A DNA stretch of 64,000 nucleotides from Heteronotia binoei (Eukaryota): the NCBI RefSeq assembly GCF_032191835.1, contig NC_083241.1, positions 310,001-374,000 on the forward strand, in the 5' to 3' direction. Below are positions 1 through 64,000 of the stretch, piece by piece; position 1 is the stretch's first letter; each line of letters starts with the position of its first letter. A model generated the notes under the pieces. The model did not search any database and was not told the origin of the DNA. It saw nothing but the letters and a program-made list of their open reading frames with translations. The position numbers and the translations under genes were made by a program.

Positions 1-449
1 CCTCACGTGGCAGAGGTGGGGCGGACTGTCCCCAAGACAGATTCTCTGGGCACGGAGAAGAACTCTTCTTCTCTTGCATGCTGCTGTTGACCAGGGAGGC
101 ATAGCCCAAGAAGAGCTACATCTTAACCTGGAGACTCCATCTGGTCCTCAGCCAGGGGCAAGGGGGAGAAGTCCCAACTCTGAGGATGAAGATAATGATG
201 GACTTTAAACTACCGCTAGTTCATGCAGAGCTATCCTGTCCTAGTGGAACATTGTTTAGGGTAAGTAGGGAAAGGGGACTACATGTTCTCACCTTTTCTT
301 TGTTCCTGCACTCAGCCTAAATGCTTCAACAGCTTACAAAAACACCTACATTTTTCTTCAGTCCATCTGCTTATCTCTGGAATGCCTGAAGCCTGGAAAT
401 GGTAATCTGAGTGCTGTTGAGTTGTCTGTTTATAAAATGTTTTTATTGT

Positions 450-923
450 TGTCAAGCATGATTGTTTTGATCCATTATTAAGTTTAATTACTACCCTTTC
501 TGTATTACTTCATTTCCCATTGCTGCATATCAAAGCTAAATAACCCCTCTCAGTTCTCACCTCCCTTTTTCCTGTTCCCACCTTTGAGTAGCAAATGCAG
601 GAATGCCTTGCTTTGATGATAGAGAAAAGGAGGCGCCTCCCGAGAAGGTCTCCCAGTCAATACTTATCAACAGTAATAAGAATGCATGAGACCCTGGGAA
701 GTTTTAACCGCAAAGATAGTAGTTTGCATATTTGTAATAGTTCATACGTTATGTCTTTAAGCTATCTTCTCTATACTCTTTGATGTAACCTTTAAAGCTT
801 CATACTGTGGGTAACTTTGTATCACTTTCAAGGTGTTCCACCTTGAAGCAACAATGGATTATCAATAAACTGAGACTTTGTATTCACCAACTGCTTAGTT
901 ATTTGAAACTTCCATGCTTGACA
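450..923 (+). mobile_element. Solo LTR (474 bp) inserted in a retroposon tail
   Basis: TGTCAAGCATG...CATGCTTGACA perfect 11-bp terminal inverted repeat; TSD attgt/aatgt; AATAAA at ~864. Confidence 0.8.
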
Positions 924-1710
924 AATGTATTTTATTGTTTTATTATATGTTGCACTCTGCCCTGAGCCCTACGGGGAATGGGCGGAAGAGAAATTACTAA
1001 AACAAACAGATAAACAAACACGCCACCCCTGCTCAGTTCTGCTCTCTGAAAAGCGGTCTCTGGGAGGGAGGGACAGTGGAAACGCCAGAGGGCAACACTG
1101 CTGTCACTTTTGTGTTTTTACAGGTTTAACCCCTGGCTGAGCAAGAAGACAAGATGAGGGGACTGGCCAGGAGTTCACCATCTCCCATCTTTATCCCGTG
1201 GGTCCAAATGATAGGTCACAAAAAAACTCAATCACAGTAAATATCTAAAGAAGAATGACCCAGTGCTGGCAATGGAGCTATGGACCACTACACCTTACAA
1301 CTCTAAACATTACAGTTTGCAAGTAAAAGAGGATCCACTAAAACTGAAAATAAAAAACACCAACCCTCCCTCCACTGGGGTGTGTGTTTAAGGCTAAGAG
1401 GAATTCTACTGGACTTGCCCACACCTGCCTTGTCACGAGCTCCTCTGGGGCCAACCCAGCTGCCCAGGCTGTTCCCATCCAGGAGGGACCAATGCCAGTG
1501 CGGGTGGCTGTGTGGCAACTCCTCATTCCCACCCCCCCCACAAGATCACAAATGGGGAAAAGCAGACAAGCTGGTGAGTTGCAGAGGGACACAACACAGC
1601 TAACCATTCACCCACGAGGGAGGGAGGGAGGGAGGGGAGCAGGGACCCAGCATGCTCAGGAATTGTTATGGGGGGGTGGGGGGAAGTATCAAATTAAGAC
1701 GCAAACATAC

Positions 1711-1773
1711 CATTAGTTGGATGCTTTGCAAATGACACAGAAAACCGCTTTACAGCTGGCATAGACAAGAGCT
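1711..1773 (-). CDS. PPIP5K1: PPIP5K1 exon 26, 63-nt cassette-type exon ([21 protein letters not shown])
   Basis: ttctcAG / GTATGT boundaries, symmetric phase 1-1; matches remembered human [21 protein letters not shown]. Confidence 0.9.
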
Positions 1774-4700
1774 CTGAGAAAACAAGAAGACAGCATCACT
1801 TCAGTTAGTCTCCACTGGCAGCTGCCACCCTCAGCCCCTACCCAGGGCTCCATGGCAGCAGGGGCTCCCCAACCCAAGCCCTGGCACCTGATCCCTGCAC
1901 AAACGGTGGCAGTCTCAAGGGCAGCGGAGGGCACACAGAGCCCACACAGCAGAGGGAGGAGGAGGACAGGCCAGGCCAGGCCCTCCCTACAGCACTTCTT
2001 CTGGAAACGGGGCTGGCTTCCACCCAGCACCAGGTGAGACCCAGTCCCAAGGCTGGGTCAGTGGAGAGCAGCTCCCAGAGTCCCGGCTCACATGGAAGGG
2101 CATGCAGAGCATTTCTACAGGGTCTCCCCACATTTCTTCCGCTTGGGAAATCCCTGGCCACCTGGGGGCCATGCTCAGGGCAGGGAGATAATTCCATGGA
2201 ATACACCCCCTAAAACCCCCAGGAGAACTGCTCTCTGCAATCTGGAGATCAGGCCCCACCAAGAGGTTGGTAGCCTTGCCCCCCGCCCAATATAGGACAC
2301 CTGGTAATTCCAGAGGCCGTTAGACAAGGGCAAATTTGTGCTGCCTGCACTAGCTAGCGTTGCCAACTGTCCAGGAGAGGGAGGAAATCATCCCTTTTGC
2401 TTTTACTTCACTTATTCCTCATTTTGCCCTGACCCAGATGGCCGACGTTAGCCAACTCTTATCAAATCTGAGAGGTTAGACAGGGTCCCAAGACCCCCAA
2501 GGAAGGCCCAGGCAGCCCCTGTCTGCACGTCTCTGGCCTTGAAAACCCCACCAGGGGGCAGCAGCAGTTGGCTTCCCCTGGATGGCACTTTCCACCCCAC
2601 CTCCCACAACAACCCTGAAGGCAGGTGAGGCCTAGTGTGCAGGACTGGCGAAAGGCTGCCCTAAAGTGGCTGGCAATACCCCCCCCACAACAACCCTGAA
2701 GGCAGGTGAGGCCTAGTGTGCAGGACTGGCGAAAGGCTGCCCTAAAGTGGCTGGCAATACCCCCCCCCCCCCACAACCCTGAAGGCAGGTGAGGCCTAGT
2801 GTGCAGGACTGGCGAAAGGCTGCCCTAAAGTGGCTGGCAATACCGCCCCCCCACAACAACCCTGAAGGCAGGTGAGGCCTAGTGTGCAGGACTGGCGAAA
2901 GGCTGCCCTAAAGTGGCTGGCAATACCCCCCCACAACAACCCTGAAGGCAGGTGAGGCCTAGTGTGCAGGACTGGCGAAAGGCTGCCCTAAAGTGGCTGG
3001 CAATACCCCCCCCCCAACAACCCTGAAGGCAGGTGAGGCCTAGTGTGCAGGACTGTTGAAAGGCTGCCCTAAAGTGGCTGGCAATACCCCCCCCCCCAAC
3101 AACCCTGAAGGCAGGTGAGGCCTAGTGTGCAGGACTGGCGAAAGGCTGCCCTAAAGTGGCTGGCAATACCCCCCCACAACAACCCTGAAGGCAGGTGAGG
3201 CCTACTGTGCAGGACTGGCGAAAGGCTGCCCTAAAGTGGCTGGCAATACCCCCCCCTCAACAACCCTGAAGGCAGGTGAGGCCTAGTGTGCAGGACTGGC
3301 GAAAGGCTGCCCTAAAGTGGCTGGCAATACCCCCCCCCCCACAACAACCCTGAAGGCAGGTGAGGCCTAGTGTGCAGGACTGGCGAAAGGCTGCCCTAAA
3401 GTGGCTGGCAATACCCCCCCCACAACAACCCTGAAGGCAGGTGAGGCCTAGTGTGCAGGACTGGCGAAAGGCTGCCCTAAAGTGGCTGGCAATACCCCCC
3501 CCCCACAACAACCCTGAAGGCAGGTGAGGCCTAGTGTGCAGGACTGGCGAAAGGCTGCCCTAAAGTGGCTGGCAATACCCCCCCACAACAACCCTGAAGG
3601 CAGGTGAGGCCTAGTGTGCAGGACTGGCGAAAGGCTGCCCTAAAGTGGCTGGCAATACCCCCCCACAACAACCCTGAAGGCAGGTGAGGCCTAGTGTGCA
3701 GGACTGGCGAAAGGCTGCCCTAAAGTGGCTGGCAATACCCCCCCACAACAACCCTGAAGGCAGGTGAGGCCTAGTGTGCAGGACTGGCGAAAGGCTGCCC
3801 TAAAGTGGCTGGCAATACCCCCCCCCACAACAACCCTGAAGGCAGGTGAGGCCTAGTGTGCAGGACTGGCGAAAGGCTGCCCTAAAGTGGCTGGCAATAC
3901 CCCCCCACAACAACCCTGAAGGCAGGTGAGGCCTAGTGTGCAGGACTGGCGAAAGGCTGCCCTAAAGTGGCTGGCAATACCCCCCCCTCAACAACCCTGA
4001 AGGCAGGTGAGGCCTAGTGTGCAGGACTGGCGAAAGGCTGCCCTAAAGTGGCTGGCAATACCCCCCCCCCCGCCACAACAACCCTGAAGGCAGGTGAGGC
4101 CTAGTGTGCAGGACTGGCGAAAGGCTGCCCTAAAGTGGCTGGCAATACCCCCCCCACAACAACCCTGAAGGCAGGTGAGGCCTAGTGTGCAGGACTGGCG
4201 AAAGGCTGCCCTAAAGTGGCTGGCAATACCCCCCCCTCAACAACCCTGAAGGCAGGTGAGGCCTAGTGTGCAGGACTGGCGAAAGGCTGCCCTAAAGTGG
4301 CTGGCAATACCCCCCCCCTCAACAACCCTGAAGGCAGGTGAGGCCTAGTGTGCAGGACTGGCGAAAGGCTGCCCTAAAGTGGCTGGCAATACCCCCCCAC
4401 AACAACCCTGAAGGCAGGTGAGGCCTAGTGTGCAGGACTGGCGAAAGGCTGCCCTAAAGTGGCTGGCAATACCCCCCCACAACAACCCTGAAGGCAGGTG
4501 AGGCCTAGTGTGCAGGACTGGCGAAAGGCTGCCCTAAAGTGGCTGGCAATACCCCCCCACAACAACCCTGAAGGCAGGTGAGGCCTAGTGTGCAGGACTG
4601 GCGAAAGGCTGCCCTAAAGTGGCTGGCAATACCCCCCCCTCAACAACCCTGAAGGCAGGTGAGGCCTAGTGTGCAGGACTGGCGAAAGGCTGCCCTAAAG

Positions 4701-7700
4701 TGGCTGGCAATACCCCCCCCTCAACAACCCTGAAGGCAGGTGAGGCCTAGTGTGCAGGACTGGCGAAAGGCTGCCCTAAAGTGGCTGGCAATACCCCCCC
4801 CCGCCACAACAACCCTGAAGGCAGGTGAGGCCTAGTGTGCAGGACTGGCGAAAGGCTGCCCTAAAGTGGCTGGCAATACCCCCCCCACAACAACCCTGAA
4901 GGCAGGTGAGGCCTAGTGTGCAGGACTGGCGAAAGGCTGCCCTAAAGTGGCTGGCAATACCCCCCCCTCAACAACCCTGAAGGCAGGTGAGGCCTAGTGT
5001 GCAGGACTGGCGAAAGGCTGCCCTAAAGTGGCTGGCAATACCCCCCCCTCAACAACCCTGAAGGCAGGTGAGGCCTAGTGTGCAGGACTGGCGAAAGGCT
5101 GCCCTAAAGTGGCTGGCAATACCCCCCCCCTCAACAACCCTGAAGGCAGGTGAGGCCTAGTGTGCAGGACTGGCGAAAGGCTGCCCTAAAGTGGCTGGCA
5201 ATACCCCCCCCTCAACAACCCTGAAGGCAGGTGAGGCCTAGTGTGCAGGACTGGCGAAAGGCTGCCCTAAAGTGGCTGGCAATACCCCCCCCTCAACAAC
5301 CCTGAAGGCAGGTGAGGCCTAGTGTGCAGGACTGGCGAAAGGCTGCCCTAAAGTGGCTGGCAATACCCCCCCCTCAACAACCCTGAAGGCAGGTGAGGCC
5401 TAGTGTGCAGGACTGGCGAAAGGCTGCCCTAAAGTGGCTGGCAATACCCCCCCACAACAACCCTGAAGGCAGGTGAGGCCTAGTGTGCAGGACTGGCGAA
5501 AGGCTGCCCTAAAGTGGCTGGCAATACCCCCCCACAACAACCCTGAAGGCAGGTGAGGCCTAGTGTGCAGGACTGGCGAAAGGCTGCCCTAAAGTGGCTG
5601 GCAATACCCCCCCCTCAACAACCCTGAAGGCAGGTGAGGCCTAGTGTGCAGGACTGGCGAAAGGCTGCCCTAAAGTGGCTGGCAATACCCCCCCACAACA
5701 ACCCTGAAGGCAGGTGAGGCCTAGTGTGCAGGACTGGCGAAAGGCTGCCCTAAAGTGGCTGGCAATACCCCCCCCTCAACAACCCTGAAGGCAGGTGAGG
5801 CCTAGTGTGCAGGACTGGCGAAAGGCTGCCCTAAAGTGGCTGGCAATACCCCCCCCCCACAACAACCCTGAAGGCAGGTGAGGCCTAGTGTGCAGGACTG
5901 GCGAAAGGCTGCCCTAAAGTGGCTGGCAATACCCCCCCACAACAACCCTGAAGGCAGGTGAGGCCTAGTGTGCAGGACTGGCGAAAGGCTGCCCTAAAGT
6001 GGCTGGCAATACCCCCCCACAACAACCCTGAAGGCAGGTGAGGCCTAGTGTGCAGGACTGGCGAAAGGCTGCCCTAAAGTGGCTGGCAATACCCCCCCCT
6101 CAACAACCCTGAAGGCAGGTGAGGCCTAGTGTGCAGGACTGGCAAAAGGCTGCCCAGTGAGCTTCTGGGCCAAGTGGGGATTGGAAGCAGAGCCTCCCGG
6201 ATCCAAGCCCCCACCCATCTCTGCACTGGCTCTCGCCTGCCATGAAACAAGGGCTGGAAATGGGCCGGGGCAAACAACATCCCATTCAGCCTCTTAAAAG
6301 GACTGGACACTTTTCCTCCAGGCTGTTGGCAACCCCAACTCAACCCCCAGAGCAGCTTCAAAGAGACTGTGCTGCAGCTGAACCCAGGCCTGAAATCTCT
6401 GGGCTGCTTTGAGCCAGAACGGGTCACCAAGAGTGGTGCCTGAAGGGGGAGTCAGTCGCCTGGCAACCTGGAGAACCTCCTTTGGGGAGGAGGAGAGCTG
6501 AGTGTTGCCAACAGGCCTGGAAGTAGATGCCCTGCCCCTTCGTGTGGGGAAATGGGCAGCTGCGGCTGTCATGGCCTAGAGGAAAGCCAGCATCCCATTC
6601 AGCCTCCGCCAAAGGGGGCAGGGCAGCTTCCCTCCAGGCTGGGCCGTCCAACAAGAGGAGCAGGAGAGACCAAGGGCCGGGCTGGGATTGGGCTGGGCCT
6701 GGCCACCCTCCCGGGGCTCAAGAAAATGCAAGGCCTCCAGGACGGGAGGCAAGAAGCTTCTTGCCAATGGCTCCTCCTGGCCCCCCACCAATCGTAGCCA
6801 AACAGCACAAAGTGGGGCAGAGTGCACAGAGCGGGAAGGCCCCTTGAGAGGACAAAAAAGATCACCCCTAAGAGGTGTGGGGGTGGGTCATTGGGGGGGG
6901 GGGGGAGATAGAGGTATGAAGGAATGCTGAGAGAGGTTGACAATATATAAACCTATATCTCTGTCAAGGGAAGCAATATGCAATGATTCTATGATTCCAC
7001 AATATGCAATGATTCTATGATTCCACTCTGCAAGGTTAGAATTGCTAAATGCAATCTGTTTCCTAAACTACCTTTTAAAAATTAGCATCTGAACCCCAAC
7101 TGAGGCAGGCTTGAAGGGTGGGGGACAACCACCCCTGTGAACTTGAACCCACATTCCCCTGCTCTTGCTCCCAGGCACAGAAAAGCCCCTCTGCCCCCCC
7201 CCCTCAGGAGGAGAAGCCAGCTTCCTGCAGCTCCTGGGGCCTGGCCCCCACTGTGCACAGAGAGTGGCTGCTGCTGCTGCGAATACAAGCAAATGCCCAA
7301 ACCAAGAAGCTGGAAAATACCCCCCCCCCCCCACACACACACACCAATGCAGGAGGAGGAGGAGAAGCGTCCAAAACAGGCAGCTCTTTATCTGTCTCAG
7401 AAACAGAGCCCCACAGCCCAGGGCACATTTCCATCTCTACAAAAGAGAGAGGGTCAAATCAAGGAAAGGGACGTTTTGAAGGGCAAAAACAAGAGGCTTT
7501 TCTCTGCCAGTTATCATTTTGCAGTCTCTCAAATGGGTGAAAGGAAGACAACTTTCAAATGCTACAAGGACTCTCTCACAGACACGGATATGCACCTAGC
7601 GGCAGCCACAGAGAGCCCAGTCTCCTGTAGCTCTGGCCTCTCCGACCTCCTGCCCCCACCCCGCGAGAAAGACCCTGTCCCCCAGGAGAAGGAGGCTGCC

Positions 7701-10700
7701 TCCCCACGGCCCTTCCCTGCTCCAGCAGCTCCCCTCAAAGCACAAGCAGGGCCAGCCCAGCCCTCCCCTCTGGAAGGCCATCTGACCGCGCCCCTCGCTC
7801 GCTCTTGGCCTCCCAGGGATCAGGTGCCTGATGAAGAGGACGCACCTACCATCTTTGTACAGAAAGCCGGAGGCAAACTTTTTCCCATGGCTGCGAGCGT
7901 AGTCCTGGAGGTTTGGGGCGCTGGAGGAGCCTCCGAGGACCGTGGTGCTGAAGAGCCCCGTGCACTGTGACCCTGGAAAGGCACGGCACTCTGTTAGCCT
8001 CACACACTCACCATGTGTGGCTCACGTGCTTCTGGGTTAGGGAGCTGGGGGGAGATGGGCACAGCTCTGCCAAGGAGGCCTCCCAGCACCCCCTGGGCTC
8101 CACCAGCAGGACATCCCCCGCCCTGCCAAGGGGCACCTCAGCATCAGTTAAGTAACACACAGCAGAGCAGAGAGGAGCTAGGCAAGCCCCTGCAAAGGAA
8201 GCACAGCCGCTCCCAAGACAGCCTGCCAGAAGACTTTGCAAGTTTCTCCCAGCCCAGGTGTGGAGGGGGGGTGAGTCCAGGGCCTGCCACAGCCATCGAC
8301 ATCCCAGGGCAGCCCCCCCCATCCCACCCCTTCTTCAACCAGGCACCGAGCAGAGGAGGGGGAGCCAGGCAGACAGCAAGAAGCCACCACTGCCAGGCCC
8401 ACAGAAGCTGGGACTGCCAAGGAACCCAGGCCAGAAGAAAGGCCGGGGGATGGGGAGGAAAGAAAGGGGGAGAAATGCAAAATCGGGGCCTCAGCAAAAA
8501 TCTGAGAAGTGGTCCCAGAGGAGATACAGGAAGCAGGCTCAAATTAAGACGAGAAAGAGCCTGCGCTTCTTAAGAGAAGGCAGAATCAAGTGGCAGAATT
8601 CACTGCTCCAGGACTGGGGGGGGGGGGGGGCGGGCATCAGCCTCAATGCCTTGGAAAGGTCTCTCAGGCATGGCCATGACAAACCAGGCAAGCTAGATGT
8701 ATGGGTGGCGGGGGGGGGGGGGGCTTCTCTCAAGACAAAGCCCTCTCTGCAGAAGAGCAGCAGGGTCTGTGCAAAGGGCCTCCTCCTGGCAGGAATCTGT
8801 TACCCAGCCTGCAAACGAGGCAAGTCCCAGACTGTGCAAGCTGCTTGACCAGTCATCTGGCAGACAAACCCTCTGAGACCTCTCCACTTCACAAGACCCA
8901 CCCCAGCAACCCCTGGGACAGTCCTCAATGAAACCCTGCAACACTTGTCTTGGACCCTGGGACCAGCCTCTCCTGGTGCAGCCCCCAAAGCACCTGCTGG
9001 CCATCCCTAGCCCAGAGCGTTTGGCTGTCCTCGGTCAGAGCCACGGCTTTTTTGGCCCTGGTCTGGCGGAACTCTCTGCCAAGTAAGGTTGAGGCTTTGA
9101 GGGCCTGTAAGATGGAGATGCTCCAACAGGCCCATGTTTGTAGACGGTGACACTTTTAAACCAGGCTGACTTCCTTCTCCCCTCCCTCTCTCTTACTGCC
9201 AGGATATGAGGGGCACTACTGGCGCTCTCTTTAGGGACCATCTTACTGTTTATTGATCAGTAAAAACTGTACATTTTAGAACTGTTTTAAATGTCTGTCA
9301 GAGTGTTACCTGCCCTGAGCCCTGCTATGCAGGGGAGGGCGAGTTATAAATCTAATGAACCAATAAATGCCCCTCCTCTGCTGCCTGACAGTCCTCCCAG
9401 TGGTGCTGCCCTCTTTCCCCACTCCTCCCCACAGGCCCAGGCTCAGGAACCCAGACAGAAATCTCTGCATACATGCAGTCCACTGCGGCCTTTCCTGCCT
9501 GGGCTCAGAGGGGAAAGAGGTCCTTTCTCTGGGACTCTTATATTTCGTCTGGCTCCTTCTAGCTCTGCCTTTGGTTTCCCTGAAGAGCAGCAGTTGCTAT
9601 GCTCTAAGAAAGAGTCTGATCCTCACCCACCCTTCACCCCGCAAAGCTGCATTCCCCTTCCCTCAGGTCTACAGAGATGATGACGTACACTGAGGCACAC
9701 AACTGCACGACACCAGCAGGCACACGAGCACGGAAAAGGCTTCTTCCCAGGAGCAAGGTGATGCCTGCAGATGTGCATGGAAGCATGCAATGTGGGGCCC
9801 AGGGGAGAAGGACTGCGCTTCCTGGTGGATGCCAAATCTGAAGGCTCCCCCCTTTTTCCTTGGGCTTGCAAAAGCTCCTGTTTGGCTTTCGGGGACCCTA
9901 CAATTCTGCTCCAGAGAACAGGACACAGTAATGGAGAGACGGAGCAGCCCTACACAGTGATCTCTGCTGGCAGAGCCGCTCTCATGTCTGCTGCCGGGGG
10001 GGGCGGAGCCTGAGCTTCCTTCCCAACAAAAGGGCACAGCCCCCCCCCCCCCCGAGTTCTCTATGCATCAGAGCCAGGCTGGTGGAGGAGAGGCAGTGGC
10101 CAGTACCTAAGCCGCTCTGCTTCACTTCCGAGGAGTGTCTGGAGTAGGAGAAGAGGCGATACCCTCCTCCGGCTTTGGACGAGGACTCGGACAGCACCTG
10201 CAGGAAAACAGTCCTCAGTAGACAGCCATCTACAGAAACACCCCCCCGCCAACACTCAGTGGGACAGGGGTGCAAAATGAAACCCAGCCTATGGGGGGAA
10301 AGGGGAAACCCCACACCAAGTCCACTGGAAGCTGGAAAAGGGCTCATCTTGATGGATGTCCCTTAAATGACCAGTCGAACCAGACATGATTTAGGACACA
10401 GGGAAGCTGAAAGCTTCAGGGGCCCCTTGCAAAGCCCCACCTCAAGATCCCGTTACCTCCATGGAGCCAGTCTTGCGGTTGCGGATCAAAGGCGATCGTC
10501 GCTGCACGGAGACCAGCTCTGCAGGCTGCGGGGACAGCTGCTGCTGGGCCTGGTCTGCCTCATCAGTCCCCTGCGCCTTGGCCACACTGCCCAGGCTCCC
10601 CTGCTCAGGCTTCTTGGCTTCCTTCTGCAGGGAAGCAGGGGCAGGAGCAATCAGCCTTGCCCTGGAGCCACCAGCCTGGCCTGGCCTGGAAGAGCCAAGG

Positions 10701-13700
10701 AGGCCACCACGCCAGGAAGGGAGGGGGGCAGAGGCTGGGCAGGCCAGCCAGAGACTCACCTCTGCTGACGCAGGGCGGAACCCAGAGCCCGCCGGGGCAC
10801 TGCCGTCCTCCTCGCAGCCCTTCACTCCCGGGCTGAAATGCAACTCCACGTGGAACCTCTCCTCAGAAGAGGGGTCCTGCCAAAACAGCCAGGTCTGCTG
10901 ATGCAGAGGCCCTGGGTCCCCAGCCCCTCTCCCCCCCACACACACACCCCTCTGCCCCTCGCCCTCACCTTATTGTTATCCTCGTAGAGCATGACCACAA
11001 TCTGAGTCATGTAGTTCAGCTCCGAAATGGCACTCAAGTAGTCCATGGCCCTCTTCCACTGGGCATCTCTCAATTCCTGCCATGTCAACACAAAGCCACA
11101 GAAGGAGGCAGTGGATTCCCATCATACCCGGTTCTGCCCCAGCTGCCTTCCAACAGGGAACACGAGAGCCCAGGAGGAAACTGTTTACCCCCTTGATGTT
11201 ATAGAGTAAAGAACCGGCTTCCACAAAGTCGGGGGGGGAACAGTATTTGTGCTGCCCTTCCACAGAAGCACAAAGTAAGGATGCTGCTGTGCAACACACA
11301 CACACATCCCCCCCACCCCTGTTCAAAAATAAGCCTGTGTGCCACACACACAAACACACACACACAAGAATCAGTACACACAGACTTAGGTTTGAAGGGC
11401 CTCATTTCATTTTTATTCATACTACTTTCTGTCTGTGCATTCCAGAAATACAGCTCCAGAAGAATCCTAGCTTCCAGCATTAAAATTCTGCTCCAGTAAA
11501 TATTTCTGGATCCAATATCCAGAAAGAAATTTGGCAAATGACATGGTAACTGAGTGCTGTTGAGTTGTCTGTTTATAGAATGTTTTTATTGTATTTTATT
11601 GTTTTATCATATGTTGCACTCCGTCCTGAGCCCTATGGGGAATGGGCAGAATAGAAATATACTAAAATAAATAAAGGAGAATTTCATAAGCATCTCTACC
11701 GAGAAAGGCAGGTTTGTGGTACAACTCCCTTTCCACACAAGAAAGATCTGTCCCATTTTCCCCACCAAGTATCCCATGCTCACATTTGCCCACAAGCTAA
11801 CTTCAGGGCTTCAGTGAAAGGAGGACTCCATGGCTAGTGGACCAGCCAGATTTTCATAGCTTCTTGACCAGCATTGGCTGAGGAGCCCAGAGAGGGTCTC
11901 TCTGTACTTTAGCCATTTATCTGATTCCCACAACTTCATGACAACCAGGTCACTTACCGGTCGGTCTCTAGAGAGAAGTCTCTCTTACGTGACTGTGACA
12001 CTGGAGGTGGATTGGCAAGATACGAACTGGGGGCTGAGACACCTCCTCAGGACAAGGGAAGCCTTTTCAAAACATCTGTATATGCCCCACTGCCCACAGA
12101 GCAAGGAGGCGGCAAAACCCACACAAAGATACCTTCCTCCACCAGTGAATGGAGGAGAATCCTGTGGCCTCATCACTGAACTTTGATGTGCCTTTCTGGA
12201 GCCAGGTGATGGAGAGGATAACAGAGCCACTCCTGGCATCTGCCCAAGACCTCTTTCAGCCTGGGCTCAGACCTGGCTACAGGACAGAGGCAGCCCTCGT
12301 GGCCTTAGTCAAGGATGCCTGACCCAACACAGACACCTCTGTTGCTTTTACTGGATTTGTCTTCAGCCTTGGAGACTATGGGGGGAGGGGCTTCCATTTT
12401 ACTGAGGCATTTGGAGGCAGATGTTTTGGACTGGCTTAATGTTTTGGACTGGGTTGTTCCGATCAAAGGGGGGAGAGAAATGAGGAGAATGATGTCAGCT
12501 GCCCAACACTTCAATCGTTCCTCAGAATGTGCAAAACCAAAATGTTCAGGAGTGTATTTTTACAAATCATAATGTTAGTATAATGAAAAAGCACAGGAGG
12601 CCACCTCTGTGAGGAACAGTGATGTAGTCTATTGCACTACTCTTGCCCTGTGGATTATCCCCTCACTTTTTATTGAAGTGTCCAAGGAACCCCCTCCCCT
12701 CCCCCACAGCATGCCAGGCTCCAGACCGACGGGGTGTGTGTGTTTGCCTTGTGTTGCCATCAGCCAAAGACCCTTTGTGGGCAGCACACTTACGTCCAGA
12801 AGGCCCCCATAGCGGAACAGGCTGAGGAGGGAGTGGACGTGGCTCTCACTGGTGAAATACAAGCGCGTTCGGACATGGCGCCCCGGAGACAAGACCCCTC
12901 TGGAATACCTACGAACACAATGACCAGAAGCATCACCAGCTGCAACTCAGACAGGCCACAGAAGGCTCAAGACCAGGGGAGGGGAAACACTCACAGTCCA
13001 GCACCAAGAGGGCCTGGAAGGCAGCTCTGCTTCTGCAAAAGGCCAAGGAATTCCAGCGCCAGCACCAGACTGGGACAGGCAACAACACAAGCCACCCTTT
13101 GGCAGACACAGCCAGTGGCCACACCACCCACACGCCCATGCTGCCAGAGGCCGGCTGCAGCAAGCCCTGACCCAGCGCTGCTGCTGCAGCAGAAAATGGA
13201 GAGGCTCTGCATGCTCTGAAACCCTCCCCAGGCCAGGAGAGGCATTTCTCAGGGCCCTGCATCCCTCCCACCAAGCCCCTCCTGCACAGTCCTTACAGGG
13301 GGTGCAATTTGTTCACTGACTCATCCTCATGGGTCCTCTGGAGGTCCAGCTGGATCTTCTTGATGAGAGGCAGGCAGAAGCCAACTGCAATCTCCAGCTT
13401 CTCTTGCTTGTTAATCCCATATTCCTGCGCAGGAAGAGGTGGAAACAACAGAAGGCTGACAAGGAGATGCATCTTGCCCCAAACTTACAGCTAACCTATA
13501 ACTCCATGAATCCCACAGAATCCTCCCTACCAGTGGGGGCTAAACCAGGTGAGAACTGGAGGAGAACTCTCAGCATCTGGCTGCACTGTCCCTGGGAAGC
13601 CAGGGTGGACAGGTTTTCATATTCCAGCCAGGAGCACTAAAAAGCAGGTAACAACTGTTTGGCAGGAAGAGCCCTTCCCCACCAACTGGCCTATCCAGAG

Positions 13701-16700
13701 CCCGTCCCAGCTGGGAGGTGAGAGAGGAGCTAAACTGGCCAGAAGGTAAACCAGGCAACAAAACCTGAAGCTGTACCAAGGTTGTAAAGCAGCCTCCTTG
13801 GTTAAGTGCCTGCCACTTTTGAGCTCTTTTTCTGAAAAAGGTCAAGGTGAACTAAAGCCACTTGCCAGCTTAGAGGAAGAAGCCAGGGGGTCTGAGAGGA
13901 TGACCCTTCTCGCAGAGAAAGTGACTGCCTCTGAATCATTAGAAAGGGCAAACCACAGCCAGATTCCCTTCCTCTCACTCAGTCCTTGCTTGCCTTTCCT
14001 GCTCATGCCAGCATTGCCTTATTGAACATAAGAACCTAAGAGAAGCCATGTTGGATCAGGCCAATGGCCCATCCAGTCCAACACTATGTGTCACAGAAGA
14101 ACATAAGAGAAGCCCTGTGGGATCAGGCCAGTGGCCCATCCAGTCGAACACTCTGTGTCACAGAAGAACATAAGAGAAGCCCTGTTGGATCAGGCCAATG
14201 GCCCATCCAGTCCAACACTCTGTGTGACAGAAGAACATAAGAGAAGCCCTGTTGGATCAGGCCAGTGGCCCATCCAGTCCAACACTCTGTGTGACAGAAG
14301 AACATAAGAGAAGCCCTGTTGGATCAGGCCAATGGCCCATCCAGTCCAACACTCTGTGTGACAGAACATAAGAGAAGCCATGTTGGATCAGGCCAATGGC
14401 CCATCCAGTCCAAACGCTCTGTGCCACACAGTGGCCAATATGTGTGTGTGTACACACACACACACATATACATACATACACACTGTGGCTAATAGCCACT
14501 GGTGGACCTCTGCTCCATATTTTTATCCAATCCCCTCTTAAAGTTGGCTATGCTTGTAGCCGCCACCACCTCCTGTGGCAGTGAATTCCACATGTGAATC
14601 AGCTCTGCCTCTTTCTGATGCTATTATTAAGCAAGACTGTTTTTCCCATTTTCTCTATTTGGGGATATTCACGGAGGCTCTCCTTTTGGAAGGATTCCAT
14701 TTAAGACTTCCAGAGGAAACAAGAGAAGGCAGCTAAACAGTCTGCTTTAGGACAATGTAGTATTCATTTTATTTATTTAATTTATATCCCGCCCTCCCCA
14801 CCAAAGGCAGGCTCAGGGCGGTTCACAAGCCAAGGGACGGCACAAACACTTTACTGTGACCGATACAATAAACAATAAAACCATAAAAACAATTGCATGT
14901 GCTACTATCATAATTTCAGGCAGTGATTTAAATTCTGGTGGTTAGCTCTACTCAGAGGTCTGAGGATCACCACAGCACAGTGAAGTAGGCCATTGGTGGT
15001 GTTCTCATGGCCAGTCCCATTGCTGCAGATGTTACCATTCATGTGAATGCCTGGCGGAAGAGTGCCGTTTTGCAGGCCCTGCGGAACTGTCAGAGCTCTC
15101 GCAGGGCCCTCACCCCCTCCAGCTAGGAGCAGCAGGGTAACTCAGGAGTGCTTCGCTTTCAGCTAGAAAGACAGGAGGTACAAGGGTCAGCAATCCAACC
15201 ACCTCCCATTTTTCTGCATGGTTTGTTTTTATTGGCCATGTAACTTTTATATTTGGTTAAATATGTCTCTTTTTTTTTTTACTTCATTTAACTATGATTT
15301 TTCCTTGCTTTGCCTGAAACGGCAACATGGTCGAGTTCCCACTGTCTGCATATTAGGCATCTCATGCATCATCTTTAACAGAAGTGCTCCTTGCTGTTGT
15401 ATTTATTTATTGGTTCCTGCATTGTGCTGAACGAAGGGCTTCCTTTCCCTCCTGCCCCAGCTGCTGTGTCTGAGGGTGCTGCGCTCCAGCCAGAGCCCGC
15501 TGCTCCTCCGGAACCCGATTTCCCACCATGCTAGGCGGAGGGGGCCATACCTGGGGGATGACGATGTCCGCCAGAGCCTTGGAGAGCCTGAAGAGTTCCC
15601 CAGTGCCCTCCAGCTTGAGGGAGGTGTTGTGCTGCACGTCGTACTTGATACAGTCATAGATGTCTGGGATCTTGCTGATGTCGTAGCGCCTGTTCTTCAG
15701 GCGGAAATCCTGCTCCAGCTTCTTCCAGCGCTGCAGCATCAGCTCCAGTGTCTCACTGTGGTAAAGCTGGAGGTCTGAGGAAGCAATGGTGAGTATCCAG
15801 TCATGATGGCAGGAGAGGAAAGGAATTCTGATGAGGAAGAAGGCCCATAGTGTGCATGAACGCACATACAGAGCCCAGCTATTCTCCTCCCCACCTGCAA
15901 ACTTAGGGTCCTCCAAGTGTTTCTGGATCTGGCAGGTAAGGCTCTCGATCAGGGCAAAGACCTGGTCACAGACCTCCACAGGATTCTGGATGATTTCCAT
16001 GGACTTGATGAGCGAGGCACTGCCGGTTGGTGCCAGCTGAAAGCAGATGACGCATCGAAGGGTTAATCCACGCTGCTCCTCACAGGGCTGTGCTGAGCTG
16101 TCCTCAGCTCCCATCTGGGATTGTGGAGGATGAACCGGTTCCCTCCCGACTACAAGGGCAAGGCTTTCCTCCTTCCCCACCTTGTCCAGGAAAACTAATC
16201 CGTGACACACTCAGGTGCAAACCTGGGAACCTTTCCTAGCCACCTTCCTGGGTTTCATTCCATTCACTGGACTTCCTGTTTCTCTCCACTTGCTTGACTT
16301 GGCCCCAGTCCCCCAACTGGACTGCACTCCCTGCTTCTTGCAGAAGCCGCCTGCCTCAGGCTACCTTGGAAACCTTCCACAGGCTCAGAATCTGAAGTCT
16401 ACACTTGGCATCAGCTAGCCAAGGAACGCTGGGAACCATTTTCACTTTGGCTACCCTTTTACATTTGGATGACTTCGCTGCTTTCTAACTTTTTTTAGAA
16501 AATGTCTGTAATTTCCTTTAATAAAGCATCTGTTTTCTTTTTTTCTTTTAACATAAACCGGTGCTTGTGGACTAACTATAGCCTCACAGCTGGACTACTG
16601 ACACACACAGGGACTGGCCTGGAAGGCAACCCAGAAGCTGCAACTGGTTCCGATCAAGGCCGGCGCGTCCATTAGGCAAGAGTAGGCCCTTGCCTACAGG

Positions 16701-19700
16701 CACAGTCTGGGAAGAGGAGCGCCAAACTGGGCCCCCTCCAAGGAGCAAGGAAGGGAGAGCCACTTCTCTTCCCTGCTGATCCCTCTCTTCCCTTCCGATG
16801 CCCTCCCACGTATTTGAAATCATGCTGGAGAGAGGAAGTGGAAGAGGCTGGGGCATGCCTGCAACCAGGCTGTGAGGGAGGGAGCCCCAGCGGCTGCAGT
16901 GAGGCTGGCCAGGCGCCTGTCGGGGGGCAGGGAACCGGGGGCCCGCTTTGCCCACAGGGCGTGGTTGGCCACCTTGCCTGGGGTGGCGGGCACCCTAGCT
17001 GGTTCCTACTGCAGCAGCTGATTATTGCCCCACTCAAGCCTCAACACACTCCTGAGGCCACTCGGTTCTACACTGGTGCTGAAGTCCTACTGGCACAGCC
17101 AGGTTTATCTCCAGCTGAGCTGCCGTTTGGAGTCAGAGGTGGAAGTGGGTCTGGCAGGCATCATCCTCATCTCAATCCTCCTCTGCCCGTTCTGCCTCCA
17201 CTACATACACCTCACGCACCCCAGCGGCTCTATTCACCCTCCTACCCCACAGCTAATGTTCCCTCTAAGCTGTAGAGTCTTGTGAGCAGAAACTCTACTT
17301 TGTGAGCTACTAGCATTAAAGTGGTGAGCTGCTGCATAAATTTGTTTGCTCTGGGTCATTTCTCGTGAGCTAAGACAAAAATGCATGAGCCAGTAGCTAA
17401 AAAACTGTGAGCTAGCTCACACTAACTCAGCCTAGAGGGAACACTGCCCACAGCCTATACACAACCCTGACCTGTTCCTCCCCCCTCCAGGCCTGGCGAT
17501 GCCACCAGTTATCAGCACCCCCTCTAGCCTGCCTGGCGCATCTCCTAGAGAAGGACCCAGACACTGTGTTTGTTCATAGGAGACACAGGAAAAGGAAAGG
17601 TCCCCTCCCTGTGCACCAGTCCTTTCCGACTCTGGGGTGACTTTGTTGCTTTCACAACGTTTTCACGGCAGACTTTTTACGGGGTGGTTTGCCACTGCCT
17701 TCCCCAGTCTTTACACTTTCCCCCCAGGAAGCTGGGGACTCATTTTACCAACCTCAGAAGGATGGAAGGCTGACTCAACCTCGAGCCGGCTACCTGAACC
17801 AGCTTCTGCTGGAATCGAACTCAGGTCGTGAGCAGAGGGTTCCGACTGCAATACTGCAGCTTTCCCACTCTGCGCCACGGGGCTCTTATTACAGGAGACA
17901 CAACTGCACATCAATTAGGACACTTAAGCAGCACCTAGTAGCAGCAAAGACTGCGGCAACAGAAACAGCACAGAAGTTCAGAAGCCACTGGAGTCTCATG
18001 GCGACTGTGCTGCATTACAGGAAATCTAATTAAAACTCAAACTTTTCATATTTACTTATTATGTTTAGTGGATTTATATTCCGCCCTACCCCGTGAACAG
18101 GCTCAGGACAGATCACAACAAAATCAAAACTCTAGCACTGGACTACTTTGCACTAGCAAAAAAGCTACACTGGTTCAATTAAGCTGGAAAGGAAAAAATT
18201 CCTTCTAAAAATCAGAGTCTGTTTTCAGTATCAAGAGAGAGCGTGAAAACCTTTCTAGTTTACATTTCTATGACAATAAATGTTTTGGCCACACTTTGTT
18301 CTAAATATCGGACTCACTTTTAATACAAAAGTGCAGAAGTCTAAATGTAGCAGCAGCAGCAAACCATCATTTGTATTCCAGTGTTCTTTTGTAAAGCTGA
18401 ATTTCTTGACTAAGGATGGGCATGGACTGTGCACGGACAAAATTTTTCAACAGTCTGTGGATCCATCAGCCCATTCCGTGCACGCAGGAGAGCCAGTTTG
18501 GTGTGGTGGTTAAGTATGCGGACTCTCGTCTGGGAGAATCGGGTTTGATTCCCCACTCCTCCACTTGCAGCTGCTACAATGGCCGTGGGTCAGCCATAGC
18601 TCTAATAGAGAGCCAGTTTGGTGTGGTGGTTAAGTATGCGGACTCTTGTCTGGGAGAACCGGGTTTGATTCCCCACTCCTCCACTTGCAGCTGCTGGAAT
18701 GGCCGTGGGTCAGCCATAGCTCTCTCTGGGAGAACCGGGTTTGATTCCCCACTCCTCAACTTGCAGCTGCTGGAATGGCCTTGGGTTAGCCAGAGCTCTC
18801 TTATCTGGGAGAACCGGGTTTGATTCCCCACTCCTCCTCTTGCAGCTGCTGGAATGGCCTTGGGTCAGCCAGAGCTCTCTTATCTGGGAGAACCGGGTTT
18901 GATTCCCCACTCCTTCACTTGCAGCTGCTGGAATGGCCTTGGGTCAGCCAGAGCTCTCTTATCTGGGAGAACCGGGTTTGATTCCCCACTCCTCCACTGG
19001 CAGCTGCTGGAATGGCCTTGGGTCAGCCAGAGCTCTCTTATCTGGGAGAACCGGGTTTGATTCCCCACTCCTCCACTTGCAGCTGCTGGAATGGCCGTGG
19101 GTCAGCCATAGCTCTCTTATCTGGGAGAACCGGGTTTGATTCCCCACTCCTCCACTTGCAGCTGCTGGTGTGACCTTGGGTCAGCCATAGCTCTGGTAGA
19201 GACTGTCCTTGAAAAGGCAGCTGCTGTAAAAGCTCTCACAGCCCCAACTACCTCACAGGGTGCCTGTTGTGTGTGGGGGGGAGGTAAAGGAGACTGTGAT
19301 CACTCTGAGACTCAGAGATTCAGAGTATCTGGCAGGATATAAATCCAATAAATCCAATATCATTATCACGCACTGACCTGAGCCTCCATGGACCATCCCA
19401 GAAAGTCCATGGGCTTGTGCGGGGGCAAGTGTTACAAAAGCTGCGCAGCGTGCGAGTGAAGGCCATGTAGTGACTTTGCTCACTTTTCTGGTGGGTGAAC
19501 GTGCCACTCAGTCTTCACTCACACGCCATCCAGCTTCGCAGCATGTGCAGTGCAAGAGGGAAGGCCAAGCGGCAGTGGGTGAACTCGCCATTCGGTCTTC
19601 ATTTACACACCATCCAGCTTCGCAGCATGTGCAGCACAAGAGGGAAGGCCAAGCGGCAGTGGGTGAACTCGCCATTCGGTCTTCATTTACACACCATCCA

Positions 19701-22700
19701 GCTTCGCAGCATGTGCAGTGCAAGAGGGAAGGCCAAGCGGCAGTGGAAGTGGGTGAACTCGCCGCTTGGCCTTCAGTCATGCGTTGCCCGGCTTTGCAGA
19801 AGCCATATAAAGTTTAAATGGCTTTTGCAAAGAGACCGAGCGGCGACTTCACAGCATCCCAGCACAAACAGACTAATCCAGTCTGTGAAGCGTGACGGTT
19901 TGTGGTGGGACAAGTCACCGTTTATCTGGGCTATGCCCAGTCCTATTCTTGTCACGCATCCAAAGAAAGTCATTTCTGGGACGATATTGTTTTTAACCTT
20001 GGGGTGCCGCCCAGATGTTTCTCACAATTGCTACTTCTAGGCCACCCCAGGACCACTGGCAGCCCAGGCGATCGATAGGAGTGGTCTGACCTGCCCAGTG
20101 CTTGCAAAGTCTCACAGCCGGCTGGTGCACGATCATCAGGGGCCAAATGCCTCCCTTGGCCTCGGCCTCCGCAGCAGAATCACAGCAGCAGCGGGCCTGA
20201 CTGCGTCTAGCTGGATTTGCTGCCAGGGGCTTTTCTTCCTTCATCCGCACTCCTGTTGACTGCCCGCTCCCCTCAGCGGTCCCGCCTGCGGCCCCTCACT
20301 GAACCAAGCAGCAGCACAGCTCCAAGGCAGGGCAGAGGGTGTCCCCCAGAGCAGCTCACTGCCTAGAGCATTCCCATGTTGCAGGGGCTGACTACAGCAC
20401 TGACCAGAGGCACTCAGCAGCCAGGGGACACTGGGATCCATCGGCCTCTCGGGGCAGAACTACATACTCATTCCCACCAAGGTTTGCAATCCTCACCAAC
20501 AGACAAAGGCAGCTGTTGCACAAGGAGAGTGCCGCAGCAAGCAGGGTGTGGAGGCAGCCCAGGTAGCGGATAATGGCAACTGGACCAGAGAGATCTCTTT
20601 TCAGAGCAAGACTGTTTCTCAGATGGGCCTGTTCATAATACCAGGCGGAGTGTCTGACCTGCGTTGTGTGCAGGGACTGTTGGGGGAAAGCCCTGTGGTT
20701 GTCACGAGGACCAGGCATTCCTGAGCCACATCACCACAGAGGCCTGCGAGGAGGAGCCTGTTAAGCAGCGGGGGGGAGGGGATGTCATCCGCAGAAGGCC
20801 CAGCCTGTCCAAAGCAGCTGGAGGAGGAGAGGTCAGTCCAGCAGGCCACAGGGATTCATCCTGGTGTAAAGCAGCAGCAGCAGCACCTCCTTCCTCTCTT
20901 TCACAGCATGACACCCTGAACAACATTTTGTCTCCCCCAACCCCCTGGAAGAGCTGGACAGTGGCTCTTCCCAAGGAGGCCAAGCGCCAGGGCAGAGTGC
21001 CCATTACCTTCTCATAGTCCTCCTCACTGAACTTGGCATCCTTCTGCATGATCTCCCGGAGGCGGGCCTTCACCCTGTGCTGGCAGCTGCTGAGAGAGTC
21101 GCTGTCGCTGTCCAGGAGACCGTTCATGTTGGCGCTCTTCACCATTTGCACCAGAATGGGCGTCAGCTCTCCCTCCAGAGCAAGCAGGCCCTGCAGAGCA
21201 CGAAGCCAGGAGGAGGGAAGGCGTAGGAGCATCAGCCACATCAGTTATGGGCCAAGCAACACACACAAACGAAGCATGCTTCAAAGCAACCTCAGGCAGA
21301 AGTCTGCTGCATCCCCCCTCTGGGGGCACCAGCCACCCCAACAGCCCTGGAGGGAGTGGAGAGGGCCAAGCACCTTGGCAAAGGCTGCTGCCGTCATCTG
21401 GACTCTGCCCTCATCGGAGGCATAGATCTTGAGGTCATGGCGGTAGGTGCTGTGCAGCCGCAGCAGGCCACACCCAGGGAAGCCGGCATAGTCCCCTGGA
21501 TGGGGGGGGAGGGAGAAGAAGAAAGAAGAGCTCCAGTCCAGCCGGGGGGTGGAGGCGTGGGGATCCCCACCCACTCACTTCCACCACCCAGACAGATCAA
21601 CAGCAGGGATGCCTGAGGGGGAAGAGGCAGGAAAATGCACCAGAGAGCCCAGTTCCAGGCGCTTTTGTTTCACTGCATCACCTAAAAACCAGTGGCATGG
21701 TCCAAGTGGCCTACCGTTGAAAGAGAGTCTCCCAGTCCCCACACTCAGTAACTCAACAGAGCAATTCCATCCCCCAGTTATACTTGCAGGAAAGAAATGG
21801 GGTCACTCCCTAAATCCCGCTGCACCAGCAGTGCCCAAAGACAGTGAGAGCAGGGTGAATTTATGCCAGCACATCAAAATCCATGGCAATTAGACCAGGG
21901 CCAGCTCACCCACTAGGCAAACCTGGCGGTTGCCTAGGACACCGTGAGGGGGGCGCTGAATTGGGCTCCCTCCCTCCCAGTGCCCAGGACAACTGCCTAG
22001 TTTGCCCCTCTCTCCCACCGCTGCCACCCCTTCCTTCCTTCCTGTCCCCCCCTCCCCCGCTCGCCACAACAAGCCTGGCAGAGGCTTCGCTCCCCCCTTA
22101 CTTCTGGTTCTGGAAAGGAGAAGCACAAGAAGTAGAAGAACTGCAGATTTATACCCCACCCTTCTCCCTGAATCGGAGTCTCAGAGAGGCTCACAATCTC
22201 CTTTATCTTCCCCCCACCCCACAACAGACACCCTGTGAGGTGGGTGGGGCTGAGAGAGCTCTCTCAGAAGCTGCCCTTCCAAGGACAACTCCTGGGAGAG
22301 CTCTGGCTGACCCAAGGCCATTCCAGCAGCTGCAGGTGGAGGAGTGGGGAATCAAACCCTGTTCTCCCAGATAAGAGAACTCTGGCTGACCCAAGGCCAT
22401 TCCAGCAGCTGCAAGTGGAGGAGTGGGGAATCAAACCCGGTTCTCCCAGGTAAGAGAGCTCTGGCTGACCCAAGGCCATTCCAGCAGCTGCAAGTGGAGG
22501 AGTGGGGAATCAAACCCGGTTCTCCCAGATAAGAGAGCTCTGGCTGACCCAAGGCCATTCCAGCAGGTGCAAATGGAGGAGTGGGGAATCAAACCCGGTT
22601 CTCCCAGATAAGAGAGCTCTGGCTGACCCAAGGCCATTCCAGCAGGTGCAAGTGGAGGAGTGGGGAATCAAACCCGGTTCTCTCAGATAAGAGAGCTCTG

Positions 22701-25700
22701 GCTGACCCAAGGCCATTCCAGCAGGTGCAAGTGGAGGAGTGGGGGATCAAACCCGGTTCTCCCAGATAAGAGAGCTCTGGCTGACCCAAGGCCATTCCAG
22801 CAGGTGCAAGTGGAGGAGTGGGGGATCAAACCCGGTTCTCCCAGATAAGAGAGCTCTGGCTGACCCAAGGCCATTCCAGCAGGTGCAAGTGGAGGAGTGG
22901 GGAATCAAACCCGGTTCTCTCAGATAAGAGAGCTCTGGCTGACCCAAGGCCATTCCAGCAGGTGCAAATGGAGGAGTGGGGAATCAAACCCGGTTCTCTC
23001 AGATAAGAGAGCTCTGGCTGACCCAAGGCCATTCCAGCAGGTGCAAGTGGAGGAGTGGGGGATCAAACCCGGTTCTCCCAGATAAGAGAGCTCTGGCTGA
23101 CCCAAGGCCATTCCAGCAGCTGCAAGTGGAGGAGTGGGGGATCAAACCCGGTTCTCCCAGTTAAGAGACCTATGGCTGACCCGAGGCCATTCCAGCAGCT
23201 GCAAGTAGAGGACTGGGGAATCAAACCCAGTTCTCCCAGATAAGAGAGCTCTGGCTGACCCAAGACCATTCCAGCAGCTGCAAGTGGAGGAGTGGGGAAT
23301 CAAACCCAGTTCTCCCAGATAAGAGAGCTCTGGCTGACCCAAGGCCATTCCAGCAGCTGCAAGGGGAGGAGTGGGGAATCAAACCCGGTCCTCCCAGATA
23401 AGAGAGCTATGGCTGACCCAAGGCCATTCCAGCAGCTGCAGGTGGAGGAGTGGGGAATCAAACCCGGTTCTCCCAGATAAGAGAGCTCTGGCTGACCCAA
23501 GGCCATTCCAGCAGCTGCAGGTGGAGGAGTGGGGAATCAAACCCGGTTCTCCCAGATAAGAGTCCATGCACTTAACCACCATACTAAACTGCCTCTCTCC
23601 GCCAGCTTTCTCTTCACAAAATGCGGCCCTGCCGGCTACCTTGAAGCCTTGTCACACAGGCGGGGGGAGGCACACAGCCTCTGCTTCCCAAACACCCTTT
23701 GTCTGGATACCCAGAGTGCAGGGCTCATAGAGGCAGGTACTTGGGTCGGCTATAAGAATCCAAAGTCATGTCAGGATCAAGTGTCCAGGGGGCCAGGGCC
23801 AGGAATCCCCAGGTGTGTGCAGGTTGGGTAAGGGGGAAGACTTGTGAGTGGCCAGAAGCTCTTCTGTGCAGGCAGAGCAAGGCTCTAGAATCACTGGGGC
23901 CAGGCTCTACACCCAAAGCACCACAGAAACTGACAGATTAATTACCACATTGTTTCAGAGGACCACTTTGCCCACTCATCAGATGGAAAGTATGGTCATG
24001 CAGGACAGCTTTGAAGAAACCAGGCACAGTTGATGCATGACTGCAAAGGGACAGCCCCAGCCAGCTTCAGCCTCCGCTGGCAGAGAAAGCCTCACCAATG
24101 TTGCTGGTCCCTCCCTGCAGCTTCCTCCTGTGGGATGCCTCAGCACAGGGGAGGCCCAAAGGACTTCCTCATTCTGCAGAAGCTGCTGGGGTGGGGGGGG
24201 GGGCGAGGAAGAAAGGCTACTGCACAGAACCAATGCATTCCCATCTGGCTGCAGAGGCTGCCAGGGCCCCAGCCCAAGGGCTCACCTTGACCTCCAGGGT
24301 ACATGCAGCGAAAGGCCCGGCCCAGCTCTTCTGCTTGGACTCTCCCTGCGGGGGTGAGCTCACCCCCCCACTTCAGCACCAGGAGCAGAGATGGAGAGGC
24401 CGCCTTACGGGCATCTGAAGGGGAGGAGGAGGAAGAATTAAAGCTCCACTGAATAGCAAAGGCTGAGGGACTCATAGCACTCAATGCCCTAGCCTTCCCT
24501 ATCCACCAAGGGAGACTGGCAAACCGAGGTGGAAGGGCGACGGCCTTCTGCCCCTTTCTGGGGCTATGAAATGTGCTGAAGAAACCACTGGAGTTCTTCT
24601 TATGTTCCACGTGCAACATCTGGCTAGCAGGAATTTCACATTTATACAGCACTTTCCCCTATGCATTCATGCACACAGAGCTGAGTCCATCAGAGGCCTG
24701 CTGCTCGTGGGGCATGGCTTCCGCAGCTCTGCCCTCCTCCTGTGACAACATGAAACCCTCCCCGGCAGCCACTTGCCTTCGTCTTCACTGGACGCTTTGG
24801 GGTGCCCGTAAGGAAGGTAGGTCAGCTGCACTTTGCGGTTGATGCCAGAGAAGTGTCCATACCTACCGCGAGGAAAGAAAGGCAGGTGGCGCCCAAGGAC
24901 AGCCTCTCTCTGCGGGGCAGGCTGCAGCCAATCCCCAAAGCCAAGGCAGCCCGCACTGCTGCTCCAGGCCAAGGCCAGACCACTGAGGGAGGGAGGGGGC
25001 TGCCAAAGGAACCAAGCCACTCAATGCCCCTGGCTGGGCACTGTCTGGCCAGCAGTCAAGCAGGCAGTGGTCTGGGGTGCAAAGGCCCTGGAGCAAGCAA
25101 AGGTAGCTGCCCAGTCTGGAGAGGGGGGAGGCACGAGCAGCCGCCCTACCCAGCCCCCTTCCTTACATCTCCAGCACGGATTTGAGCTGCTCCAGTTTGG
25201 ACTTCTGCTCTTCAGCCTCAGAGTCCTCAGGAGCTTCCTGCTCCAGCACCAGCAGGCGGGTGATGTCCAGCACCTCCTGCCGGGGACCAAGACCAGCACG
25301 CAGTGGATGCACACGGCCAGGCACCTTGCTGCAGGCCTCTGCATCCCCCCACCCCAGTGCCCTCCGCTCCTCTGGCCAATGGAGCTGCCCGGAGGAGTCC
25401 TGAGGCCCAAGGCACTTCGGCCAGACAGCTCACCCCAGTGGCCCTCTGGAGCACACAGAGGGATGCAGGCAAGCTGGCAAACCCTTGAGCTCTCTTGTCA
25501 GCCAGACACCCGTGGTGCCCAATGAGCAAAGGCAGGCGCCTCCACCTCTCCTCACCTGCAGCTGTTCGGGCTTCTTCAGCTTCAGCTTCCCTGTCTTGTA
25601 GCCCTCGTATTTCTCAAACAATTCAAAGAACCTGATGGGGGCAGCAGCAGCAAGGTCAGTTGTGGGCTCCAGGCCTCCCCCCCCCCGCCAAGAGAATTCC

Positions 25701-28700
25701 TCTCCCAAGCCAGCCAGAGGAGTAGGGGGGCACAGGGCACATCCCACAGGCCTGAAGCATTTTGCCTCTAGAGACCCTTCTCCCCCCCCCCCCCCCCCGC
25801 CCTGCCAGAAATCATTACCGGGAGTGTTTCACCTCCATCTTCATCTTCTGCTTGGGTGTGCGATCACCATGCCGTATAACCGCAATCACACAACGCAACT
25901 CCATCCTGTGGGGAAGACAGTTCGGAGTTTTGCATCACATCCTTCCCCCTCAAGGTGTTGATGGTCAGTGATGGCCAAGGATCCTCCCCGGCCAGGGGGG
26001 CTGCTACAGCCCAGCAGTCAAGCTTACGAGGGAGGCAGAGGAACAAGGAAGACCCAAAGGTGCTCTGCGAGGTCTCCAAATACACACAACAAATAAACGT
26101 TAGACAAAATGGAACCACAAAGGCACACAACGATAAGAGAAACTCTAACCGCCCTGGCAACACAGCAGGGAGGAATCAGTAGAAGACCCTGTGTGCAGCC
26201 TGCAATTTATGACTGGGAAGGAATGGACGTGCAAGCCCTGTTTCTCTCCGGTCCCAGGAGGTCAGAAAAACCCTGCAGCTGCTCTCAAGTCTCCACGCCA
26301 TGATTCTACCCCACCACCCTGAGTCTGGTACACTTTTGGACTCAGATTATCCCATATCTGGAAAAGACGGATTTCTCAGGTGCTTGGCTCTATTCCTAGG
26401 CTCAGGAACTGTTCATGTCAATGCTGGTAAACCATCAAGGATGAGTCAGCCTAGTACAAGATAGCAGCTGTAACTGCTAAGTGGTCAACAAAATGCCTTG
26501 TTCCCAGGTGCATTTTCCAAGTGTGCTCATAGTGACCCCTGCAGGAATTTTAGATACAAGAACTTACCTGGGAACAAGAACTCACCTGTGGAGAAAAATG
26601 GGCGCTTTGCAAGTGACTGGCCTGGGAGACTGAATGCAGCCAGCATGGAAAAGGCTTAGCAGGCCGCAGTGCCTGAGCCTTTTAGGCTTTCAGGGAACTT
26701 TCTTTGATGCTGCCAGTTATGACTTTGGCAAACAGAAGGACAAGTGGCTGAAGAGCCAAAGGCCAAACAACTGAAAGGTATTAGAAACCTACATGTTGGT
26801 GATGTGGACAGATTCAGGGAGCCAGTAGAGCTCTCTGCTGGCTGTTCTTGAGTGTCAGATCCTGGGAAGAAACCCCAAATACTCCTGAATTGTGGAAACT
26901 GAAATGTGGGAATTGATGCTGTGTGTTTCCCAACAGTACATCACTGTCTCCTGTCCCTCAGAGGGAACCCCTGACCTGTTTTTCCAACACAAGCTGGCTT
27001 CACAGAAGGCACTGCTGATGGCTGACCAAGCATGCAATTTCAAAGGCTTAGAGACACACCTGCAAATCTGACAAACAAGAAGGCCAGTCTCATAACCAAC
27101 AGGAAGAGCCAGGACTGGAGTATCATTGGGGTGTGCTGTAAAGACGTTATGGGAAAGGGGCGTTTGGTCCCCCAGGTACCAGAGTAAACAACAAGTAAGG
27201 GGGGAATTACATGTCCATAATATCTCCTCCTGTGCCCTGTGGATCATCCTGGTCACACCCTGACCAAGGGAGAGGTATAAAGACTACAGGCAAGAGTAGG
27301 CTTCAAGCATATTGGAATCCACTACCTGCCATCTTCAGGCCTTCAGAGGTCTATTTCTGGGACTGGAGTTCAGTTCTTTTGTTAGCTCGAGCAATTTCAC
27401 CTAAATTTGCAGGTTTCAGTCTTCATTTCTGTGGTCTTTTGTTCTTTCTGCATGGAAGAAGCTTCCTTTTTCAAAGGGCCAAGGAACTCTGGGTCTGGGC
27501 AGACCTCTCTTGTCATTCCAGGCCCCTAGCTGCTGTGCTTTGCCCTCCCCCCCCCCATTCTTTCCCAGGAGGCTGAGGGGCCTGCAAGCCCGCAGGAGAG
27601 TCCTGCTTTTCCAACTTCCCCAGATCCAGAAACTGCATCTATTTGCTAGGAAACTGATCTAAACCTAGAAAGACAGAAGAGGGGCAGGGTGGCAATGAGT
27701 GGTTCAATGTCCAGACTTAGGTTGGCTAATATGCATTAAGCTTGTGCTCATGTTTGCAAGCTTTCGGTTCCAAGCGTATGTACGACGCCTAGAGGTTTAA
27801 GGCTCATCTTTCCACTGTCAAGCCAGGACCAGTTTAGCACTGTGCTGCACACTCACGCTTTATTTGCTCGCGCTTCTACACTGCCTGTTTATGTGGCCCA
27901 CATTACTTGCTGGAGTCATCACAGGTCTTAGTGATGGTTTTTCATCCATGTCTTTTCATATATATTCCTGTATCATGCATCTGATTCAGTCTGCAATTTT
28001 ATTTTTGGAGTGCACTGTGGAGGAGTGCCTTCGGAAAAAAACCCTTTAATTTGTATCAGTAACACTTCAGAGTCTCCTAACAACTGCAGGGATGACAAAA
28101 AGCCTTGGAACAAAGGCCTCCTGCTTAAGGGAACTGAACTGACAGCCCCTTCCCTTTCTCGCAGGGGATACCACACCTCTCGGGGTAGCAGCTGCTGCCT
28201 TCAGCAAGTCTGAGAGTACAGAAGAGACTCCTGCACTCTGTATCTTTGCTGCTGCTCAGAGATTCTGCCTATCTGTTGTAGCTCCTGCTTTGCTCCCACT
28301 AGCTAGTGTAGGGGTGGCTCTATCCCACTTTCAAGCATTCAGGATGCTGGGTTCGAGGGGCAACAAGCTCTCTTGCTGCCATTCCCCTTCACTGCTCTTT
28401 AGGTGCGAGGTGTTTACAGGGACCGGCCTTTGAGGATGCAACACTTGAGGAAGTTTAACAAACAAGAATCTTAAAAGTAGCTACAAGCCCAATGAGCATT
28501 ATTTCTAAGCATGCTACTTGTGGTCTCCATCCATTCCAGTCACACTTTTAGTATGTTTTGGGGATCCCTTTCCAAGTCTGAAAAGCACAACGGCCTTTCC
28601 CAGGACTTATTTAGGCTCCTCTTCCCCGCATAAAGCTTGACTGGCTCGTGTGACACTTACATGGTCCCTGAAGTCGTTGGCACGATGGGGATGTCCTCAG

Positions 28701-31700
28701 CCTCTGTGGGAATGGACCAGGGGATCTGGAACTGGGGGGCCAGCTCACGCATGATGATGTTCCTGGGAGGGAAAGGGAAGAAGAAGTAGCAGCTTGCCAC
28801 AGGCTCCCCTCCCCCCCTCCTCCCTGGGTGTGTGGTGTGGTGTGGTGTGGTGTGGTGTGGGAGGCTACTGCTGCCGCATCACCAAAGAATTAGACTGGCA
28901 GAGGCAGATCTGCCCAGGGGCAGTAAGGACAGACGAGCAGCTGCACAGCAGCAGACAGAGGGCTCTGCTAGTCCAGCATCCTTTGCTTTGTTGGAAGTGA
29001 CCAGGCAGACAAACACCCCCCCACCGCTGCCCCCAGAAGGCCCACAGCCAGCGCAGAGACTGAAGCCTCCTGCTGCTCTAGCCCCCAAATCCTCCCCAGC
29101 CCTTCCCCCCCCCCCCCGGGAGGGATGCTTCAAGCATCCTCTGGGGGAAGCCTCAAGGGACAGAACCCACACGCACCCGAGGATCTTGGCGCAGTCGTCA
29201 TAATACTTCATGGAGTTCTTCACAAAGCTGAACCCATTAACATCACAAACAAAGGAGTGGCCGTTGGCTCGCAGGAGGTCAAAACCACACACAGTCTGCT
29301 GCAGAGGACAAAACAGGGCACAAAGCCGTTAGAAGCAGGCGGGGGAAGAGAACGCCAGCCCAGCAGCAGCAGCAGCAGACATGGGGCTCCTTTCCCTCTC
29401 CATAACCCATCCTCTAGTGCCTGAAGCCTGCAGTGCAGATTCCAAACTCAGAAGTTTCCCACAAGTGCCGCTGTTGTTGGGGCGAGAGCAGGGGCAAGCG
29501 GGGGGGGGGGGGGGGGGAGAAAATGCTGCAGTGTGTCCTGGCCACAGAGCCAGCTGGTGGGATACGTGAGTTGCCCAGCCAGGGGCCAGGCGGCATTTCC
29601 TCCAGGCAGCCACCCACCTTGAAGGCCAGGCACACCTTTCTGGCCACCAGCTTCTCCATGGCCGAAAGCATGACTGGGTAGCGGATCTCCTTCCCTTCGC
29701 TGTCCCGCTCAACCTTCCCGTCCAAGGCGGGGGACTTCCGGGCTTCTGCATGGGCATAATCGGGGCCAACAGTGTACACCTGAGCAAGAGAAATCAAGAC
29801 TGAGACGCCTGCTCCTCGAAAGATGTAAAAGACCCAGGAATTTTGAAGCTGCGGTGGGGGTGGGGGGGTGGGATGGAAACACATACAATGTTTACTTTGG
29901 TAACAAGCCTAACTTATTGATTGCTTTAAACAACATGAAATGGGTAATTTCTAACTTACTTTGCATACAGAATTGAACTATTTGACACATTCATGGAATT
30001 TAAAAGTATGGATGCTTCCGAGTCCCCTCTGATGGTGACTAAGGGCTACGCCATCCTTGGGTCCTGATGCTGGTGACATGCAGGGAGGAGCATCTCCAGG
30101 CACAGCCAGCTTCCGAAGCCTCTCCAGCCCCACAGATGCCCCCACCAGAAGAAAACCCCGATGTAGCCCACAGCGGACAGTGGCACGCAAAGACACCACT
30201 CCTCTGCTGGTCAAGCACTAAGGTCCAGCTTCTAGGCGGTCTGTGTCTGGAGTACTGGCCAGCGCTCCTGCTCCTGGCAAGCTCCTGCCTACTCTCTCTG
30301 AGGGGTGCTGGCAGAGAAGGCCACCTCACATACAGGCTGTGTTCCGGTCCTTCCTGGCCAGGATAACAGTGAAGGTGCCTCTAATTAAAACAATTAACAC
30401 CTCATTATCTGATAGTATCTCTGAGAGTGGAACTCCCAAAGGCATCAAAAGCCACGAGGTAATCCCTAGTGGACTCATTTAAGAGCTCAGTAATAATCAT
30501 AGAGCTAAATCTTTCAAGAAGGGTAGGTTTTTATACACCAGGCTTCTCTACCGTACGAAGTCTCCAAGCAGTTCACAATCTCCTTCCCTTCCTCTCCCTG
30601 CATCAGGCACCCTGTGAAGTAGGTGAGGCTGCGAGAGCTTTGAGAGAACCGGGACTGACCTAAGGCAGCCCAGCTGGCTGCCTGTGGAGGAAGAGTGCAA
30701 ACTGAGAACATCAGAGAAGCCATGTTGGATCAGGCCAATGGCCCCTCCAGTCCAACACTCTGTCTGTCACACAATGGCAAAAATAAAAAACAGGTGCCAT
30801 CTGGAGGCCCATCAGTGGGACCAGGTCACTAGAAGCTCTCCCACTGTGCCCCCCACCAAGCACCAAGAATACAGAGCATCACTTGCCCCAAGCAGAGAGT
30901 TCCAACAATACACTGTGGCTAATAGCCACTAATGGACCTCTGCTCCAGATGTTGATCCAATCCCCTCTTGAAGCTGGCTATGCTTGCAGCCGCCACCACC
31001 TCCTGTGGCAGTGAATTCCATGTGTTAATCACCCTTTGGGTGAAGAAGGAATTCCTTTTATCAATTCTAACTCAACTGCTCAGCAATTTCATTGAATGTC
31101 CACGAGTTCTTGTGAGAAAGGGAGAAAAATACTTCTTTCTCTACCTTTTCTATCCCATGCATAATCTTGTAAGCCTCTATTATGTCACCCCGCAGTTGAT
31201 GTTTCTCCAAGCCAAAGAGCCCCAAGCGTTTTAACCTTTCTTCATAGGGAAAGTGTTCCAACCCTTTAATCCTTCCAGTTGCTCTTTTCTGCACTTTTCC
31301 CAATGCTACAATATCTTTTTTGAGGTGTGGTGACCAGAAGAGAAGAGGGGCTGGCCTCTGAACATCACATCCCATTAAAGCGTATGTGACACAAATGACA
31401 GCATGGACAGTTTTCCCTTGTGCAGCTGAGACTGGCCAGAGTCTCCAAACCACTCTTAACCACAACCATCACACAGGTCTTTGACTGGGAAAAACACACT
31501 GAGACAGTAAAAGTGCCCTTTTCTCCACTGGATCTTCTCAGGCCCAGCAAATCTGGCTGACAGCCTGATGGAGCTTAAGCCCAATGCAATTACTGAACAC
31601 AACAGAAGAAGCCATCCAGTCTTCAAAACCCATGCTTGGTGCATTTAAAGCAAATACATATCCCTGGGCTTACCTTCTGGCCACGGAGTTCTGACCTAAC

Positions 31701-34700
31701 TGGATTATTGCAACGGACCCTTTTTCCTGGTGGTCTTTGCCCCGCCCCCTTGCAATGACATGATATGATGTCCTTGGGTTCTCCAGCCACACTTTCCCTA
31801 CCTTGACATCTGTGCCATCCGTGGGCATAAACTCCTCATAGATGTAAGATCCTGTTTTCCGTACGCTGCTCTCTGGGGAGTACACACTGCTCCGGCTTCC
31901 AATCTGAAAAAGGGAGAGACCTCCGCAAGGGAGTACAAGACATGCGGAAGCAGAGGCTGAACTGCCGGCACAACCCAGTTGCCCTGGTCTATGCCAACCT
32001 CATGCAGGCCAGGCCAGGCCTCCAGTGACTCTTCCCACCTCAGGGGTAGCTGCTGCCAGTGCCCCAGAGCCAGAGAGCTTTATGCCGCAATGCTCCTCTG
32101 GACCGGCATAGCCCATAAGTGCATTTCAACAACCATGATGCAAGAGATGGACCACCCGCTTAGAGGACAGCATCCTGCTCAGAGCTAACACTGGATAGCA
32201 ATATTAAGGACCGGAGTGACTGAATAAGGGGGAAAATAATGAAGGAACTATAGCAGTAGAAAACATGCCAGATGGCTGTGTAAAGGACACAGAGAGCAAA
32301 TGAAGTCAGCCCTTGCTTCATTTCACAACCAGGTTATTTAGGGCTGTAGAAACAGAGAAGCTTTTGCCACCTAGGGACTCAAACGTTCACACTGTGTGAG
32401 ATGTCACTGACTTGGTCCTAAAACGTATGATGTAGCCATCTGCTATCTTGGTTTGTGGGATTCAACTTCTGGATGAACATGGCTGTGAAATAATGTGTCT
32501 ACTTGTATGTTACCTGAATTCAGCTGATAGGCACAGGACATCTGAAGGCTAATTAATTAGCAAGAGAGTGTGAAGGTAGAAATGCAACCCAAGGTAATAA
32601 CTACCTACTTTGGCTCCAGTTGTCCAGATATACCTTCCAGCATCATAAATCTGTTTCCTGACAATACAGTGACTTGGAAGCAGTTTCTACCCTCAATTCT
32701 AAAAAGGGGCTCATAGTCTCATTGTTATGGGGGTGATTAGAAACACTGGGGAGGGGGGGAGGACTTGTGCTATGGAATTAGCTTTATTGCCTTTTGCTTT
32801 TATGACCCCCCAGCCTGAAGCCACTTTACTCTTTTTTGCTTGCCAGAATTTCCACCATATTCTGGCATGAGAGGGCCTGACGACCTGAAAAACCTTATTT
32901 TGTAACACCTGGCCTGATTAAGAGTTCTCAAAAGCTTGTACCCACATCATCGGGACAGCCCTAATAAAAACCCATCACACAAACTGTGTCCTGAAAACCA
33001 GTCAGCAAGCCATGGTTTATTCACTCTGCCCCAGCTGTGGGAGTCGAGATGGGGAGCTTCCAGCTAAAAACAGAACAAAAATGAGGCTGCTTTGGCAGGG
33101 AGGGCAGGATATAAATCTAACAAACCTTGAACGGAATAACATCCAATTCTTTTATGCAAAACTCGTCTCAGAACTATCCCATCTCTGAAAACCAGCCAGA
33201 TCCTTAAGCCCTTTTGTGCTGGCCAGCTTCTCCTCTGCCAGACCAGCAGCAAAGGAAGCTGAATAGCAGCGGTGCAGCGACCCAGAACTCCCCCTTGCAG
33301 GACCCCCAAAGTTAAGCAAAGGACACACACAAACATACTCCAGGAGGTAGGGGAGGCCAAGCCACAGGGCTGCACAGATTCGAGGCAGCACCTTGAATTA
33401 GGCCTGAAAAACAACAGGGAACCGAAGCAGTTGCTCTAGGAGCCCCACTATGCATTCTTCCGTGGTGGTCTCAGGCTCAGCGAATTCAGTGCAGCAGCTA
33501 TCCTGGGGCCAGCTTAGGCAAGCACCAAAACAAGCAGAGGCCAGGCCTGTTCCTCCTCCTCCTCCCTCTGCTTACCTTGCGGAAAAGGCGCTGGCTGCCC
33601 CCTCCAGCTGAGGTGGGATAGTAAATGTAGACGTTGTGGTCCTCAGCGCTGACAGGCTTCTCCACAAAGGGCTTGGGGAACACAGCCCCATTCACGACCA
33701 CATGATCCTCCCCCTCCACAAGGTTGCACTCTGCAGCCAGACAGCAGCAGCATCACCATTTCCCTACCCACAGAGCCAAGAGCTTGGCCTCCCCTCTGCC
33801 AGCCCCGCACTGGTGCCCTGTCACTCCGCTGGGGCTCTGAAGCACCTCCCCCACCCCCCGGCAAGATCTGAGAAGCCAACATGCTGCGCGCTGGAAACAG
33901 TGCACCTGAAGGCCCAGCAGCAGACATGGTTCTGGTGGGGAAGGAGAGATCAGCCACTTGCCACCAAGAGGTGGGGGTCCTGCCTCAACAAGACTGCTCT
34001 CCCTCGCCTGCTGCTGCTTCTGGATACCACTCCTGCCACCATTGCTGCCTGAGCAGCAGGCAAGAGAGGCCTGCAGCAGCCACATCCCAGCATCACCAAG
34101 GTGGTGGTCGAAGCAGGTCCCCAGGGCCAGGGCAAATCATTCAGGTGCGCTCTGGCTGGGAACAGAAGCCACGAGAGCAAGACAGAGGGGAGGCTTAGAG
34201 GAGCCACCTCAGCCCACTCCGTGACACGAGGTCCCCCAAGGAGAGCACCCACCAGAGCAAAGCCTTCTAGATGCAGCAGCTATGCTCCAGACCTGGGGCT
34301 ACATGTCTACAGGGAGGGGTCGGAGGGGCAGAAGGTCTCTGCCCCCTGTCTCTGCCCATGACCAGCAGCCCCACAACTCACCAGCTGGCTTATCAGGGTC
34401 CCGGTTGAGAACAGCATAGCGGGGCAGGTCTATTCCCTCCTCCTGCAGGATCCGGTACACCTCCCGCCTGGACAGGGTTGGAAGCAAAGGGAGAGCTAGG
34501 ACCAGAAGAGCTCACTGCAGACCATCCTGCATCTCCGTCTACCTCGGCTCACAAAGCACCCTGCACACCCTGCCTGGGTCCCTGGCCTCCTTCAGCCCTC
34601 CATCTCCCTGCTACAGACCCAAGAGAGCAGCCACACAAATCCAGGAGTGCTGCCTTTCCTCATCTGCATCGCTACAAGATTACAGGACCTTACAGTGTAC

Positions 34701-37414
34701 AGCTTCGGAAAATGTATCCAAATTTGGTACCAAGAATTCAGCTCCAAGTAAGTTCCATAAATGACTGTAGGTCTGCCTAACCTGTTCTGGTGGGACTGAA
34801 ATCCCATGCTGTCCGGGTTCAGGCAGACACAAGTACCAAGGAACCGTGTCTGGGGCAAGAGGCAATCTGCATAGTCCAAACAGAACCCAGGGTCAGAGTA
34901 CAGAGATTCAGAAAGTCCAAGCATCAAACCAGAAGAGCAAATCCAAAGAGTGGCACAAGCCTAGTCATGGTCTGGAAGGTCTAAAGCCCAGCCCAGCAGC
35001 ACACAAAGGCTGTGGCTTCCACCCCAGCTCTCCTGTTTCTGGCTGCCAGGTGCAACTCAACCCGTCGAGCCATCCAGGGACAGGCACAAGTCATCAATGT
35101 CAGCGGCTGAGCAGAGGGTGACTAGTGCTGAGCCACCAACCACACGCTACGGCACTACCCCTGCACTTCCCTCCGGGTCTGTCTGCTCTGGCGTCCCAAG
35201 GGCTCCAGAGACCCTGGGGGTGAGTCTGGGGGCTGCGGGATATCTGCTTCACTTTCAGATCTCAGGCTGCAGGACTGAGGCTAGAATCATAGAGTTGGAA
35301 GGGACCTTCAGGGTCATCTAGTCCAACCCCCCTGCACAATGGGAGTTTATGGGGAGGGACTGTGGCTCAGTGGTAGAGCATCTGCTTGGTAAGCAGAAGG
35401 TCCCAGGTTCAATCCCTGGCGTCTCCAACTAAAAAGGGTCCAGGCAAATAGTGATGAAAAACCTCAGCCTGAGACCCTGGAGAGCCGCTGCCAGTCTGAG
35501 TAAATACTGACTTTGATGGACTGAGGGTCTGTTTCAGTATAAGGCAGCTTCATATTGTTCAAAACACAAATACACCCACCCACCCCCGATTCACAGGATC
35601 TTCATTGCTGTCAGATGGCCATCTAGCCTCTGTTTAAAAACCTCCAAGGAAGGAGAGCCCACCACCTCCCGAGGAGGAAGCCTGTTCCACTGAGGAACCA
35701 CTCTAACCGTCAGGAAGTTCTTCCTAATGTTGAGATGGAAACTCTTTTGATTTAATTTCAACCCATTGGTTCTGGTCCTATCTTCTGAGGCCACAGAAAA
35801 CAATTCCACACCATCCTCTATATGACAGCCCTTCAAGTACTTGAAGATGGTGATCATATCACCTCTCAGCTGCCTCCTCTCCAGGCTAAACATGCCCACC
35901 TCCTTCAACAAGACCTCTCACTATCTTCATTGCCCTCCTCTGGACCCATTCCAGCTTGTCTATATCCTTCTTAAAATGTCATGCCCAAAAGTGAACACAG
36001 TACTCCAGACTGAGGTCTTACCAGAGCAGAGTAAAGCGATACCATCACTTCACATGATCTGGACACTATACTTCTGTTAATACAGCCCAAAATTGCATTT
36101 GCCTTTTTTAGTCACATCACACTGTTGACTCATGTTCAGCATATGGTCTACTAAGACCCCTTTTGCACAAACTCCTTTATGCATATGCTGTGGCATGCTA
36201 ACTTCAGCCTGAGATTCCCCCCTCCCCGCCGGAGTCTCCACCTTATCAGGTGGGTGTTCCTGAAGCATCAGAGGCCTGGAGCCAGCTTCCTCTGTCTCTC
36301 CCTCATGCAAGGAGGTGTTGGCAACAGACCCATGACATGTCCCCAGAGAGCTAATGGTCATCCCAGACTCCTCTCCGGCTTCCAAATCATCTCCCAGCTC
36401 TGAGAACTAGAAGCATGCTTTTAAAGAACAGAGAAGCTGCAGCAGAGATCAGACCCCTGTAGGCATATGCACAGCTACCAGAAGGGCTCAAGCACAGCCG
36501 ATGCAAAGCAGCCGGTCTTTATCCGAAAGGCCGCCAGGCGTACAGGAGAGCACTCCTACCAAGGGGCTACAGCTGCAGCATAAGGACAAGAGAATGGGGC
36601 TCTTGCCATTCCTATTGTGTGTTGCTGTGCATTGAGGGCCTGCCGCCCCTCGCCCCTGGGGTGGGTGTACCTGTCCTGGATGTAGTACTGCATGTCCAGG
36701 TCGTTGATGAGGAAGGGCCCCCGGAGCTCGGCGTAGGCCACGGCCTTGTCCAGGGGGAAGCCTGCAAGAGGAGGAGGGGGGGTTGGCTGAGAGCGGTGCT
36801 GGGGGGCGGGGGCGGTGCTGGGGGCGGGGCGTGGGCGGGGCCTGACCTTTGGAGTGGAAGGAGATGAGGCAGTCGCAGGGGGGCCAGTTCTCGACGGGCT
36901 CGTTGAGGATGACGTCCTCGCCCAGGATGTGCACGGTGATGTAGTGGAACTTGCAGAGGCGCTCCAGGATCTGGGTCATGGGCTTGGACTTGGACTTCTT
37001 GGTCATGGCGCAGATGCCCACCACGATCTGCCGCTCGGGAGGCTGCCGGGAGGCGGGCGGGAGGTGAGGCGGGGGTGGTGGTGGTGGCAGCCCCTCCCCT
37101 CCCAGGCCCCTCCCCTCCCAGGCCCCTCCCCTCCCAGGCCCCTCCCCTCCCAGGCCCCTCCCCTCCCAGGCCCCTCCCCCTCCCAGGCCCCTCCCCTCCT
37201 AGGCCCCGCCCCTCCCAGGCCCCTCCCCTCCCAGCCCCGCCCTCACCGACTGGGCCTCCGCGCCGCCGTCGCCCTCCTCCTGCTCGTCGTCCTCGAAGAA
37301 GCCGAGGTGGTCCATGCTCAGCGGGGCCCGGCCTGGGGGAGAGCGGCCGCCATCGTCGCCCCGGGAGGAGCCCACGAAGAAGCGCGCGGGGGGAGCCGCC
37401 TCCTCAGGGGACAT
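1711..37414 (-). CDS. PPIP5K1: Inositol hexakisphosphate/diphosphoinositol-pentakisphosphate kinase 1 (VIP1 family); 26 coding exons in window, 3' end beyond left edge
   Basis: Exons join in frame (3256 nt, 1085 codons+1). ATP-grasp kinase motifs ([36 protein letters not shown]) and histidine-phosphatase motif RHGDRTP. PPIP5K1-type residues ([35 protein letters not shown]) and head-to-head position with CKMT1 distinguish it from PPIP5K2. Confidence 0.96.
2600..6157. repeat. Tandem array of a ~80-bp unit (74 bp + variable C-run), ~44 copies, derived from a SINE body
   Basis: Unit acaacaaccctgaaggcaggtgaggcctagtgtgcaggactggcgaaaggctgccctaaagtggctggcaatac(C)n; the last copy runs on into ordinary SINE sequence (cccagtgagcttc...gtggggattggaa). 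Confidence 0.95.
7850..7972 (-). CDS. PPIP5K1: PPIP5K1 exon 25 ([27 protein letters not shown]...YKD)
   Basis: AG/GT, 123 nt. Confidence 0.93.
10107..10197 (-). CDS. PPIP5K1: PPIP5K1 exon 24 ([16 protein letters not shown]...KQSGL)
   Basis: AG/GT, 91 nt. Confidence 0.92.
10457..10624 (-). CDS. PPIP5K1: PPIP5K1 exon 23 ([10 protein letters not shown]...[15 protein letters not shown])
   Basis: AG/GT, 168 nt. Confidence 0.9.
10760..10876 (-). CDS. PPIP5K1: PPIP5K1 exon 22 ([17 protein letters not shown]...PASAE)
   Basis: AG/GT, 117 nt. Confidence 0.95.
10969..11076 (-). CDS. PPIP5K1: PPIP5K1 exon 21 ([10 protein letters not shown]...EDNNK)
   Basis: AG/GT, 108 nt. Confidence 0.95.
11544..11672 (+). 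mobile_element. LINE/SINE 3' tail (L2-like); uninterrupted paralogue of 397-449 + 924-1020
   Basis: Sequence identity with both flanks of the solo LTR. Confidence 0.65.
12794..12908 (-). CDS. PPIP5K1: PPIP5K1 exon 20 ([28 protein letters not shown]...GLLD)
   Basis: AG/GT, 115 nt. Confidence 0.95.
13297..13424 (-). CDS. PPIP5K1: PPIP5K1 exon 19 ([13 protein letters not shown]...KLHPL)
   Basis: AG/GT, 128 nt. Confidence 0.95.
14025..14595 (-). mobile_element. CR1 LINE 3' end whose terminal 67 bp is tandemly amplified ~6x (14032-14425)
   Basis: Same sequence as the single-copy CR1 tail at 30705-31340; period 67. Confidence 0.85.
14765..15125 (-). mobile_element. L2-type LINE 3' fragment
   Basis: (ttta)n tail with cccgccctcccc...ggctcagggcggttcaca and gaatgcctggcggaagag...caggccctgcggaac motifs. 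Confidence 0.55.
15551..15774 (-). CDS. PPIP5K1: PPIP5K1 exon 18 ([11 protein letters not shown]...IVIPQ)
   Basis: AG/GT, 224 nt. Confidence 0.95.
15895..16036 (-). CDS. PPIP5K1: PPIP5K1 exon 17 (LAPTGSASL...DPKFA)
   Basis: AG/GT, 142 nt. Confidence 0.95.
17254..17446. mobile_element. hAT-type MITE
   Basis: TIRs (t/c)a(a/g)tgttccctcta(a/g)gctg; perfect 8-bp TSD CCCACAGC on both sides. Confidence 0.85.
17583..17888 (+). mobile_element. Sauria-type SINE
   Basis: aaaggtcccct...ttccgactctggggtgac...cagactttttacggggtggtttgcc...ggatggaaggctga...atcgaactcaggtcgtgagcag; two more copies in window. Confidence 0.85.
18487..19362 (+). mobile_element. tRNA-derived SINE with duplicated head and internal 79-bp tandem array (8 B-box copies)
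   Basis: Head gagagccagtttggtgtggtggttaag...ggtttgattcccc; period 79; SINE body resumes at ~19195. Confidence 0.88.
19490..19775. repeat. 84-bp unit x ~3
   Basis: catccagcttcgcagc recurs at 19527, 19611, 19695. Confidence 0.85.
21008..21190 (-). CDS. PPIP5K1: PPIP5K1 exon 16 ([11 protein letters not shown]...EDYEK)
   Basis: AG/GT, 183 nt. Confidence 0.95.
21374..21495 (-). CDS. PPIP5K1: PPIP5K1 exon 15 ([10 protein letters not shown]...AAAFAK)
   Basis: AG/GT, 122 nt. Confidence 0.95.
22128..23598 (-). mobile_element. Same tRNA-derived SINE in reverse orientation with 16 copies of the 79-bp unit (22285-23560)
   Basis: Head at ~23598, body and tail to ~22128; period 79 also visible in ORF-track starts. 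Confidence 0.9.
24286..24414 (-). CDS. PPIP5K1: PPIP5K1 exon 14 ([18 protein letters not shown]...PGGQ)
   Basis: AG/GT, 129 nt. Confidence 0.95.
24777..24862 (-). CDS. PPIP5K1: PPIP5K1 exon 13 ([15 protein letters not shown]...SSEDE), ends at a GC donor
   Basis: AG acceptor; AAG|GCAAGT donor is the only nearby site that keeps frame with exon 14. Confidence 0.88.
25167..25276 (-). CDS. PPIP5K1: PPIP5K1 exon 12 (EVLDITRLL...KSVLEM)
   Basis: AG/GT, 110 nt. Confidence 0.93.
25556..25631 (-). CDS. PPIP5K1: PPIP5K1 exon 11 (FFELFEKY...KPEQLQ)
   Basis: AG/GT, 76 nt. Confidence 0.95.
25819..25905 (-). CDS. PPIP5K1: PPIP5K1 exon 10 ([20 protein letters not shown]...)
   Basis: AG/GT, 87 nt, RHGxRxP phosphatase motif. 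Confidence 0.95.
28661..28762 (-). CDS. PPIP5K1: PPIP5K1 exon 9 ([11 protein letters not shown]...TSGTM)
   Basis: AG/GT, 102 nt. Confidence 0.95.
29177..29298 (-). CDS. PPIP5K1: PPIP5K1 exon 8 ([12 protein letters not shown]...AKILG)
   Basis: AG/GT, 122 nt. Confidence 0.95.
29618..29779 (-). CDS. PPIP5K1: PPIP5K1 exon 7 ([12 protein letters not shown]...CLAFK)
   Basis: AG/GT, 162 nt. Confidence 0.95.
30530..30700 (-). mobile_element. SINE 3' fragment
   Basis: cacaatctccttcccttcctctccc...caccctgtga.gtagg...gactgacc.aagg, like 22190-22300. Confidence 0.55.
30705..31340 (-). mobile_element. CR1 LINE 3' fragment
   Basis: ORF2 C-terminus [20 protein letters not shown]...[21 protein letters not shown]. 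Confidence 0.9.
31802..31903 (-). CDS. PPIP5K1: PPIP5K1 exon 6 ([11 protein letters not shown]...GTDVK)
   Basis: AG/GT, 102 nt. Confidence 0.95.
33576..33730 (-). CDS. PPIP5K1: PPIP5K1 exon 5 (ECNLVEGED...QRLFRK)
   Basis: AG/GT, 155 nt. Confidence 0.95.
34382..34467 (-). CDS. PPIP5K1: PPIP5K1 exon 4 ([11 protein letters not shown]...DPDKPA)
   Basis: AG/GT, 86 nt. Confidence 0.95.
35281..36190 (-). mobile_element. CR1 LINE 3' fragment interrupted by a SINE
   Basis: [22 protein letters not shown]...[21 protein letters not shown]; gaatcatagag tail. Confidence 0.9.
35350..35555 (+). mobile_element. tRNA-derived SINE nested in the CR1 3' UTR
   Basis: A box tggctcagtggtaga, B box ggttcaatccc, followed by a ~130-bp non-tRNA body. 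Confidence 0.8.
36671..36761 (-). CDS. PPIP5K1: PPIP5K1 exon 3 ([10 protein letters not shown]...YYIQDR)
   Basis: AG/GT, 91 nt. Confidence 0.95.
36847..37042 (-). CDS. PPIP5K1: PPIP5K1 exon 2 ([16 protein letters not shown]...FHSK)
   Basis: AG/GT boundaries, 196 nt. Confidence 0.95.
37090..37238. repeat. 16-bp minisatellite (ccaggcccctcccctc) x ~9 filling PPIP5K1 intron 1
   Basis: Read directly. Confidence 0.85.
37247..37414 (-). CDS. PPIP5K1: PPIP5K1 coding exon 1 ([15 protein letters not shown]...GAEAQS)
   Basis: ATG at 37414; RFFVG-like N-terminus and acidic patch; GTGAGG donor, phase 0. Start codon choice is the least certain part. Confidence 0.8.
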
Positions 37415-37800
37415 CGCCGCCCAGCCGCCCGACCATCCCGCCCGCCCTCCCTCACGGCCAGGCCCGCCCGGCGGCCGCAGCGGGCGAGGGCGAGGCGGCG
37501 GCCATGGGAGGCAGAGCAGCCCCGGCGGCGACCTGAGGGGAGGCGGGCCTGCGAGCGCCACGGCCGGGCACGGGCCAATCGCGGGAGGGCGCGGCGCACA
37601 GCCGCCCAATGGACGCGCGGCGGAGGCGGGGCGCAGGGAAGGTCAGCGCGGCTCTTTCTCTCTGGCGCGGCCCCTGGTGGCCGAGGCGGACTCTGCAGCG
37701 GAGGAGCCCTGGCGCATGCGCTCTTTGGCCGCCAGGCGGAGGCGGGAGAAGGCAAGCGGGCTGCCCTTGCGGAACGCCGCCCAGGAGGAGCGGGGGGGGG
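37250..37800 (-). promoter_or_regulatory. PPIP5K1 CpG-island promoter: CCAAT boxes 37575-37579 and 37606-37610, NRF1-type GCGCATGCGC at 37712-37721, GC boxes
   Basis: Motifs read directly; high CpG density upstream of the first coding exon. Confidence 0.65.
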
Positions 37801-39091
37801 GGGCAAGCTGTGCCAACCCGTGCCTCGTGCCAATAGATCCAGCGAGGGCATTCCAATACACGAGTAAGCCTCTTGGCAGACCTCCCCTAACCGAGCCAGC
37901 AGGAAGGATGCTCTCTGGGGCAAGCAGGGCTGGTTGGAGATGTCCACGAACTGGGTGGAGGAGCAACCAGCACCCTCTTCGGGCTGAAGAAGAAGGCGAG
38001 ATCTTTGGATGCCTTTCTTAACCGTCCGTAGGGATTCGCCTTACTCCGGGCTCCCTAAGCCAACCCCGGCTAGGCCACAGCTGAGTAATTTCTTGTCTGT
38101 TTCTTGCATCCAGCAGGAGTGAAGCTGATCTTGAGTAGGCCTTTGTTGAAACAACCAAACCAGGCTGTGTTTGCATGCAGGCTCTGGCTTCAGGAGAGCC
38201 CTGCTGGCCCAGTTCTAGTCTTCAAGTTGCCCCAGCTACACTGCATCTTGGAGCCCTGTAAGGTCTTGCTAAAAGTAGCAGAGAAACTGATCTAAATTTT
38301 CACTTACTGGAAGGATCCATATTGAGGCTCCATGTAGGGTACTTTTCATATTAAACATGTGCAATCCCCCTGGGATGTATTTGCCTCCCTTGGAGGGGGG
38401 AAAAGCATTTGATAGCTGCCACTGAGGGTTTAATTGTTCTTGTTATACATTTGAAATGGGGCTGCCAGTCAAAGACCACACCCTTTGGCCCCTCCCCCTT
38501 TGGAGGTGCTGCTGGCCACTGCTCTGCTGGGCAGGTGGGAGGGGGCTATGGCCAGGGAGACCCCAAGCACCCAAGAGAGCGACGGGGGGGGGGGGAGAAG
38601 TGGAACTTTCCACCCCCTCAGGTCTCCCTGTGGAGTCTTCACCTGCAGGAAACAGAAACATCTATCCATGGCAAGTGGGCACGAGTGCCATGCCAGGATC
38701 AGCTATGGATGTGGCGTCCCAACAGGGTCTGCAGGGGGCTCACCATTAACCCCCATCCTGGCACATGATGGTACTGTCCAAAGTGCACTCCCCTGTCCTG
38801 TGCTGCTCAGGGGTTGCTGGCAATCCACCCACAGCACCACCTGCAAGCTGCTGACTCTGCAAGGAGAGGGGTTGAAGGGATGCATGACCAGGTGGAGAAG
38901 CAGCCAGACCTGCCCCCATCCCAGCCACAGATATGCTCTGTCCTCTGCTGTGAGTGGGAAACTGGCAAATGACAGAGCATCCCCCCCCCCCATTTCCTGA
39001 GACGCTTTCCTGGGATCTTCCCCCACAGGGGCCATGGTGCTACATCTGTCCGTGCAGTGCATAGTTGCCCTTTTGGTGGGGGACCTGTTAG

Positions 39092-39296
39092 CAGTGGCGG
39101 ACTGGGTCTAAAAATATTGATTGCCAGGAGATAAAGAACTTCTATTATATTGGGACTTCTATTATATTTTCAAGCTACTTAAAGGGTCATTAACATTTTA
39201 AAAATATTGTCTAATGTTTAAGGGGGGGCACTTCATCAGGGGCACAAGGGCCCACTTGCTGTTGGACAAGCTGACCCCCTGACCAGTCCGCCACTG
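39092..39296. mobile_element. hAT-type MITE
   Basis: 14-bp perfect TIR cagtggcggactgg/ccagtccgccactg; degenerate 8-bp TSD cctgttag/gctgttaa. Confidence 0.75.
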
Positions 39297-40129
39297 GCTG
39301 TTAAGGTTCTGAAATGGGGGAGGTCAGGTCAGCCATGGAGTATTGACTTTGCTCTGCTCTTCCTTGGGTCTCAGGGCCAAGTGCCCTCTCCGTGCTTTTC
39401 CAATGGCCAAAGTGCCTTGCCACCTGCTCTAAGTCCACGCAGCAAGGAGCTCCAAGATGGAGCCTAGGCGATGCACCTTAACTGCTGCCTTGTGAGAAGT
39501 TCTGACTGGAGTTTCCGTGGGGGGGAGGGGTCTACGACTGAGTGCTGGGGAGGGGGCTTGGCCGCCCTGAGGAGGGAAGTGATTGAGCTCCTTTGCGCCT
39601 CAGTGCCAAGGCTGCTGTGGCAGAGAACGACTCAGGGGTTTGGTTCTATTCTATCCCGGATGTACACCAATGAACAGATCAGTTGGCTCCCAGAATGCTT
39701 TTAGCACACACACACAAACACACGGATTGCTCTGTAAGAAAGGCTAAACGAAAGATTAAAAAGTGGACCAATGGCTATGTACTCCCCTCTCCTAATTAAC
39801 AAAGGAGGAGGCAGGAGAAAGCAGTTGTTGCCATTAACGGGTTAGCAAAACCAACAGAGGTTGAAGGGCGCAGATAAGATAAAGAGGAAAAGGAAAAGAA
39901 AATGCAAAGCCACAGGAGAACAATAATACTGCTGGGAGAAACGTGGAAGCAGGGATAGAATGCCCTCCATAAAAAGTTAAACGGGGGAAGGGTGAGGGGG
40001 AAACAAAGCTGAAGCTCTAAGAGTGGGGCCCAGCCTTGCCCCTCTTCTATCTCACACCCAAACTGGATCAATAACAGAGAACCATATAAAGCGTTGGCAA
40101 TGGGGGTGGGATTAGCCAAGCCGAGCACT

Positions 40130-41330
40130 GGGCACGTGAGGACTTGGCACAAACAATGTTGTTGGCACCAACAATGTGAGGAGATGTAGTTGTGTAGTCC
40201 TAGAGGAAAAATTTAGGTTACTGGACAAGACACTCAAGGCCAGGTCCTCCAAGGTAGCCGTCTCAGAAGTGCTACCTGTTCCGTGCACAGGGCCAGCTAG
40301 GCAGGCACAAATTAGGAGTCTCTGAGCATGGATGAGACCATGGTGCAGGGAGGAAGGGTTTAAGTTTGTCAGGCACTGGGATGCTTTTTGGAACAAAAGA
40401 GATGGTCTCCACTTGTCCCGAGAAGGAACCAGGTTGCTGGCACTTAAAGTCAAAAGGTGGCAGAGCAGTTTTTAAACTGAATCTTGGGGGGAAGTCAACA
40501 GGAGATTAAGCATCTCTGGTTCAGGATGGCTCATTCTTTAAGAGATAAAGGTGTAACTGTTACTCTTCTACAGGGAAATAGATCAAGACTGGCCACTGGG
40601 AGGGTGATAATATTGACTGCCTGACAAGGTCTACAGACCACACAAGGATGGTTGCAGGCCTAGAGTGTCTGGGAAACTAGAGATGTTATATGCAAATGCT
40701 AGAAGCATCTGAGGCAAAATGAGGGACCTGGAATGCTGGGCATCAGAGGAGAACATAGACATTGTGGGCATTTCAGAAACTTGGTGGGATGAGGAAAATC
40801 AGTGGGACAGTGATTCCTGGGTATAAATTGTATGGGAAAGACAGGGAGGGAAGGGTCGGAGGTGGGGGCTTTGTATGTCAGAAAGGATATACCGTCCAGT
40901 GAGATTGGGAATGTAAGAGAAAAAGATTTGCTTACAGAAATGCTATGGGTGGAAATAGTGTGCCCAAAAGGAAGCTTAACTCTGGAAGTCTGTAATGCCT
41001 ACCAGATCAAAGGTCAGAGAATTATTTAAAAACAGCAAAAGAATTAAAGAAAGCAGCTAGATGAAACAATTGTGTCTTAATAGGTGATTTCCCAACTACC
41101 CACACATTGATTGGGTCAATATGTGTTCAAGTTGGGGGAAAGAGATTGAGTTTCTAGACCCTCTCAATGACTGTACCATGGAGCAGATGGTCACAGAACC
41201 TACCAGGGGGGAGGTGATCCTAAGTAGTGCCCAAGATCTGGTGAGAGATGGGAACATGATAGCAGCAGTTGGGAACAGTGACCTTAATGCTAATAAGTTT
41301 AACAGATATGCAAACAGGGAGTTGCCCCCA
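40130..41330 (+). mobile_element. Degenerate CR1 LINE, ORF1 (SGNH esterase end) plus ORF2 endonuclease start
   Basis: VGTNNV...RDGLHLSREGTRLLA; YANARSI...DIVGISETWW; stops and frameshifts. Confidence 0.85.
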
Positions 41331-43199
41331 AAGACCGACACTATTTTTATTCATTGCGTAAGATTTCTAACCTGCTCTTCTTTGTGCAGGAACTGCGGGG
41401 TGAGCGCTTGGTGCTGAAGAGCCACTGCCATCTGCACTGACAATTCGGACCCTGGTGGGCCAGTGGCCTCATTCAGACAGCTTCCTGTGCTCATTTTGTT
41501 TAACCTGCACTGAACCCCAAACTAAGCTTTGGAATGCCCCAACAGGTGCATCCCCAGACTCTGGAGACTGTACCATGTGAAGAGATATGCAGGGGTGTGT
41601 GGTCCAAAGCCTGCTTTTTGTACGGAGTGTTTGAAAGTGGGGTGCCCCAGGAATCCCCCATGTCTGTGTTGGAAAGGAGCTCAAGAGTCCAGTTGTACCA
41701 GCACCTTATTCTTCTGTTCTCAGTGATGTGGACTTGTCCAATTCCTGTGGAGCACTCTGTGCAGACACAAGGGTGTGGGGCAGGCCTCCCCGAATGTCAC
41801 CTCCCAGGATACATTGGCCGGAGTCATATGCAGATGCTCTTCCCAAGCCCCTCCCTTCAGAAGTCAAGCAACCACAGACAAGGCTTTTTTGTATTCTTTT
41901 ACGGAAAGAAAGTTGGATACAAAGCTTTACAAGTTCACCTTCCTTTCTATAGACAAGCCATTCTACTGCCATTATTAAGTTCCTTGGAGGAGGGAAAGAG
42001 CAGCTGCAGCCGAGGATGGCACGGCAGCTCAGTCCTGGCGGGGAAGACACAACCAGAAGCAGGTAGCCCACACTGGGCAACCCAGAGGTATACTGGCGCA
42101 GCACCCCAGCAGCGTGCCATCTGTCAACCGACTGCCACCAAGATCCCACCACCGCCCTCTGGTGAAATCCCCCCCATTGGCATCAGAGGGGTCACGGCAG
42201 CAACGCCTGCACTGCCAATGTCAAGATGCTGCACCAACAAAACCTGCAGCGGACCTCACAGGGCCCCCCCCCTTGCATGGAGAGGAAAGCCCCCCTCCAA
42301 CCAGATGCTACATCCCTAAGGCCTGGATGAATGACCTTAGGAGGCGGCTGCAGATGCAGCAACGCAGGAGCCTTTGTGGACCAAGCCTGTGCCCCCTGCT
42401 GCCGCCTCGGGAGGGGAGCTGGAGGGTTGCTTCCAAGCCGGGAAAGGTGCTGGTTCTGGTCCAGCCAGTATCTCACCTCCTGGAACCCAACAGCTCCTTT
42501 CTGCCGGAGGGGTGCCCTCACGGGGAGGGGGGCGCGGCTGCTTTCCCTCAGCCCCACCCCCAGGGTCTGCCTCTCTCTTGCCTGGGCCAAGTGGCGGGCC
42601 CCGGGGCACCTGCTGCGGGCCGGCTCTGCCAAGGGAGCTGCAGGAGGAAGGGCTGGGCTGGGCTGGGAGGGGGGCGGGTCTGCTGCGCGTTTGGGCACCT
42701 GGCGCTCCCCTCCTCCCCGCCCCACTGCTGTGTCCCGCTTGAGGGGAGCGGCTCCTGCCCGCAGGTATCAAAGGTCATGCCAGGTACGTGACATCCGCCA
42801 GGTAGGCACACCTGCCCACAGAGGTCAACAAAACACACCCAGTGTGCCTTGGGGATGCCAGGTGGAGAAAGCGAGGGAGGAAGGGCGAGGTCTGCCTTCC
42901 CCAGGGAGCTGTCCTCTCCCGCCACGGTGTCTCCAGCAGGGCTCGGGCAGGAGGCGGCGCGAGCTGCTGCTGGGGTGGGACTGGGAGCCCCCCTCCTCCC
43001 CCCAGCCTCTTGCAGTGCCCCTTGGAGCCCGGCCGGCTGCGGGAGCCCTTGCTTGCCTGCCTGCCAAAGGGGAGGGGGGGCAGAGGCGGGGGGCCCTTTC
43101 GCCATGGGCGAAACCCTTCCCGAGGGCCCACTCGCAGCCTCTCCTCCCCCCCGCCCCCTCTCCCCGGCCGCCCCCCGCCCGCAGCGGCTCAGGTGCCCG

Positions 43200-43541
43200 G
43201 GAGGCTGGGGCTGGGGAGCTGTCCGCTCCGCTCTGGTGCTGAAGGCGGCGGGAAGCCCCAGCCTCACACCCCGCCAAGGGCACGCGAGCGCCGGCCTCCC
43301 AGCCACACGGCGCCCGCCAGGGTCCGCCTGCGCTGCCTTGCGCTGCCTTGCGCTGCGCTGCGCTGCGCTGCTCTGGGCGGGGCGGGGCCGGGCCGGCGTC
43401 ACCTCCGCGCTGCCTCCTCCCCCCGCCCCCCCCCCCCCGCTGGGCTCTGCTGCTGGTGCTGCGCCTCCCGCCGGCTGCCTGCTCGCCTCTCGCTGCCTCT
43501 CGCTGCCTGTCGCGCTCTCGCCAGCTCGCCGCAGCCGCAGC
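43200..43541 (+). promoter_or_regulatory. CKMT1 GC-rich, TATA-less promoter/5'UTR with GC boxes and a (CTGCG)n pentamer run at ~43330-43370
   Basis: CpG island directly upstream of the ATG; GGGCGGGGCGGGG at ~43376-43388. Confidence 0.55.
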
Positions 43542-50746
<7,205 letters not shown>

Positions 50747-51590
50747 TGAGGAGAGAGAGCCAGGGGACCACTGTCCCTGCTCCCTCCACACAAGGCTGCC
50801 CACTGGAAAGGTAGTCCCCCCTCCCCCTCTCAGGCACCTGGAGCGAAGGGGGCGGGCTGCGCTGTGTGTGGCAGGGGCCTCTCTGACCTCCAGGCACCTT
50901 CAAGGGGCCATTCTTCAGCAGCCCCAGGCAAAGAAAGGCCGGTCACCCCAGAGGCCAGATGACCCCCTCAGCCCTTCAGAAGGGAGGGAGCTCTGAAGGC
51001 CACACAAAGTGCCTGAGTGCCACTGCTGACATCCATGCCACAGGGCTGGCAGCCCCGGCTCCTCCTCAGACCAGCAGCAGCCCTCCAGGGTCTCTCCTCC
51101 GGCCTGGTCCGTTGAACTCGGGGACCTTCTGCATGCCAAGCAGCTGCTCTGCCTGTCTCGGAGCCACAGCCCTTCGCCAAGCATCATGTCTGGGATCCTG
51201 GCGAGGGGGCAGAGATGGAGGGGGGCCCAGGCCTCAAGGACACCCCCATGAGCACAAGGCTGATAGAGCCCGGTGGGCAGAACTGTCGGCCTGAAGCAAC
51301 GGAACAAAGCTTGCAAACAGGGACACCTGCAAAGCCCACAAAGTTCAATTTTGGATATAAGGTTTTGTGTACACGTCCATGCCAGCTTCTGCCCAGCATG
51401 AAGCTTTCTTGGTCTGAAAGGACTGGAGCACAGTGTGGGTGGCTGTGGTCCTCGGGACTTCCCTGCCCGGGCCTGGTGACAGATTGCGGCTCCCCATAAG
51501 GACAGGGCCAGAGGCCAAGGGAGGCGGAGGGAGGGAGCTGCAGCAGGGCTTGGAGCAGTTGTACAACAGGCAAGAGCCAAGGGACGTTGG

Positions 51591-52711
51591 TGTCGAGAGC
51601 CAGGCCAGGGCAGCACCGGCCACACCGTCAGAGCACGGAATGAGTAAGGCAAGTTGTTGGGAAATAGGATTAAATTCAGAGGTGTGGAGTGGCAATAATC
51701 GGAGATGAGGCTTAAGCTTAGCAAAAGAAATAAAGTTTACTAGCAAAACATCAGGGAAAGGTACTTGGGATAAAAGAAATACAACTTCGCTTACCAGCAT
51801 GTCTAAATACTTCTGGTCTCTACATGGCTATGGTTTTATAACTCTTTGTTAGACTAGTTCTTGTTCCCAGAAAGCATTTGGAACAGGCTATTCAGCTTGC
51901 ATACAAGATCAAAGCTTTTCACACCTAACGTGCTGCCTGACCAATGCAATGTTCACGTTTCCCAGGCTTAGAGGAGTCAGTCCCTAATTGGGTTTTAGCT
52001 ACAATACATCATTTCCTCTTTCAGGTAAACAAAGCTAACTCTATAATGTCTGAAATTTGCATAACTTGTATTCCAACACAAGAGCACCAACCCAAGCAGT
52101 GTAGCCAAGGTCCCACCCAAGGTCAGTCTGCCCAAGGGTCAGTCTCTACAGCAACTCTTGGCAGTCCAAGAGTTATCCTCAGGCAGGTTCAAGGGCCAGA
52201 TGAATGCAAAGTCAGGGAATGGTCCAAAGAACTACAGGAACAAGGCAGGACCCAATGCAGTGGTCACGGTGTCAGAGGGATTTCAACTTGGTTCATCCCT
52301 TGGCTGGTTTTTATAGCTATATGCTAGAGGGTCATGCTGTTTAGGAATAATCCTGCAACTACTCATCTTTGCTATCAACAAGCAGCTGGCATTGGGCCAA
52401 GAAGTGTACACTCTGTCCTCTCTCCTGTAGCTGTATTCGTAGCTTCCATTCTGCAGCACTCAAAGGTGTGGGTGATACTGGAGGGCTGGGAACAATTGAC
52501 TTTCACCTGCTGAATCGGGGCTGAAGGGTGTTGGTGACTCTGCTCTCTGCTGCAGCTGTTGGCTGTAAACCCGGACAAGCCTGCAGCTCATTTTCCTGCT
52601 TGCCAGCTTTTGTGGATTCAGAGCTGGCTGCACAGCAATCCTCTTCTCCTCAGGAGTCCTCACTGTCACTGAGCTCTGGCTGACCCACAACAATTGGATG
52701 TGCAGGTGACA
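51591..52711. mobile_element. Older LTR-like element (TGTC...TGACA) hosting the solo LTR
   Basis: TG..CA ends and Gypsy-LTR-like composition; no clean TSD. Confidence 0.4.
51655..52078 (-). mobile_element. Solo LTR (424 bp)
   Basis: TGTTGG...CCAACA ends; TSD caagt/caaga; TATAAAA on the minus strand at ~51834-51840 and AGTAAA/T-rich segment toward the left end. Confidence 0.75.
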
Positions 52712-52832
52712 AAAGCAAGGGGCCATCCATACTGGGAGCACTCTCTCACTGGTAACCCTGAAATCACAGCACAACATCACCCCCCTGAGGAGCCCAGTGA
52801 TGCACACAAGAGATGACCAGTCCCATCCCACA

Positions 52833-55800
52833 GGAGGGAAGAGACAGGAGGCCTAAACAGATAAGCCTCAGTGCCACTTGGCTGCTTCCTCTGAGGTTAA
52901 GATGGGCAAATCTTGCTTCATGGTGGAAGGAGAGCCTTGCGCTCTATGGGGATGCTGCCCCTCCTCCCAGATGGAGGCACTTTGCCTACGCCCCTGGGGA
53001 TGATCTCCCAAGAAGGGAGGGCGAGGATGGGTCCTGGAGGGGGTCTGGTCACCTATCTGTTGGTCCAGCTCTCTAGCCCCTCTCCAACACAGGTGAAGCT
53101 TCCCAGGTCATGATGATCTCCACCTCCTGCAGCTCCCCTTCCTTCCTCCGGAGGGATTAGGAAGCCCAGGGTCCATCCCCCCACCTCAGTCCTGGGCCCT
53201 ACAGCACCACCCCATTCTTTGCAAGGATCTGCCCTGCCAGCACCCAGCAGCCGACACTCCGATCTGCCCATCCCTCTGAGGTGGCGGCAGGGGCTTTCTT
53301 CAGCAACAGGCCACAGAGGGAGTCAGTCTCTGTCCCTAGGAGGGAGTTCCCGCCAGCTCTTCCCATGCCCTCCTAGGGGGCTCCCCTGCTCGCCTTTGTC
53401 AAAGACAGCTGGGCACTGCTCTGGGCTGAACGTGGCGGGTGAGGCTCCTGTATGTGGGAGACAGGTCCTCAGTCAGGGCTTCAGCCTCTGCTACCTTCCA
53501 AGGCAAGGGGGGAAGCGGTCCTGAGAGCAGAGCGACTGGGAGCCAGCCTGCCCTGAAAAGTGGGGGTGAGGAAAAGAGCTGGCCCCCCAAAAGAGAAAGG
53601 TCCCCAAATCTGATCTCCAGGCCAGAAGAACGTCTGCTCCTGCAGCCACCATCATCTCCAGCGTTGGGCCCCATGCTCTGCTTCCCTGATGCAGCCTGGA
53701 GCAGGGTAGGGCAGGCAAAGTCAGGGCCGGGGGCTGCCCGTGGGCACAGAATTCTTTGCCTCCCCGCCCACTGCTTTGGACCATGCAGCATGGGGGGCTT
53801 CAAGCCCAGGCAGATTTTGACTCTCATAGTCACTTCCCCTCGACTAGCCCCCTCATTTCTGCAAGATCCCTCCCAATATTTGGCCGCCTGCAGTGGACAG
53901 TCCTCAGCCAGACATGCCCCCGGGGTGGGGGAGATGCATCCTGCCCCAAGATCTAAATGACCCAGAGGAGGACTGACCAGACCCCCAGGCTGCTCACACG
54001 GTCCAGCTGCCCTCTGCTCCCCCCTGCCCCTCTCAGGCCCCTCAGTCCACAGACAAAATCCCTGCTTAAAACCCCGCCTCTTGGCCACTTCCTTCTTACC
54101 AGAAAAGCAGATGCGAAGAACCCGACTTGCAGGCCCCTGGGGGGGGGGGCCAAACATCCCCCCCAAGCGGCTCATCTCTGACCCCCAGTCTAACCAGTGC
54201 AATGCGATCGCTGAGCACAAGGTCCCCCGAAAATCTGCAGCAGCACCCCTCCCAGCCCTCCAGCTCCGCCCTCTCTGAGGAGGCCCCTCCCCCCAGTCCT
54301 GTGGGGCCTGCCTGTGACTGGCTTGGCCTGCTGCTGCTGACTACCAAGGGCTGCGGATGATTCAGTGTCAGCAGAGAGGCCAGCAGTCTCCCCACCCCCA
54401 CGGGGGGAATCCCAGCCCCCCCCACATCCTCTTTCCAGCCCAGCCCCCCCTGCTTTGTGGCTCTCCCCCCCTCCCGTTAGTCAGTTTGCAGTCAGCAGCA
54501 AGCCTGAGATCTGGACTCCGAAAAGGCCCGCCTGGCTCAGCCGGCGACCTTGGGCCACTCTCTGAGAGGCATGCTGGCAATAAACTAGGGTTGCCAACCT
54601 ACAGGTGGGACCTGGAGATCTCCTGGAACAACACCTGGTCTCCAGCTCCCTGCAGAGGTGGCAGCTTCGGAGGATCAGCTCCACGCATTCTGACTCTGGT
54701 TGAAACCCCTGCCCAGGTTCCACACCCCCAAATCTCTGGGGAGCTCCACCCCGGGGGCAGTGGCAATCCCAGCTCCTTTACAGAGCCTTCAGCAGATGCC
54801 GACTTGGGACGGGGCACTGCAGCAGCCTGGGGGGTTCCTTTTTGGGGTGGGGTTGCTGCTTCTCCTGCAAGCAGCTCAGAGCTGCATAGGTGTCTGTTCC
54901 CTCACAACGACCTCGTGAGGTAGGTCAGGCTGAGGAAAAGTGGTCAAGGTCTGGAGGGAGGCTGTGAACTCTGTTCGAAGGATGGGAAAGCACCGGCTCT
55001 GAGGTTCCACTGGGCAGCCCTGAGGGGGAGGGGAGATGGGACCCTCCAGAGCACCACTTGCTGGCCACCCCTGGGTGCCCAACTGGCCCTCTGCTTCCGT
55101 GGAAAGGAATCTGGCTTCTGTCTGGTCAGGCTCTCTGCTACTGGCAGGGGAGAAGCCAGGAGGGCACTGTCTCTCTCCAGCACGATCAACAGCTGCCATC
55201 TGGCGACTCTGCTGGGGTGCAGCCAACTCCCTCCTTCCCACCTTGCTCCCCCCCCTTGGTGAAGAGGCCTGCAGGCTCCCTCCTGGGACTCTTCTGCCTG
55301 CGGAGGGGGAGGGGGCACTTGTGGGGTCTCACCAAGGCCCGGAGCCAGAGAGGGGGCAACCAGGACAGGCTCACTGGACAGGTCACTTCCAGCACTCTCT
55401 CCTGGCACTGGCCAGAGTCATGCAGCCAGATTTCTGCTTCCAGGCAGAGCCCGTCTCCACCCCCTGCTCAGACCTCTCCTCCTCAGCTCTCTTCCACAGG
55501 CAGCCCATCCTCCGTGGAGGAACGGGGGGAGGGGGCGTTGTTCAGTAGCAGCTGCAGGTGGATGCAGAGAGGAAGCTGCTGGGAAAACTGGGGTGGGTGG
55601 GAGGAACAGCCCCCCGCCCCCGGTGCTGTGGCAGCCCAGGGGATGGTTGTGTGGTGCAGCTGCCCGGCAGGGGGGGTCTCTCCTTCACAGGCCAAGCACC
55701 CTCCGACCTCTGTCTGGGCACCTTCAGGAGTGGCACCAGCCGGGGCCTCCCAGCTGCTGCTCCCTCCTGGCTCTGGGTGGCAGGGCTGCCCGCTCCCCTC

Positions 55801-55950
55801 CAGCTTCCTGCTGGGTCTTGTCCTGGGCCTTGCCTGCTTGGAAGCGGAGTCATGCCCCAGGGGGGAAGGCCTTCTGGGAAGGGGCTGCGGTGTGTCCCTG
55901 GGCCTGCCCTCCCCAGGCCAGCCAGATGTGAGCGCTTGGCTCAAGGACAA
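52833..55950 (+). pseudogene. STRC: Decayed stereocilin-like sequence (STRC relic)
   Basis: Collinear matches to remembered human STRC: ANLAS~ANISS (52906), LYGD/MLPLL~LLGDMLALL, GGLVTYLLVQL~GGLVEVLLGAL, AAPLPS~AADWLPS, APPHSLQG~AAPHFLQG, TAGHCSG~TNGQCQG then GTGAGG donor (53439); further on PLLW..QIL, PENLQQ, WPSA, AAN, PAQ, LLGKL. Stops and frameshifts throughout. Syntenic position, but orientation is opposite to mammalian STRC. Confidence 0.6.
54586..54772. mobile_element. Short interspersed element (tagggttgccaacc...ggcaatccc), MITE-like; degenerate copy at ~2150-2280
   Basis: Terminal motifs and shared internal ggagatctcc...tctccag. Confidence 0.55.
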
Positions 55951-55957
55951 CTGCTAA

Positions 55958-56107
55958 GTGTTGGGAGCAAAAATCCTACTTTGTGAGCTGCTGGCATTAA
56001 AGCTGTGAGCTGCTCTGGGTCTTCCTTCCTGAGCTAAGACAAAAATGTGTGAGCTGGAGGCTAAAAATCTGTGAGCTAGCTCACGTGAACTCATCTTAGA
56101 GGGAACC
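55958..56107. mobile_element. Truncated copy of the hAT MITE at 17254-17446
   Basis: ctactttgtgagct...gagctagctcac...ttagagggaac. Confidence 0.75.
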
Positions 56108-56407
56108 CTGCCTGTGTTGTGTGTGAAGTGCCCTGAAGTCTCTTCCGCCACCGTGGCTTCCTGCATGGAGTCAACTCAGGCCGCCCCCCCCCTCCCCGCC
56201 TTGCCTTGCCTGGCCGTCTTCTTCCAGGCAGCCTCTTGTGTCTTCTCAGCCACCAAAGGGGGGGGAGAGAGAAGAGCCTCCCTTGGGTCATTGCAGCTTC
56301 TAAGAAGAGTCCAGGCTTCAGCTACATCAGACTGGCTTTGATCTGAGACTGCTAGGGGCAGTGCTGAATTGGGGCCTGCTCAGTCCCTCATGGCCTTGTG
56401 GCCCAGA

Positions 56408-56702
56408 GTGCTAAAGCAGCAGTACTGCAGTATTGTGGTCTGAACTCTCTGCTCATGACCTGAGTTCGATCTGCAGCGGAAGCTGTTTTTTCAGGTAGCC
56501 GGCTTGAGGTTGATGCAGCCTTCTATCCTTCTGAGCTTGTAAAATGAGTCCCCAGCTTGCTGGGGGGGAAAGGGTAGATGACTGGAGAAGGCAATAGCAA
56601 ACCACCCCCTAAAAAGTCTGCCGTGAAAACGTTGTGAAAGCAACGTCACCCGAGAGTCGGAAACGACTGGTGCTTGCACAGGGGACCTTTCCTTTCCTTT
56701 CC
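56408..56702 (-). mobile_element. Sauria-type SINE
   Basis: Reverse complement of the 17583-17888 family. Confidence 0.85.
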
Positions 56703-57159
56703 TTTCCCAGTCCCGGCACCCATTGTGGCCTAAAGAAGTGCCTGCCCCCCCCCCCCAAAGGGAGAGTCTGGAGCTGCCTGCCCCCTCCCCCTCTCCTCAC
56801 TAGCCGAGCCCTCCTCCGGGCCCCTTCCTCCTTGAGGCAGGCGGCCTGTGCTGACAAGGGGGAGGGCGCTGGCAGCAGAGCCTGGAGAAGAAGAGCCCTC
56901 CCTGGCTGACCCCCGGGCTCCAGGCCGCCCTTGCAGTGGTGGAAAGCCTGCCCCGGGGACAGAAGTCTGGCCTCTCAAGAGGGAGGGGTGGACAGTGCCC
57001 CCCAAGGCTGCCAGGGGAGAAGGGAAGGAGCGGCCTCCCGCCTGGCCCCTACAAGGGCTCTTTAGCCAGGGGAGAGTGGCCTGGCTTGGAAGGCTTTGCG
57101 GAGCTCAGCCCCGGAAGGCAGGCAGGCAGGCAGCCAAGCTAGGCCAGGCCAGGCCGGCC

Positions 57160-57294
57160 ACTCCCTCGCACGTGCCTGAGGCGCCGAGGGGCGGGGCTTC
57201 CGCGCGCGGCCGGGCCAATGGGGGCCGGGGGGGCGGGCGGGCGCGAGGCTTCAAAGGGGCGGCGGCGAGGGGCGCAGGAGGGGGCGGCGGCGGC
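57160..57294 (+). promoter_or_regulatory. ZIP1-like promoter: CACGTG E-box 57169-57174, GC box 57188-57196, CCAAT 57215-57219
   Basis: Motifs read directly within a CpG island. Confidence 0.55.
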
Positions 57295-57403
57295 ATGTGG
57301 TCCTTGCTGGCCGTCAAGCTGAGCTGCCTCGCGGCCCTCGGCCTCCTGCCGCTGCTCTGCGGCCTCCTCCCGGCCGCCCTGCGCCGCCGCAGCCGCCCGC
57401 CCG
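57295..57403 (+). CDS. ZIP1-like exon 1 (MWSLLAVKLSCL...RSRPP)
   Basis: cggcATG, G|GTGCGT donor. Confidence 0.82.
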
Positions 57404-58423
57404 GTGCGTCCCTCCCTCCCTGCGGGGCTGGGGGCGCCCTTCCCTCCTTCCCTCCCTCCCTTGACCGCGCTCTCTCTCTCTCTCTCTCGGCAGGCTGTGC
57501 GGGGCAGGAGGAGGAGGCCCCCGGGGCGTGGCGGGGCGTGGCGAGCTGCGCGGCCGGCGGCGTCTTCCTGGCCACTTGCCTGCTGGACGTCGTGCCCGAG
57601 TCGCTGGCCGACCTGCGCGACGAGCTGCGCCGCCAGAGGCTCGCGGTACCCGGGAGGGGGGGCGGGGGCGGGGCGGGCGAGCCTCCAGCTGCAGGAGCAG
57701 CAGCGGGAGGAGGAGCGCGGCGGGGGGGGGGGAGGAGCCGGGAGCCCCCGGGCGGGTGCGCCAACCCTGCCCGCTTTGTCTCTGTGTCTCTCCGGGCGGC
57801 AGGTGGAGTTCCCGCTGGCGGAGCTGGTGGTGGCGCTGGGCTTCCTGCTGGTGCTGGTGACGGAGCACGTGGTCGTGGAGTGCAGCCAGCCGCCGCCGGG
57901 CCCAGACGAAGCCACCCTCCTGCTGCCGCCGCCGGGCCTGGAGGCCGAGCAGCAGCTGCAGCAGAGGCGCCCCCCGTCGGGCTTCCGCGCGCTGGTGCTG
58001 ACGCTGGCGCTCTCCCTGCACGCCGTCTTCGAGGGCCTCGCCGTGGGCCTGCAGGACTCCCCCAGCAGAGTGCTCCACCTGGCCGCGGCCATCGTGCTGC
58101 ACAAGAGCGTGGTGGCCGCCAGCCTGGGCCTCCTGCTGCTCCAGAGCCGCCTCCCGCTGCGCTGGCTGGCCGCAGCCCTGGCCACCTTTGCCCTCATGTC
58201 CCCCCTGGGGGCGGGCCTGGGCATGGCGGTGACCCACGCCTCCGGCCCCGGCCGCACCGCTGCCCGCAGCATGCTGCAAGGCCTGGCCGCCGGCACCTTC
58301 ATGTACATCACCTTCCTGGAGATCCTGCCCCAGGAGCTGAGCTCTCCCGCCAGCCGCCTGCCCAAAGTTCTGGCCCTGCTCCTGGGCTTTGCTGCCATGG
58401 CTGGCCTGCGCCTCCTGGCCTGA
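57295..58423 (+). CDS. ZIP (SLC39A) subfamily II zinc transporter, ZIP1-like; exons 57295-57403, 57494-57645, 57803-58423; 293 aa
   Basis: Spliced product has 8 hydrophobic segments, GGVFLATCLLD (TM2), TM4 LHAVFEGLAVG, TM5 LHKSV, and AAGTFMYITFLEILPQEL. Intron phases 1 and 0 match the SLC39A1 layout. Exact orthology (A1/A2/A3 or a separate paralogue) cannot be settled by eye. Confidence 0.9.
57494..57645 (+). CDS. ZIP1-like exon 2 (GCAGQEEE...GGVFLATCLLD...RQRLA)
   Basis: AG/GT, 152 nt. Confidence 0.85.
57803..58423 (+). CDS. ZIP1-like exon 3 (VEFPLAEL...LRLLA*)
   Basis: AG acceptor, 621 nt, ZIP signature. Confidence 0.92.
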   Translation: MEFPLAELVVALGFLLVLVTEHVVVECSQPPPGPDEATLLLPPPGLEAEQQLQQRRPPSGFRALVLTLALSLHAVFEGLAVGLQDSPSRVLHLAAAIVLHKSVVAASLGLLLLQSRLPLRWLAAALATFALMSPLGAGLGMAVTHASGPGRTAARSMLQGLAAGTFMYITFLEILPQELSSPASRLPKVLALLLGFAAMAGLRLLA

Positions 58424-58648
58424 GGGGGCGGGACCTCGCCTGGCAACAAGACAGCCGTTTCCCGCCTGTGGCCCCCTCCACCCTTGCTGCAAATCTGAGG
58501 GGGGGGGGCGGGAACCAGAGAACCACTCTCCTCAGGGCAGCCTTTACAGGCAGGCTAAGTGGGATTCAGGACAGATCAGCCACTTTTTAAATGCTCTTAC
58601 TACTATAAGGGGAGGGCCTGTCACTGTGTTGGGCCCTTAGATGTTTTT

Positions 58649-58654
58649 ATTAAA
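58649..58654 (+). terminator. ATTAAA polyadenylation signal for the ZIP1-like gene
   Basis: 225 nt after the stop, followed by T/GT-rich sequence. Confidence 0.5.
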
Positions 58655-59215
58655 GCTATCTTGCTGCTTTGTAAGAGATTATAGAAGTTGGAGTCTCATT
58701 TGTCTGTCCTGCTTGTCTGTCAGGGTGGTTCTGTACCGGGTGGGCCCACACGTGGGTCCTTCTCACACACTGTATGGCTCCCAAAGCCCCCACCCACTGC
58801 CCCATTGACCAGCTTGCAGAAGGCATTTCTCTCTTTAAATCACTGCTCCAAGCCAAGTGGCTTTCTTCCCACCTCTCCCCCATTTATTTGCTTTCCTTCC
58901 TTCCCTCCATCCATCCTTGCACCTCTCAAACATCTTGACGTTTATTGTGTGGCTCTTAAATTAAGCAGGTTTGGCCACCCCTGTTCTGTACTTTCATCAG
59001 AGGGCCAGGGCATATAGAGTTGGGCTGCTCCTTCTTCCTTCCCCTGCAGAAAACGAACCAACCTCCCGGTGGGGAGTTCTTGCACTCCAGGGCATGCAGC
59101 GAGGAAGGAGTGTGAGAACCCGGCACCAGGTGGAGCTGCAGTGCCCCCTGCTGGAAAGGAGTGGGCTTAACCAGAGGCGCTCCAATGCAGCCATGGTGGG
59201 GGGGGGGGTGTCATA

Positions 59216-60430
59216 TTTTGTTTGCAAGACCGCCAGGCTGTTCAGAAAGAGGAGTCCTCTGGCCCAAGACTCTTCTAGGAAACACTGAAACACCGGTGGT
59301 GCTAGAGAGTGCTCTGTTCCTGGCTCCTCTTCTTCCAGTGCCTCTGACTGAGGGGGACCTTTTTGTTATTTCATGGTGCTTACAACAGTCGCCTCACAAC
59401 TGTGAACAGGCTGCATTTGGATGCCTGATAAAATTGGAAGTAGAGATGCTTGGGGGAGAATGATTCTTTCAGAACATAAAAAGTGGGGGGTTGGGGGAGC
59501 ACTGAGTTATGGAACTATTTATGACACTTTGTAGTGTTCCCCCAACCCCCCACTTTTTATGTGTACGCATGTGTGTACTGGCTTTTGTTGAGCAGGAACA
59601 CAGTTCTGGCTGGCTTGGTCTCAGGAGGTGTGGCCTAATATGCAAATGAGTTCCTGTTGGCCTTTTTCTACAAAACAGCCATATATATAGTATTTTCAGC
59701 TGTCTCACTTTGATCTAGACTAGTATGTTGAAGTGAAGGAGGGTTTCCCCCAATGTGTGGTAAAAAGGTAAAGATAGTCCCCTGTGCAAGCACCAGTCAT
59801 TTCTGACTTGGGGTGACGTTGCATCATGTTTCCACGGCAGACTTTTTTATGGGGTGGTTTGCCATTGCCTTCCCCAGTCATCTACACTTTCCCCCCCAGC
59901 AAGCTGGGTACTCATTTTACCGACCTCGGAAGGATGGAAGGCTGAGTGAACCTGGAGCCAGCTACCTGAACCCAGCTTCTGTTGGGATCGAACTCAGGTC
60001 ATGAGCAGAGGGCTCCGACTGCAGAGCTTTACCGCTCTGTGCCATGGAGCTGGCGGGCAAATTGGCCCCTGCTGAGCCCCTTCTGTGGCATCCCTGGAGT
60101 GTTTTTGGAAAGTGAGTGGAGTGAAGAGGTGGGTCTTTTGTCCAGGAAGGCTTCTGAGTGGCCTCTGGAGATGTAATTGACTGTGTGGGCATAAGGATCC
60201 TTCTTGTGTGACGGAAGGTGAGCTTTGGCAGCCATTTCAGTGGCTGACCTCACCTCCCACGGCAACCATTGAGTGGCTGTGCTCTGCTGGAATTCCAAGG
60301 GGCCCACTGCCGAAGAGGTTGGACCTACTATGAATTCACTGGTTTTCCATATTCCAAACCCCTGCAGGCAGCAAAAGCTGAGACAGGTGTGCTAAAGCAG
60401 CATAGCTTCGTCTTTGGGCCTGAGGGGGAA
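59216..60430 (-). pseudogene. Possible decayed CATSPER2 5' exons
   Basis: Three exon-sized traces in the expected order and strand: 60329-60430 PKDEAM..HT.....LQGF + GTAGGT donor; ~59325-59395 RRLL..PLS...W; 59216-59284 acceptor + CFLEESWARGLLFLNSLAVL, gapless against CPLFKNFIIFLVFLNTIILM. In-frame stops. Weak similarity. Confidence 0.38.
59762..60050 (+). mobile_element. Sauria-type SINE
   Basis: Same family as 17583-17888. Confidence 0.85.
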
Positions 60431-60692
60431 GACGTGCTAGTCCTTGTCCTTCTCACAGATCCTCCCGCTCCCACGTGCAAAGGGTGCCTCGTCTCTTGCT
60501 CTGGGGAGGGGGTTGAGGCAGGGCAAGAGCCTGGGCCCAGGCAGCAGGGAGCGACGGGAGAGAGGCGCCAGGTGGGCCTTCTCCCCTCCCAGGGGCTGCT
60601 TCGTGCGGGCCCCTCTCCCGGAGGAGGGTGGTGGGGGCTGGAGCCGGCGGGGCTGGGGAGGGCTCCTCCTTCCGAGCTGTGCTGGGGGGAGG

Positions 60693-60879
60693 TGACGTGA
60701 TGAGTGACGCTCCCCTCAGCCAGTCCCGCTTCTCAGCGCGGCGACGTAGCCCATGCGGGTCCCGCCCCCCACTCCGGGCAAGCCGCGCGGTCCCATCGCC
60801 ATGGCGACGCAGAGGAGGGGCGGCGCCCCGTCCCCATTGGTCCCCGTGGCTGTGCGCGGGCCAATGAGCGCCTGCCACA
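60693..60879 (+). promoter_or_regulatory. PDIA3 promoter with UPRE (TGACGTGA 60693-60700) and ERSE (CCAAT-N9-CCACA 60861-60879)
   Basis: Exact ERSE spacing read from the sequence; CpG island; ETS-like ACTTCCG near 60914. Confidence 0.7.
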
Positions 60880-61051
60880 CTGCAATGGGGGGGGCTGCGT
60901 CGCGGGGGGCGGGACTTCCGTCTCCTCTTTAGCTTCCCGCTGAGGGGCGCGGGAGGGAAAGCGAAAGCCGGAGCCGCCGCCAGCAGCAGCACCTTGGCCG
61001 CCTCAGCCCGCCCGCCGCCGCCTCCTCCGCCCCGCCTCGCCTCGCCCCGCC

Positions 61052-61198
61052 ATGGAGCGGCTGCTGCTGGCGCTGCTGCTGGGCCCTGCTGGCGCCCCGG
61101 CCCGGGCGCGCCTCCGACGTCCTGGAGCTCAGCGACGACGACTTCGACACCGGCCTGGCCGACCGCAGCCTCGCCCTCGTCGAGTTCTACGCGCCCTG
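61052..61198 (+). CDS. PDIA3: Protein disulfide-isomerase A3 (ERp57) exon 1; one extra G at 61081-61083 breaks the frame as assembled
   Basis: gccgccATGG, signal peptide MERLLLALLL..., then in the shifted frame ASDVLELSDDDFDTGLADRSLALVEFYAPW ending TG|GTGGGT (phase 2, just before the CGHC). Exon 2 is not in the window. Confidence 0.9.
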
Positions 61199-62029
61199 GT
61201 GGGTCCCGCCGGCCCTCCGCGGCTGAGGGAGGGGGGAGGGAGAGGGGGGAAGGGGCCGGCCGTGGGGGGAGGGGAGGGAAGGGAAGGGACCCGCCGTGGG
61301 GGGGAACGAGGGGGCGCCGGCCTCCCGCCCCCCTCAGCGCAGCACCCCCACCCCGTCTGGGGCCCTGGACTACAGCCCCCAGGATGCCTCGGGCGGGGCG
61401 GGGCCTCGTGCCGTGGCTGCTCCCGATTGGCTGCCCTAGGCCTCCTCGCCGCCTGGCATTGGCTCCCCTTGCGGAGCGGCTGCGTCAACGGCCGGAGGAG
61501 AGCTGCCCCACCCCGCAGACCCTCCAGCCTCCGCTCTCCTCACAAACACAGGCGCTGCTCTCCGTGGCTTGCTTTCATTTGGGTCGAGCGAGGCACATCT
61601 CCTAGGGTTGTTTCCCCCCCTTTTCAACAGCAAAAAAATATTTTGATAAAACAAACATGTATTTTGGGGTCAGCATAACTTTAAAATTTTAAAAACAGGT
61701 TTCTTTTTGTTAAACAATATAGTGGAAATTAAATCCACTCAGTGTGATATGCTTCTGTGTGTAACTCACTTCTCTTTGCTTTCCTGTTCTTTTTTCTGGA
61801 AAAGAAAAACAGGCTTTCCTGGTTTTTCACGTCCCAAATGCTTTCTCAGTTTGAAACAAATTAGTCCAAAATGGGGGAAAGCTACATCAGGAGAGAAGCC
61901 AGCTGCTGCTTAAAACCTCTGAGTTCAAGGCCTTAAGTTGCTTCAAACAGTTTGCTGGTGTAACTTTCTTTTAAAACATCCGCAAACATATTTCTTCAAT
62001 GGTTCAATCTTAGTTCTGAAATGCGGCTA

Positions 62030-62033
<4 letters not shown>

Positions 62034-62081
<48 letters not shown>
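62034..62081. repeat. (TA)n microsatellite, ~24 units
   Basis: Read directly. Confidence 0.97.
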
Positions 62082-62084
<3 letters not shown>

Positions 62085-62085
62085 G

Positions 62086-62440
62086 CAGGGCTGCCCCTTG
62101 AAACTGATCCAGAAACTCCAGCTGGTTCAGAATGCAGTGCAGCAGGTTCTTACAAGAACCGCAGGGAGACTCTGCATAAAACCGTCGCTCCACCAGCTGC
62201 AGTGGCTCCAGATTGAATGCCAGATCAGGTTCAAGGTTTTGGTATTAAACTCTAAAGTCCTATGCAGTCTGGGACTGCCTGTCCTGGTATATCCCCCAAA
62301 GAACACTGCATTCAGCTGACAACAACCTGCTAGTGATTCCTGGCCCAAGGAATGTCCAGCTGCCCTTGACCAGACACATGGCATTTTTGGCCCTGCCCCC
62401 AGCCTGATGGGACTCTGTACTGGGGGTGAAATCCAGGCCT
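62086..62440 (+). mobile_element. L2 LINE ORF2 C-terminal fragment in PDIA3 intron 1
   Basis: GLPLKLIQKLQLVQNA...LHQLQWLQIECQIRFKVLVL. Confidence 0.8.
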
Positions 62441-64000
62441 TGCAGCACTTGATGCAGTTCCACAGGGCTGTTTCGCCAGGCCCATGGCTGAGGACGGACT
62501 ACTGCAAGCCAGGCTGACTTTCTCCTTCCATCCTTTTTCTTCCCATCTTTTCTCCCTCCCCCTCTTGCTGGCTGGATATGGAGTCACAGAGTTGGAAGGG
62601 CCCGTAGAGGCCATGTTGTGCCCCGGCTCCCGAGCTGCATTTGGACCACCACTGATCTAGGCCATGGCTGTGCTTAGAACAGTCCACCTTAAGGAAGGGG
62701 ACTTGCTTGGCTCCTGCTTTGGAGGGACGAGTGGTTGTTACAGAAGTATTGGGCCATTTGAACAGCATTAGCCTTTGTTTCTGGAGCACTGAAGGTGCAT
62801 CAAAGGATGACTGCTGTCAGATGTTAGCTTAGGAGTATCTTTCCTCAGCTCCAAATTTCTTCAAATCTTGGATATACTTGGTAGTCTTGTCCATGACCAA
62901 GCTGCATACTGTACTTTCAATTTCCCCCTCTGCATTTTATTGTCATTTGTGCTGCTACTTGTAAGTTTTTTGCTGTGTCTTTGTGTCAGTAAGGAAGGCG
63001 TTCCCTGCTGCTGTCACAGCCCATTGTGGACATGGCCTCACCCCATCAAGACGCAGGCTGTTTTGCCTTCTAGACCTTTTGTGCCCAGCTCAGATTCTCT
63101 TTTCTTCTGCTTGATCCAGCAGTTTCCCTGCAATGTGTTAAAGTACAGCTTTCTCCTGAGAAGGAACCCTTGATGTTTTTTCATTCAGTGCTGTACTTGT
63201 GCATTTTGCACACCTGCTGTCTTGCTGCCCACAGATAGGGGAACATAATCAGAACATTCCCAACCCACATTTCTTAGGGTCAGCTGCCATTGAAGGTTTT
63301 TCCTTTCTGTTCAGTAGAGGCCTCATGGCTTACTTGATATGCTGGTCAAGAGGTGTCCCTGTAGCTTTTGCTACCTGTCCCTCCCTCCTGGATTATCTCC
63401 TTGTTCAGCTCTGTTCCCCTGCAGCCCCCCCCCCCAACCTTGTGTTCCCAGAACTTCTTGAAATGTTGCACTCCTTGACCAAGAGGTCAGGGGATTGAAT
63501 CTGGGATCAGAAATGTGCAGCTGGAGAGTGAGGTTGAGGCCTTATTGATTTTTTACTTCTGTATATAATTATTTTGCTGTTAATAAACATGTTCTGTCAA
63601 GAGATATAAATTCACAGTTTGAGAACTGCTAAATTAACATCTCTGGTGGTGTCTTTTAGGAAGACATGTTTCTGAGTTATAACATATCTTTCTTTTAGAG
63701 TAGTGTTTTCCTTTAATAGTATTGACCAACAATCAGTTTATTTTTAAACCATTGTTACCCGCCCTGCCTGTGAATTTAACTGGAACTGTGTCCTCAGGGT
63801 GTCCCCTTTAACTGGTGCTGAGGGCGGGGCTGGGCAGCGTCCTTTCCTTAGTTGCACGAGGCTGCTTGGAAGTCGCAAGCGCTGCCCCCTGCAGGCTGCT
63901 TATCCTGGCCCCTTGGCAAGAGACAAGGAAAGGCAGGTAGCCTGCTTCTGAACAGAAGTCTTCTTTTGTATAAACATTTTTATTCAAGGTATAATAAATG

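What the first reader, a model, noticed from the sequence alone, without database searches (positions are those of the whole stretch)
52833..55950. Unannotated stereocilin (STRC) fossil downstream of CKMT1: possible loss of a hair-cell link protein in this lizard
Seen: no intact STRC between CKMT1 and PDIA3 (only 10.7 kb apart). One reading frame across 52950-53425 gives GMLPLL, GGLVTYLLVQL, AAPLPS, VHP, APPHSLQG, LRWRQGL..TG and TAGHCSG, followed by a GTGAGG donor. From PH to the Cys is 70 residues against 69 in remembered human STRC exon 2 (PHFLQG...ALWGGLL.TVG...TNGQCQG). Later STRC motifs follow in order (PLLWTMQH..QIL ~53770-53820, PENLQQ 54226-54243, WPSA ~55084, AAN ~55219, PAQ ~55465, LLGKL ~55580), with stops, frameshifts, lost introns and TE insertions, while neighbouring genes are clean. 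Established: STRC forms stereocilia top connectors and tectorial attachments and lies next to CKMT1 in mammals. Inference: a unitary pseudogene, or a relic left after relocation. Individual short matches can arise by chance in GC-rich DNA; the collinearity is the argument.
Basis: partly seen in the sequence, partly recalled or inferred. Interest (0 to 1): 0.8.

Follow-up and report, generated by a model that had tools for sequence, protein, structure and literature searches.

The report
Decayed stereocilin gene relic, opposite strand
This lizard (said to be a gecko) has only a badly decayed, two-exon remnant of the hearing gene stereocilin where other lizards and turtles keep the working gene.

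Summary
Twenty-six real stereocilins give no tblastn hit better than reversed queries. Collinear chains score no higher than shuffles. The motifs used (PHFLQG, PENLQQ, WPAA, LLGRL) are mammal-specific forms that lizard STRC lacks.

The broader idea is right. In Sceloporus the order is PPIP5K1–CKMT1–STRC–ZIP–PDIA3. Podarcis shows the ZIP–STRC–CKMT1 part and turtle the STRC–CKMT1 pair, and in all three STRC is convergent with CKMT1. The window has the same flanks, but only 6.9 kb where they carry a 15–23 kb gene.

DNA-level profile search finds two consecutive 3' STRC exons on the minus strand: 53,053–53,198 (E 1.7e-9) and 53,386–53,547 (E 4.6e-8). The intron between them has the same size as in Sceloporus. 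They carry four frame-shifting indels, a terminal CAG→TAG and a GT→GG donor. Substitutions are spread evenly over codon positions, and the branch is long (~0.43 substitutions/site).

Three weaker collinear traces lie towards CKMT1. The 5' four-fifths of the gene is gone.

So this is an old in-situ pseudogene. Whether an intact copy exists elsewhere in the genome could not be tested. I found no paper describing it.

The parts
53386..53547 (-). STRC relic exon B, the orthologue of the Sceloporus exon aa 1334-1391, Podarcis aa 1612-1680 and Chelonia aa 1464-1520
   Evidence: A 3-species exon profile (gecko not included) hits 53,553-53,379 on the minus strand, E 4.6e-8, 26.7 bits. It is the only hit in the 64-kb window; the best of 200 shuffled gaps scores 4.8 bits. 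Single-species nhmmer gives E 3.4e-8 for Sceloporus and 6.5e-5 for Podarcis. Alignment A4. Lesions: a 1-nt insertion at 53,501, an 8-nt deletion after 53,436, donor GT changed to GG at 53,385-53,384, and conserved Cys codons lost.
53199..53385 (-). Relic of the intron between the two exons
   Evidence: It is 187 nt here, against 182 nt in Sceloporus (L003 24,699-24,880) and 575 nt in Podarcis. The AG acceptor at 53,200-53,199 was read by eye, from a low-confidence part of the alignment together with the sequence.
53053..53198 (-). STRC relic exon A, the orthologue of the Sceloporus exon aa 1391-1442, Podarcis aa 1681-1722 and Chelonia aa 1520-1572. The solid core is 53,049-53,170.
   Evidence: The 3-species profile hits 53,169-53,049 on the minus strand, E 1.7e-9, 32.7 bits. 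It is the only hit in the window; the best of 200 shuffles scores 7.3 bits. Alignment A3. The minus-strand translation reads GELQEVEI..W..VL, then a frameshift, then GEGLESWTNR* followed by GT; lizards have EELQELEIPDWGALSVLGGLEGWTERQ|gt. Lesions: +1 nt at 53,156, +3 nt at 53,111-53,109, +2 nt at 53,084-53,083, and last codon CAG changed to TAG at 53,055-53,053. The donor GT is kept.
52395..52449 (-). Possible trace of the next exon (Sceloporus aa 1442-1489). Weak.
   Evidence: A 2-species profile restricted to the 50,337-53,050 slot gives E 0.029 on the minus strand, in the expected order. Not significant on its own.
51476..51522 (-). Possible trace of the exon Sceloporus aa 1490-1539. Weak.
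   Evidence: E 0.0096 in the restricted slot and 0.026 in the whole gap, on the minus strand and in the expected order. Alignment A5 shows a roughly 46-nt stretch about 74% identical to Sceloporus.
50536..50560 (-). Very weak trace of the last STRC exon, next to the CKMT1 3' end
   Evidence: E 0.33-0.9. It is listed only because it is in the right order and on the right strand. It may be chance, or conservation of the CKMT1 3' UTR.
50220..50336 (+). Last coding exon and stop of CKMT1; left border of the STRC slot
   Evidence: blastn to Podarcis, Sceloporus and Chelonia CKMT1 is 86-88% identical. Splice sites and stop were read. CKMT1 reads as an intact 418-aa ORF over 9 exons, 43,542-50,336.
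53548..57255 (.). Rest of the slot up to the ZIP gene. It has no detectable STRC sequence and holds repeat copies at about 54,400-54,800, 55,800-56,200 and 56,400-56,800.
   Evidence: No exon of three species hits here below E 0.01 on either strand. Contig depth of run X1 is 73-2,216 at the repeat stretches, against 0-20 elsewhere. Copies of 55,957-56,112 and 56,398-56,700 occur elsewhere in the window.
57256..58426 (+). ZIP (SLC39A-like) zinc transporter gene, 4 exons; right border of the STRC slot
   Evidence: Pfam PF02535, E 3.4e-39. Four blocks 71-84% identical to the ZIP genes that lie head-to-head with STRC in Podarcis and Sceloporus.

Best explanation
The window holds an old, in-situ remnant of the stereocilin gene (STRC) on the minus strand, in the ancestral position and orientation: convergent with CKMT1, and upstream of the ZIP gene and PDIA3.

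Two consecutive exons from the 3' part of the gene, and the intron between them, are still recognisable at 53,053-53,547. They cannot encode protein: they carry four frame-shifting indels, a stop codon and a destroyed splice donor. Three faint traces towards CKMT1 may be further 3' exons.

The 5' four-fifths of the gene is no longer there. That part includes the Stereocilin (PF21058) domain and is about 14.5 kb in Sceloporus. The 3.7 kb that takes its place is partly transposon copies. So the gene at this locus is dead and has evolved without coding constraint for a long time.

Shown: homology, position, orientation, the lesions and the flat codon-position pattern.

Inferred: that much of the gene was physically deleted; that the loss is of the order of 100 million years old; and that this animal has no working STRC anywhere.

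For: Synteny:
- Sceloporus L003 has PDIA3(-) ZIP(-) STRC(+) CKMT1(-) PPIP5K1(+).
- Podarcis L001 has ZIP(-) STRC(+) CKMT1(-).
- Chelonia L002 has STRC(+) and CKMT1(-) 438 nt apart.
- The window shares the CKMT1, ZIP, PDIA3 and PPIP5K1 exons at 71-89% identity, but has 6.9 kb in place of a 15-23 kb STRC.

Homology:
- nhmmer of the gap against STRC gene DNA gives E 2.8e-15 for Sceloporus, and 2.7e-7 and 2e-4 for Podarcis, all on the minus strand and falling on two consecutive exons.
- Exon profiles built without the gecko give E 1.7e-9 and 4.6e-8. Each is the sole hit in 64 kb; shuffles reach at most 7.3 bits.
- The intron is 187 nt, against 182 nt in Sceloporus.

Decay:
- The lesions are listed.
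- Differences by codon position are flat for the gecko (39/36/42, 38/38/35, 43/41/43). Among functional genes they run 3rd > 1st > 2nd (22/12/35, 28/15/41, 32/24/45).
- The gecko branch is about 0.43 substitutions/site, against about 0.24 on the turtle side.
- In a simulation, cross-family tblastn loses a decaying STRC at 0.4 substitutions/site or more. That explains why the protein searches were blank.

Distribution:
- Only lacertids and Sceloporus among squamates appear as full-length STRC in two database searches.
- There is no squamate among the partial representatives whose names were looked up.
Against: - Only about 300 nt of exon sequence is solidly homologous. The other three traces are not significant on their own.
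- Protein-level tools see nothing.
- No reads of this genome could be laid on the relic, so the assembly and the individual lesions are not independently checked. Run X1 has no contig at 52,800-54,399, and no DNA run was listed.
- The rest of this genome could not be searched, so a second, intact STRC is not excluded.
- The age estimate rests on 287 aligned sites and on neutral rates recalled from memory.
Confidence: 0.85

Rival explanations
1. One reading: a plus-strand STRC fossil whose 'exon 2' lies at 52,950-53,425, followed by later motifs in order up to about 55,580, with lost introns and TE insertions.
For: The strings exist. The spacing from PH to Cys is 70 residues, against 66-69 in cat-family and macaque STRC. 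Against macaque residues 281-380 alone, Smith-Waterman gives p about 0.025.
Against: - It is on the wrong strand for the conserved convergent arrangement.
- There is no tblastn, chain or profile signal above reversed or shuffled controls.
- Scores are within the null against cat-family, lizard and turtle STRC.
- The motifs are therian-specific and are replaced in squamates: PHKVVQ for PENLQQ, WQEA for WPAA, LLLSQAL for LLLGRLL, DGKCSVG for NGQCQG.
- PHFLQG to PENLQQ is about 525-535 residues (about 1.6 kb of coding sequence) in mammals, but 1.0 kb apart here.
- Two of the strings are antisense to real minus-strand exons.
Confidence: 0.03
2. A relic plus a relocated or duplicated gene: the copy at this locus is dead, but an intact STRC survives elsewhere in the genome, so stereocilin function is kept.
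For: It cannot be excluded, because no tool here searches the rest of this genome. The scan's notes cover only part of it and mention no other STRC. STRC has been duplicated in other lineages: fish strc1 appears, and the human STRCP1 duplicate is recalled from memory.
Against: - No gecko stereocilin of any length turned up among 235 and 108 homologues.
- None was among the partial representatives whose names were looked up.
- The position next to CKMT1 is conserved in turtle, two lizard families and a toad; the toad case is the fused model P0056.
- The relic is old, so a surviving paralogue would need to have been kept for a very long time outside the conserved locus.
Confidence: 0.25
3. Assembly artefact: the real genome carries an intact STRC here, and the assembly collapsed or dropped it.
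For: The region is G+C-rich (55-66%) and repeat-bearing. There are N gaps 2-3 kb upstream, inside CKMT1 (47,220-48,604). No reads of the species could be laid across the slot.
Against: - There is no N between 48,605 and 64,000.
- The two exons that are present are about 35-45% diverged at DNA level, with even codon-position decay, indels, a stop and a lost donor. A collapse cannot produce that.
- An independent 2015 run matches 55,027-55,519 at about 98% identity.
Confidence: 0.03
4. No STRC relic at all: the minus-strand matches are chance or compositional.
For: nhmmer bias terms are sizeable (7-19 bits). The DNA is G+C-rich. Protein tools are blank.
Against: - Two independent exons each hit once only in 64 kb, at E 1e-8 to 1e-9, with profiles that exclude the gecko. 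200 shuffles reach at most 7.3 bits.
- Three species agree on the same exons.
- Order, strand, intron length and distance from CKMT1 all match the orthologous genes.
- The exon-end and donor motifs align.
Confidence: 0.02

Closest known systems
Functional STRC of other sauropsids (Sceloporus undulatus XP_042327423, Podarcis lilfordi, Zootoca vivipara, Chelonia mydas XP_043380033)
   Same: Same chromosomal slot, with STRC convergent with CKMT1 in all of them; in the two lizards it is also head-to-head with the ZIP gene, and PDIA3 beyond ZIP is seen in Sceloporus. The two relic exons are orthologous. The intron length matches Sceloporus.
   Different: Those genes have 26-28 coding blocks over 15-23 kb and encode 1,650-1,900 aa with the PF21058 domain. 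Here about 300 nt of broken exon sequence remains.
Human STRCP1 (the STRC pseudogene in the 15q15.3 segmental duplication; recalled from memory, not tested here)
   Same: A non-functional STRC copy next to a CKMT1 gene.
   Different: STRCP1 is a young, near-full-length duplicate that coexists with a working STRC. This relic sits at the single ancestral locus, is very old and is mostly deleted.
Unitary pseudogenes and gene losses described in squamates (claw keratins in snakes and worm lizards, PMC11704414; taste, light-associated and claw genes in snakes, bioRxiv 10.1101/127654)
   Same: An ancestral vertebrate gene left as a decayed remnant in conserved synteny.
   Different: Judging by their titles and abstracts, those losses accompany an obvious regressed trait. 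Geckos are not known for regressed hearing (my own knowledge), so no matching trait loss is evident.

Membership tests
STRC (stereocilin) orthologue | Sequence homology to STRC exons | tested here: met
   Two exons at DNA level: E 1.7e-9 and 4.6e-8 with 3-species profiles, each the sole hit in the window and far above shuffles. Three species agree.
STRC (stereocilin) orthologue | Conserved position and orientation: between CKMT1 and ZIP/PDIA3, convergent with CKMT1 | tested here: met
   The relic is on the minus strand, 2.7-3.2 kb from the CKMT1 stop. The orthologous exons lie 1.9-2.9 kb from it in the two lizards.
STRC (stereocilin) orthologue | Stereocilin domain (Pfam PF21058) present | tested here: not met
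   There is no PF21058 hit in 124 stop-free pieces on both strands of 50,400-60,900. The part of the gene that encodes the domain is missing. This is expected for a truncated relic, and it means no stereocilin protein can be made here.
Pseudogene | Disabling lesions in the orthologous reading frame | tested here: met
   Four frame-shifting indels (+1 and +2 nt in exon A; +1 and -8 nt in exon B), CAG changed to TAG at the end of exon A, donor GT changed to GG after exon B, and most exons absent.
Pseudogene | Loss of coding constraint (substitutions even over codon positions, long branch) | tested here: met
   39/36/42, 38/38/35 and 43/41/43 for the gecko, against 22/12/35, 28/15/41 and 32/24/45 among functional genes. 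Branch about 0.43 against about 0.24. The sample is small (287 sites).
Unitary pseudogene (true gene loss) | No intact paralogue or relocated copy elsewhere in the genome | not testable with these tools
   There is no whole-genome search of this species. The only indirect evidence is that no gecko STRC appeared in the protein searches.
Unitary pseudogene (true gene loss) | No STRC transcript in the inner ear | not testable with these tools
   No RNA run was listed.

The most novel reading that the evidence does not exclude
Stereocilin was lost early in gecko evolution, of the order of 100 million years ago, and is absent from geckos as a group. Animals with acute, vocal-communication hearing and tectorial or sallet-covered hair bundles would then build their bundle top connectors and tectorial attachments without the protein that mammals need for this. 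The patchy appearance of STRC among squamates in the databases (only lacertids and Sceloporus) hints that the loss may be wider still.
Probability: 0.4. Interest if true: 0.75.

Novelty: new member of a known kind. Interest (0 to 1): 0.55.

Why it matters
In mammals, stereocilin is needed for the horizontal top connectors of outer-hair-cell bundles and for their attachment to the tectorial membrane, and its loss causes deafness (DFNB16); this is established knowledge, not tested here.

The gene is kept in the same chromosomal slot, next to CKMT1, in the turtle, the two lizards and (by a fused gene model) a toad examined here. A lizard lineage that hears well yet carries only a decayed remnant would be a natural knockout. 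It would ask which proteins replace stereocilin in non-mammalian hair bundles, and whether its role differs between tectorial, sallet-covered and free-standing bundles.

The case also carries a methodological lesson. The relic was invisible to every protein-level search and was found only by DNA profile search guided by synteny. The motif-by-memory reading landed on the right place for the wrong reasons.

Tried and rejected
1. Pfam scans of ten pieces, and then of 124 stop-free pieces of 50 aa or more on both strands of 50,400-60,900, gave no stereocilin or mesothelin-type hit. They did reveal the ZIP gene.
2. tblastn of 26 stereocilins against the window found nothing above reversed-query controls.
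3. A collinear HSP-chain test on the claimed region and on the whole gap, both strands, gave real chains no better than shuffles.
4. A six-frame hmmsearch with an 18-species STRC profile had a top score of 2.1 bits, equal to the shuffle maximum. The positive control on Podarcis gave 22 domains.
5. My own frameshift-tolerant protein-to-DNA alignment was noisy, because the lacertid N-terminus is low-complexity. Its + strand peaks at 55.2-56.2 kb map to inconsistent protein positions in Podarcis, Chelonia and Sceloporus, and they overlap a high-copy repeat. I rejected them.
6. blastn with word size 9 of the three loci against the window missed the relic. nhmmer found it.
7. Reads: only one small 2015 DNA run (X1) held any of the region. 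It has no contig on the relic, so neither the assembly nor expression could be checked.
8. I wanted to look at the same slot in other geckos through clusters of the window's CKMT1 or ZIP protein. These are spliced products with no reference, so I left that step out rather than type them.
It was used only to fish. Everything downstream rests on proteins the tools returned and that the sources name stereocilin, all with PF21058.
10. Papers: none holds stereocilin together with gecko; the few that hold it with lizard or gene loss are not on this subject.
Full report
One + strand frame across 52,946-53,449 reads GMLPLL…GGLVTYLLVQL…AAPLPS…PPHSLQG…LRWRQGL…TAGHCSG. CKMT1 is on the + strand. I read it as an intact 418-aa frame over nine exons, 43,542-50,336. 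PDIA3 exon 1 is on the + strand near 61,060-61,204.

**Getting real stereocilins.** No tool fetches a protein by name. It matched exon-sized fragments at 76-97% identity. A profile of those fragments (A2) then retrieved full-length proteins. The sources name these stereocilin in cats, green turtle, ostrich, caecilian, toad and coelacanth, and those I scanned all carry Pfam PF21058. Two further searches added lacertid lizards (Zootoca, Podarcis, Lacerta) and Sceloporus undulatus. Everything below uses these tool-returned sequences, not the seed.

**The + strand reading fails its own test.**
- tblastn with 26 stereocilins gives a best E of 0.11-0.29 anywhere in the window and nothing below E 1 in 52.8-55.95 kb. 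Reversed queries reach E 0.024.
This holds on either strand, for both the claimed region and the whole CKMT1-ZIP gap.
- An 18-species profile against the six-frame translation scores 2.1 bits, equal to the maximum of 30 shuffles. The same profile finds 22 domains in the Podarcis gene.
- The 168-residue 'exon 2' frame scores within the null against cat-family, Zootoca, Sceloporus and turtle STRC, and p≈0.07 against macaque.
Where mammals have PENLQQ, WPAA, CAANG, LLLGRLL and NGQCQG, lizards have PHKVVQ, WQEA, CVARG, LLLSQAL and DGKCSVG. A lizard relic should not resemble the human sequence exactly where lizard genes differ.
- The spacing is also too tight. PHFLQG to PENLQQ is about 525-535 residues in mammals but about 1.0 kb of DNA here.

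**Synteny shows where and how STRC should lie.** In Sceloporus the order is PDIA3(−), ZIP(−), STRC(+), CKMT1(−), PPIP5K1(+). Podarcis shows ZIP(−), STRC(+), CKMT1(−). In the green turtle STRC(+) ends 438 nt from the end of CKMT1(−). A toad gene model even fuses the two (P0056). Turned to the window's orientation this is PPIP5K1–CKMT1(+)–STRC(−)–ZIP(+)–PDIA3(+).

The window shares all the flanking exons. CKMT1 is 76-89% identical, a four-exon ZIP zinc-transporter gene at 57,256-58,426 is 71-84% identical, and PDIA3 exon 1 and PPIP5K1 exons also match. The STRC slot is therefore 50,337-57,255 on the minus strand. It measures 6.9 kb, where Podarcis has 15.3 kb, Sceloporus 16.6 kb and turtle 23.3 kb of gene.

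**The real relic.** nhmmer of that slot against the STRC gene DNA of the three species gave minus-strand matches at window 53,010-53,582. The E-values were 2.8e-15 for Sceloporus, and 2.7e-7 and 2e-4 for Podarcis. Exon maps place the matches on two consecutive exons: Sceloporus aa 1334-1391 and 1391-1442, Podarcis aa 1612-1680 and 1681-1722, and Chelonia aa 1464-1520 and 1520-1572.

Profiles built from the three functional genes alone hit 53,169-53,049 (E 1.7e-9, 32.7 bits) and 53,553-53,379 (E 4.6e-8, 26.7 bits). Each is the only hit in the 64-kb window. The best of 200 shuffled gaps plus the reversed gap is 7.3 and 4.8 bits. The alignments (A3, A4) run up to the exon ends and splice donors. 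The intron between the exons is 187 nt, against 182 nt in Sceloporus. The distance from the CKMT1 stop is 2.7-3.2 kb, against 1.9-2.9 kb in the lizards.

**It is dead and old.** Exon A carries +1, +3 and +2-nt insertions, and its last codon is TAG instead of CAG; its donor GT is kept. Exon B carries a +1 insertion, an 8-nt deletion and a GG in place of the donor GT, and its conserved cysteine codons are gone.

Differences from the functional genes are spread evenly over codon positions: 39/36/42, 38/38/35 and 43/41/43. The functional genes differ mostly at third positions: 22/12/35, 28/15/41 and 32/24/45. The gecko branch is about 0.43 substitutions per site, against about 0.24 on the much longer turtle side.

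A simulation of neutral decay of the Podarcis gene shows that cross-family tblastn loses all signal at 0.4 substitutions per site or more. This explains why every protein-level search was blank. With lizard neutral rates near 1-2×10⁻⁹ per site per year (my memory, not a tool result), the decay points to a loss of the order of 10⁸ years. This is a rough inference from 287 sites.

**What else is left.** Towards CKMT1, the best minus-strand hits of the next exons fall in the right order at 52,449-52,395 (E 0.029), 51,522-51,476 (E 0.0096; about 74% identical over about 46 nt in A5) and 50,560-50,536 (E 0.9). They are suggestive only.

Upstream of exon B, from 53.55 to 57.25 kb, no exon of any species matches. 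That 3.7 kb would have to hold about 1,330 codons and their introns (about 14.5 kb in Sceloporus), so most of the gene has been deleted. Part of what is there is repeat copies, judging by contig depth in run X1 (73-2,216 at 54.4-54.8, 55.8-56.2 and 56.4-56.8 kb) and by copies elsewhere in the window.

GGLVTYLLVQL (53,042-53,071) is the antisense of the end of exon A (…LESWTNR*|gt). KTAGHCSG (53,402-53,425) is the antisense of the end of exon B (…SPEQCPAVFDKGEQ).

**What could not be settled.**
- No reads of this genome were available on the relic, so the assembly and the individual lesions are unverified. The depth of decay cannot be an assembly artefact, however.
- The rest of the genome cannot be searched with these tools, so a second, intact STRC is not excluded.
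- Indirectly, no gecko stereocilin appeared in the two homologue searches or among the partial representatives I looked up; among squamates only lacertids and Sceloporus appeared. Those searches have length filters and candidate caps.
- An earlier agent's note calls this genome the gecko Heteronotia binoei. I did not verify that.
- I found no paper linking stereocilin to geckos or to gene loss in reptiles.

**Verdict.** A genuine but very old STRC pseudogene remnant lies in the ancestral slot on the minus strand. It is a new example of a known kind of thing, a unitary-type pseudogene. It is of moderate interest because stereocilin is central to mammalian hair-bundle mechanics and geckos hear well.

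Noticed in passing
window 57256-58426 (+): A four-exon ZIP (SLC39A-like, PF02535) zinc-transporter gene sits in a CpG island between the STRC slot and PDIA3, and its frame looks intact. The same gene lies head-to-head with STRC in Podarcis and Sceloporus. From memory, mammals have CATSPER2 between STRC and PDIA3 instead.
   Followed up: partly
protein searches: Among squamates, only lacertids (Zootoca, Podarcis, Lacerta) and Sceloporus appear with full-length stereocilin. No snake, anole, agamid, skink, varanid or gecko appears. This could be a wider pattern of STRC loss in squamates, or an effect of annotation and search filters.
   Followed up: no
P0226 and its cluster (Sceloporus undulatus STRC): Sceloporus STRC has 11 predicted isoforms. 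In the alignment it lacks conserved N-terminal features, for example the Cys of the D-G-K-C-S-V-G motif. This may reflect relaxed constraint or poor gene models in this iguanian.
   Followed up: no
window 56398-56700 and 59764-60051; also 17591-17884: Three copies of one SINE-like element, about 83% alike. Two of them are inverted and bracket the ZIP gene. The element is very high in copy number in run X1 (depth up to about 1,500).
   Followed up: partly
   Followed up: no
window 47220-48604: Three runs of N (582, 517 and 205 nt) lie inside a CKMT1 intron. The flanking exons (46,712-47,108 and 48,896-49,117) are consecutive in Podarcis and Sceloporus, so no exon seems hidden. I did not try to fill them.
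   Followed up: partly
window 59216-60430 (neighbouring note s1-340829, 'CATSPER2 fossil'): P0120 is a fused database model that carries both Stereocilin and Ion_trans domains. In tblastn it gave no hit in 59.2-60.4 kb. Sceloporus has no called gene between ZIP and PDIA3. This is only a weak test of that neighbouring claim.
   Followed up: partly
window 55027-55519: Two contigs of a small 2015 DNA run (X1, organism coded) match at about 98% identity and at single-copy-like depth. So this unique part of the slot exists in an independent sample of the same or a very close species.
   Followed up: partly
P0056 (Pelobates cultripes): A database gene model fuses stereocilin with mitochondrial creatine kinase. 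This is an annotation artefact of the tight convergent STRC-CKMT1 arrangement, and it is independent evidence that the pair is adjacent in frogs.
   Followed up: partly
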